A DNA stretch of 64,000 nucleotides from contig OZ038379.1 in the NCBI GenBank assembly GCA_964036045.1, positions 29,946,001-30,010,000 on the forward strand. The letters are read 5' to 3'. A program made the translations under genes and the position numbers. This stretch comes from Eutreptiella sp. 'Long Island Sound 2002'. Lineage: Eukaryota > Protista > Euglenida. Below are positions 1 to 64,000 of this stretch, one piece after another (position 1 is the stretch's first letter; every line of letters starts with the position of its first letter). The notes beneath the pieces were generated by a model that was not told the origin of the DNA, did not search any database, and saw nothing but the letters and a program-made list of their open reading frames with translations.

Positions 1-246
1 GAAGACGACGCACCAGCCCCACCACAAGAAGAAGAGGCACCAGCGGCCGCGCCACAAGAAGGAGAAGGAGCAGCCCCGAAAGAAGAAGAGGCACCAGAAG
101 GAGCAACCCCAGAAGGCGACCCAAGCCCACAAGAAGAAGGGGATGCAGTCCCAGCTGCCACTGGGGCAGAAGACCATAGACCCGAATGGGAGAAGAAGTG
201 GAAGGCCGAAGTGGTGGTCCAAACCATTAAGGAGATCACTGAATGA
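1..246 (+). CDS. 3' end of an acidic, low-complexity (E/A/P-rich) ORF entering from the left edge
   Basis: Frame 1 is open from base 1 to TGA at 244-246: EDDAPAPPQEEEAPAAAPQEGEG...EWEKKWKAEVVVQTIKEITE*. It contains repeated PQEE/EEEAP units. Confidence 0.5.
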   Translation, partial: EDDAPAPPQEEEAPAAAPQEGEGAAPKEEEAPEGATPEGDPSPQEEGDAVPAATGAEDHRPEWEKKWKAEVVVQTIKEITE

Positions 247-620
247 CAGCGCGCGCTATACCTGGTATAGTGCGCGCCGTAAGGCTCATAGCGCGCGTTG
301 TAAATATGTTGCGCGCGCTACACTGTCTGTGCCCGTGTGGACCTGTACTATTGCACACTTTTGAGACCTTTCAGACAGTGTTTTTGCATGTGTCTTGGGT
401 TGGATGGGCAACAGAAAATTTGTTTTTGAAAAGCAAGGGGTTTTTGAGAAACGCAGGACACTGGAAAAAGCATGGTTTTGAAACATTTTCCGGTTTTGAA
501 AAAATTGAAAAACGGGACAATATAGCGCGGTAGAGCGCGCGCAATAGGCGCGCTATGAAGGTCATATTTTTGAAAATTTGCGCGCACTATGGAAAAAATG
601 CACCATTGCGCGCACGCAAG
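247..620. repeat. Cluster of (TATA)GCGCGC motifs in both orientations, possibly the subterminal array of a DNA transposon
   Basis: Many gcgcgc/tagcgcg copies at 248-320 and 521-615 flank an AT-rich spacer. Confidence 0.4.
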
Positions 621-1155
621 GCAGGTTCATCGTGCCTTTTCCGGACTCGGCCCTTGCGGCTCACTTGTCCCTCAACAACACGCTTTTGCCATGCATCAGG
701 CTCCTCATTTGTAGCCGCAAGCTTGCGTAGGAAAATGTTAACAACATCTGAGGTAGTGGCCTCTTCATCTGGCTCATGGTCACCTGTGGCTATTTCAGCT
801 TCTATGTCATCCTATGGATCATCAAACCCAGGGGCACACTCGGGCTCTTCAGAGTCCAAAGGAAAATGCGAAAACAACGCAAATGAGAAAACAAGACAAA
901 TGCGAGAGAAAGGGCAAATGCATGAAATGTGACAGCTTTGCAATCATATGCAGCAGAGTGACCACCAGATTGAAGGCACTGTGGTTATAAAGTGATTTAC
1001 AGTAGCAGTGCAAGATTTCGGCTGTACCATTAATTTTTAAATTTAATACCGAGAAATGATGCGAACGGTAGAGGGGGCCGTGCCGCAAGTGGATCCGCGG
1101 ATTTGACGGCGCGCCAGGCGCAGCGCTCGATGATTTTGTTTTGCAGCGACACTAC

Positions 1156-2136
1156 AGCACCAGCTGGACATTATGTGGATTCCGGTATGGCGGCATAATA
1201 CTTAGATATTTGAGATCACCTTTTGATACTGCATGCATCGATGCTAATTTTCTAGGTACAAAGTCGTCAGAATCTGGATTTTGCAATTTTCGATGTTTCA
1301 GAAAGGCCGATTTTTTTGCATCATCTGATTTGGAATGCTTCAGTGTTTGTATTGACACTGTCAGAATCTCGAATAATGTCCGTTTGCGGGATTCCAACTT
1401 TTGGCAGTCAAATTTTTTGTCGTAGCTCTTCCTTGTGTTTGCCTTGTGCCATCGTACACCTTGATGCCTAGTTTGACAGTAAGTGTTTGTGACCAATTTT
1501 TGACTCCACTTGAGTATAGGGTTAAAAGGTTGCTCCTTTCACTCTCAGCATCTCATCTTGCATGGTGGCTTGAGATTCCAAGCCCGGCGATTGAGTGGGT
1601 GGACTAACTCATTGAGGCCAAAGGAGGCACAGGTTTGTTCAACACAGTGTGTTGGTCGCTTCGTTCGTTCTCAGAACTTTGTTCGAGCAACTACTTCCTT
1701 TTGTAGGACTGGCCGCCCAAAGAGATTCCACACCACTAGAGGACTAACTCATTTAGGCAAAGTCATTCACAGGTTTTTTTTATTGTTTGCTGGTTGGAGA
1801 TTGTGTGTCCCGAATGCTTGCAAACAAACGTCACCGGTGGCAGATTGCATGCTTAAGTCAGTTTGGTCACCTTCAACCTTCAGATTTTGCCGCCCAAAGA
1901 GATTCCGACCACAATCGCACGGGTGAGGACTAACTCGGTTATACCCACAGCCACCAAGGTTTTATGCTTGTTTTCTTTGCCTTCAATGTTTGTCCACAAA
2001 GCATTTGTGTCGATTTGCATTGTCCATCGTCACTCTCTTCCGTCATTTGCAATCTTTGATTGAGCAATCTACAACTTGGTCTTTTGCCTCTTTTAGAATG
2101 CAAGCCGACAACACCTTCCTATTCGAGTGGGGCCGC
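1156..2136 (+). repeat. Copy 1 of a 981-bp near-identical direct repeat (left arm of the element)
   Basis: It matches 4521-5501 at offset 3365, and identical ORFs appear in the track (1510/4875, 1863/5228). Only isolated substitutions are visible. Confidence 0.95.
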
Positions 2137-2393
2137 CCCACCACCTGTGACATTATAGTTAATCGAGTACGCGGGCGAAAATGCCATAAGTATTATACCT
2201 TTTCTGATAGCCGTGAGTGAGACCTACATCCCTATGCGTTTTCACCTGTACGATATGCGGATTTTACGAATTCGTCGATTTGTGCCTGTCAGTGTGTCGA
2301 GGTGTATGATGCAGGGTTATACTTGCAGAATGTGTGCCAGTTACATGTTTGTATGTGTACCATTCACGTTGTAGTGTGCTTTTGGGCCATAGG

Positions 2394-3966
2394 ATGTCAC
2401 TGCCTCCATTGCCTCCATTCGAGTACTGTTCCTACTACTGCGTCAAGTGCGACAATGGAGCGACGAAATGGGGGCGGGCACGCGCCCTAACAGACTCCGA
2501 GCGTGCCGAATTCAATAAACCGAAGAAAGCCAAGGGTACAAAGCGCATCCGAAAGGCCAAGAAACTCTGTGAGGCACACGGATCTGGTCCTGCCTCGTGG
2601 CAGAGAACATGGGACACTCAGTGTGTTGGGAGGAAGAGGCCTTTGGAACAGCCTGAGGATCCATCCACAAAAAACCCGAGGTGTGAGCCCACGGACAAAG
2701 GATGTCAGAAAAGTAGTGAAGGCTCTGAAAATGTGAAACACCCGGCATCGCAGCCAGCCACTGGTAACCCTCAGAAAATGTCTTGGCGACAGCAATATTT
2801 CTGTATGATGACCAGGACTGCTGCACTGAGGAGGCAGTGTTGGATGGTGAGGAAAACTGCCAAGGGCCCTCTGTCATGGTTGGAGCTACTTGTCTTGCAG
2901 GCATTGGTCAAGAGGCATGTGAAATCTGCAGGTGGTACACACATTCTCAAAGTACCAGCTCATGCTAGACATCACACATACATACGAACAGCAATGGCCA
3001 AGAAAACTGCTAACAAAGTGTCCTCTCGCCAGGTGTACCGCCGAATGGATGCAGTGCAAGAGTTCAGCAACCTGCATGGAGCCAGCCTTGATGGAACTGC
3101 TCTTATTCAGAAGAAGCTGAGTGGTAGATGGGCAAATGCAGAGTCCTACCAAGTGAACGTGCCTCAGTTGGGGACTCTTGAGCTCTGCTGCGACATGCGG
3201 GCTTCAAACTGTCAGCTGCAAGTGATGAGGTCTCATTTGACCTCTTGGGGCCTTGGTAGTGCACAGACAATGAGCATCACCCACCCACCTATTTTTTGGC
3301 TAGGGGTAGACTACTGTCTGCCAGCACCTCTGCACTGCAACCTGGGTATCGTCACAAATGGCATGGATGCACTGGAGTCCCTCCTGGTGAAATTCTAAAG
3401 TTCTAAAGGTTCTAAAGGTTCTAAAGGTTCTAAAGGTTCTAAAAAGGCTTCGAAAGAAGCTGAAGAGCAGCCGACACATTCTTGAGCTATTTCGAGAGGT
3501 CAAAGACAGGTATGAAGCAGCTAAAATGGAGCTGGACAACAATAACAGCTTCATTGCTCGACGCAAATTGAGGGACTCATTTCTGCAAAGGTTTCAAAAG
3601 TGGTCCCATGTGTACAGACTGTTGGCAGGTTCTATTAATTTCCGAGACACACCCAGGCTCCTTGACCTTCTTGAGCTTCGGTGTGCCTCCTTCAGTGGTT
3701 TTTTTGCCTCTGCCTTTCCTGAAACCCCCCCCACCCCCAAGCAGTACTTTGCTGTGACCTTTGGGCCCAGATATGCTGGTATGCATGGCTTCCATGGTCA
3801 TGCGGATGAGCAGCCCTCTGAGTCGCACCATGCTGATGTTGCATTAAGCTATGCCCGTTTTTGCCACTGCAAAAGTGTAGAAACCAGTATGCTTGCCTGT
3901 TTTCGTCAGCTCCATGTTAGGAATAATGTAAAGGCTCTGCTTGGTACTGGGCCACAGGATCCATGA
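2394..3966 (+). pseudogene. RAG1/Transib/Chapaev-like DDE transposase, frameshifted and apparently internally deleted
   Basis: N-terminal CxxC...KKLC motif. SLDG resembles RAG1 SCDG (D600), CCDMR resembles YDEK (D708), PLHCNLG resembles ALHCDIG, and DEQPSESHH resembles SEGNESGN (E962). A frameshift falls at the 9-bp repeat near 3395-3440. Confidence 0.7.
3393..3443 (+). repeat. (TTCTAAAGG)n tandem repeat, about 5 copies, at the transposase frameshift
   Basis: Read directly: ttctaaagttctaaaggttctaaaggttctaaaggttctaaaggttctaaa. Confidence 0.9.
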
Positions 3967-4520
3967 TTCCAGGGCACATGCAACAATCCTGCCTTGCAGG
4001 TGGCATGCAGTGCTGCTACCTGTTGCTCGACTACACAGTGCTGTGAAATGTGCACTGAAATGCCACATAATCAGCCAGTCCCTGCCATTTTTGTTTTTGC
4101 ATTTGCATCATGTGCCACTGATTCCATTTGCTTCTGTGTCCCATGCCATGTGTGACCTGTGCTCCCTTTCCCTCCGACACCTGCTTTGCTTCCCATAGGT
4201 GAGTTGAGCCAATCAGTGGGCCCTCCTGAACCAAAGGAAGGTACGAGGGAGTGATTTGGGAGGTTAGGAGTGTTGGCAGAACAATGGGGAACACTAGGGG
4301 GGAGCATACCAACAGTGGTGGAAAGCCCAGTAAGGAGGCCAATTTCGGGAGGGACCAAGAGGCCCTATTGCCCAAAAAAAAATTATTTCCCGGCCACCAA
4401 ACGCACACTTAGGGAAGCACCAAGGTTTTTCTGAACCACCATGGGTTTCCCTAGGAAAAAGAACCAAGTGCTTCCCTAAGCACATAACGTCATTCCCAAC
4501 ACAAGGGTGGTGGGGTAGTG

Positions 4521-5501
4521 AGCACCAGCTGGACATTATGTGGATTCCGGTATGGCGGCATAATACTTAGATATTTGAGATCACCTTTTGATACTGCATG
4601 CATCGATGCTAATTTTCTAGGTACAAAGTCGTCAGAATCTGGATTTTGCAATTTTCGATGTTTCAGAAAGGCCGATTTTTTTGCATCATCTGATTTGGAA
4701 TGCTTCAGTGTTTGTATTGACACTGTCAGAATCTCGAATAATGTCCGTTTGCGGGATTCCAACTTTTGGCAGTCAAATTTTTTGTCGTAGCTCTTCCTTG
4801 TGTTTGCCTTGTGCCATCGTACACCTTGATGCCTAGTTTGACAGTAAGTGTTTGTGACCAATTTTTGACTCCACTTGAGTATAGGGTTAAAAGGTTGCTC
4901 CTTTCACTCTCAGCATCTCATCTTGCATGGTGGCTTGAGATTCCAAGCCCGGCGATTGAGTGGGTGGACTAACTCATTGAGGCCAAAGGAGGCACAGGTT
5001 TGTTCCACACAGTGTGTTGGTCGCTTCGTTCGTTCTCAGAACTTTGTTCGAGCAACTACTTCCTTTTGTAGGACTGGCCGCCCAAAGAGATTCCACACCA
5101 CTAGAGGACTAACCCATTTAGGCAAAGTCATTCACAGGTTTTTTTTATTGTTTGCTGGTTGGAGATTGTGTGTCCCGAATGCTTGCAAACAAACGTCACC
5201 GGTGGCAGATTGCATGCTTAAGTCAGTTTGGTCACCTTCAACCTTCAGATTTTGCCGCCCAAAGAGATTCCGACCACAATCGCACGGGTGAGGACTAACT
5301 CGGTTATACCCACAGCCACCAAGGTTTTATGCTTGTTTTCTTTGCCTTCAATGTTTGTCCACAAAGCATTTGTGTCGATTTGCATTGTCCATCGTCACTC
5401 TCTTCCGTCATTTGCAATCTTTGATTGAGCAATCTACAACTTGGTCTTTTGCCTCTTTTAGAATGCAAGCCGACAACACCTTCCTATTCGAGTGGGGCCG
5501 C
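4521..5501 (+). repeat. Copy 2 of the 981-bp direct repeat, lacking the first 6 bp (CACTAC) of the left TIR
   Basis: It begins AGCACCAGCTGG directly after ...GGTGGGGTAGTG. Identity with copy 1 ends at ...GAGTGGGGCCGC. Confidence 0.95.
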
Positions 5502-6978
5502 TTATGGTGTGTGGGTCACCAAGGTATTATGTCGTGGCACTTGTGCCGCAAGTTGTCCGACCGCGAACGGAATTGTGTTTTCAAGGATGCTTTGCAGTCG
5601 GAAGATGCCTCCAAAACAAACGCGGCCAAAAAATTGTGCGTGGACTGCGCAAGGGAAAGGGGGGAGACCATTTCACTTCATCCCACTGCCGCACTCGCGG
5701 ATCCAACCCCCAAGCGTAAGAGGCGCTCGTCCAGCCTTAACATTGAACCTCCAACGACGCCACGTGGCTCAAAAACCCAAGGAACCTATGGGAGTCCCCC
5801 GGTTACCCCCAATAAGGAGGTGGCCACGTTGATAGAACAATTGGACGCGTGGCTTGGTGAGAGTGAGGCTCTTGAAAATTTGACTCCCCAAGAAAGCCAA
5901 GTCACCGATTGGAAGAAGAAAGCAGACCACTGCAGATGCTATGCGCAATGCGAAAATCCGTATTGCCGATGCAGAGGCAGTGGTTGAAGATTTGTTGGCT
6001 AATGTATTCGTTTTGCAGGATGCTGGTGGCCAACTCTCTCATGAGGTGGTCAGGCTTAAGGAGCGCATCCGGGGAGATGACGAAAATTCGGATGCCGAGG
6101 ATGATTCCCTCCCTGTTTCTTTGCTTAATAGGGTAGAGGAAGGGTACGGATGGCTGCCTTCCAGGCAACGTGCGGTCGCACAACGTAGGTCAAGGCATGC
6201 ACAACGCGTCAAGGCGCGGGAGTTTGGGTTGTATGCCAAGGAGCAAGAGTTGGCAACAGCAAAAGAAGAAGAGACCAAAATGGTCAAGCAACTCGAGTTT
6301 GCTCAAAAAGAACTCGCTTTGTGCCGCAAAAACTACAAAAAATTGCGTGGTGATCATGTCATGGCTCTGCAGTCCATTCTGGCCCAGCTAGGCATTTCGA
6401 AAACGGCCTATTTCGGCCACGCATATATCGGAAAGTATTGTTGCCTACTTTCCACAATGCCAATCGCGATGGCCATCACGCAGCCTTTTTTCCTCCGTTT
6501 CCCGCGGAAAGCCGGGGAGACGCGAAGGCAGTACAATGCGCGCATGAAGCACAATGCGCAGTATCAGCAGATGTATTGGGCACGGCACAACTGGATTCAC
6601 CGGTTTGTAAAATGGGGCCAAATTCATCAACTGGTGAGTGGCAGCTTTGACTATGTAGAGCGCCCTGAGCTTCTGGAACTCTTGCGCATTCGTACTGCTT
6701 CATATAGTGGCTTTTTTGCCAAGCATTTTCCCAAGGACAAGCCCACACCCAAGCAATATTTTGCATTGACGCATGCGGTTGAATTCTTAGCCGAGAATGA
6801 TTTCTCTGGGGAGGGGGATGAGCAACCGATGGAAACCCTCCACCATGAATGGAACCGCCTTTGGGTTAAGTCGCGTCACTGTGTCCAGCGGAAAATGGCT
6901 GTGGAACATTGCTTGAACTCCATGCATGTTAGGAACAATGTGAAGATCCTCGTTCTTGCGGACAAAGCACAATCCTGA
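5502..6978 (+). pseudogene. Second Chapaev/RAG1-like transposase (element Y), lacking the first two catalytic aspartate motifs
   Basis: N-terminal RKLSDRER...AKKLCVDC is homologous to element X. It has a coiled coil, LGISKTAYFGHAYIG, and TPKQYFALTHAVEF...GDEQPMETLHHEWN. The C-terminus aligns with 3526-3966. No SxDG or LHxxLG motif was found. Confidence 0.7.
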
Positions 6979-8384
6979 TATGTTGAATCCCGTTTTGCTT
7001 TGTGTTTCGTGGCTTTGTGCTCTTGCAATGCTTCAGAATGTAGCCCCTTCAGAGCCCTTGGGGGGAGGGACCAGAATGTCATCTGCAACCCTACCCTGGC
7101 AACATGAAAAGCCATCCCAAGAAGTGAACTTGGACACCACGATGACTCCTACATGGCCCATAAGGTTCCCCAAATCAAAATTAACCCACAAGGAACCCAA
7201 TGCAAGATGGCGGGGGGCATGGGGCAGGCTTCGTATCCGCACGGGGACCCTATAGCAACATCTCTGGGAAATCAGGGCCAAAATAGGGCAAAAATGCGAT
7301 TTTTGGGTCATAGCCGGGCCCCAAACCTTGGGGTAAGGTGGGATGAAGCGTTTTTTTCATCTACATGGGTCCAAATGTTGATTTAGACTCTATCCCACCT
7401 TAACCCTATGATGTCCGCCCCTTGGCCTAACGGTGGGGTAGTGGCGACATGTCTGGGTTACATGTTTCCCTCCCACCTGCCTGCCTCCCTCCCTTGAGAA
7501 CTTCCTGCCTCCCTCCCTCCCACCCAGCCAGCAGTTGAACTTTCTGCCAGTCCCTGGCGTCCTCTGTGGTGCTGAGTGGTGCACAGTGGTGCACATGCAC
7601 AGGTTCAATGGACCACTGTCATTTGCAAATCATCAGCTTTGCTTTGCTTTCTGTCCAAGTTTGAGCATGTGTCAAACGAATGGTGGGGAAGATGCGACCA
7701 AATGAGGTTAAGATGGGGCGAACTCCAGAGAGGTGGGTATACAGTGCATGCCTGCCCATCTGATGTTGCATGGTGGGTTATGAGGCCCGAGAACCCCAGA
7801 AAATGATGATCTTACCCCAGGTGCACCTAGGTGAAAATGTTATTTGGGCAGGCCATAATCCTAATGAGGGGCCAACCTACAAATGGGGTCAATCAGCGGC
7901 CAACCGACCGAAACCGCCACTGTGGCCACTCCTAACATATGCAACAAGCCTAGGTTGACAACCCTAGGTCAAGGGTTTCCCACGGTGGGGACCCCCAAGT
8001 AGGTAGTTTCAAGTTGTGAAGTGCCCCTTGCTCTCCTCTATCCGCAATGCCATTGCCTAATTTTCAGCAGTAAAACAGGTTATATGGCCCAGAAAAACGC
8101 CAAAAACAAAAAACGACGGGCTATTACACTCGTGTTACGACCCGCATGTGCCAATAATGAACTTTGTGTTTGCGTGTTCACACACGCCATAACCTGCACT
8201 TGCACTAGCCTCATGGATATGATCATGTCTGTCTGAGGAGTTCTTGTACGTGTTTGCTCGCCCTTGCAGCCCACACACGCCATAAACCTTTGCGCACTCC
8301 AACTAACGGTCCCTTGTTCCCACTATTGAGTGAGTGTGTGCACGGGGCAAGTGTAGATGATGTGTGGATATCATCCAAACCCGA

Positions 8385-8636
8385 GGAGCTTACCCAGCCA
8401 CGGCGGGGGGGGGCGGGGGGGGGGGGGGGGGCTCCGGCCGTGCCGTGCCACGGTGCCGCCACATAGGGTGTGTCGTGTCACACGGGGCTGCCGCTGTGTT
8501 GTGTTGTGTGAGGGTGATCAGCACTTGTGTCACATGTGTCACCTGTGCCGGCGTGCCACCATGACACGGAATTGTTAAGGGGGGGGGGGGCATCGGAAAG
8601 TGTGCCGCGGCACGTGCCGTGACATGGGTAAGCTCC
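8385..8636. mobile_element. 252-bp MITE
   Basis: TIRs GGAGCTTACCCA / TGGGTAAGCTCC. CGA is repeated at 8382-8384 and 8637-8639 (3-bp TSD). The interior is non-coding. Confidence 0.75.
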
Positions 8637-9999
8637 CGAATATATAGAGCACACATGCATGAGTATCAATTACCGAAGACCGAAACCCCCTCTGTACATA
8701 ATGACGTAGAACATCACCGCTCTGCCATATGTATTGCATTCATGTGAACATCGGTTGAACCCATGAGTTTTTGACAAGTGTCTTCTGCTTTGCTCTACAT
8801 TCCGAATACTGTTGGGATTGGGATGTTACAAAGTGCATTCTTGCTAACCCATAACCCATGTGCTATGCATATCACGGGTAAACAAGATGCGCCATGTACC
8901 TCTTACGTTTCTCAGTCTCTCAGTGAGCCCGGTTTTTGCCGTTGTCCCGCTTGCCTCGCTCCCCACTAATAGGTGTGTGCCTCACATCCCACCCCAATGA
9001 GGACCCTTTTTTTTCCGCTGTGTTTGTGGATGGCTATGTCCCGCGCTCTTCTGTTCTTGTGTTTTAGCTATGGCCTTCTTCTTGCATTCGCCTTTCCCAC
9101 TCACGAGTCCTATGCATGCCCTGCTTCTCCAGTCACACGGATCCCTTTTTCTCCGAATTGGGAACTAAATTCCAGATGCACAACCAAACCCCCACTCATA
9201 GTGGCAAGTAAAAACATGTGTTGCAGTACGTATCATGGCCTTATGCTTGCTTGTGGACTGCTATGGGGACCAGGCAGAGGGGGCGGTGGGATTCTGGAGC
9301 TCCGATCCACAATACGCGCCGATCCTTGGGGGTTTACGACCTCCGATCCATGATCCAAGGTACACAATACCATGGACAAGGTATAGTGAGGAGATAGGTT
9401 GTCAATTGCACCACACTTGAAACATACATTGTATGTCGTATGAACATTTGAAAAAAAAGAAGCATTTGTAGTTTTGTTTTTGTTGTTGTAGTTAGTTTGT
9501 AGCATGGTTTTTCGCTTCATGCCACACAAATATCTCAATTTGTCTTGTGTTTGCTTCCTATGCCTTCCATGCCTTCGTCTTTTGCGTATTGGGGGGGTTC
9601 GGTTTCCGTCCCCGCAGTATGTGCATATTTGCAATTGAAACCATTGTGGGAAAAACACCCTCTCTTTGCACCTCCTCCCTTCTTCCTAGGGTTCTTGCAT
9701 CGAGTGTGGCTCTCAATTTGGTGTTTGTCGGGTGGCTCAATGTCCACTGCCAAGGGCCCAAAGGAGCAGCTGATTGCGCTACACGATGTCAAAATGTGCA
9801 TTCGTGGCTTGGCAACAAATGACGGCTTCCAATATGACCTACAAAATCCCACAGGTGTACCCACATTGCGATTCGAAGTCCATGCACACCCACCAAGCTA
9901 TTCCTGTCCCACCACACAAAGTCAAGGCCACAAGTCCTTTTGTAACTAACACCCGCTTTTGTCGTATCCCACAACCCGTGACGCCCTCTCGAAGAATAG

Positions 10000-10270
10000 G
10001 CAGGGGGGGGGGGGGGGGCACTTTTCACATCCGTGTTGGGCTTGTGTTAACACAACACATGAGGGGGTGGGGGGGTACTTTTCACCGCCTATGTCGGGGC
10101 ATGTTAACACGTCCAATAGGCTGTGTGTTGTGTTATGTGTTGTTTTGTTGTGATGTGTTGTGTTGTGTTGTGTTGTGTTGTATTATTCCTTGTTTTGGTT
10201 TGGTTTTTTTTGTTGAGGGTGCCGTCCCCGCGTCCGCCCCACGCGCCCCCCCCCCCCCCGCATCCCCCCT
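10000..10270. repeat. (GTGTT)n-containing dispersed repeat at the 5' side of the transposase remnant
   Basis: It shares GGGGGTACTTTTCACC...GTTAACAC blocks with 12480-12590 and CCCCG(C/T)GTCCGCCCC with about 11590-11610. Confidence 0.6.
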
Positions 10271-11116
10271 GCATCCCGCTATACCGGTTTTGAGGCATTT
10301 TGCCAAAACGTCTAGATATGTAGAAGAGAGCAGTCGAATGTGCACTTCTTGTAACACGTTTTGGTGGTACTTGTTGTCATTTCTCCGTGCAGCTCAAAAT
10401 ACTCTTTGAAATTGCTCCTATTTCTTTTTGTACTCCCTTTGTGCGGAGAAGCTTCAAATGTTACCAACACTTCTTTCGGTTGGAGGTCTCCTTCACAACC
10501 TTCTGTTGTGTTTGTTGGCTATTTTGGTGGACCCGGGCGAGGAGGTGGCCCCGGTGCTGAAAATGCAAGTGTGCTGTGATGCACTGGGGCGTATCGTCTT
10601 TATTTCCGGTCCCCATCCGGGTCACGATTAGACAGCACGTTGTGGAAAAGGTGGGGTCCAAAGACGTTCTGTGGTCAAGAGCTTGGGGGGGTAGACGGTG
10701 CCTACAGTGGCAATTTTCGTTTGGCAGCACCCTGCCGCAAACCAAAGGGGAGGCCTCTGCCGGCACGTAAGGATAGGTACAACCAAATCCATGCATTTTT
10801 TAGGGCACATGTTGAACACATTTTCACTCGTATTTGGCCATTTGCCATTGTGCATCAAGTGTGGCGTGGCAAGGGCTTGGAGGGTGCATGTGAGTTGCAA
10901 CGCTGCATAGGGCCCATACATGTTCTTTTCCATTTCATCGATTTTGAATTGAGCCGCAAAATCATGTACGAGCCCGCGGGGGTTTGGTCCCACACCCCTG
11001 AAGGTGCCCCTGCTGCCGAGGAAGTAGAATATGAAACACCCGAGGGGGTCATTGGTGACGATAGCCCGGATGAAGGAGATGAAGAGAAAAGTGAGGATGA
11101 CTTAGGCCCAGTATGA
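10270..11116 (+). pseudogene. PIF/Harbinger-ISL2EU (DDE_Tnp_4-type) transposase remnant
   Basis: Motifs KMQVCCDALGRIVFISGPHPGHD, VDGAYSG, APCRKPKG...YNQIHAFFRAHVEHIF are spread over shifted frames with stops. Confidence 0.75.
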
Positions 11117-11649
11117 TGTCAAGACAGTGCCTCCCATGAGGGCGGCGGTGTGCTCTCTGGTTCGCAGGAATGGTTGCGACAAGGCAAGGACCGCTCCTCT
11201 TCATCTAACCATTTAAATGTATGGCAACCACGCTTAACCCGTTCTGAAGCTGCCCGAGTTCGTACCGAAATGGCAGTGAGTGCAGCAGAATTGGACCGTT
11301 ACCTTCATAGGGATGATTGATCGTGCTCCATTATGGCCAACATACATGTCTCCATGTCTAGTGTGTACAGTGTAGTATGGAGTATCTATGCAGCATGGCA
11401 TAGAATTCGTCTCCTGTTGTGCTACCATGTGCCCACGTTTCGGATGCTGCTCAGGATGGTTGTCAACGGTTGCTAACAAGGAATGCAATTACTCTGGGTG
11501 TGAAATTTAGCAAACTAAAGAATTTTAAGGCACCAAAGGCCGAAAATGGCTGCACAGACGCTTGCAACCGCCCCCCCAATTTGGTTCTTTCCCCGTGTCC
11601 GCCCCGCGTCCTATCCCCCCCCCCCCCCGCGTCCATGGCACCCTCGTTG

Positions 11650-11975
11650 TGTCATTTTGTGTTGTGTTCTTCTTTTTTTATTTTTTGTTTGTGGTGTGGT
11701 GTGTTATGTCGTACGGTATTATGTTGTGTTGTGGTGTGGTGTGGTGTGTTGTGTTGTGTTGTGTTGTGTTGTGTTGTGTTGTGTTGTGTTGTGTTGTGTT
11801 GTGTTGTGTTGTGTTGTGTTGTGTTGTGTTGTGTTGTGTTGTGTTGTGTTGTGTTGTGTTGTGTTGTCAACACAACACAACACAACACAACACAACACAA
11901 CACAACACAACACAACACAACACAACACAGCACCACGCAACACAAGACAAGACAAGACAAGACAACAAGACAACC
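11650..11975. repeat. Inverted pentanucleotide microsatellite: (GTGTT)n then (CAACA)n/(CAAGA)n
   Basis: The orientation switches at ...gtgttgTcaacac... around position 11867. Confidence 0.95.
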
Positions 11976-12293
11976 GTGAGAGGTGAGGTCATACATGTTT
12001 GCTGTATTTAGCAGGACTAGTATGTGGGTGGGAAGACCTGTATGCGAGTGGTGTGGGTCGCCTGGCCCAGGCCTGGTGCAAATAGGAGGTGAGAAACAGG
12101 AAGGGCCAAGCCGGGTGTAACAGAGCAGCCGGGGCCAGATGGTCTCAAAGAAAATCTTCCCTGATGACCTAACCCAAAGCGCAAATTGCACTGCTTCTTG
12201 TATACACAACCTTTTGGAATTTTGTCGATGAAGTTTTTCACCTTGCGTGCTTGCTAGCTTCCTCTTCTTCTTCTTCAACACACCCCCGGAGAC

Positions 12294-12450
12294 AACACAA
12301 CACAACACAACACAACACAACACAACACAACACAACACAACACAACAAAACACAACACAGCACGACGCAACACAACACCACACAACACCACAACACAACA
12401 CAACACAACACAACACAACACAACACCACACAACACAACACAACACAAAA
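12294..12450. repeat. (CAACA)n microsatellite
   Basis: Read directly from the sequence. Confidence 0.95.
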
Positions 12451-14228
12451 TCTTCGGCTTCTTCTGTTGCCATGGGGTTGACAGAGGGAGGGGGGTTACT
12501 TTTCACCTCCCTGTTGGGCCTGTTAACACAACACGGGAGGGGGTGGGGGGGTACTTTTCACCTCTGTGTTGGCCGGCCGTGTTAACACGCCTAATCCCCC
12601 TCGCCATCTCCCCCCCAAATTTGAGCATTGGGGGGAAACGAAATTGGCATAGGCACGACACAAACTGACTCCCATTATCATCGAAAGCCACTTGAGGGTT
12701 TTCTTTGGTCGAATGAACAGAAGCAGCTGAGACGTACGTCGCTTGGGAGCAAAAAAGATGGGGCCAAGCGAATGGACAAGTAAGTCTCAAAGTGGCAAAC
12801 CATGTGCAAAAAGCCAGACGTGCAAATCAAACGGTGCAATATGGATTGGAAACTCCAAAGCCGAAGAAATCGTCCACAGCGAATGTGCGCAAGCTCACAA
12901 ATTTGCAAGTTTTACAGTGTTGTTGAGAGGCATTTCCTTGCCCAAGCCATGATTGGTTTGTCGTCCACGGTGTTTTGGTCTTGTTTTGTGACCGGCATCT
13001 CACATTCCACCGTCGTCCAACAGTGTTACCCTCCCAAAGAGGCGCCCCTACCTTTATGCCCATGCGACAGTCATAATCAAGGATGGGCGCGTCACAACTC
13101 GGACCAAGGCCGAGCCTCCCGTGTAATCCGGATGAGAGACAAAGGTAGAGGAGGGTGGGCTCGGGTGCATCACAGTCACAGCGGTCGGGGCCTGGAGGAG
13201 TGGAGGGGAGTTTTTTTTGGGGGGGGGGGGGGGCTCTCAAGGAAAATAACCGTAGGTTACGCTCCCGACCCACACTCAACCTTTCCACGACCACATCCTT
13301 CAACGAGTTTACACATTTTTTACCTCTCCAAACTCCTCATGCTTATCGTGCATCAAGTAGAAAGGGAGGGGGGTGTCCGTGACGTGCTTTGGCACAGCTT
13401 CACCGACAGCGACACTAACCCCAAGCCCTATTCCTAACTCTAGCCCGACCACCTCTGCCTCGGCCTCTGGTACCCCCACGTCTCACACACCCTGATCCCC
13501 ATAGTGAATGCCTCCGCCACTCCCACCCGCACGCCCTCGACCTCCATGGTGATCTGGATCGGATTGAGTTCGAAGGTGGTGAGCCAAGGGTCACTTTCAC
13601 TGCAATCACTTTCGCCATGCTTTGGATTACTGTTCTTTGCAACGCCAACTTTGTTATGTACAATTTTTTTTGCAAAAAGCTTTCATGGCACGAAGGAGAG
13701 GGTAGGGAGTTCGTGTTGCGCTCACCAAAGGATGGACCGAGCGCGGGAATTTGGAGGCGAAAGGTTGTTGTGTGCCCCCGTCGGGGAAACGACCGCGCAA
13801 GTGGACATCCTAGGGCCCACCAGCTGCCGTTGGGGGGAGGTACCTCACCGCCGGCTTGGGATGGCCGCTTGGACGCACCTGGCCAACGGCGAAGGCAGTT
13901 GCCTTCCTCTGTGTGGACTTGACAAAGAGAAGTGAAACAGGGCAAGTCCGGGGGCTCCGTTGGCACAACCGACCAAGGGAATGGAGTGGAAAGGGAAGGA
14001 GTGGTGAGAGGCCGATGGGCAACACGGCCTATGGAGGGAAAGACCAAGGGAAAGGAAAGGGACGTAGAGAGCGAAGGATAGGGCAAGGAGGAAGAGGAAG
14101 GTCGCAGGGTGGTAAGGTGGGAGAGGCCGATGGGCACCACCGCCTATGGAGGGAAAGGGTCCAAGGGAAGGGCAGCGAATGGCGATCGGCCAGTAGGCAC
14201 CGCCAGCTGCAGACAAGAACAACAAACC

Positions 14229-15010
14229 ATGGCGTCATGCCAAAACACCCTGGCATTCGATTCCGCCTGACAATCAATCCACGCTGATTGCATCACTTTA
14301 GTGCAACGTGCTATCGACCATTGGTCCAACAAGAGGAGGCTCAATGCAAACAAAGCAGCCATCTTTGGCAACAGTGATAAAGTGAGCTCGGTCCTGAACC
14401 ACTTCATGAAAGTGCAGGCCCTGTGTCGTGAGGCAGGGTTGCCCGTCCCTGTTGATGCGTTGCGCAAAGGCCAAGACGTGGATGAGTGGATTGATCGCCA
14501 AATGGCTGAAATTCGGCAGGTGGGCACCTGTGCATGTGACTGCGAGTTGTGCCTCTCGTGCATCGCCTCCACCCCTGCGTTGTCCCCGCAGGGGTGGGGA
14601 CACCATCACTTGTGCAGCATCCTGGTGCACAGTGACATACTGGGTGTGTCCAGTGGTGTCCAGTGGTTGCAAGTTCGGATTCAAGCAGTTCTGTTGTTTC
14701 GAATATGATCCAACCCCACTCTTTGTATGTTTGGAGCACCACATTGATGTGCTATGGTATCACAGTGGCCATCCAAATTGGGCCAGTGTGTGTTTTCATG
14801 TCCCATGTTCTGACTGAAGTGGTTACCATATGCGATGCTATCTGTGTGTATTTCACTGGTTTTGGCTCCGGATGTTGGTCTTTCAAGACCAAGGTATCAC
14901 CAAGGGCGCTGCTAAAGCCCGTGCGCACACACATGTAACGATGCAAGTCTGGCCTGCAATGTATGACACGCAACTCGTCATCACCATCAGGCACATCCCG
15001 AGCTGAATCC
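14229..15010 (+). pseudogene. Degenerate multi-exon gene of unknown function, Cys-rich in its second part
   Basis: ATG at 14229, one in-frame TGA at 14268, then ...VQRAIDHWSNKRR...QMAEIRQ with donor cag|gtgggc. A candidate acceptor ccccgcag lies near 14591, followed by further stop-interrupted coding-like sequence. Confidence 0.35.
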
Positions 15011-15899
15011 CAATGTGCCACGTAAAATGCCTGAAGTGCCGGAGACCGACGCAGCTGCAGACACTGGTACTTTCTCCGAGACATTCATGAAAGCCTGGGA
15101 CGAGCAGAAAAAAACAAAAGGCAGTCTCAAGCAGGAAATAGTCCATGGCTTGAACAGGAGCGTATGGCTCCTGGTGCTGGTGCTTTTTTTGCAGAAGTTC
15201 TCAATATGGTGGCAGAAGGATAAAGGTGGGCTTGCAGAGAGCAGTCCAATGAAGAGTGCAACGGAATCTGTTCTGACAGATGATGTTGTGGATGACGATT
15301 TGCCTGAGTTATAGAGCCATGTGCACAGAGGCATGCGATCAGCCAGCTATGGAAGGAGAAGAGCGGCCCCCAGCTCCCCACCCCGACACACAAACACAGC
15401 CTGTGAGGGGGAATGCTGGGCCTGTCCGCGCTGTCCGCCGAACCCTTTGCATCCTATAGGGTCTCTGGGACCCCTCAGGTTCAACATGAATTTGAGACGG
15501 CATGCCACAACAAGCTGGTGGGGCTCTATGCGTTTTGTTCTCCTCCGACCTTCAAGGTATATGAAATGGGTAGGACATGTAAGTAGCGGTCCTCTGGTAT
15601 GTACCTGGGCAATAGGTGTCGTATTCTCGAGGCAGCTGGCAGTGATGAGACATTCCCGTGGGGGCCTTATGACGTACGGTTGTCGACCTACATCCCTGCC
15701 CCGAGGACAGGGATGCTTTCGGTTGGGCTCGAGTGGAGGTTTGTTTGGTGCACAAACCTACGCCCTCGGATCCGCCGAAGACCCGATTTACAAGACAATG
15801 ACTAGCAAGTAATTGGCCGTAATATGCAGTTGCAGGCCCATTCAAGTGCGATTTTGTCGGCCATACTGGTGTTGCGCACTGGGGCTTTGATGGGGAAGT

Positions 15900-16400
15900 T
15901 CTTGACTTTTTGGCAGGCACAACTCGGCGAAAACACCCATGAACACCTCACTTGCTTGAGGATTGGAGGGCGCTTGAAATTGACACGTCGATGATGCTTT
16001 CATGACACGTGACCATTCCGCAACGCCAAGAAATTCATCGCCGTAAAGTGTCGGATATATTTGTCTGCCTAGTTGCACCCGCCTTCCAAAGCACCTCACG
16101 TGCATGAACAATGGGAAAGAGGTGGAGAACATAAGAGGTGAATGTTGCCTTTGTAAGTTCGCATACGTACACTCAAATTGAGGAGATCATTCCAATCTTT
16201 AATGCTGGTAGGCTTGTGGGCTATGCTGAGGCGTTGTTGCAAATGATTCTGCCTCGCCTCCCGAGACGTTTCCACAAACTTGTGGGAGTTCTAACTCCGT
16301 ATGACTGTTGCGTGACACCATTATGCCTGACAACAATTGGCTGATTGAAATCAAAACACGCATCAGATATTGGTATGCTGCGCCGACCACGTGTGGGCAG
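15900..16400 (+). pseudogene. Possible PD-(D/E)xK nuclease remnant
   Basis: TQIEEIIPIFNAGRLVGYAEALL (E..i...lvG.xDal pattern) is followed, after a frameshift, by NWLIEIKTR (ExK motif). Confidence 0.3.
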
Positions 16401-19400
16401 GCGAATGGTCGGGAGCCGGAAGCACTGGCCCAACCTCCAAGCAAGAGATCGATGACATGCGGGCAAATAGGTTGCGATCGTATGCGCCGGCCACTGAAAA
16501 TATCTCAGACCGTGCTGAGCAGCACTGAAAGTGAGAACCCACAGCAGGGAGTGGACACAACTGGTGCGGGGCTTGCGTGAGCTCTGCCGAGATTGGCGAA
16601 GTATGATCACTGAGCACAAGTCCTACGACAAACTGTGGCCTTTGCCCAGAATCTTCCCCTGAGCCGTGCCCAAGCGTTGGACGACTGCAAGAAAAAAAAA
16701 CACAAACTACTCAAACCATGACCGCCCAGCTGTGCCCATTGCACGAAAAACAGCAGAGCCACTAACCGTTTATACCCTGACCTGAGCCTTCTTGCAGGCC
16801 CCTTTTCTACTGCTTGTAGGCCTGATGGTTTACAGATATTTTCGGGGAATGCCATGCTTCATCCAATGACTTACCAATAGTTTGGCACACTGAGACGAGT
16901 GGGGCTGTCAAATTAGGACCAGCAGGTCGTGGGTGTAGTTGGGGAGCAATGCCCGGAGATCCAAATTTGGTGTGCACATATCAGGCACAGCTTCGTCTGG
17001 ATAACGCTTGCACGTCAGATGACATGAACATGTCGGGTAGTGTTGGAGAGGCTGAGCTTCGAACAAGGAATGTGCAAAAGGTGACTTGCACGCTTCAAAA
17101 CCTGTGCTTCTCTCAATTTAAGTCTTTTTGCATGCTTCGAGTGTGCCCTTTCAACCACAATTCTGCTTCGACGGGCGCCAAAGGGTCAGGGTCCACAGGC
17201 GCAAAGTCGTGGGAGGGGGGGTCCACGGACAAACACAAGACAAAAAACAAACAAATTTTGAGCAAGTTGGCAAACTAATTCTGTCTTCATTGTTTGTACC
17301 CCCACAACTCACCCAAAGACACAGCACTGTGCAGGGAGCCACCAATTAGCAGTGCGGGCCCGGTGTGCCACCAGATGTGTGTCATGAAGATGGTGGGCAC
17401 ACAATTGGCACAAAACACCATCATCACTGCCATCGTCATCTTTGGAAGCATCAGTATCCGCCCATGCAGACTCTAGCACATGAGGCCAAGGATATCTGCA
17501 ATGTTGCTGCATTCTGTGATTTCGTGGATTACAGCCGCCAAGAGCTGCAACAATCTAGAAAAATCATCGGCTACGTCTTCTTTTTGCTTCGTTTGCAATC
17601 AATATTTGATCAGAAACGGACCAACAGAGAAGGATAAGAGGTCTGAAGCTATCGACCCAAAACAATGAAAATTGTGTTCAAGTGTAGTTTAATCGCTAAT
17701 AAGTCGAGATTTCAGTCCTGAAAACAGCTGGCAATGCTGCCCTGACCGCAAGCTCTTCAGTAATTTTATTTTCAACACGGGTCGGGTTTCAAAACCAGGT
17801 CGGCAAGTTGGGTTCGTTGGTTGGGTATGTATGCTGTGGTGCAGACATTTTGCAATTGTCGGTTTGTTTGAGGGTACTAGGAGTGCCCGCCGCTGTCATG
17901 TGGTCCTTGCTTGTGGTGGAAATGGGTGACATACCTGACACCTGTGAAGGGAGGGATTGCAGGTGCACTACGCTACACGAACTTTCTGGCCTCTAGACCA
18001 ATTTTCAAGAACCGGCGTAGTAATGATAGTAATAATAATACAACAGGACAACTAGTCCCCTGAAGTCCGCAGATCGCCTGGGCATGACTCTACCTCTTAC
18101 AGACAATTACATTCTGGCCAATGATTCATGGTCCCCGTCCCCATGTCCGGACGTGACCTTCCCCCCCATCCCTTTCAAAGGACTGGGGGGCGAACCATAA
18201 ACATAAAAAAAAGCCGGTCAATATTTCCAGTGTATCGCACTTGTTCGATTTTTGTGGGGGAAACCCTCTGTACTGTGGACGGCTGACACAGTATGTAGGC
18301 TGCTCGCTGTTCATCAGTCTTGGGGGGGGGCAGCAAAACAGCGGCGCTTTGCGCACCAATGGCAGTGTCACGCCCAGGGCAGCGAACCGCATGGGTACAA
18401 CCAGCCACAAAGCGGAGTGTAACACAGGGCCCCCTGTGTGGTTCGGGGCCCAAGGCCCTTGGCACCAGCGCATCACGCCTGCAAAGCGACCCACCCCCAC
18501 ATGCTGCATCCCCAAGCATATGCCCAGAAACACGTCCTGTGTATGGTCAGAGCAACACGGACGATATGGAGGACTTCCGCCAGGAAAAGACAACATCCAT
18601 CAATCAATCGAGACGTTATCGCCTGCAACTTCCTTTACCTCAATAACGAGAACAGTGCAATCCTGCACCGCTCTTTGAAATTGGTGAAAGGTCAAAGAAC
18701 GAAGGTCGGACCAGAGTTGCTGGAAGGCGGGTGGCGGGATTTCTTCATCAATTAGTCCGAAGGCTACATCGAGGTTCGGTGCCAAAATGAGCTCCGGGCC
18801 CCCTCTCCTTCCATTCTGTCACGCACTCAGCACCTTCTGAGCGAAAGACCCCATGGGCTCCTCATCACCCGGAGGGCCTGCCATGTTGTCATGACTCCCA
18901 TGGCAGCGCCTGCAAGACGCAGAGTAGCGCTGGCGGCTGAGGGCTTGATGCCAGCGTCCCTTGACCTCGAGGCCAAAGAACATAATCAACACATTACAGG
19001 GGACAGAAGTGACACATGTCTACACACAAAACAGGGTTTTTTTTCGTGAAAGGCGTCTCTTTTGGTCTGTTTGCATTTTGCTCGCTTGTGCCTGGACAGT
19101 ACAGGGCCTAGTACGTGCACCTGCTTATGTCATACCATATCCCATGTTGTGCCCTACCCTGGGCCACATCATATATCATATCGTGTTCTCAAAGAATTCT
19201 TGTTGAAGCGCACAGCATGGTTGGATTACCACATGTGAAAATTACTACAAAAAAATAATCACAGTGATTCCACCACAGTCTATGGCACAGTTTACGGCCA
19301 GAATACGCAGCACACAGGTATGAGTTCTGAGCAGTAAGGTGCATGGGAACGTGCGTCACTGCTGACCACAACCAGACTGAGGACCTGCGTTATAAACCCT

Positions 19401-19463
19401 CCCGTTGGCGGTCACATTTGCGAAACACAACCCTGCTTTTTAGCGTTTTTGCCGCGCCTCATA

Positions 19464-19792
19464 ATGCCGCTCCCTTTGGGGCACTATGATGGATTCACAA
19501 TTACCATTCGTGACCCCGTCCATGCCTCTGCAATATATCAACATGGCTACTTTGGCAAGGCATCCTTCTCACGGGCCCTTCCACTGCATGGCCCTGGTCC
19601 TCCGCAGTCCTTCGCCCACACAATGTGGCGGGTTGTGCAGCATGAGCTGCAGCGGTGGCTGCAATGTGCGACCACTCCGCCTGCATCACGGAGTGTAGGT
19701 GTGTGGGGATGGAACACGGGACACGATCAGCCCGTGGCGCGGGGCACGGGGCATGATCAGCACATGCTGCCGTGTGCGCTCTGCGTAGATTG
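19464..19792 (+). CDS. SEN2: tRNA-splicing endonuclease subunit Sen2-like, first exon (3' boundary 19698 or 19792)
   Basis: AIYQHGYFGKASFSRALP matches the Sen2 N-terminal GxFGKGxxSRxxP motif. A pyrimidine tract plus AG (ctgctttttag) lies just upstream of the ATG. Candidate donors are ag|gtgtgt and tg|gtgagc. Confidence 0.7.
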
Positions 19793-21058
19793 GTGAGCCA
19801 AACTTCTTGGAAAGGGGGTCTGGAGGGGCGGGGCATGATGTAGCACTCAGGTACTTGCCTTTTCCTGCACTTCTTTCTACATCTCTTTGGCTTGGTGCAC
19901 TCCCTTCACCAAACACAACAGGAAATCCCCTCGAAGTAGTCGCCAGACCAACGTCCGGCGTAAGTGACATACACCCCTGTTTAGGCAATTTTCATGGAGC
20001 ATATTGATTTACAGCGTTCAATGTTGTTTTTGTAAGACCATAATCGACAAGCAGTTCTGGCCCAGCCAACCCCAGGCCAGATACCCAATTTGGTTGTGGT
20101 GGTGGGGGGGGGGGGGGTGAAGGGGTCAAAACACGACCCGCTCCCCGTTTTTGACCTCGAAATCACGAATCACATCACGGAGGTTGTGAGATCAAACCGA
20201 GGCCGGCCGTATGCAGGGGAAACACCACATAACCCCCTTTTGGAATCTATGCGCGCGCCATAAGCGCTTGTAAAATCCTTATTTTGTCCAACAAAAGTAT
20301 CGCTTGATGAAGTTTTGCTTGGAGACTCCTGAACTGAAAATATTTGTGACGGGGTCGGGGTTAGGGAGGTAGAAGAAAGGGTAATGGCCCTAGACCAGGC
20401 TCCATTCACCCTTTTTCTTCGACACGGACCCCCTCACCAATGGTGTGGCTCCCGGGTCCTCCCTGCCTCCTGCGGGCCCAGCAAGCAGTTCATCGTTTTG
20501 GGGGATGGTTTTGTTTGCATTGTGCATGTGCATTGGGCCTTTTCCACAAAATACAGGGTGTTTTTTAGGCGGAAAGTGAGTTGAATTCTATTGATGACAT
20601 CCATGTGATAAGAACCTGTGCAGAAGGGGGTTATAGAAAGGGTGTTTGGTGGTTGTTGAGGTGTTCGGCCAACACAATGGGCACATTGTTGCTTTGCAGT
20701 CATGTTAGGGGGCCTACCATCCGCTGGGCGCGATTTTCGCCCGTTTTCGCCTGCTTTAACCCCATTTTCATTCAATTTTACGCCTTCTTGTCTTCGTGAT
20801 TAGATTATCTTGGGGTGCACTGTGCGCAGCGTCAGAGCCGTAAATGTGGTGCACGCAACACAAAAAATGCACCAGACCAAACAGGATGATAGCAGTATGT
20901 CAAACGTACATCAATATAGGGGTCCAAAACCCAGAAACTCAATTTAGTGGTGCCGTTTACTTGCATTATGTCTACTCAAAGACCTATTGACAAGTGGGAG
21001 TACGTCAAGTGATAGGGTGCTTTTTCAGTATCAGAAGCAATTGTAGCGGTTTACGGCG

Positions 21059-23222
21059 ATGCACCGAATGAAAAAGCCCAAAGGACGGCGTGCACGTCCC
21101 GTTGACAGTACAGTACGGCCTCTATCTGTGGAGTACCTACAAGGATTGAGTGATGTGTCAACCCTTGAAACTGTTGAAGACATGGTACAGGATGCCCTAC
21201 ATGGTGGAGTAGCTATGCAATTTGTGTTGTGGTTCCTCAGCTTGAGGGAGGCAGATTCCAGATCCACAAAGGGAATGCAGGACCTACGGAGCGACTGGCC
21301 CCGGAGAGGGACAAGAAACGGACCACGTTGGACAACACTGTTCTCCCAAAGCATGTGGACCTGTTTCCTGTCTCTCAACAAATGGTGCATTGGTGCTCGG
21401 AGTCAGCATGTGGATGCCTGCTTGGAGAGTCTATCCAAGGAGCAAGCATCCCTACTTGCTGGAACAAGACTTGTAAACAATCGAAAACCGAACAGTGCAG
21501 AGCAGTCCCTGCTGTACGCCCAGAAAATTGTAGAGCTAGCCAAAGATAACACCATGGTTACTTGGACAGAAAACTACAATAAGTGGCGGTACAGTAGGAA
21601 CGTTGCTCGGCAACGGAACATTTCCATTAATGGGACGTGTGTCGCCATGCTACCTGTCGCCCCCCAATGGAGTACCATGATTCAGGGGGGTTAAGACAGT
21701 GCCTGAGTTACTGGCTGCCATTGGGCAACTCCCTACTGTGCTGCGGCACGCAGTTCGTTCCTTCCATGGGAAGGTTGACGAGGTACGGTCCTGGTACCTC
21801 CGATTTGACCCAGTGCGTGTGCCGCTCGATATTCGGCGATACAATGTGACTATGGCGCCACGGTGGACATGTGATGTCCTACTCATCAACATATCCTCCC
21901 GTGACGGACTGTTGGAGGTCTGCTCCAACGTGGATGAATGGAGAACCAGGACTGGCAAGAGCACCAGTCCGGTTCTATGTGACGTTGACCTGTACTACAG
22001 AATGCTAAAATTGCAATACAATGTAACGCATGTGTCAGTGGCTACAGACAGCTTTTTTGCACACACGCCACTGCTCTTTGGTGTGTGGCATTCATACAAA
22101 TACTGTGTCGCCGAATGTTATCGGCGACTTCTGCCCCTTTGGGCAGCATTGGAATACAAGGACTTTCTTACGGCGCCTGGAACGGTGCAGATTGTAACAA
22201 ACTTCAATCTCTCCATGATGGAGCAAATGGTGCTTGCAGCATTTCTGGCAGCTGGCAGAGTGCTACCCCTGCTACGGGATGCCCAGTTGAACTTCCAGCA
22301 CCGAAGAGAAATTTATGGCGGTGGCGCCGTGAAGTTGCAACAACTAAGTACCCTCACTACACTATTCCGAGACTATGCTCCTGCACTCTTCTACATTGGC
22401 TACCAGGTGCAGACCCTGCACTGGCGGAGACACACACCGTGGTCTGGAAAAGAGGCCTACAACGGGGCCCAAAGTGGTACAATTCTGCACCGTTCTCCTC
22501 TATGCACTGCGGCCCAGAGGGGGTCGACAGCAGTACATGGATGCATTACTATTGGCGCTGCTGCAGTGGGATCCCTATATGGATGCCCTTCCTGGTGCAA
22601 CTTTCAGTGAGGAGAAACTGGAAGCTACGTTGAGTCAACTACAGCAGGGTAAGGAAGATGATCCCACAATTGTCACTATTCAGGATCATCAAAAACCATA
22701 CCGATTCCTTAACAGGAAGCCTAATGAGCCGAAGGACCTTACAGACACACACACGTACCAAGGACCTTCCCAGCCCGGGTTGTCATCCGGGCACAGAGAT
22801 TGATCAATGCTGTACAAAATGGCACGCTCCCTTTGATGCCTTTACCTGCGGGTGTAACTACCACTAAGGGAGTACCACGAGCTGAGTGGCCAGCAGACTA
22901 TGTTTTTCCAGACAGATTGTGGAATAACCTTGATAACACAGAGATGAAAATACTCGGAGTAAAAATGGTCCGAAGCCTGCTGTCACGTATTGTGATCAAA
23001 GATGGCACCCCTGAGGCACAGGAAAAACAGGATAGCCAAGAAGTGTTTGGCTGGAAACCCGCCGGAGAAGCAAACCGCATGAGAGACAACATGCAACATT
23101 TGTTGAACCGGATTGATACCAAGCTAACCCAACTGACACGGCAAGGGCCAAAGCCAGCCCCCAAAACTCAGACCCAAGCCTGGTCCACAAAGGGTACCAG
23201 AACTCAAACCCAGGGCGGCTGA
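21059..23222 (+). pseudogene. Academ/DUF6589-like transposase, frameshifted
   Basis: About 2.1 kb of coding-like sequence across frames. VTWTENYN resembles WxDN, VLCDVDLYYRMLK resembles the second Asp motif, and PLLFGVWHSYK resembles G-x-[FW]-H. Confidence 0.5.
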
Positions 23223-25148
23223 ACACAACCCTGTGCCCGCACGCCCTGCACCACCAGCTAAGCGGAGGGCAGAAGACCCTCCTGATGCTCCTATTCCCAA
23301 GCGACCTCGTGCAACTTAAGCAACAAGGAGGCTTCCGATAATGCACATGGGCTACACAAATAATGTAGCTCAGTACAGTAGTGGAGTAGTGATGGGCGAA
23401 AGTAAAAATACAATGAATACCGTTTAGACGAAATCCCACAGCCGGCATCATTGGAAATTTTACGGCGCTACCGCCGTAAACGGTAGCGCCAAAATCCCAA
23501 AAGGGTATTTCCTTGACCTTATCAGCATCATCATCATCATCATAGTAGTAAGTAGCTAGGCAGCTTCATGTAGTTAGGGGCAGAGCCACACTCCGTGCAA
23601 AGCCCCAGACCCACAATCCGTGCCAAAATACATTGTAAGTCATACAACCCGTTGGTGATCCCTGTTACCCCGTGTCCTGGCTCCTCTACCGCCTGTCAGC
23701 AGGGCAGATGGGCACCCCTGATGTGCGTTTGTTCTGTGTGTTCCGTGGTGGTGGCCGCACGACACCAACCCAGCCCCACTCTCCAAAACCCGAAAGCGGG
23801 TAGTAATGGAGGCATCCAGCGGGGAAATCCCATTGCTGTCTGTTGGGGGGGAGCTTTTGCGATCCTCGCAAGCCGGGTGGCCAGACCATGATTGACAAAG
23901 CCGCACACGTAGAGCCCAGGGGCTAGTTCAAGTCCTCCTAGGGTGGCTGAAGCCTTACCGCCCGGTACCCCGTCAAGTCTTAACCCCCGTTCCAAACCAG
24001 GATCATCAGCCGGGACAAGATCAGCCTAGCCCCTTTATCCACAGTGGGGCACAATTCGAAATCACGAGCCCGACGGAGCATGCTTACGGTGGGGTCCGCA
24101 ATGCAACAGAGCCAAAAACTAGCCCCCTTATCTGCATTGGGGCACACTCCAAACCAACAAGTGGACCTTTCAGGAGAAGGACATGGTCCTGCCCCTTTTT
24201 TTGTTTTTTGGGCAAACAAAGCACAACACATCACAGGTAAGCCACAACAGATGCAGCATGCAGTAGCATGCAAACTACAGGGAGGCACAATACACCTCCA
24301 CAAGGTGCCAGTGTAACAAAACTGACCACAAAGCAGTCACCCTGTGCCTCCAGTGTGATACGTGGATTTCCCCAACCCCAAAGCTAACCCCCTTGAACCC
24401 CTTCACAACCCCATTGATGTAAAGCCATGGAATGAGGCCCCCCCCTTTTGAACCCCCCCCCCCCTTGCTTGCCTGTCCTGTCCCTACCCCTTAGCTACCT
24501 TGGCACCCCTGCACCTCGCCTGCCTCAGGCAGGCCTCTTGTCATGTTCTCTCGGTGAAGTCCTTCGGACATTTTTGTAATTCCTATGGAAAAGAACATGC
24601 AAATGGAACATGCATGGAAGTTTACAGCGCCGTCGCCGTAAAAATTTTACGGCGACGGGGTCCTTAGAAAAAATGAGGCATATGAGTTTTTGGGTCCAAA
24701 CACTTAAGAGGGGATTTACCCCCCTTTTAGGCTGGTACCCATTGTTTGTTGTGTTCACCTGGTAGTTATTGACAGTTAACAGCCTGATACGGCGATAAGC
24801 CAGAATCTCGGATTCAGAGTACCATGCCTGTTAGGTGTTGTTTTTTGGTGTTACTAGTCTTTTGGTTTTTTTTCATTTACATTGCTCCACATGGAAATGC
24901 CACCGTGGCACCATGTGCTTTTTTTGTGCAATCCGGCAATCCTGCGCAGCCCGGATTGGGGTCCTGTTCTGTGCTCAGCTAGAAACTGGTTTCCAGCGCT
25001 TGTAGGTCTCCCCTGTGGATAGCACAGGATACGTTTTGGGGTGCCATTTTGGGCTGCATCCCGGGGGGGCCAAATGGGGGCGTCAGGTGCAGCGAACACT
25101 GCTACCAAAAGGCTGGCGTGGGCCTTTTTCTGTCTCGTAGGACACAAA

Positions 25149-28078
25149 ATGTCAACCCGCGGCGGAAAACGGTGCCCTCGAGTCTTCGTTGCAGAATCGC
25201 AGCAATCAGAGGACCAACCAGATGCAGTAGACCCCCCCCCCCTTGTGGGTGACACGGAAACTGGCTCGCCACACGACGACTACAACGGATCCAATAGCGG
25301 CGGAGATGAGCAAATCAACTTGGCCGAGGACGATGACAGTGACCTCGACGAACAGTCTGCAGGGCAGCATGCAGACATACGTACCAGAGTACGCGGGGCT
25401 CCAACTGGGGGAGGACACTGAGAAATGGGACGAGGACAACGAGGGTGACGTTGAAGGCAAGAGTTCAGGTGAGCGTGGACGACATTGCGTGGGACATCAA
25501 CTGCGAACACGGCCAGTGCCGTACACACAATGGGCTCGTGGAGAAATATGTGGATAGCCTGGCGCATGGGGATCCTATCCAGATGATTCAAGTGGTTTTA
25601 CAAGACATGGTAGGTATGACAACCTAAATGAGCCGTTTTTGCGCCGTTTACGGCGCCGCTTTTACGGCTTTGTCGCCGTAAATTATACATATTTTCCGTT
25701 TATGTGACCTTCCCTTTGTAATTGGAGCACAACATATTACAAAGGCCTTAAAGATACGCAAGAATTTTCTCTTGGACAGTGGGCTACAACCCCACCATAT
25801 TTCAGCACATTTAAAGTATGTATCAGCAACAATATTCGCATCTAATACGCCGCTCGAAATTCTTGAAGAAGCTGCAGGGAGGCATCAGAGGCAGCAACAC
25901 GGGATTTCGGATCCCACTACAGCTGATTTGGCACTGTTCCTATACGTCGGGTCGTACGACAGGCTGCCACTACCGGCATTCCTCACTTGGATGGGGATAC
26001 GTTGTTTGCCGCCATTTTGGCTAGTGGAGAAAAATAATGGACCTCGGTACCAGTGACCAGGTCAAAAAAAGAACTGCTGCTCAACAGAAAGAAATGTTGA
26101 GTAAACAGGTACGTTGTTTCGCACTGTACGCGACGTTTGTGTCCTAGCTATATGTTTAGCCACTATTCTTGTTACATAGAGAGGGGATGCTAGCAAGCGA
26201 TGCAATGGTATTGCATTTGTCGTAGTCGTGGATGCTGTTCGGAGCATCAATATCCGCTACGAGCCTGGTTACGAGCCCGTCCGGGCTTCGTGTTTCAGAG
26301 ACTAGAGTACTGGTCTAACCACTGCCGACGTTTAGGGACTGCCACAGTGGTTAGTAGATTGACCTCTGTCTGTGACGGTTTCCAAACTTAACAACTATGT
26401 GAAGTTCCTCAAGTGCCGGAGGAACGTGATTTGGAATATCTGTCACCCAAAAAATGACCATGTAGCACCTGAGAACAGTATGTTACCTGTCATTTTTTGT
26501 GTGTCTACTCGTACTCAGTGCAGGCCATGGCCTTCATTCTGTATTTGTCCTCATTCTTAGAGACTGTGGTTCTTTGCCATAATTTGGCAAACCAGCTGTA
26601 TGAGAAGCATGCAGACAAATTCATCCCGAGGGGTGGCCTTGGGGGGAGGGCATACGTTGAGTTGCGCCTTGGCAAGGCAGAGTGGCCAGAATGGGGCTCC
26701 CTACTTAAGAGCCCCGTATGGTCTAACCCGGCCTTTGCCACCTTGAGCCAGCGGCTGCTCAACCCTCAGGGTGGGACAGCAGCAGCAGCAGAACCCAGTA
26801 CTGGCTCCAAGGACATCATCACCTTCCAAGCAGAGTTTGGAGACTGGCGGAAGATGGTGATTGGGGGAGCTGATCTGGGTACTATTGCAGCCGGCAGAAA
26901 CACCCAGTGTGTACTGGTGGAGTGTGAGCAGGATGTTCCTTTTAGCGAGGAATTGCTCCGCATTGCCAATGGGGGAACCCCCGTCATCGTGGTCCGCAAG
27001 GCCACTGTAGTTCAGGACTGGGTCGACCAGAATACTCGTGACGGGGCCTCCCAGGTGTGTAATTTTAGTACCAACAGTGTACTTGGGGTCACAGGAAGAA
27101 AGGCAGCTGTTTCTGCCTAACCCCAAGGCCAGTGGACTGGGAGGTATGCTGAGTCTTACGCTCATGAGCCCTAAGGCTGCATCGCTGCCACCATACATCG
27201 GCCTAGAGCTGGGGCTTTGCCCCAGCATTATTGCATTGCTGATGCTCCGGGTTGGGCTTAAGCTTGACGTGGAGACAGGCAATTTTTTTTTTGCCTCGCG
27301 ATGCGGCTGCATCCAAAGCGCAACTGTGGCTTGGATGTTGTAGCTCAGGTTGCCACCGCTTTTCCCAGGTGGCAAGTCTCTATGGTTATTTCAGCCGAGT
27401 TTCTCCAGCATTTCTCCAAAGACATGGAGATTACCAGGAATGCTGATGCAGCCACTGATGACCATGAGCTCAGCCATGAAATTGGCCTCCTGTGCAAGGG
27501 CACTGTTATTGACAGCAGCAACGTCCGCCATCTGACTGTAGAGGACTTGGCAGAAAGGCGTCAATAGGTTGCTGCCCTTGTCAAGAAGCACAGGGAGACC
27601 GAAAGGGAGAGGAAGAAGAAGACCAAGGAGGAAGCAAAGGCAGTTGCAAAACCTGCTGCCGAAGCACCCAAGACTGTGACTGCTACCCAGCAACGTCAGC
27701 AACGCAGGCAGATGCTTTAGGCAGCAGCAGGAGGGGGCAGCAGGCCACCCTTCCACTGGGGGACCAGGCAAGGGCATCCTTGCACCTGCCGCCAGCACCC
27801 CAGGAAAGAAGGGAAAGGGCGAGCAGGACAACTAGGACATCCAGAGTGCCAGGGCTGGCCGTGCTACCCCTGCCCGTCCTACCTCGGGCAACAGCGGGAA
27901 CAACACTCCAAGTGGCAGCCCTGGCAAAAGGAAGCAGACCCGTCAGGTTGGGCTGAGGGCCAAACGGGCTAAACTCGGTGGTGCAGCTTCTGACCTGCAG
28001 CCTCCTGCTGCTGACGCTGAGGTGATGGGGGAGACTGAGCTGGAGTCCCTTTTTGCACCAGCCCAAGATACGTTCTAG
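25149..28078 (+). pseudogene. Multi-exon passenger gene with an acidic N-terminus, a ParB/Srx-like domain and a K/E-rich tail
   Basis: VSVDDIAWD...GQCR...VEKYVDSL..GDPI..IQVV, then after an intron FVIGAQHITKAL, which resembles the ParB IIDG(H/Q)HRxxA motif. Downstream ORFs 25772, 26497, 27038 and 27301 continue on the same strand with frameshifts. Confidence 0.5.
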
Positions 28079-30899
28079 GTGACAGCCTATGCTGTAGTAC
28101 CTGTGCCTGCCTAACGAGATAGCATTGTAGGCTACCTATACAACCTGTACATTATAGGTGAGGACTGCAGACTTGTATGTTGTGCGGTATTCACGGTGCT
28201 AACGCCGTAAATTTTACGGCTTTGGCGCCGTAAACCGCGAGTTTGCTATCAAATGAGGTAATGGACCATACCTTTTTGTCCAAATGTGTCCAACTTTGCC
28301 CAACGGCCAAGCCAATCTGTGGCTTTTTTTTCTCCAGGATATATTTGTCTGATGACACAAAGGTTTCTTTTTTGATTCAGTGCTCAAGAGCACATCAATG
28401 GACGCTTCGGTTGGTTGGAGTGAGAGAACCTAATGTACTGCATGATTTTTATACTGCATTCTCTGCTTGTTTGGCAATGTTGTCTATGCTATGTTGCTAT
28501 GCTGCTGCTGCAAGCTGCTGTTTGTGTATTGCACTGTGTGGGCCATCTCGGAATAGTGGTGTGGGGGGGGGGGGCACTTAGGGCCTGCTCAGCCTGTCTT
28601 GTCCCTACCCCCCTGGTGCACTCGAAGTATCTTTTTGTAGGCCCCCCCTTTACAGCCATTACTCTATTTTCGTTTACGGCGTTGGCGCCGTAAAATTTAA
28701 GGGCGCCCCCCCCTGAAAGCAGTGGTCCCGTCGGGACCGATTTCCCCAAAAAAAACAGGTGTGTCTTTTTCATTCCTGCCCAATAGGGTCGTATTGCGTC
28801 CCATGTCTTTTCCAAGTGTACCAAATAGTGTACATAAGCTGCCTCCAATCCATTACTAAAATCAACCAAGAGGTAAAACAGTGTAGAATTGAGGTGACAA
28901 TTACTTCGCTAATTTGTCATTGACTGAAACAATGCAGCCACACAAGGTGTCCATCCATTAATGATGTCTCTTTTTTGTTAAATATTGGCTTCGACAAAAG
29001 GTGAAAAAGCCGACATCCTGTCCAAATTTTTACGGCGCCGGCGCCGTAAATTTTCCGAGCATCAGTGGTTTGATTTCGGGGGGTTATTGACTGCCAGACA
29101 ATGTTTTTTTGAAAAGCAGTCAGTTTTTGCGGCGACCCCTGTTTTTGGGTTTACGGCTGTGCATGTACGCATAGTGCACCCCAAGATTATGATGATAGGC
29201 AACCACCTGACGACTAGAACATCCATGACGCAACGGCATATACGGCCATCTCATTCATGGGTAACATTGGTGATATGTGAGGTTGAATATAAGGTGTAGG
29301 TGGGCATTGATATCAGCCTCGAGATGTACAATCAGGTATCTATCAAGATATCATGCAAGATTGGAGAACATCTTTGCACAATTGGAGATAGCAGATCGCT
29401 ACATTGCGGTTGTGGTTTTAGAGGTTTTCCTATCTGGTGGGTTTTACCAAATATGCACGCAGTGCAGAGTCAGCCCCTTCAGTCTGGCATGGGTTGGCTG
29501 AAAGATCGAGATTTTGAATGGCCCCAATGACCAATTGGCAGCCTTGGGCTACGCTTGGGTCATCATTTGGTGACAATGGGACGACCTACTCACCAATAGG
29601 AGGCCCAATGAGTGGTATCCATGGCCCCTTAAACGGCTATTGTCGGGGCGTTCAGCTCATTTGTGCAGGGAGTAGACAGAACTTCAGCCCGCCCACTTGA
29701 AGCCATCGGCGCACTTTGTATAGTTGGTTGTTGGGAGCATTTTTGTGTGAGATAATTCTTTTGTGAAATTCTCAATTATGAGCCAATAAGGTTTTCGGGT
29801 CCCAAGTCCGTGGGGCTTGCCCAGGCCATGTAGGATGGGCGCTGCTGCATTTTTTGGCCATTCTGGGAAATACAGCGCCGACCGGGGGGTTTCGGTGGCC
29901 TCAGAGACCCTGTGGTATGTACCCCCCGATATGTGCCGGGCGCTGCTGGAATGCACCATGATCAACGCACCCGTCCGCATTTGTATACGGCCTGGTTTGA
30001 TGGGATTTCATGTCCGCCCCCTCCTCGATTGCTGCTGCAGGTGATCGGGACAGTACCTGTGAGCCAGCAGATGGGACGGCATCTTCTGTCGAGATCCAAC
30101 GCCTGGTATTTGTGAGTGCACGATGCCGATGCAAACACAGTGCATGCCTACCAGTGTGAGCGCGTGAATGTGGGTGATGATTGGCGCCATGTCCGTCTGC
30201 GTTGTCCCCAGATGACAAGCAGCGCGTCTTTTGTCTCCTTAGGGCCGCGATGACACCGAGTATTTTCATCTGCAAACCGAAGAAGCGTTGTATTTGATGC
30301 CCGAGCACGTGCAGGTCACATGACGTCACGTGCTCTGTTTCCGTTGCGCAGTCTTCGGGTCAATCGTGACGGGACAGCGCAGACCTCCGCGTTTCGCTTC
30401 GAGCTCCAGGCAGGGCAAGGGAATGTGCTGGAATGGCCCCAAAGAGCACAGCACCCCGTCATGACATTATGGTGCACAGATCTGCTGGCGCTCCGAAATC
30501 ATATCCCCCGGCACAGCTTGGGAATTGTTCAGTGGAGCATCGATTGGTCCTGACCGCGGGTATCTGCCTGTTTCGGGGGCAATGCTTTGGGTATTTTGGG
30601 ACAGGGGCTGAGGCAATCCATTCCATAAGACGGGCTTGCGGCCGCACTTTCGTGGGGGCCGCTGAGGTGTGATTCTGGACGCCCTCCCCGCAAGCGCAGT
30701 GAGTGGAGTGGTCGAGAGTGTGACGGTCATTCTCGATCAGCCTTCTCTCCCCCTTCCGTCCCCTGTACATCTATTGCCAATCTGGTGCCTCCGTGCACGC
30801 TGCCTCTGGACCGCCCAACTTGCGCCAACACGGCAAGCCATGCAAACGGGCCACCGAATGTCCTTCAAAACAATTATGGACTGCAACGAGCCCGAACAC

Positions 30900-31640
30900 G
30901 GACCACGCTTCCGGGGCGAGGGATGTCATAGCACGGACCCACTCTGCAAACACGATCCAGCACTCGAAATGGCAAGCCCTGGCACACGGTCGCAGTGGAA
31001 TACTCCCAAGGCCAAGACCGACCCAGAGCCCGTGAATGGGTAGGTTAGGGCCCATGCCAAGCAGCTGGTGGTCGAGGGTTCTTTGTGGGCGGCGATACCT
31101 CCTCCTCCACACAGTCGATGGGGCGTTGAACCGGGGAACAAAGGGCTGTGCTGTGGGGATGTTGGATCTACGATGAGTTTGAGGGTAGCAGGTCAGGAGG
31201 AGAGGCTCCTGGGCCTCCTCGTAGACCCCCGCCCCCTGCAGCACCCGCACCAGATGCTCTACCTTGGGGGAAACCCAGGTCGGCACTCCCTTCATCGGGC
31301 GCGCTCCATCCCCCACGGCGACTCCACATCGAAGTCGGGCAGGCCAGGCTGGTAAAAGGGCAGAATCACGGAATCCCAAAGGTCACGAGGCAACTCGAAG
31401 GAAACAATGGGCCCAAGGCCCCGGTCCAGGATGCCATCCAGCAGCCCCATTGTGCGGGGCACCGGGGAGGTGGAGTTGTGCAGGCAGGCCTCCCAAGCCT
31501 CAGGGGTGAGGGTCTCCGGGGCACGCGAGCAGCGCCTGAACCGTGTTGGGCACATGGAAGTCCTTCGCCTTGTCGAAGATCCGGCCCAACGCCAGCCGGA
31601 CCCGGATGATTTCGGCATTACACGCGGGTGGGGTGGGGGG
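30900..31640 (-). pseudogene. Possible degenerate non-LTR retrotransposon fragment
   Basis: Overlapping minus-strand ORFs (30771..31379, 31292..31618) with coding-like text, e.g. EAWEACLH...GLLDGIL...LWDSVILPF. No diagnostic motif was found. Confidence 0.25.
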
Positions 31641-31912
31641 GAGTGCGGCAGGGCTCAGTCTCCCAGTGCCTCATACGAGGTATCCCACCAGTCTTTAGCT
31701 AGCACACACACGAACACACGCACGGGACCCCATGAAACCAGATCAAGTCAGTGCACTGTCCACGGGCATGCTTTGGGTGTGCATTCCATTCCCCCCCCTC
31801 CGGCTCAGAGGCACACTGTTGCACTTTAGCAACAGGCCTTTTACTGCGGATCACGTGGATATTGGAGGGAAGGTTCTGTGAGAGGGTCAGGGCAGCCCCT
31901 GCGCGGGTGCAG

Positions 31913-32159
31913 AGGCACAACTACACTTCGGTCGCATTTATGTCTCGATTCGGTCCATTGGCACAGCCCGTGTTTCGCAGGTTCTTTCCAGCCAAAGTCA
32001 GTGACCGGTACGTCATTTGCCCTCGCGACTCGCTGTTTGCCAGATACAAAGCCTATCAGTCCTTTCGGGACAAGGGCTGGATCGTGAGGCACGGGACAGA
32101 GTTCGGAGTGGATTTCTTGCTGTACTCCCGGTCCCCCGATGACATCCATGCGGCGTACG
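31913..32159 (+). CDS. SEN2: Sen2-like catalytic-domain exon
   Basis: FARYKAYQSFRDKGWIVRHGTEFGVDFLLYSRSPDDIHAAY matches the endonuclease core with the catalytic Tyr and His. Acceptor gtgcag at 31912. A 36-nt GT-AG segment inside (about 32008-32043) could be a mini-intron. Confidence 0.85.
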
Positions 32160-33621
32160 GTCCTGCATTCCTTGTGACCTTGAAGTCTGATGTCATCCCT
32201 TTCCCGTGTCCTTCGGCCCAGTTCTCCTTTTCGTCGTTCTTATCTTCTCTTTGTCTCCTTCTTGGCGGCAAGGCATTCACCCGGGGCAGGGCGCATGATT
32301 CTACAGCCCACTGTTGCCGCGTCATGACCCATGGCCCACCCTCGAGGGTGCATTTTTCGGTGGCCCAAAATCGCAAGACAAATCTGCGGCCGGGAAAGTG
32401 GGTACCCCAAGTTCTGGCCAACCCCGCAGGTTTTGGCCTGAGATTGCCCTGAGACCCCATGAAGACAGTCGAGCCGCGGAAAGCAAAGTCAATGCAGCTA
32501 GCTGGCTGTGCTCGTGTCAAATATGCTTCGTCAGGACTCCAACTCCGAGTTATGGCCCAAAATTGCCCAAAATGGCCCTAGTCCTGCGCGATGCAGCCCG
32601 GACGGCCCCAAACCAGATCGGGCGTATCGTTGGCCAGGCGGCTTGAAATACCATTCCGGTCTCCACACTTCAGAATCACCCGAATGGACCACGGAATTGC
32701 ATACTTGGCCAGGCTTCCCTCCAGCTTTACAATATTGGCCTGGCAGATTGCCTTGCTTGTGGCATGCGCTGCTTGGCCACTCCCCAATGTCTCCAAAACG
32801 CAACCCAAAAGCTGCCCAAAATGGCCCTAAAAGTGCCCCATGCAAGATGGGCTGCCCCATGGTCCCTTTTTTGGTTGCATTATGGCTCATTTTCGAGGGA
32901 GAGCTCAAATCGAGCGTAGATGGACTCAAAGCCAAGAACACTCGTTTCAGTATCCCAAGTGGTCTACGTTTCGGAGGAACGCTTTTTCTATCCAGTTTTT
33001 GCCCATTTTCCTCCAAATGGCCTATTTTCAGGGATTTTGGGGTGGGTTTCAAGGCGGGCCAAAACGGGGTCAAAACAAGCTGAGAACACGTGTTTCAGCA
33101 TTCCAAGAGGTCCTGGGACAATTGTGCAAAATGTGTTTTTTTTTTACCCATATTAGACTCATTTGGGCCCCAGCAATGTAGGCTCCATGCGCACACTTAC
33201 CGGCACCCAGCGTGCGCGGGTCTAGGGCTCTAGGCGTCTGTTTGGGCCATTCTCAGGCGGTAGAAAGGACACGGTGCTGGGTGCAGGTGGATTGTGTGCC
33301 CTCGGGGTCCGATTGTTACAGCCCATTATTGGTTTGGGCGAGGGGAAAATTGGCTTGCACGGGGGGGGGGGGGGGTCGTGGGAGCCCCCCGAAGGAGGGG
33401 GGGGGGTCTGGCAATGGGGCTCCTGTGACAGAACCCTTGGTAAAGTACCAATCACCTCAAACAGAGGTTGTTAGATCAAGCGCAGGCGCAGGCGTCGTAT
33501 ACCCCCGTTTTTGGGGGTCATTCGCGTAGAATGACCCAAGGTTATGATGCCAAATATCATCTCAAGGCAGGATATTTGTGGTCAGAAGGCTCCAAGCAGT
33601 GGGGATGCGCAGCACTGTCGC

Positions 33622-33694
33622 AACAAACCACGGTCAAATGGTAACACAGCCGGCTGCAGATTTTTTCGGCGGCGGTTCAAATCCTTGCCGGTCG
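33622..33694 (+). tRNA. tRNA-Cys(GCA)-like pseudogene or SINE head
   Basis: GGTCAAATGGTAACACAG (D arm/A box), CTGCAGA anticodon loop, GGTTCAAATCC (T loop/B box). The stems pair poorly. Confidence 0.5.
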
Positions 33695-33723
33695 ATTGTC
33701 ATCGGCGGCGGCGAGGCCATGTT

Positions 33724-33796
33724 CGCCTGACCAGGATTCGAACCGGCGACGAAAAAGTCTGCGGTTGGCTGCATTACCATTCGGCCACAGCTTGTT
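33724..33796 (-). tRNA. tRNA-Cys(GCA)-like pseudogene or SINE head, inverted copy
   Basis: The reverse complement reads GCTGTGGCCGAATGGTAATGCAGCCAACCGCAGACTTTTTCGTCGCCGGTTCGAATCCTGGTCAGGCG. The anticodon stem is unpaired. Confidence 0.5.
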
Positions 33797-35667
33797 CTGT
33801 GGTAACCTGTCCTCCCACTGGTCGAAGCCGAGTCTGCCACTAACAAAAAACCCAAACTGTGTGTTTCTGTCTGACCGGACATAAATACCACCACTGCTCC
33901 CCCCCCCCCCCTTCAATGGAAGTTCAACTTTATTTGCCACCATCTATGACCTTTTTCAAGGCCCCGTCACGGGAGCCAAGGAGGGGGGGGGGGTCCGGGA
34001 AAGGGGCTCCAACGACCCCCCCGCCCGCGCAAGCCAATTTTCCCCCACCCTTGGACCTGTTTTTCGCCTGTGTTGGGGCATTTCTCGGACATGTCGAGAG
34101 GTTACAGAGTGCATTGAATTTTTCATTGGCTCAAGCCCCGGGCGGGAAGGGCGCATGTTGCTGCAAAAGAGGTCTAGAGTACGGCCCGAAACGTTGGGAC
34201 AAAGTTATTTGCAGAATGGTTCGGAGGTGTGTTGTTTGTGTTGCTCGTTCATTGTTGTTGCTTGCTTCGGATCAATGGGGAGAAGCGTGTCGTACTGCAT
34301 ATGCCTCTGCATGGCAGTCCATTGTTTTGTATGGGGTAATCACCCCCCGGGGGAGCATGGCCTGGAGTATTAGAATACCAGTGCAGCAAAGAGCTTCCGT
34401 GGCACCGCCATTTCTGAAAGGGACGGGATTCTTTTTCAGCTGAGAAACGTGCAGGGACCTGCCGTTTGACGGTCAATCAGCGAGCAAGTAAACCGAAGGG
34501 TGTGCGTGGGCCAGCTCAGGGCGGTTGGTGTGCCCTGCAGCCGTGTGCTGGGTGTTTGCTGAGTGTGCTGGATGATGGATGTGCTGCGTGTGTGCTGGAC
34601 CCCGGGGAAGACAGTGAAGAAGGGGTCATCCCATTGGATGGTCCAAACCTCACGGGGCAAACTACTCTTTGCTTGTTTTTTTTTCGGGCCGGGGGGGTAG
34701 ATTCCTGCCACTGAGTGCCAGTAACACATCACCATCGATTCCGGGGCGGTGAAAACAGTTTGTTGCAGGGATCCAGGCCCAGGAGCTTTGGGTGCTCCAC
34801 TACTGATGAGAGTTATGCAACACAGCTGGGGGGGGGGGGGGTAATCCTCCACAACAATTTTCCCGGGGGGAATCATTTCTTCGTGGAGTGAGTTGGAGAT
34901 CCGGAGGGACACGAAAGAAACACAGAGGGAGTTCGAAGGGAGGGGTGCTCTCCAGAAGGCGCGGATGATGCCACTACTACTGATGCTGATTGGCAAGAGG
35001 TTTGTCCAACAAAGGCATGCAATGTCTGTGCAAAAAAGCGGCGTTACTTGATGGGCTGCACGTGTTGACATTACAACATTGCGCAAAAAGGACAAAAAAA
35101 GAATGCATGTGAATATCATCGCAGAAGTCCGTCTCCTTTCGGCAATCGAGCACTATGATGCGGGCGTGGCACGACTGTACCACTCTCTCCCGCGATACAA
35201 ACGGATGTCTGAGCCTTAACCGGGAACTACGTGGACCGGGAGCGGCTGAGTGAGGCAGAGGAAGCGAATCTGTGGTATGGGCTAACACACATGGGGCGGA
35301 ACCTCTGCCCCGGACGTAAACATGCTGTCCCTTGTACCCGGTGCAAACCAAACCCTGAAAAGGAACGACCCATCCAATGAAACCAACATCGAATCCCACA
35401 TCATCTGAACAATTTTTTTCACTCAACCGCGTGTACCCCAAATAGCCAGCGCCAGGCGGTATGGTGTTGAGTCATAGATGTTGGGGTCCACCCACCCTCA
35501 ACCCCTTCAAGCCCCTCCGACCCTTTGGGAGTGGACTGGTCAAACATGTGAAAGAGGTCGAGGGCCCCAGACAAACGATGTCAGTGGTCCGTCCAGGGAT
35601 GGCTGTTGGGGTCCGTGTACCCCTTGGTCCCGTGCCGTACCTGTGGGTGCTTGGCTCTGCCCCCTAT

Positions 35668-35668
<1 letters not shown>

Positions 35669-35708
<40 letters not shown>
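35669..35708. repeat. (CT)20 microsatellite
   Basis: Read directly from the sequence. Confidence 0.95.
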
Positions 35709-35711
<3 letters not shown>

Positions 35712-36246
35712 GGGCTTTCTGCCCCTCCTCGTGCCCAGCCGCTGTGGACTTCTGCTCTCGTTGAGGGTTGGAGTCCAAGGCCAGGGCTCAGGCTGTACCC
35801 AACAATACCACGATTGCAGGGGTGTTGTTGATTGATGGCCCCAGGCCGACGTGGCTGGAGTGCATGCGGTGGGTCCGGTTGGCCGAAGGCGTCGCCAAGA
35901 ATGTCTCGATGTGCCAGATTCGCATCCCACGGTATTGTATACCGGAGCCTGGCACTGAGCAAGCCTGTGGTGTGTCCGCATGTTGCATGCCTTGTGTTGT
36001 GAATGTGCGCGAATAGACATCTGCATGACAGCCCCCCTCCAAAAATGCACGTGAAGGAACGAGAGAGAGTGAGCCACCGACACTTTGTTATATTAGCATA
36101 GAGAGAAACGAACGCGCGGTGCCCGCGGTGCAATGTGCGCTGCGCGCGCGGTGCGCACCGTTTGGTTCAGGTTGTTTTATGAACACACCATTTTTTCATT
36201 TAGTCACAGCGGGTTGTAAACAATACTCTCCCACAAGCATAAGTAG

Positions 36247-36742
36247 AGCTTGTGGGAGGGCAGCGGGATCGAAAATTTGCAATCACCCACCTCCTTGCGC
36301 CTGAGGAGGCACACGTGGAGACCATCGCCCTTGACAATGATGGGTGTGGAGTTGTGAGCCCAACACCGCAGAATTCAAGGTGCTGAATCCTTTTTTTCCC
36401 CCCATTGGTTGCCCTCACCTCTTTGCTCCGTTGCACTGCAACTCACATCATCATTGGACTGGTCATCCACATTGGGCACATCCCTTACTTCTGCTGAGGA
36501 GGAGGGTGAAGAGAACGTTGTTCCGAAGGAACAAGGGTTCTATGCAAAGGGGGGGGTGCACAACGAGAATAGCTCTTCATATATCCCTGTACATATCAAC
36601 ATATTGAAATTTGTGAGCCCCCTGTGTGCTTACAGTATGCCAACACAGGTCCCCCACCCGCCGGCCCTCTACAGCCGGTTGTTGCAAGGAAGCACTTCCA
36701 GCGTGTCCTACACGTCCTCGAAGAGGACCTGATGAAACCGTT
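36247..36742 (+). CDS. Probable short exons of an unidentified host gene
   Basis: Coding-like blocks ELVGGQRDRKFAITHLLAPEEAHVETIALD, SAEEEGEENVVPKEQGF and cag|PVVARKHFQRVLHVLEEDLMKP|gtgagc. Confidence 0.35.
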
Positions 36743-39700
36743 GTGAGCAGTGCTTTGAAGAAGACCATGCCGCTGCCTGTGCACCGCTCTCTGTTGCGTG
36801 TCTGTTTGATTTGTCTGGATTTCTGGGTCGGGCACACCTCCCAACGGAACGAAGAGGAGTACTCCAACCAAGGGGCACCTTACGGGAATGAGCAACCCGT
36901 GAGGTTCGAACTGCGAAACATGTCGAAATGAATGGTTCGCAAGCTTGGGCATCCTGTGGGGCACCCTCTTCAGTGCGGGCTGTGGTGAGCAGGTCTCTTT
37001 GTGCTCAACCCCCCCCCCCCCCGGTAGGGGGTGTGGGCAGCTACAACCGCCATAACATTGGTGGGAAGGTAGAGTGGAGGCCTCCGTTGTTGCTAACCCC
37101 TTAGGCCACCGCGTCCCTGCCACTCTGAAAATCTACCAACAATGTGTAAAACACAAACCAAAAACGAGCGCGCGATGCGCGCGCGGTGCGTTTGTTTCTC
37201 CCATAAGCTGGACCCGAAGCGATCAATCTGACAATGTTCGGAAATGGGGATTTGGGGTGAAAAATGTAACTCGTGCGCAAAAATTGTCAGTTTGTGTAAT
37301 TTTTTTTGCGGTAAAGTCATGTAAAAATTTTTTGGCGGTACGTCGTGTCATAAAGATAAAATAGGATCGGACCACTGAAAAAAAAATCGTACCGTCATGT
37401 TTTTTTTGGGGGGGGGGGGTTAAAGACAAGTACAAAAAAATCGTACCGTCGTGTACTTTTTTTTTGGCGTTAAATGTGTGTACCCAGTTTTCTTTTATTG
37501 GTACTCGCATATACCGCCAAAAAAAAAAATGCACAACGGTACGATTTTTTTACTCGCATTTCCCGAGAGAAAAAAAACTACACGGTTTACTACATACACT
37601 GATTTGGGTTTAGCATGGTGCACAGGCGGTAGTGAGGATGAGCCCCGCCATCGAGGCAAAGGCCAAGTCCTAGCGGTACGATGATTACCCATAGAGAGTG
37701 AGAGGACAGGGGATAGTCTAATGCAGTCGACGATGCCGGCAACAACACGCAACGGAGACACGAGAACAAACTCGGGAACTGCAAGGCAGAAGATCCATCT
37801 ACTGCAATATGCCCCACCTTGAACATTTTTCAGCGTCCTGTTGACATATTGGTTGGTGTCGAGCATTGCCAGATTTCCCGGCACTGGAAAAGCCAAGCCA
37901 CCACGCGGATATGACCCCAGACACACATTGCGTTACAGAGACGGCTGAATGCCCCCCCTTTGAGGGATGCCATTGGTTTGCGTCGTAAGTGCATCGCGCT
38001 GCTTGGGCTCTTAACGCGTCAAGTGCATCCCTTGAGGCTCTTGGGTGCCGGATGGCAACGTCGGTGACCCCCGAGTGGCCTCAGGTGGTCGATTAGTAGT
38101 CGCATTGCATTTTCAAGAGACCTGTTGGCCTTTTGGCTGAGGAAACGGTGGCAGTCCACCTCATCCGGCGGCTCAAAACGGGTGTGTAAAGGGTCTGGAG
38201 GCAGTGCACTTCCATCAACTCCCTCCGAAATGCTGCGTGTCATTTTTGAAGCGCATTCGCCCCATTTGGAACGAAGCGGGAAGTGTGGGGCCTCCTGTGC
38301 CAGGGCATGGCCCGTCGCCTTGGACAACTAGACCACGAACAATGGAGCGGTTCTGCGGAGCAGGTGGAGTCCTCCGTGGAAGGTCTTTGGGGAGGCACTG
38401 CCACTTTCCGGCCATCAGAACCGGGGCATTGGAGGCAAAGTGAACGCAGCAAAGAATGGCAACAGAACACCCCCAGAAGGCCTGTTGCAAACAACTGCAA
38501 ATCTGCAAACGGCTGCAAAACAACCGCAGACCCCACCCCCCGGGTCACTACGGGTCCTCAGACCAGCATGTCCACAGGCTCCGGGGCCAACGGCCAACGG
38601 CCAGTGTCCTGCCCCACGGACTACTACGCCTTGCCCCTCAAGTCCCGGCGAGTGTAGAGTAATGCGGGTGGGACTCCTGCCATTGGCGGTGCCCTTGGGG
38701 ACACTCTTGCCCTGATACACGGCAGCCGTCCGTACGTCGGACATCAGGGGCAATGTGCCGCCATGCCTCAGGAGTGCCCCAGCCGTCCTCCCTCCGCCAG
38801 CGCGTTCGCACTCCCATTGCCCACTGCCATCCCCATTTGCACTCCCACTCCCATCACCCAAGGGAGAGCGCTGACCCGCGCCTGCGCCTGCCGTGCTAAG
38901 CCACCCCCACCCACCCCCCTTGCGCTTGGGTGGAAAAACGCCATCCACTTAGAGGCAACCTGGGGGGCAGCTCACCGCCGCCGCACCCTTGGGAGGCAGA
39001 CCGGTAGCAATGCACATTGCAACGATGGACCGGGCAGGGCCGTGGGGTCACAAACATATTTCGCATGCGACGCGTGTGAAACGACAAGAACCATGTGAAG
39101 AAGGAGCGGCCGCAGAAGGAGAATGATGGCAATAACGAGAAAGGCCGCCCACAAGGACGGTGGGTGTTTCACAATTCAACCTGCAAATCCTGGACTGAGG
39201 ACCTTTGCACATCCTTTTTAAGCCGCTAGAAGGGACGAACTGCCAATGCCATCGCCGTTTGTTCACCCAAAACTTCAATGAGTTCGCAGCAATGCAATGC
39301 AATTGCCACTCGACCACCTGAGGCCGCCAGGGGTCACCCATATTGCCATCCTCGATTGGTCGCCAAGGATGCATGCAATTACTCCTACCACCTGAAGGAA
39401 ACCGCACACTTCCATCAACTCCCCCCGGAATGCTGAATCTCATTTTGAAGCCCGTTTGGCACATTTGAAAGCAAGGCAGGGTTTTAGCGATTTTTACCGG
39501 TGTTATGCAGCTGCACCATTTCAAATACCCAAGTTCCCAGGCCCCATTTTCTGCATCCCTCAAATGCGCAAATTCCCAGCTGCCTCCCTGAGAACCCCGA
39601 GAAAAGCTATTCTCAGGTCTGTGGGTCATGCGGAATCAGGGTCTAATGACTTTCATATCTGCGGACCACGAACTCCATACATTTTATAGGTGGTTGCGGT

Positions 39701-40110
39701 GCCCACACAGCGAATCTCCAGGGCCCCGATGCCAGTTGACAGAAACGGCCCAATGCAGGGGATTACGAGTTCACCGATTGAACAGTGTGCGATACGCTAA
39801 ACAAGTATTGCGAGCACCATAGTAGCTCGCTGATGATGATGGAGAGGTCCAAGATCAAACGTGAAAAAATAATCCGAAATGGTCTGCTTTCTTTTTCTCT
39901 GATTCAACGGAGGATTGTAAGATAGCTTGCTGTTCAAAGTGTACACAGGACAGGTTGTCCCATGCAGAAGCTGACATGTACAAATAGATGTGCGGTGTCA
40001 TACATTGCGCCTACGTTGGACCGCAGGTGAATACAGGGGCATTTGCTCAATTGTCTGGTTGGTGTATCTTTTTGGGACTCTCTCCGCACAGCAACAGGTT
40101 TCCCTGCTAC

Positions 40111-40410
40111 AGACACGATCAGACAAGAAATGCTACAACTATTGCTTGGAGCCTTGCACTAGACGAGGCTGTAGCCGCAACTGAAGGAAGGAGGGATGGG
40201 TCTACAAGGTTTAGATTGCTCATTCCCCGCTGCACCCAGTTTCAGGACCCAGGTTTGGATTGTTTGTGTCTGTCCCCAGTCGTGCACGTCTTCTGTGATT
40301 CTAACATTGCAGATGATGTCGTACTCGCAGCTGAAGAAGATGAAGAGGTGCTCGTGCCCAAGCATTTGCTGGAGGATGCCAGTGCGCAGCTTTTGCTTCC
40401 TTTGGCTCAG
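40111..40410 (+). CDS. Two probable exons (about 40111-40208 and 40311-40410) of an unidentified host gene
   Basis: tacag|HDQTRNATTIAWSLALDEAVAATEGRRDGST|gtttag and ttgcag|DDVVLAAEEDEEVLVPKHLLEDASAQLLLPLAQ|gtgagg. Confidence 0.5.
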
Positions 40411-41177
40411 GTGAGGCAGCTTCAAGTCTGTCGGTGCAAAGGGAATTGGGGATCTGATGGGGACACAAATCCTCAGAAGAAACAGAGATTGAAGTGAGAG
40501 GCAGTTCATCAGACCTACACTCGTTGGAGCAGCAGTACGTTCATGGCTTTGGGTTTCAGTTGGGATGGTGTCCTTTGGTGCATCGTCAAGCGGGGAAGCA
40601 AGGACCTTCTGTAGTGGGGGGATCGGTTGCCTGGCAGAGCTGAACGGGGTGGAGTGAGCGGGCACACATAGATGTTGGGTCACGTTGCAGGTCTGTAGAC
40701 AAGGATGTGCACACAGGCCACGCTCCACACGTCCTACTGTGCCCGACCACAGCTCTGTGACGGCTGCTGTGTGGGGCCGCAAAGAGATGAAAGGCACCGC
40801 AGCATAGACGGCACCCACTGGCGATGGCAGAACAATGGTTGGACACCAACATGGCTGATGGCGCACCCAGGCGCCTGTGGGGTGGACTGTGGAGGTCGGA
40901 GGAGCAGAGGCACCAACCTCCTCTCCGGAGCTGGACGCGAGGGCTCCTGGTCAAGGGGCCCCATCTAGGGGCCCACCAATGGGTAACTCTACCCTCAGCT
41001 GACCACTCGTTGGGGTCCCCCTGCACACCCCTCTGTCAGGGCTCGCATTGAGCTCTCATACCACTTTGATGGGCTCGGGGGGTTGGGCATGCGTAGCCCC
41101 CTCTGCCCACGAGACCGTTTGTGCACCTTGACTCCCATGCAGTAGGTAAGTGGAGCGTGCACACTTGTGGTGTGCAG

Positions 41178-42091
41178 GGATGGATATAATTTTGGCGCCA
41201 CTTGGGGGGTCCGGGTCCGGGGGGTGGGGGGCTCATTTTTTGTGACTGGTCACAAAAAACATAAAGGGCCATAGTGGGAAAGTGCAAACCCGAAAAATAT
41301 CATGACCAAATAAGGTGTCTACGGTGGAATGTCGTGTGTGCCTGTGTGTGCCTGCTGGTACGGCAAATTTACTCTGACTGCTGGTTTATTGTGACTGCTG
41401 GTAGTTGTACACTGTTTCTGTCTGCCGTTGTTTCAGGCCCTTTCCTTCCTTTTTGTCACAATGGGCCGCAAGAAAATTCCTTGCACATGTGACCCAACCT
41501 GCAAGAGTGATGCTGCATGCAGGCAGAAGCGTAGCAAAGCGAAGTCGTGGGGTGCCACACCGCGCAGGAGGAGGCGCACTTCACAGAATGTGCGCAAGCC
41601 ACGCAAGGATACGGGTGGGCGGAGGAAGGACAGCAACACACTGCCTGCATCAGGTGAATGTAATGATAATCTGGCGGACATGTCAGATGGGGCAAGTTCC
41701 TTGTCCTCCTTTGCATCTATTACAACAGGTTCATCAAGTGGCAGTGGCAGCGATAGTGTCAGTGATAATGAGACGTCAAGTAGTCGTAGCTGCAGCGAGC
41801 AAGACAATTTTGTGACGGGAGTGACGACAGTGAATGACATTGAATGACCCCGAATGACATTCGTAATGGTCCATACACAGCACACTGTGCGTGTCAAATG
41901 TGCTGTGTATCCCATGTTGCACCAGCCCCCCCCCCCCCCACTCCCATGCACATGTACGGGCAGAGGGCTGCCCAAAACGGCCAGACGTGGGTCACGTTTA
42001 TTGTGACCAAATATCGTGACCTTTTTTGTGACCAAGGGGGGGGGCTGGGGGGGAGTCCGGGCCGGACCCACCCCCCGTGTTATATCCATCC
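41178..42091 (+). mobile_element. 914-bp TIR element carrying one small ORF
   Basis: TIRs GGATGGATATAA / TTATATCCATCC, GGGTCCGG subterminal matches, and a palindrome TTTTTTGTGAC-tg-GTCACAAAAAA. No clean TSD. Confidence 0.55.
41461..41847 (+). CDS. 128-aa ORF with an N-terminal CxCxxxC...C motif, a basic region and a Ser/Asp-rich tail
   Basis: MGRKKIPCTCDPTCKSDAACRQKR...SSGSGSDSVSDNE...NDIE*, preceded by a pyrimidine tract. Confidence 0.4.
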   Translation: MGRKKIPCTCDPTCKSDAACRQKRSKAKSWGATPRRRRRTSQNVRKPRKDTGGRRKDSNTLPASGECNDNLADMSDGASSLSSFASITTGSSSGSGSDSVSDNETSSSRSCSEQDNFVTGVTTVNDIE

Positions 42092-45059
42092 ATGGTGGTG
42101 TGGGGTGACGGCACTCTGATTGCGAGCCCCCAATCGTCGCTATCGGTGGATGTTGTAGATGCCCGGTTTCATTGCGATCAGACATTGCAGTGCCGTGGTG
42201 GATTCGTTGCCGATCTCATTTTTTTTCCAGGATTGTCTGTCCACTGTTCATGGGGTGCTGTGCTGAAACATGACACTTTTGATGTCGTGCTGACCTGTGG
42301 AAATGGGGACTGCCGCTCCAAGAGCTAGGATGAGGCATGGAATGCGTGCAACCCAATGCTCCACATGTAAACTGCCGTCAACGACAATAACAGACCACAA
42401 TCTGCACCCGGACAGGGTGGGGGCACCGAAAGACAAGAATTGCAAGAATGCCTTTATGTGCCCAAGAGGGTGGCTTTCGCCAGCCTCTGCATGCATATAT
42501 TTGAAGCCATCGCATTGATCTGCCCCCCAAGAGCTTATAGCCTCCTAACTGTTAGATAGCCACCATGTTGGTGGTAGGGATGTGTTGCGGCTGAGTTTCC
42601 AGAGGATTGTGCCTACGAGCCCCTGCGATCCCAGTCCTGATTGTTGCACATGTTGGGTTGATGGTATTCCCGTGGCCTTTCAGTCATGCTACAGCATCTG
42701 GGCAAGGTGGTGAGTTCCCGTGCTGCTTGGGCCAGCCTTGCTGTCCCATGAATGTTTCTTCATTTCTAGAATGCTGGCTCCGCAATGGCAGTGGTAATGC
42801 TCAGGCTGCTGCTGTTGCTGTTACGAAAGGCTACTGTTGGTAAAAGAATACGCGCTTCTCCTCAGCAGCAGTACAGCAAAGTACTTGAGAGGTGCACAAA
42901 GGCAAGATGGGACTCACCTCAATGCACACACCAACAATACCGGTTGTATTATGCTCAAGGGGAAATTTTCCCTTACAGATAGTGCAACTGATTGAAGGAA
43001 GCCCATGCTCAACCTCTGCAATCCCATGCTTGGATTATTTTTGAAAAGACCCACAGGCATACCCCGGGGGTTATTTGAGTCGCTAGGAGGCTGGAGCTAT
43101 TTTTCCTGTCCCGGGGTGCAGGTCTGTTATACCCCCAGAAAACCCTGTCAACCCAAGGGTTCCTTTTTTCCCCTCTTGTGAGTTGTAGCCTATTTACAAG
43201 CAGGGGCTACCACTAGCTTCCCAAAACGACCCGTTTCTAAAGCATTTTGGGATTTTTGGAGGGCCACCACAGGCCACTACAGGGTTCATTCAAATGGGCT
43301 AAAAACCATTTGTTTTGGCATCTCATGTGGTCTAGAATCATCTTTTATTTCCCCCAGTGGGCTCCTTTGACCTATTTTGGTACCCACCTGTTTGGGCTCA
43401 AGCTTGCAGCTTGCCCTAGAGCAGTGTGTGATTCCGAGGGGTGGAACGCACACAAAGTGTGGGGGTTTGCGGGTGTTGTAGGCGCCATTGGAATTGGGTT
43501 TTGAGCCAGCAAGCCTAAGATATGGCCTATTCTTCATTTGGGGCCGTCTGCGGTCAATCTGCGCCGATTCTGGGCCTTTGGGGGCTTTTTGGGGGTGTTT
43601 CTTGGACATATCATGGAGTTGGAGGGCACCAAAGGGCTCTTTGACACGAGGAAGTCAGGCAGCATGTCTTGTGCACTGACCGTTTTCTTCGTTTGGCCTT
43701 GGTTTAGATCACCCCTGAACAGAAACAAATAAGGTCAGGTCTCGGGGATTTTTTCAGACCCCAAACGTGAAACATTGAATAATATCCGCACCCAGTTGCA
43801 TTTGTGGGTGTGGGCAAAGAGGTACCGGAAGTTTTCTGGATTGCCTTACCTCAATATCTGAACAATTCATTTTGATTATTGCATGCACAATGCAAATTGC
43901 AATGCACACCTGCTCATTTAATTTTGATTTTGTTGTTTTGCCTGTTCTGCACCACATGTCTGTCTGCTTTTTTTTTTACGGCATTGGTGTAGTAATTTTT
44001 TTGAAAATGTTTCATGGCCCCTTGAAGAGGGACCTGCATTGCTACTGAGTGGGGAAAATGCACCGAGGGTGGACACAGCACGCACAGCACACCAAGAAAC
44101 CCACACAGCGCACCCCAAGTATATACTGCAGCCAACAACAGCAACCAATGAGGCACAGTTTTCCGGATTTTTTGTGAATACACTATGACCAATCAGAAGG
44201 GCAGCATACTATTCATAACAACAATGGAAAGTGCACACCACAAGATGGGACCAATTGAGGCATGACAGATGGCATTTGCACTGAGGATGGTGTCAGACAG
44301 CAACACTGTGTCATAAAAAATCACAGTTTCAACCATAGCAATCGATCGCACTTTTGCACAAACTAGACACGTTGAAGATGATAGTGCAATTATAACTAAA
44401 TGCTTGGTTTTGTCAAAAGGTTTGGCAACAAATTACACACGCAGTGTTGAAACGGCTTGGTTTGTATTCGTCCTACTGCTCCTTTTACACTATTGTTCCC
44501 ATTCCTGAGAACACATTCAAAAGGTTGCACTTCATGTATGTGCAGCACACAGCACAATCCCCACAGATGGGCTCTGCTCTTCTTTACCGGTTTCTCTCCT
44601 GTGTGCTTTATGTTTTTCCCACCATAAAAGCACATATATACATTTGGTTTGTATTTTTCTTTTGGACTCAATGGGGTTTAGACCAACATCCCCGAATTGC
44701 TCTTACTAAGTAAGCATTGCCGATGTAGTAGGATGCCTCCGGTCAAGCGCCAGCAGAAAATTATATTATACAAAATGCAAGCTGGCCAAATCCTGCAACT
44801 GCCTAATAGGATTCCCCTTTGCCTCCCCATGCTCTTAAAACCGGTGACAAAGCACTAAGATCTGCAAGATTTAGTGTATTGATTGTTGCCACAGAGCGAT
44901 TTCGTTGGTATCTATTAAAATTTTTACTTTGGTTACTTTATTTTGCAACGTTTGCAAACGATGAATCATCAGGCGCCATTGTTCTGGCAATGTTTCAATG
45001 ACCTGCCAAAGTTGCTGCAAGGTGGCACACGAAGGTAATGGAAAACGTTTCAAGAATGG

Positions 45060-46440
45060 TTGTGTGAAGTCGAACCAAAAGAAATATCACGTTGGCAAGA
45101 ATCGAAAGTCTATGCGGCACTCACGTTGCAAAAAACTTTGGTGCACCCAAAGGACGTTTGGATTTTGATACGCACAAGTGTGGCAATGCTTTCGGGCGAG
45201 GAGGTCGACCTGCCTAAAGTCGAAAAGGCGCGCGAAGATATGTTTAAAGCGCTCCAGGCGCTCTCTCCACTGAAGCCCACGTCACCAAAGACGACCTTTG
45301 CAAGGCGTCTGACTATGCTTGGCAGCAAAAACAAGCCAATTTGCCTAAGTTGTGGAAGACGTCAATGGACAACAAGGAGATACTACAGGTATCTTCCAAA
45401 GGAGCCACCATATTAAAAAAGGTTACGGCGTTTGACGCTATATCCAGGGTCCCCACAAACAACAAGCCGCACATACCGCAAGGAGACACAAAGAAAGCTG
45501 TTTGGTATAGGCAAGTACACGATGTCGTGAAAGTGTTGGCAACGGCGCGCCTCCAAGGGGACGCATTAGAGGTGTTAATCAGCTTAGAACTATACGCGCC
45601 GGATGCGCGCAAACTCCTTGACACTGCCTTCACAGTGCTTGCTTCGTTGTCGTATTCGATTGAGCTTTTAAGTAAGTTGTCAGTCAATCGCACGTTGGAG
45701 ACGCCGTCAAAGTCGGCGCCACTTCTTTTCGGCAAGGACGAGGTGCAGTTGTTGCAGCAACGTAGAGCGCTTATGAAGCACATGCCTCGCTCGTTTTCGC
45801 ATAGCAATCCGCCTTATCGCAAAGACTATAGAAAGGAGTATGGAGAAGGAAAAAAAAGAATGATATGCTTTCAATGATTGATTTTTGGTGCATGGGGGTT
45901 GCCCCCCGGCGAGCATAACACAAAAGCGGCCTAACCACGGGCAAGTGAGCGTTCATGGCGAGCCGAAGTTCATCGAAGGACAGCAGCCATATGTACAGTA
46001 ACTCAGGGGGTGTGACCCTGCTCCAAAATGCACCAAAGGCCTGGTTACTGTGGGCTGTGGCTTCGCCATTAGCCCTGTGGTTGGTGTTATGACGCAAGAC
46101 GAATCGGAAAAAAAAAAGGGACTCTATATATATTTATATATATATATATAGAAATCAGAAACAAACAAGTAACCCCGGCCATAGATCTTCTGGGGTATTA
46201 TAAAAGACCTCCAGTTAAGTGGAAACCACTGACTTCTCCAAACGTCAGGGGAAAGTTGGACAGAATCTGAGAATTATGGAGACGTCCTCTCACTTCCAAA
46301 ATCATCATCGAGTTACCACTCTATATGGGATTCCGTACTCCAAAGTCTCGGATGGTGTACGAAAAGGAGCAGGAAGAGAGCATCAAAAATGCGCTGACAC
46401 AAACGTGGTCCCATCTCGTCGATCTGTCAAACGGTGTCAA
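45060..46440 (+). pseudogene. DIRS-like retroelement remnant (gag-like ORF and start of RT-like sequence)
   Basis: Frameshifted helical ORF ending ...SAPLLFGKDEV...basic tail, then AISPVVGV and LTSKIIIELPL segments. CpG-rich coding composition. Confidence 0.35.
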
Positions 46441-46640
46441 GAAGTTAGGGGGGGTGGTGCAGATCGCAGGTGGTGAAGATGAGGAGGACGGGAAAGAAAG
46501 AAAAAAAGAAAAAAGAAAAAGAGGGGGGGAGAAACTCGTCACCCGGAGACCAAAGCGGGGCAGAAACCCCCCAGTCTCTTGCGGAGCTTAGTTTCTTTTC
46601 GCGATGGCTTTTTTAGGGTAACGTGTTCCTAAGTGGGTAG

Positions 46641-47620
46641 TTACGGTAAATTAAGTAGGTGGGCTTTGGTTTTTTTGTTTTTGCTGTGAACGTGTCTGTG
46701 TTTGTGGGGGTGTTTATTGGCGACTGTTGTGTTTGTCCTTTTTGGGTAGGTCAACAAGGTGGGGTTGTGAGACGAAGTGCTGTAGATAGAGTATTGGTTG
46801 TTCCATGGGTTGTCTGCGGAATCTGGTTGGAGTAAGTGTAGATCGTTAATTGGGTTTTGTCTGAGCCAGGTTTGTGTCTCTTGCAGTGCTGTTTTGAGTC
46901 GTTTTCTTCTGTATTTAAAGGCTGTTTTTAGGTTTTGTAGGTGTTGGAAGTAGGGAGTGTCGGGTGGGATTTCTCCTAGTGCATTACTGAGTGAGTTGGG
47001 AATGAGCGTGCGGATGTAGTTTCTTCTTTCTCCTTTTGTTGCATGTATCCACCAGTCGATGACTGTTTGTTTGAAGGGTTGTTGCCAGACCTCAAAAAAG
47101 AGGTCACGAACAGGTTTCGCTGTGCCGCATTCGGTCACCGTTGTTATGGGGTCGAGGGGGTGATGAGTGTGGCATTTGGGGCATTGATATGTGTTAAGTT
47201 TGTAATGGGGAAGAAAACCAGTGCAACAGTACAGTCCGTTTGTCCATGTAAAAGGTAGTCTGGAAAACCACGATGTGTGGGCGTAGAAGTCGGTGCTAGA
47301 AGGTAGGTGTATGTTGTTGTGTTTATGGTTTGGAAGTAGGTGTTTGACAGTTTTGCGTGTAATGCGTCCTGGTAGTGGTGTATGATTGTGGTATATGAAG
47401 TGAAAAGTGTCAGGGTTGTGGTGTTCTGGGTGTTGGTGGAGGTTGAGTGATACCCATTTAGAAATTTTGTCAGAGTGCTCATTGCCATCGAAGTCAGCGT
47501 GTCCTTTGATCCAGGTGAAAATTATGTGAAGGTGGGTGTTGTGAAGAAATTCCCAAATATAGTTGTACCAAAGAGCGAAGCAATTAGCGTTAGAAGCGAA
47601 GGGTTCAATGATTGATTTAT
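46641..47620 (-). mobile_element. 5'-truncated LINE 3' end (RNase H C-terminus plus Zn-finger-like region)
   Basis: FTWIKGHADFDGNEHSD and CPKCHTHHPLD. It aligns with the element at 53627-57172 (KHLLPxHKHxNIHxPSS, SWFxxLPFxW). Confidence 0.85.
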
Positions 47621-47989
47621 GTTGATGTGCCTCTACTTGTATGCTGATGCTTGCCTGCTGCTCTTGCTTTTGTGTATTTTGGAAACAAAAGAAAAGGCCC
47701 AATACACAGTCCGAGTAGGGGACAATTCAGGATCTTATACCCCAAACATGAAGCGCTATACATAAGAAAAACAGGAACAATCACCTATGTACAGCTGCTC
47801 AACTATATTCGGATAGATAGTTAAAAACACTTTGGAAAAGAACAGAAAACTGACCTCATGGGCAGCCTCTCTTAGGCAGGGTCACTCCGAGATGTGAACC
47901 CTTGGTTTTTGGTCCCTTATGCTGAGGTGGTATGGCTTTTGGCAATGACGTCACAGGCCATGTCATCAGGCATCTTCTTACTTAGATAG

Positions 47990-48070
47990 GCTGGCTGGGA
48001 ATTGAACCCGGTACCTTTCAAAAAGAGGTACCACACCCCCTAGGGTGCACACCACTAGGATAAGTAGTCA
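47990..48070 (-). other. tRNA-derived SINE-like head
   Basis: The reverse complement has TAGTGGT (A-box-like) and GGTTCAATTCC (B box), separated by a GGTACCT..AGGTACC hairpin. Confidence 0.3.
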
Positions 48071-50214
48071 TTCATGAAACATAGATAAAAAGGTATAGGC
48101 TTTGGGCCAGAGCAGTGCCTCAGTTTACTCAAGATCGTGTGATAAAATCAAAATAGTTGGAGAGTCACGGATCCTCACAAGATCCATTGATTAGTGCTTC
48201 GTTTTATAGGCCAAAATGCATCATCATGCATTGAGGGGGGGCCGATATTAAGATAAAAATGTGGTGTGCCTCAAGGCATCTTTAATGCCACCAAAGCTGA
48301 CCCCCAAGGCATTGAAATATACTTCCTCTAACTTCCCCCTTGTACAGTGGTGGCCACCACTGTCGCATTTTCAAAAAAAGGCAATTTTTCTTGGCCATTA
48401 CACGGAGCATTCCTGAATCTTTTTAAAGTTACCTCTAACCTCCAACACATTGAAACTGGACGCTCAAGCACTACCGTCGCCATTGTATGTGTTGCAAAAC
48501 ATTATCTCACAGTCCCCATTGCGCTTTGAAGCTTCTTACGGGCGACTGTGGCTTGGTAGGGGTAAAAAGGGCATTCTGGGTCATATGCTCATGCATCCCT
48601 GAGTCCAAGAAGCACTACGCAAAACTAGGCGCTCAATAAGGGCAAGCGTCGTTGTTGGGGTTCAACCTCAACCTACTGGATGTACCTGACCTATTGATTT
48701 AAGCGTTGGTTGCAGCTTGACTTTATTGCCCCATTATTTGGGGTCTTTGGATCTCATGAGTCTCCTTGAGGCTGCTGGCTCAGCCTGAACACAGCCTTCG
48801 GCCCAGCGGCGGCTCAAGGACATCTGTAGAGAAGGGCTGAAGAGGGTGCAGGCTTGATTCTTCGTCAACAATCGACGATTCACAGAAATCCGTCAAATGA
48901 CGGCGCAGAGTTCTTTTGAACGCACGTACCTGTTCACAATCCAATTGTGCATGCCATGCACATTTTTCTGTATTTTGTCTTCATCCGCAGAAGTTTTAGA
49001 ATTACAGATTCACATACTGAAATTGGCTGCGCGTCGGCGCGTTCCTTATCGAGTCAGCAGATTACCACCAAAAGTAATCGTTTAAGTCAGTATGTGAAGT
49101 CTTTAAAGGTATGTTGTAAATTGAGAAAATAAAGAGGAACTATCGTTCCTCACCCATGCTAACAGAAAGTTTTTAATGAATCAAAAATGAAAACATGTTC
49201 AGGTCTGCCTGCATACTGCATGAATGCCGTGCTCATCGTATGTTGGCCATAAGCTCCTTCGCTGTAGCAAAGCTCGCATTCAGATTAGAAGATGCAGGGT
49301 GAGGATCATTAGTGCATAGGACACGCACATTTAATAACAAATTGAGCACAACTAGGCTTTGTTGAATTGCTGTAGGCTTTGTGCTTGCTTGTTTCGCTTT
49401 CACGTGTGTGTGCTCTTTTTCAGTTTCAAGGTACACATCATGGCATGATGCATGGTGAGTAAGGTAGGTAAGCCCAAGAGGGCCACCTCTTGGTTGAGTT
49501 TCCGTGGACATGTCCCGTGCACCGCTGTGCACTCGTGTTTAATTGTAGGCAGGTGGTTTACCTGTGCATGTGCATGCATATCATGCATCAAAGGGCATAA
49601 GCCACGCGCTGTGCACACCGTATAACACTTGTTTAGGTTACTTGTGCTCCACCCCACATTTTATAAGAGAACAAATGGAGTCCTTAAGGTAGTGATGGGA
49701 ATGAGACTTTTTTTGCCCAAATGAAATGAGCGAGGTAGGTAGGTAGCTGCACTCGGTCGTGGAGAGGCGCCCCATGGTTCCCGCTGGCGTTGCCGCTATG
49801 ACGAACAGGAAGAGGCTCCGCGCTTGAAGAGGGGAGGCGACTTACATCCCGCTAGACCTGACTGGTGGGCCCCAACAAAGCGGCCCCGGACAACACCGGG
49901 AAGAGTGATTGCCGCCAGCGTGACTGCTTGTCATGCCGGGAAGGTGGGCCCCCGTGCTTGCGCACGTCCCCTCTTTTGGGCGGAACCCTAGGGGTTCACC
50001 GGACTTCCTGGCGTATCCCGTTCCCAAGGCATGCATGCATGTTCTTGGTACTAGGGTTCCGAGGTGCTTGGGTGTCGCACGCTCCGCCTCGAGTCCCAAA
50101 GCAGCGCAGGCCTTAGGATGCAGCCTTACCCCCAGGCTCCGGATCATGGCACGGGCTGCCTCAGTGCCCGGGCTATGGACACTGGGTTTCCTACTGTTGC
50201 GTGCCGCTTGCGTT

Positions 50215-51720
50215 TGGGTCTGGGTTGTGGTTGGGTTCGGGTTTCGGCTGCGCCCCGCCACTCCTGGCTGGGGTGTTGGGGTGTGCATGTGCTTGTGTGC
50301 CTGTTCCGCTTGTACCCCGCCACTCCTGGCTGGGGTGTGCGGTGTGGGTGTGTGTGCTTGGGCTCGGGTCTCGGCTGCGCCCCGCCACTCCTGGCTGGGG
50401 TGTTGGGTTGTGTGTGTGCTTGTGTGCGCGCTCCGCTTGCACCCCGCCACTCCTGGCTGGGGTGTGCGGTGTGGGTGTCTGTGCTTCGGCTCGGGTTTCG
50501 GCTGCACTCCGCCACTCCTGGCTGCGGTGTTGGGGTGTGTGTGTGCTTGTGTGCGTGCTCTGCTTGTACCCCGCCACTCCTGGCTGGGGTGTGCAGCTTG
50601 GGTGTTGTGCTTCGGCTCGGGTCTCGGTTGCGCCCCGCAACTCCTGGCTGGGGTGTCGGGGTTGGTGTCTGCTTGTGTGGGCGCCCCGCCTGCACCCCGC
50701 CACTCCTGGCTGGGGTGTGCGGTGTGGGTGTGTGTGTCTGTGCTCGGGTTTTGGCTGCGCCCCGCCACGCCTGGCTGGGGTGTTGTGGTGTGCGTGTTTG
50801 TGTGCGCGCTCCCCTTGTACCCCGCCACTCCTGGCTGGGGCGCGTAGCGTGGGTGTGCGTGTTTGGGTTCGGGTTTCGGCTGCGCCCCGCCACTCTTGGC
50901 TGGGGTGTTGGGGTGTGTGTGTGCTGGTGTGGGCGCTCCCCTTGTACCCCGCCACTCCTGGCTGGGCTGTGCGGTCTGGGTGTGGGTGTTTGGGCTCGGA
51001 GTTCGACTGCGCCCCACCACTCCTGGCTGGGGTGTGCGGTGTGGGAATGTGTGTTGGGGCTGGGGTTTCGCCTGCGCCCCGCCACTCCTGGCTGGGGTGT
51101 TGGGGTGTACGTGTTTGTGTGCGTGCTCCCCTTGTACCCCGCCACTCCTGGCTGGGGTGTGCGTGGTGGGTGTGTGTGCTTGGCTTCGGGTTTCGGCTGC
51201 GCCCCGCCACTCCTGGCTGGGGTGTTGGGGTGTGTGTGTGCTCGTGTGCGCGCTCCGCTTGTACCCCGCCACTCCTGGCTGGGGTGTGCGGTGTGGGTAT
51301 GGGTGTTTGGGCTCGGGTTTCGGCTGCGCCCCGCCACTCCTGGCTGGGGTGTTGGGGTGTGCGTGTTTGTGTGCGTGCTCCCCCTGTACCCCGCCACTCC
51401 TGGCTGGGGTGTGCGGTGTGGGTGTGTGTGCTTGGGCTCGGGTTTCGGTTGCGCCCCGCCACTCTTGGGGAGGGTGTTGGGGTGTGTGTGTGCTGGTGTG
51501 CGCAGTCCCCTTGTACCCCGCCTCTCCTGGCTGGGGTGTGCGGTGTGCCTGTGTGTGTTTGTGTGCGCCCTCCGCTTGTACCCCGCCACTCCTGGCTGGG
51601 GTGTGCGGTGTGGGTGTGTGTGTTTGGGCTCGGCTTTTGCCTGCGCCCCGCCAGGCCAGGCTGGGGTAGTGGGGTGTGCGTGTTTGTGTGCGTGCTCCCC
51701 TTTTTCCCCGCCACTGCTTG
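50215..51720. repeat. GT-rich minisatellite of about 24 monomers (60-65 bp) alternating A/B in ~127-bp dimers
   Basis: The core CCCCGCCACTCCTGGCTGGGGTGT recurs at about 50253, 50315, 50380, 50442 and onward. It is preceded alternately by GGCTGCG and TTGTA. Confidence 0.95.
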
Positions 51721-52101
51721 CATGACACAAAAACACATTGAACTACCTTCCCGAAATCCAGAAGCTTCAGACCGGGTTGATGTGAAGGTCACCTACCTAT
51801 AGCCACCTGCACACCTCAGTGGGTCTAAAAACCTGTTAAGTGCTCATGACACACAACCTGAAGTGCTCATGGCACGGAAAAAAGATAGTATAAAAATACT
51901 AAAACAAAACCTCTGTTTTTTCAAAACAAAAGCAGGTAAACAAAAGAAAAGACACTCTGCTCACAAGAAGGCAGGTGCACAGCAAAATAAATGAAAAAAA
52001 TGAGCAGTTCACACTCAGTGCAAAGTGCAAAGCACCGCTTACCCAGCCACTGCTTAAAAGTGAACAAATTTGTATGCACATGGAAAAATAAAGCAAAGGC
52101 A

Positions 52102-52172
52102 CTGTGCTGTGTTGTGCTGTGCTGTGCTCTGCTGTGCTGTGCTGTGCTGTGCTGTGCTGTGCCATGCTGTGC
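52102..52172. repeat. (GCTGT)n microsatellite
   Basis: Read directly from the sequence. Confidence 0.95.
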
Positions 52173-52369
52173 CATAAATGCATGCTTGCTGCCATGCTGT
52201 CATGCTGCCTGGTGCCATAAATGTGCACGTAAGTGCTCTGCATCCAGCGAAAGCAAAGTAGCGCCAAAGGCCGCCACAAGGTGGTATACTTGACAACCAG
52301 ACAAGCCTGGCCCTGACATGTATCACTGGGCATATCAGCCCACAAACAAAAGCCAGGCAAGCCCATTCC

Positions 52370-53047
52370 TCAGCGCCACAAAAGAAGGCGCGTACGGCGC
52401 TTATAACAACCAAAAGTGGCTTCGTTGGAAGACTCAGTTTGCACATGCATCAAATCTAAATTCCTGTCCAAGTTGGCCTGCGGCTGGGACATGTCCTCCA
52501 AGAGCGCAAGGAGGGTCTTGGCAGCTTGCTGTTGACGCACTCGTCTGCCTCCACGCTTGCCGCGCTGTCGCGTGGGCCCGGGGGTGGATTTGCATGAGCT
52601 GGGTGTCTCAATCCCAGCCACAGCGCCATCAGCGGCGGCGCACTGTGAGTAGGCGTGCACATTCACTTGCGTGCGGGGAGTGTCTCTTTGCTGCGCAGCA
52701 CCTTGGGCGCACTCGGTAGCGCCATTCTGAGTGTCTCCTTGCAGCGCAGCACCTTGGGTGCACTCGTTAGCGACATTCTGAGTGTCTCCTTGCAGCGCAG
52801 CACATTGGGCACACTCGTTAGCGCCATTCTGAGTGTCTCCTTGAAGCGCAGCAGCCATACCCAAGGTGTTGGCAGCTTGCAGCAACGGGTCGACTTTTGT
52901 ATTCACTTTGCTGTGTAACGCAGGTTGTGAACTGGCGATGTCCTCTAGCTTCTGCACCGCGCACGCTGCCTTAGTCCTGTGAGGCACAAAGAGCGAACGA
53001 ATGAAACTCACCAACAGCCTGTGGTCAGTCAAATGACCCAGGAACAC
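52370..53047 (-). CDS. 225-aa ORF of unknown function with 17-aa tandem repeats
   Basis: A 51-bp unit occurs about 3.4 times at 52680-52852 and encodes AALQGDTQNxAxECxQx, followed by basic RGKRGGRR. It may be a pseudo-exon. Confidence 0.4.
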   Translation of the reverse strand: MFLGHLTDHRLLVSFIRSLFVPHRTKAACAVQKLEDIASSQPALHSKVNTKVDPLLQAANTLGMAAALQGDTQNGANECAQCAALQGDTQNVANECTQGAALQGDTQNGATECAQGAAQQRDTPRTQVNVHAYSQCAAADGAVAGIETPSSCKSTPGPTRQRGKRGGRRVRQQQAAKTLLALLEDMSQPQANLDRNLDLMHVQTESSNEATFGCYKRRTRLLLWR

Positions 53048-53626
53048 TCAAATTACAGTCACAGCACCCACGAACAATCCAAGGACACTCACGGCATGCA
53101 CCCACACTCAAGTAGTGGACACAGGACTCAGGAACACTCAATGGGCAAGCAGCAGCAGCAGCAGAAGCAGCAGGAGCAGCAGCAGCAGCAGCAGGAGCGG
53201 CAAGCAGCTGCTGCGGGGGGCGGCGACCGCAAACCTTCTGCTCGTCTGCAGCTCTTGACGGTTTTCATTCCTCCTCTTCTTCTGATTTCATCTCCTGCAG
53301 CTTCTTGCGGGTCTTCTCTTTGCTCTCTTTCGTCTCCTCTTCGTTCCCTCCTGTTATTTTTCTATTTCTTCTTCAAGCCCAACACTGACACAGAAAGCAG
53401 CAACGGATGTGAAGGCAGCAGGACTGCTACACCTTTGCAATTTTTTTCAGATGAAAAGGAGACCAATGACATGACATAAAGCACACCTTTTCCCGTAAAT
53501 CTTCGTTATTCAGTCTCCAGCCCAGTGAACGGGATGTGCGCGCTTTTCGACGGATGCTGCCGGGGGAATTTTGCTAGGGTCGGTCGGCAAACGCAAAACA
53601 AAATTCTAACTTCCTATGGCCTACCT

Positions 53627-56600
53627 TTTTGCACTGAACGGCGCCTTTTGTGGCTGGCCAGGCCGGGGAGAAAGGCTCTTGCGCGCCAAGCTTTTTCAGG
53701 GAGGGGCGGGAGCCCGAAACCAAGTTCAGGCGCGGGCTGAGTACCGCTGCACGTTGCTGTCCTCCTCTGCCTTATCTCAATGAGACCTGGCAGCCCCTTT
53801 ATAGACAAACGCAGAGCCGGGGTCTCTGCCTGACTCCCGAAGGCTGTACGGTTGTCGTTTGGGGGTTAGAGCATGACGGCTTGAGCACAGGGGGTGGCTT
53901 GGGGGAGGGATTCATTTGCAGAAGTGACTGGTGAGTGCCAGTGTGGTAGTACTGATTGTTTGCGCCGTGTTAGGGCTGTTGAGGGCTGGCGTGAGAGAAA
54001 CGTGTAAGTGTGGCTTTTTCAAAGAGATGACACGTTGGACGAAGATGAGGACGATTGTGAGTTTGTGCTCGCGGGAGGGGGGGGGGGGCTGGTGCGAAGT
54101 ACCTTGTTATGCGGGGAGAAGGGGCGGAAACAGGGGCGGAGGCGGCGAGGGGGGGTGCTGGTCGAGGGGGGGGGGGGGAGGTTGAACATGTTCCGGATCA
54201 TGAGCGGCCGTTTGGGGGGCGGGGGCTCTGGCTGAGGTTGGCTTGCGGTTTTGCGTTTCAGCGATAGAGGCCGGACAGGTTTCGGGGGCTGGCGGGTGTG
54301 TTTCCGAGCTTTGGCGTGTGCCGCAGGGGGTGGGGAACGGGGGCGCTTTGGAGGCTTGTGTGCCACTTTGTCCGGGAGGGGGGGGGGAGGGTGGTAGGCG
54401 GGGGGGGAGGCGCTGTAGGGCGTTGTGTGACGTGCTGTAAGGCGACCAGGGGCGTCCCCATGAGTTGGGGCCCGTGGGGGGGGTGAGCGGGGCTGGGGGG
54501 GGGTTTTCGTTTAGCCATTCCAGCGTGCGGTAGAGGGCATTGAGGAGCAGGGGAACACGAGCCTTCAGGGCAATTTTTAAGTCATGACAGTGTGCTGGCT
54601 TTCTTCGGCCGGAGGGGGGGGTTGTGAGTTTGGTGTACAGGGACATGGGGACAAGCCCCCGGACGAACTTGCGCCTCTCCCCGACGTGTGTGGTCGCGGA
54701 CCACCATTGGGATACCACCGTGGTGAAGGGGGGGCGCCAGCACTGAATGTAGGTTTGCACCAGGTGTTCGCACGTTGGGCAGTGTGAGACGAAAGAGATA
54801 ACATCCATTGGGTGCGGGTCGGGGCAAGCGTGGCAATGGCGAGGGCGCAAGTCGTCCTGGAAAGCAAAAGCCGCCATGCTGAAGTTTCCGGAGGACCATT
54901 TGAAGGGGAGGCCTTGGAACCATGAAGTGTGGTTGTAAAAATGGAAGCTGGACGGTGCGTGGATGTTTTCGTGTTTGTGGCAAGGGAGGAGGTGCTTGAC
55001 TGAGGTGGTAGTCAGTTTGTGTATGACGGGGAGGGGGCCTCTGGATATGCACCCTATCGGGGGGGGGGGAGGAGGGAGGGGTCCCAGACCATCATGTGGG
55101 CGGCCCACTTTGAGTAAGCATCCGAGATCTCATTCCCCACAAACCCTGCGTGCCCTTTGATCCACCCCCAACCCTGGATCATCCCTGGGCGTAGGGAGGC
55201 CTGGATGGACTGAAGAGAGGATTCCCACGTGCCGGCTGGTGAGCGTGATGGGAGGTCTGGGGGGGTGCTCGGGGAGAGAACAGTGATAACGTGGAGGTTG
55301 TCCCCTAGCACGGCAAAGGTGAGGTGCGGGTGAGATGCAAGGGCCCACCGTAGGAACATAATAGCCGCCCAGAACTCCGATCTCTCTGAGGACTGGTATG
55401 GGGACGTTTGGCACAGCAGCCATCTGGAGCCATTTGGGAAAAACAGGGTGGCTGCAGACCCGTAGCCCAAGGCGCCCGCTGAGCCATCCAAGTAAACCCA
55501 TGTCGTGCCGGGGGACGATGTGAGGAGGGGGGCAAGGGCTGCTTCACAACCCCACTCTTCGAGGTCATTGGGGTCAAGGGAGTGAGGTTCATCTGGGAGC
55601 CGGTACAGCTCGCCATGCAGCGACGAGTCGAGCAGAACTCCGCCGTGTGGCCCGGGGGGGGGGGGGTTGAGGATGTACTCTTGGGGGTGGAGAAGGGGAG
55701 GGGTGAGCAGTTCGTGGTGCCCCGCCAGTTGGGGGCGGACAGAAATTGCTGGGTTTTGAAAGGTGTACTCTTTTTCGTTGCGGCGGAGATCGGGGTCTTT
55801 GATGGTGTGGGTGGTGCCGTCCGGAAACTGGAGTGTGGCCGATTCTGTGTGCACCCTCGTGACTGTTCCTAGGTGGAACCCTAGGTCTTGGGGTGTTCGT
55901 TTCAACCTGTTGCCGAACTTGCTGTATTGTGGTGCTGGTTTGGTGGCTAGGAACCGGACTTGGACTTTCTCTTTCGGGAGGAAGAGGGAGGGGGGGCAGG
56001 AGGCCCAGAGGCCGGTGCTGTGGTACCGGAGGCCTATGGTGTGGCACGCGTCCATGACGATGTTTTGGATTGGGTTGCGTGTGGTGGAGAGCATCGCTTC
56101 GGAAAAGGATTCGTTTGTTGAGGCTGGGTCGTCCCCGCTGAGGTACCTGATTGCGGCGTTCACCAGGGCCATGCAAATGGCAAAAGTGAAGTGGCGGAGT
56201 CCTAAGCCTCCCTGGTGGCGGGGGGTGTAGCGGTCCTTAGGAGAGACGAGGCGGGAAATCCTGTTGGCCTTGTCCGGGGAGGGGTTATGTGCAATATTTT
56301 GCCAGATCATGGCCTGGAGGGCTCCCAACTCGTTCTGGGCCAGGGGGTGTGCCATGAGGCGGTAGGAAAGAATGGGGATGAGTTGGACGTTTACTAAGAG
56401 AATGTATTCCGAAAGGGTGAGCCGGAGGGGTTGGAGGGTTGTGAAAAAGGAGCGTATTTCCGACATGGCCAATGCCAGCGTTTGTGCCTCGTGGTTGGCG
56501 GTGAAGATGTACACCCCTAGGTATTTGTAGCAGTTGTGTGGTTGCCCCGTCTTCTGGTTGGTTGTTGACAGGGGGATGCCCGAGGGGGAGGTGAAAGTTC

Positions 56601-57172
56601 TGGGGGGGGCTGTTCCCATAGCGTGGATTTCGGTTTTGCTGAGGTTTAAGTCCAGGCCCCACTCCCTGGCGACTGTGTCGAAGAAATTCAAAATCTGTTG
56701 TATGCGGTCCCCATCCTCTGATCGATAGAGGAGGTCGTCAACGAAGGCGTGGCCCGACTTGTGTGGGGAGGGGGGTGCCGTGACGTGAGACGGCAGGGCG
56801 AAGAGGAGAACGTTCAGGTAAAGGCAGAAAAGGATGGGTGACATGGGGCATCCCTGCCGAACACCTCTGGTTTGCATGTGGGAGGAGTGGGTGTGCCCTG
56901 ACACCACCGGAATGTCACGGGGGGCACGGTACAAGGATTGAATGAGGTTTACAAGGTGCGTGGGAAAGTTCAGGCGGGACAGCACTGTGAAGAGGGTGGT
57001 GTCGGGGACGGAGTTGAAAGCCTTATTGAAATCAATGTAGAGGCTGTAGCTACCGACTGATTCCCGAAACGTGGATAAGAGGTTGAAAATGTGGTCTTGG
57101 CATCTTCGGTTGGGAAGCCCGCCGAACTGGGTGGGGTGTATGATGGAGTGTTCGATGGCCGCTGTCAGTAGC
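53627..57172 (-). mobile_element. 5'-truncated non-LTR retrotransposon (RT, RNase H, Zn finger), 3546 bp
   Basis: 15-bp TSD TCCTATGGCCTACCT at 53612-53626 and 57173-57187, with a short poly-A. Motifs: YIDFNKAFNSV, GVRQGCPMSPILF, FVDD, YKYLG, YLDGS, WIKGHAGFVGNEISD. Confidence 0.95.
54107..57170 (-). pseudogene. LINE ORF2 (RT-RNase H) with a single frameshift in the G-run at about 55069-55080
   Basis: ORF 55054..56985 extends upstream to about 57170. ORF 54107..55108 continues the homology to 46641..47702. Confidence 0.85.
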
Positions 57173-58579
57173 TCCTATGGCCTACCTCCCTCAAAGAACC
57201 TTATCAAGTACAACAAACCATTGTTAACACCATTTGTATCGTGGTTTGCTTTAGTATTCATTGTATGATATGAAGTCGGAGGCTTCCGCATTTCTAAATA
57301 CCAATGCTACTCATTGGTGAAATGCTTTTGCCACTATGTCATTCAACAAACCTTATCGTCAATAACAACCCTTTTGCTCAATGCTTTGCTTTACTCTTCA
57401 CGATGTTGTATCAGGCAGGGGCCTTGTGCACTTTTTAAAAGCTCGGGGCAATAACAACAACCATCCAAAAGCCTCTAGGAAATACAACAATGCAAATACC
57501 CCAACACCATACTGTCAAAAACACATTGAGTGCTTGAGGGAGCTGATTGCTGAGCCTGAAGCATCGCAGTGTGATTGATTTGGATGCCAGTTTCTCATTT
57601 TCTCGAAAAACAGGGTGTTTTTCATGAAATGAGCGATTTTCCTTTTTCGTTTCATATGAAATGAGCGGTCATTTTTTCTCGTATCACTTTTTTCGAGATT
57701 TTTTAATCTCATTCCCATCACTACCTTATGGTTCCTTGCTTGGCAGGAGTGTTTTGCAACTGACTTATTTTTGTCGTTAAGACCCATATAATACGGCAAG
57801 CGGCATTGGGGTCTTGTCCAAAACTCCTCTACATTTGTACGTTTCTCTTCAGATGGGCAGGGAAAGGGTGAATGCTGCACAAGTCCTTCAGCAAAGAGGC
57901 ATTGATCGCACAATATATAAAATTGTAGTATGAGTGAATGAGCAGCTTGATAACACCTTGGTGAGAGAAAACAGAACGACCTCGTCAAAAAAAACGCGTA
58001 CAACACGTCTTGCAAGAGATCAAAACACACCTTGCCTCCAAGCCTAAGCAGAGAAACGCGTAGTGGCGTCCTTAGTAGGCCACGGTTGCTTAGTAGTGCC
58101 ATGTACGCTTGTCACTTCACAGGTGGGCCAATAGGGTCTGAGAGACCCTGGTCATCGCCACCAAGCAGGGCGTGTAGGTGTTAGGGGCGGTAGGCCTGGA
58201 TGGGGGCTAGAGCACGGAGATGCTCTCTTCTCCTTCGAAGGCACATACCACTGATAGTGTGTGTAGTGTAGTGGGCTATCTGTCCCAAAGGCTTTTGTGT
58301 TTGGGCAGGGAAGTGTGTTAGTCTTTTGGCCATTAGCCGAAACAGGCGTTTCATAAGCCCTTTGAACACTTTGCCCATCCCTCCCCTTTAGTAGGTCCGG
58401 CTTTTGCCGTTTAGGCGCCCAAGAAGACGCCAGCACGGAAACAGGGCGTGCTAGGAAAGGTAACCATAGTCTGCTAGGAGCTTCGGTTCAACACAAGGGA
58501 AGGCCTTACCCCATCTTCATCAAGGGAGAGAACGTGAGACACATACTATACAGACATAGCACACCCAGGGGTAGTGTAT

Positions 58580-59860
58580 GCAAGGTGCTCTCACGTATAG
58601 GAAGGTTCCAATCCCCGGGCTTTTTGTGCGAAGCAAGCATCTCAGCTAGCCTCAGCAACTCTCCTAGGTTGCTCTGGGACATGTAGTCAACGAGAACAGA
58701 GTTTAGGTGTCCATCAGGAAGAATAAAGGTAGAGAAGGGTTCCGAGGTAGCTTCTTCCACTCCAAACCCCTCTGAGCGGGTCAGGAAGAGCCACCCTTGG
58801 CTGTACCGTGGCGTAGAATCCTTCCTTAGCCATCTCTTCAGCATTCATGTCGGGGAGTTCTCCTTCCTCTTCCATGGGGCTAGGAGCGCCCTGTAGGTCC
58901 AAAGCGGCGATCTCCTAGTGGTTCAGTTCCCATTGTGCTCCACATAGGTCCTTAGGATCGTAGTAGTGCTTCAAATCTTGCTCTGCGCACACCACAGTGC
59001 CCCCTAACCGGGGAGAACAGCGCACGTTGATGCGGTCGCCGTCCACTGAAAGGATCTTGTAGGGTCCGAAGTAGGGGTCGTTGCTAATAGAGCCTGGCCA
59101 AGCAGGTAGCTGATTGTGGTGCACCAACACCCAGTCACCTTCTTGGTACGTGGCAGGCACTCAGTGCTTATTCTTCCTGTTCCACTGTCGCTCCCTCACT
59201 CGCTGGAGCATAGCCTTGGCCTTGTCTACCTTCTCTTGCTGCTCCTTTAGCCATCTTCCTACTGTGGAGTAGCAATCCTCAGGATAGGGAGCATGTAGAA
59301 ACCATGCTGGGCGCCCCATGAATAGCTCGTGGGGTGAATAGCCAGTTGCTGAACTCTCATGCGAGTTCATCATCTGGTAGATAACGGGGAGTAGTCTCGC
59401 CCTAGTCCTTGGTGCATTCATTCTTGCACCATATCCTAACATTGCCGTGCAGAACTCGGATTTGTCCCTCACACAGGGGGTTGCTGGTGTGAGTATAGGG
59501 AATCTCCGTAGACACTTGGACATGAAGGGCCCTCATGACTCTCTTATACCAACGAGTGCGTGAGCGCACTCTGACATCTTCGTCACTGTTGATCTTCTTC
59601 AGTGCACTATTGACACTGAGCCACTCTTCGAGGAGGATCTTGATGGTCTCCTCACCGTTGATATGTTTGGTGCACCGGAACACTCGGTTGAACCTGGTCA
59701 GGCCGCATTTCACCACTAGGGCGAAGTCACAGCCCCCAAACTTCGACATCTCTGTGTAGTCCACGTAGAGTACACTGCTGGCATAGTTTGGGATGGAAAG
59801 GGTCCAATACAGACCTCTGTCCCTCACATCTCCAGGTCTGTAGGACTTGCACAGTCACTC
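58580..59860 (-). pseudogene. Ty3/Gypsy integrase with C-terminal chromodomain, degenerate
   Basis: LYVDYTEM (D), INSDEDVR (D), SNPLCEGQI (E), ATGYSPHELFMG, YFGPYKIL (GPY/F), and GWLFLTRSEGFGVEEATSEPF (chromodomain). Stops and frameshifts are present. Confidence 0.9.
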
Positions 59861-59871
59861 GTCCACGCTAG

Positions 59872-62800
59872 TGACGTGTTCCCGTGGGGGGCCTGGCCAC
59901 GGGACGCTGCGGTGGACACGCACAAGTGAGCAGGCAGGCAAAGCACTACGCTCACAGGGGCATCATTGCGCTCGTGTCATGTGACAAAGCGTTTCAGGAT
60001 CCTTGCCACTCTGAAACAAAGGAAACAAAAGTATGTACAGCAACACATCAGGATATGTACACATGGGGTTAAGACTGGACTGGGGTAAGGGCATCACAGG
60101 ACAATTGACACTCAGTCCCAACACATATCCCAATCCCAGGTCCGACCCTCTCAGTGGCTGGTGGGGGCGGGGGCTCAAACACATCCCATGCCCTGCTCAG
60201 TCCGGACCCTGAAACCCTGCCAAAAGGGGGGGTGTCCCGCCCAGCCACAGGCCAGTTCCTGCGAACCAAGGATCTCCAAGGCCAACCGACAGTGGCTCCC
60301 TATGCTACCTTAACGGCAGGTTCCAACTCCTCTCTGAGCCAGAGATATGGCTCCGCCATTATCCCCTAGGAGTTGGTAGCTGAAAATGGGCTGTTTCAGC
60401 CCAAACTGATATTAGCTCGAAAATCTCCACAGTTGACCCCTAGTCTGGACCCGCCAGAGGTAGGGACGAGGCAACTGACCCTATGCCCTTCGAGTACGAA
60501 CTCCCTGGAGCCCTCACCCAACCTGGTTCCCTCTGAGGTTCCGGCATCAGGGCACCACAGGTTCGTCAAGTGGGGTCATGATGCCAAAATCACCAAGATT
60601 GGCGTCATTCCCACGCGTGGATCGCCCGGCCAAGGTAAGGCCAATGGCTCACAGGAGAGGAGGCAGGACCTAGGACTTCTATCTGAGTGTACAACTTCAA
60701 ATTAGGTCCGGGCTCCCTGTGGGCATAGAGATATGGGGCCGCCAATTGACCACACGGGGGGGGTGAAATTTGGGTCCCAAAAGGGGGTCATTTTGGCTGC
60801 TCGAAATGAGCCATCATTCGGGGGTGCTCCCAATAGTATATCTCCACGCCGGCTTGGAGATCGGATCCGCCATTCCATACGCGATCCACCCGGAGTCTAA
60901 CAAAGACTCTCATGCACTTGGCTCTCAGAGATCTCCATGCCACTTGGCGTGGTGACAATCCCAATTGGGTCCACAAATGCCAAAATGGCAAAATTGCCCA
61001 CACTCACTTTGGGCTAGCACCTTAACGAAGGTTGCTCCGCTTCGCCCACGTGGTGTGTGAACCATGGGGACCAATATGCATAACACCCATGTCATATATG
61101 GTCCATTGGTCCATGCGTCCGGCGTGCACGGGTGAGCTGAACATAGTGCACGGCGGGCAGAAAATGTGGAAAATTGCTCAAAATGGCCGAAAATGCGCAC
61201 ACTCATGGTTGGGGCAAATGAGGCACATGCCCGACTTGGACCGGAGTGTGCCATAGGATTGGTATCAAGTCATATGTGTCCAACATATCTTTTGGGCGTC
61301 GCCCAACTCCTCCGGTTTTGGGAATGGCAGGGTCGCCAAGTGAGCCCATAATTTGGGATAGGCCCAAATCGCCAATATGGCGGCCACGGTATGCCAAGCC
61401 CAAGAGGAGTTATTCGCCGGGTCCAAGATATGTTGGGCACCGAAGTATGTACCCTCATAACATACTTGGGTCATGATGTCACTTGAGCGCAACATTGAGA
61501 TACACGGTCGCCACTTGACATCATGACGGGCAAAAAACAGCAATATTGGCGAAAAAACACCCAAAAGTGCCTTGAAAGGCGCACAAATATATTATAATAT
61601 CTTCGGCTTGGATTGAGTAATCGACCAATCCTTCTAAACACAATGATCTGACAGCAATGACCTTCGATTCCACATATGTGCTCCACTTGGGGCGCTTTGG
61701 AAGGTCGCGCGCGCTGCCTCCCAAGTGGGCACATGCAAAAATGGAATATTGCAAAAAACACACCTTGCTCGCAACGCATCGCTTCGGGAGCGCTCCACAA
61801 GCGTCCCTTCACGAAGGTTAGGCTTGCGAGTGTTGGTTGGGAGTACAATGAAGGGCCTCGTGCGATATGGGATCCATTGGCCGGTTAGTCTTGGAATGGT
61901 GCACCCGCCAAATGGGCACACGATATGACACCAAATATGGCATACAACCCTACCCACGCCTTCTACACCCAACCTAGTGGCCCGGAACCAAAGTATGCCT
62001 ATATTCTAATGTAACTTTGGTCCCTTAACACGCATGCAAGTGCTTTGGTCGAAAATCGACCTCCTTTCGGAAAGCCGAATTTTAGCATGCACGCAAAATA
62101 TATTGCCAATATGTATATGGAGATCATATATGCACTATCCGGGGAAGGCAAGTGATATGCCCCGGATGTAGAGGCAAGCAAGGGTGGGACAAACGCCAAC
62201 TCAACATACTTCTACACGTACTTGGACGCCAAGTACGTGAAAAAGCGCACTTCTTGGAGAACACTCAAAATGAATAACCCTTTGGGCCTATTGAGTTGGG
62301 ATCCTTTGGCCTCATCCTATGACTATGGGGGGCAAAACCTCATACACAGTGCCTATGAGGCACGTTAGTTCGCCCTTGGGCGCTTGAACGCTCGTAACCC
62401 TTGTTATTCCACTTGGGGGTTCGAAGCGCCTTCGGCTGCCCAGACTTTCTGGGAAAAATCTGGGACGCGATCCGTTATATCAAGGAAAAAATTGCGGATC
62501 ATTCGAAGACCGTTTCAGTCTTAACTTCAAGAGAAATCGTATTACAGAATAATCTAATGCAGTCCACGGAACAGGCGACGACAGGCGGCGCGACTGCGGC
62601 GATTTCACGACAATTGGAAATCGCGGTAGAAATCGGGTGTTTCACCGATTTCCGACCGAGAATCGCCTAAGACAATAAAGTTATGGTAAATCTACATTGA
62701 TTCAATGGTTAAGGATCGGATTCCAGATCCGGCGGATTAGAAAACAGGGATATCCCGCTGACATCCGGTGTCACGGCTTCCGCACGGGTGTGACGGCTCA

Positions 62801-64000
62801 CAGGCCTCCGGGCCATGGGCCATGGGTTCTGGGTACCGCTTCACCCCCCTCCTTAGAGCAAGCCCTGGGGGGGGCTCGATAACACCCAAGCATGGCAGCG
62901 GGTACTGACGCGTTCCCGTGGGGCGCCGGCCACGGGACGCTGCGGTGACACGCACAGGTGAGCAGGCAGGCTATGCACTACGCTCACAAGGGCATCAATA
63001 CGCTCGTGTCATGTGACAAAGCGTTTCAGGATCCTTGGCACTCTGCAACAAGGGAACGAAAGTATGTACAGCAACACATCAGGATATGTACACATGGGGT
63101 TAAGACTGGACTGGGGTAAGGGCATCATAGGACAATTGACACTCAGTCCCAACTCATATCCCAATCCCAGGTCCGACCCTCTCAGTGGCTGGTGGGGGCG
63201 GGGGCTCAAACACAACCCATGCCCTGCTCAGTCCGGACCCTGAAACCCTGCCAATGGGAGAGGTGTCCCGCCCAGCCACAGGCGAGTTCCTGGGAACCAA
63301 GGATCTCCAAGGCCAACCAACAGTGGCTCCCTATGCTCCCTTAACGCCAGGTTCCAACTCCTCTCTGAGCCAGAAAAAATGGCTCCGCCATTATCCCCTA
63401 GGAGTTGGTAGCTGAAAATGGGCTGTTTCAGCCCAAACTGGAATTAGCTCAAAAATCTCCAAAATTGACCCCTCGTCCGGACCCGCCAGAGGTGGGGACG
63501 AGGCAACTGACCCTATGCCCTTCGAGTACGAACTCCCTGGAGCCCTCACCCAACGTGGTTCCCTCTGAGGTTCCGGCATCAGGGCAACACGGATGAGTCA
63601 AGTGGGGTCATGATGCCAAAATCACCAAGATTGGCGTCATTCCCACGCGTGGCTCGCCCGGCGAAGGTAAGGCCAATGGCTCAGAGGGTAGGAGGCAGGA
63701 CCTAGGACTTATATCTGAGTGTACAACTTCAAATTAGGTCCGGGCCCCTTGTTGGCATGGAGAAATGGGGCCGCCAATTGACCACACGGGGGGTTGAAAT
63801 TGGGGTCCCGAAAGGGGGTCATTTTGGCTGCCGAAATGAGCCAAAATTTGAGGGTACTCCCAATAGTATATCTCCACGCCGGCTTGGAGATCTGATCTGC
63901 CATTCCCTACGCCATCCACCGGGAGTCCAACGAAGACTGCCTTGCACTTGGCTCTCAAAGATCTCTATGCTACTTGGCGTGGTGACGATCCCAATTGGGT
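59872..64000. repeat. Direct repeat with ~3.03-kb period (59872-60966 resembles 62906-64000 and continues off the window)
   Basis: Paired ORFs 59963/63009, 60154/63185 and 60373/63405. High but imperfect identity, non-coding. Confidence 0.9.

Follow-up and report, generated by a model that had tools for sequence, protein, structure and literature searches.

ParB-like accessory proteins accompanied by inverted-repeat arrays were described in 2025 from algal transposons of several superfamilies, examples being Plavaka PAG3 in Bostrychia and Chondrus and the ParB-methyltransferase of Sola1-1_Ec32 in Ectocarpus (bioRxiv 10.1101/2025.02.11.637652; PMC12477816). For PAG3, standard domain searches were blank, and HHpred returned a ParB match with an E-value of 0.29. 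Academ elements have been reported in bivalves (PMC10294476) and in Basidiomycota and Mucoromycota (PMC10799480), and have target site duplications (TSDs) of 3–4 bp (AcademX) or 9–10 bp (AcademH) (PMC10045372).

The locus described here lies in a window of 64,000 nucleotides, the whole stretch of DNA that was analysed. Like PAG3 and Sola1, it combines an accessory gene, whose product has a putative ParB-like N-domain and a second domain, with multiple inverted-repeat units of its own sequence; the order of domains (N-domain, helical part, α/β C-domain) appears similar as well. The algal elements have transposases of the EnSpm/Plavaka, Mutator, Zisupton or Sola1 type, are 17–21 kb long with three accessory genes and carry a tandem repeat array, whereas the element here has a DUF6589-like transposase, is 8.4 kb long with one accessory gene and has palindromes that are dispersed, either single or paired. 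The algal modules include a methyltransferase or 2OG-oxygenase domain, in contrast to the C-domain here, where profile and fold searches found no signal for either.

Results

A two-gene transposon with 5 bp target site duplications

The element spans positions 20809–29185 of the window. It is a cut-and-paste DNA transposon from a microbial eukaryote, an autonomous type of which this copy has decayed. Its imperfect 36 bp terminal inverted repeats (TIRs) begin CTTGGGG, and the two arms (20804–20844 and 29150–29190, 41 nt each when the flanking ATTAT is counted) are 80% complementary. The outermost 13 nt of both TIRs, CTTGGGGTGCACT, show no mismatch between the ends, and a search of the whole window found exact matches to the 12-mer CTTGGGGTGCAC at the two TIRs only. 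The element is flanked by a 5 bp direct repeat, ATTAT (Table 1).

The element exists in several copies, the related families number at least three, and copies L001, L002, L004 and L006 share termini of the CTTGGGG type. A second complete copy, L002 (4200–12935), has 91% nucleotide identity to the window copy and is flanked on each side by CTTAC, the base before CTTGGGG being C and not T. A 3 bp TSD of TTA with a TIR beginning TCTTGGGG, the outcome named beforehand as one that would count against the original prediction, is ruled out by this copy: because CTTAC is present at both ends of L002, the TSD is 5 bp and not TTA. The duplication has this fixed length in 2/2 complete copies. The prediction of a eukaryotic TIR element with two genes, termini of CTTGGGG and a 5 bp duplication, here ATTAT, is thus borne out by the window copy and its relatives.

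Table 1. Features of the element in the window (positions are those of the window).
Feature	Position	Strand	Detail
Left TSD, ATTAT	20804..20808	.	Same 5-mer at 29186–29190; length backed by L002
Left TIR	20809..20844	+	Begins CTTGGGGTGCACT; half-site GCCGTAAA at inner end (20837–20844)
Segment B, transposase gene and part of intergenic region	20961..24606	.	Inverted relative to L002 and to head-to-head L001, L006 and L007
Transposase gene, intronless, degraded	about 21059..23222	+	ORF pieces; alignment to intact relative L007:465–2705 (746 aa)
Palindrome TTTACGGC-N6-GCCGTAAA	23459..23480	.	Downstream of transposase gene
Double overlapping palindrome	24621..24660	.	B/C junction
Second gene, spliced, degraded	about 25150..28078	+	Exon A 25469–25613, exon B from 25704
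Gene-2 intron 1, phase 1	25614..25703	+	Half-site at 25647 and palindrome at 25661–25682 inside
Double palindrome	28190..28234	.	Downstream of gene 2
Palindrome	28673..28694	.	Adjoins C/D junction
Segment D	28724..29151	.	Inverted relative to L002; between palindrome 28673–28694 and half-site in right TIR
Palindrome	29029..29050	.	Perfect 8-nt arms, GC-rich spacer
Right TIR	29150..29185	-	Half-site TTTACGGC at inner end
Right TSD, ATTAT	29186..29190	.

The transposase has a weak affinity to DUF6589 proteins

The transposase gene of the window copy is broken by at least three frameshifts, near 21690, 22487 and 22752; in L006 it is a single reading frame throughout and in L007 it is intact. Alignment of the family transposases reveals the conserved motifs W-x-D-N-[FYW], L-x-D-[VE] and C-[YF]-x-E-[DE], the first of which reads WTENYN in the window, where the family form is W-x-D-N-Y. 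The predicted secondary structure is β1-β2/3-α-β4-α-β5, with the D motifs falling on β1 and β4 of the AlphaFold model, and we infer that the conserved D, D and E of the three motifs are candidate catalytic residues.

Profile searches of Pfam, NCBIfam, PHROGs, PADLOC and PDB gave zero matches to the transposase, and the Pfam DUF6589 model did not match it up to an E-value of 10. Its sole detectable affinity is to DUF6589 proteins, which is weak but agrees across three methods. Protein language-model features of window:21681–22607 score 0.93 against DUF6589 clusters, with 182 features in common; a shape search of the atlas with the transposase model ranks a DUF6589 cluster first, followed by bacterial IS4, IS66 and IS701 DDE transposases; and 6 of the best 30 Foldseek matches in AFDB are named DUF6589 (E-values of 1e-4 to 7e-3, probability about 1.0). 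The AlphaFold models of both proteins are poor (pLDDT 43 for the transposase and 54 for gene 2) and the TM-scores are all low, at 0.16–0.39. As an internal control, the equally poor gene-2 model gives only an incoherent mixture of names.

The matched DUF6589 proteins come from bivalves, Basidiomycota, Mucoromycota and cnidarians. These taxa agree with those reported for Academ, and DUF6589 may be the Academ transposase. The product of the first gene is probably a DDE transposase with an RNase-H fold that belongs to the DUF6589 group and is related to Academ. Like Academ, too, the element is several kb long, has TIRs and encodes a second protein function. The element differs in its TSD, 5 bp as against 3–4 or 9–10 bp, and in the partner of the transposase, which is an unrelated spliced gene with a set of palindromes and neither an XPG nuclease nor a helicase: a profile search of all ORFs of the window element and of L004, L005 and L007 gave no match to XPG, DEAD or Helicase_C. 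The DUF6589 affinity is in line with the predicted Academ-like transposase; the missing profile match, the TSD length and the missing XPG or helicase partner, the last two being hallmarks of Academ, speak against Academ.

The element carries family-specific palindromes

As predicted, the element contains internal palindromes. There are five exact matches to TTTACGGC-N6-GCCGTAAA in the window, where none are expected, and all of them lie within the element, as do 17 of the 21 TTTACGG/CCGTAAA half-sites. The palindromes are scattered in non-coding parts, near both gene starts, in the gene-2 intron and downstream of the genes, and the half-site is also built into the inner ends of both TIRs. Each of three families has its own version, that of the L007 family being CTTACGCGG-N3-CCGCGTAAG and that of L004b TGTCTGG-N2-CCAGACA, which is present in 11 copies.

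The second gene encodes a protein with a candidate ParB/Srx-like domain

The gene-2 product begins with an acidic stretch, followed by an N-domain, split over exons A and B, that is a ParB/Srx-like candidate; a helical middle, an α/β C-terminal domain and a K/A/R-rich tail complete it. In the window copy the region of the first exon and exon B are both frameshifted, and the acceptor of intron 1 is lost (AT at 25702–25703, compared with AG in L006). An intron at the equivalent position, likewise with a palindrome, is found in L006 and in the distant L007 family, where it is a 61-nt GT-AG intron.

The ParB/Srx-like passenger of the original prediction found no confirmation. No match of any kind, ParB/Srx included, was obtained in Pfam, NCBIfam, PHROGs, PADLOC or PDB with the exon pieces, with P0067 or with the contiguous N-domain ORF L004:3410–4051, and fold searches of the partial gene-2 model in PDB, the atlas and AFDB did not match ParB. 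These tests are weak because the intron splits the domain in most copies; a local hhalign comparison of SopB with the ParB-family gene of plasmid F, run as a control, gave no match either, so the tests have low power. Read by eye, the N-domain pattern runs from a strand in which an Arg is conserved through a helix and a P-x-x-V strand to a G-G-Q-H helix cap and an E-x-Q-x-Q-Q helix. Where ParB (GxxR) and Srx (GCHR) have an arginine there is none: the position, aligned by eye, reads G-G-Q-H-I/F, G-A-Q-H-I or S-V-Q-H-I. The domain is possibly ParB/Srx-like, as judged from its motif pattern. Profile matches to ParB or Academ, the absence of which had been named in advance as counting against the prediction, were found for neither protein.

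The shapes nearest to the poor model of the C-domain are generic Rossmann/GT-B folds (TM 0.2). An exhaustive sequence search with this domain returned same-genome fragments and two metagenomic relatives only.

The two genes are linked, under selection and subject to inversion

Transposase and gene 2 are arranged head-to-head in four related elements, L001, L002, L006 and L007. The last of these, a 6.2 kb scaffold, comes from a different metagenome sample; its 746-aa transposase is intact and its gene 2 is spliced. In L004b they are linked in tandem on one strand. Unlinking of the pair in other copies had been named as evidence against the prediction; it was not seen in any of these five. Opposite strands for transposase and accessory gene are common in the algal elements too. 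The same-strand arrangement originally predicted is true of the window copy, where both genes are broken, but is not the usual layout: two palindrome-bounded segments, B and D, are inverted relative to L002, and the same-strand layout is an inversion private to the window copy. One end of segment B adjoins the half-site CCGTTTAC (20953–20960) and the other the double palindrome at the B/C junction.

For both genes, pN is 0.23–0.34 and pS 0.66–0.84 in comparisons between families; the window copy and L002, which are of one family, give a dN/dS of 0.63–0.76. These values indicate that both genes are kept by purifying selection across families and that the within-family ratio reflects neutral decay. 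The window copy, with its frameshifts and lost splice acceptor, is dead.

Discussion

We consider it fairly probable that this is a decayed two-gene cut-and-paste element in which a DUF6589-group transposase is combined with a dimeric gene-2 accessory protein that recognises palindromes and TIR half-sites. The transposase would make staggered cuts in the target, 5 bp apart. Gene 2 would encode a dimeric DNA-binding protein, its N-domain possibly ParB/Srx-like, that would coat the DNA of the element or bridge it from these sites; this could aid the pairing of the ends and transpososome assembly, and the protein may also regulate the two promoters that adjoin palindromes. Since the orientation of palindrome-bounded segments differs from copy to copy, the palindromes may also be hot spots of recombination.

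TnpA of En/Spm (CACTA) offers the nearest functional parallel: this second protein of the element binds subterminal 12 bp motifs, which lie close to and within the ends and often form inverted pairs, and contributes to bringing the ends together for the transposase. The two proteins are unrelated in sequence, TnpA is a product of alternative splicing within a single transcription unit, and for gene 2 binding is what we infer. With bacterial ParB-parS the element shares a multi-copy palindromic site near the gene and, as a fit by eye, a candidate ParB/Srx-type N-domain. It differs in the missing GxxR Arg, in having no ParA partner, in its eukaryotic nuclear setting and in its palindromes, which are family-specific, 16–22 bp long and unrelated to parS.

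A half-site inside the TIR fits binding by the transposase equally well as by the gene-2 protein. The palindromes might accordingly be the transposase's own binding sites, like the subterminal and internal repeats of Ac/Ds or P elements, with gene 2 unrelated to them and serving, for example, to counter host silencing or to modify DNA or chromatin through its α/β C-terminal domain. We regard this as unlikely, even though GCCGTAAA lies at the matching inner position of both TIRs, the usual place for transposase binding, ParB signal is absent in every search, and one inversion breakpoint is in a palindrome and the other not, as expected of aberrant cleavage and not of clean site-specific exchange. 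The palindromes are found all over the element, including the conserved gene-2 intron and both gene starts, and not just near its ends. Moreover, in the published algal elements similar repeat arrays accompany the ParB-like accessory gene whichever of several unrelated superfamilies the transposase belongs to, which links the repeats with the cargo and not with the transposase. Least probable of all is that the palindromes are chiefly cis-regulatory or structural DNA (a bidirectional promoter, terminator or cruciform) and not sites of an element-encoded protein. They do adjoin both gene starts, sit in the intron and downstream of the genes, and are associated with rearrangements, but their sequence is replaced in each family while palindromic form and positions are kept, and the half-site is part of the TIR, which argues for a co-evolving protein–DNA recognition pair over host-factor sites.

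It is very unlikely that the element is an ordinary member of a named superfamily, Academ proper or Transib, with gene 2 a captured host fragment without a role. Transib TSDs are typically 5 bp, as here, and the TIR includes CACTGTG, which is similar to the RSS heptamer, while the DUF6589 affinity points to Academ. Against Transib, the termini are CTTGGGG and not CAC, and the transposase profile matched neither RAG1/Transib nor any other transposase in PDB; against Academ stand the TSD length and the lack of XPG or helicase. That gene 2 has been conserved alongside the transposase in three families and in a further metagenome sample, and is constrained by purifying selection no weaker than that acting on the transposase, speaks against a passive passenger.

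A bolder reading, which we also hold to be quite improbable, is that of a self-recognition system, in which a ParB-type nucleotide-switched clamp, loading at the palindromes, would bridge the element's DNA to serve transposition or inheritance and favour the flipping of the segments that the palindromes bound, so that copies switch between head-to-head and tandem layouts, in an unnamed deep DUF6589/Academ-like branch with 5 bp TSDs. The original prediction of a new lineage that fits no superfamily was overstated, algal ParB-like cargo with inverted-repeat arrays having been published in 2025 (bioRxiv 10.1101/2025.02.11.637652; PMC12477816). We conclude that the element is best regarded as a variant of this ParB-like-cargo type of transposon and not as a wholly new kind.

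Termini and target-site duplication

The element under study is bounded by imperfect terminal inverted repeats (TIRs) of 36 bp, the terminal 13 nt of which (CTTGGGGTGCACT) are the same at both ends, and it is bordered on each side by ATTAT. Within the 64-kb window, exact matches to the 12-mer CTTGGGGTGCAC are found only at these two ends. The original prediction had named an alternative reading of such borders, a 3 bp TTA target-site duplication (TSD) with a TIR that is one base longer and starts TCTTGGGG. This is ruled out by the flanks of L002, a second complete copy with 91% nucleotide identity from the same assembly as the window, since CTTAC is present on both sides of L002 and the base preceding CTTGGGG is C, not T. 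We conclude that the TSD is 5 bp and the terminus CTTGGGG, as had been proposed along with the TIRs, and both copies bear this out. Other 5-mers are found at single ends of more distant relatives (CTCAG in L001, TTTTA in L004 and ACATA in L006), and judged from the 5-mers at the ends there is no strict target sequence. A Transib assignment, which would involve a 5 bp TSD and CACTGTG in the TIR, is rejected because of the termini and because no RAG1/Transib match was obtained in the PDB. Elsewhere in the window, the terminal 12-mer has a near-match, CTTGGGGTGCGC, which is followed by GT-rich sequence, without the CCGTAAA half-site, and may be due to chance or belong to the terminus of a related element. 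Scans for tRNA genes and Rfam families were empty.

Positions of the element, its relatives and other features
Feature	Position	Strand	Remarks
Element under study	window 20809-29185		
Gene 2, start	window 25150		
Inverted segment carrying the transposase	window 20961-24606		3.6 kb; relative to L002
Inverted segment near right end	window 28724-29151		0.43 kb; relative to L002
GCCATTTTGGCT	window 25999-26020		in gene 2 exon B
Near-match to terminal 12-mer	window 44108-44119	minus	
Second complete copy	L002 4200-12935		assembly ERZ25074135
Apparently intact copy	L007:1-6224		metagenome scaffold, ERZ28619739
Apparently intact copy	L008:1-3930		metagenome scaffold, ERZ28620982
Fourth L007 palindrome copy	L007 4631-4652		inside long gene 2 ORF
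Third family (L004b)	L004:1-7500		
L004b transposase	L004 6798-5209	minus	27% identity to L007 transposase over 553 aa
L004b gene 2 homologue, N-domain	L004:3410-4051	minus, same as transposase	contiguous ORF; exon A/B intron missing
Run of five large ORFs	L005:600-7512	minus	331-431 aa
End of very long ORF	L003:1-2018		1778-aa product runs off locus
Several further ORFs	L003 2695-7202	minus	300-480 aa; transposase fragment adjoins

The transposase weakly resembles DUF6589 proteins

The transposase gene (gene 1) of the window copy is split over four frames and encodes WTENYN in place of the W-I-D-N-Y-N of its relatives. In L006, another copy in the same genome, the entire gene occupies a single frame interrupted by stop codons, indicating that it has no introns, and the 6.2-kb scaffold L007, which comes from another metagenome sample, encodes an intact transposase of 746 aa. 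Four motifs are conserved in the family alignment (v-v-W-x-D-N-[FYW], P-[IV]-L-x-D-[VE], P-L-L-F-G-x-W-H-x-Y-K and C-[YF]-x-E-[DE]-x-L-E-A), and in an AlphaFold model the first two (W-x-D-N and L-x-D) lie on strands in the order of an RNase-H-like core.

No match was obtained in Pfam, NCBIfam, PHROGs, PADLOC or the PDB with any ORF piece of either gene, with the intact relatives or with the profiles A2, A3 and A4, those of the transposase included. Three weaker methods agree, however, in pointing to an affinity with DUF6589. Language-model features of a 309-aa piece from the window gave a DUF6589 score of 0.93 with 182 shared features; the top match in an atlas shape search is a DUF6589 cluster, and after it come bacterial IS4, IS66 and IS701 transposases; and six of the top 30 Foldseek matches among AlphaFold DB clusters are named DUF6589 (E 1e-4 to 7e-3, probability near 1). 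The remaining matches are mostly unnamed proteins, with accessions that probably belong to Glomeromycota, mussel and coral. The model has a pLDDT of 43, giving low TM-scores, and is too poor for TM-based conclusions. Since an equally poor model of the second gene gave only an incoherent mix of names, the DUF6589 signal is not merely an artefact of a bad model.

Published Academ distributions cover the same taxa as the DUF6589 matches (PMC10294476; PMC10799480), and on these matching taxa DUF6589 would probably correspond to the Academ transposase. Academ TSDs are 3-4 or 9-10 bp (PMC10045372), whereas that of the present element is 5 bp, and neither an XPG nuclease nor a helicase was found in it. 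The Academ-like label given at the outset has the weak likeness to DUF6589 in its favour, but not profile matches, TSD length or partner genes.

A second gene with a putative ParB-like domain

Gene 2 is spliced. In the window it is decayed as well: the first exon and exon B carry frameshifts, and the intron 1 acceptor is AT as against AG in L006. Its C-terminal exon is intact in the truncated copy L005 (485 aa), and the metagenomic relative P0067 (760 aa) runs uninterrupted from exon B to the end. Intron 1, of the canonical GT-AG type and in phase 1, has a position common to the window family and the distant L007 family, where it is 61 nt long, again GT-AG, and in both families it contains a palindrome.

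The gene 2 product has an acidic N-terminus followed by a ~130-aa domain, a helical part, an alpha/beta domain and a K/A/R-rich tail. Inspected by eye, the N-domain agrees with the ParB/Srx pattern: a strand that contains a conserved Arg is followed by a helix and a P-x-x-V strand, then by G-G-Q-H where a helix begins, and by an E-H-Q-x-Q-Q helix. Since this pattern fits by eye without tool support, the ParB label for the domain is plausible but unconfirmed. The ParB/Srx-like passenger of the original prediction thus has the motif pattern in its favour; against it, the GxxR arginine is missing, gene 2 has no match in Pfam, NCBIfam, PHROGs, PADLOC or the PDB (including with the contiguous N-domain ORF of the third family, L004b), and a partial model (pLDDT 54, too poor for TM-based conclusions) gave no ParB-like matches. 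Comparison of the spliced N-domain alignment with all ORFs in 50 kb of plasmid F, using hmmsearch and hhalign, gave no signal, a result without power because SopB and the second ParB-family gene of that plasmid, both annotated as such, failed to detect each other. The L004b ORF is the best substrate for a test of the ParB fold.

Within exon B, GCCATTTTGGCT looks like the spliced-leader core of dinoflagellates. The full leader was not found in the window with two mismatches allowed, so this likeness is probably due to chance.

Family-specific palindromes and inversions

The palindrome TTTACGGC-N6-GCCGTAAA has five exact copies in the window, every one of them within the element, where none is expected by chance, confirming the internal palindromes first noticed there; counting degenerate and overlapping copies there are ~8 sites. 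Half-sites are similarly concentrated (17 of 21 in the window fall inside the element), and the inner end of each TIR is itself the half-site GCCGTAAA, at equal distance from the tip. The L007 family has instead CTTACGCGG-N3-CCGCGTAAG, in four copies, of which one lies at the start of the transposase and another within gene 2 intron 1, and L004b has TGTCTGG-N2-CCAGACA in ~11 copies. Since the sequence changes from family to family while form and positions are kept, the palindromes carry what appears, at the level of sequence, to be the signature of a co-evolving protein-DNA pair.

The two same-strand genes described originally are present in the window copy and L004b, where they are in tandem. 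They are not a defining feature, since L001, L002, L006 and L007 have a head-to-head layout in which the transposase is directed outward to a TIR, and the window copy carries an inverted segment. Comparison of the two complete copies, both with intact TSDs, identifies two such segments (see table). Three of the four breakpoints adjoin a palindrome or half-site; the counterpart of the fourth in L002 is a junction without a palindrome. In L005, exon A of gene 2 has the opposite orientation to exon B, with half-sites on either side, although these may possibly be two juxtaposed fragments. The palindromes thus appear to be recombination-prone, and the inversions could be site-specific, transposase-mediated or cruciform-driven.

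Relatives of the element

Linkage of the gene pair extends to L001, L002 and L006, which belong to the same genome and show 55-91% identity, to L007/L008 from another sample and to the third, more distant family on L004, which answers the check on linkage proposed originally. Between families, both genes have 0.23-0.34 non-synonymous against 0.66-0.84 synonymous changes per site. The dN/dS of the window copy versus L002 is 0.63-0.76, a range that fits dead copies which have drifted since their insertion. Given the apparently intact copy on the L007 and L008 scaffolds, there seems to be at least one further organism in which the family is alive. Homology searches (word-based and one exhaustive) returned only same-genome fragments and, besides these, P0016, P0017, P0052 and the P0053 cluster, none of them annotated, and a JGI metagenome scan with the gene 2 motif gave no confirmed relatives. 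Pfam-type searches are blind to the family, and standard annotation pipelines would miss or mislabel it.

Other ORFs are carried on L005 and L003. The five in the run on L005 all share faint CaM-KIIN, NDUFA12 and KOW-like matches, and look like a tandemly repeated coding unit adjoining the truncated element. Those on L003 have no Pfam match.

Discussion

The element has TIRs, a 5 bp TSD and several copies; its gene pair is conserved, and its family-specific palindromes have a half-site in common with the TIRs. We propose that the DUF6589/Academ-like DDE transposase would excise and integrate the element, making target cuts staggered by 5 bp, and that the gene 2 protein may bind the palindromes, and also the TIR half-sites, as a dimer. 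Such binding would organise element DNA for end pairing and possibly regulation, a role for which En/Spm TnpA offers the nearest working analogy. In the main rival explanation it is the transposase, rather than the gene 2 protein, that binds the palindromes and half-sites.

ParB-like accessory proteins beside inverted-repeat arrays were described in 2025 for Plavaka, Mutator and Zisupton elements of red algae (bioRxiv 10.1101/2025.02.11.637652, then Current Biology), and an Ectocarpus Sola1 element has the same theme (PMC12477816). As to novelty, the proposal of a new lineage goes too far, as ParB-like cargo with repeats was already published for algal transposons. What is new is the transposase lineage, the 5 bp TSD, the compact two-gene layout, the inversions and the dispersed family-specific palindromes, including conserved intronic ones. 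The theme known in algae from EnSpm/Plavaka, Mutator, Zisupton and Sola1 elements would extend to a DUF6589/Academ-like transposase with an unusual 5 bp TSD, so that the module would have been acquired by, or be ancestral to, one more transposase lineage. The palindrome-associated inversions indicate that such sites remodel the elements themselves. If the accessory protein binds the palindromes of the element that encodes it, the element would be a compact eukaryotic transposon case of self-DNA marking or organising by a co-evolving protein-site pair, and the three families with their three sites would be natural specificity swaps.
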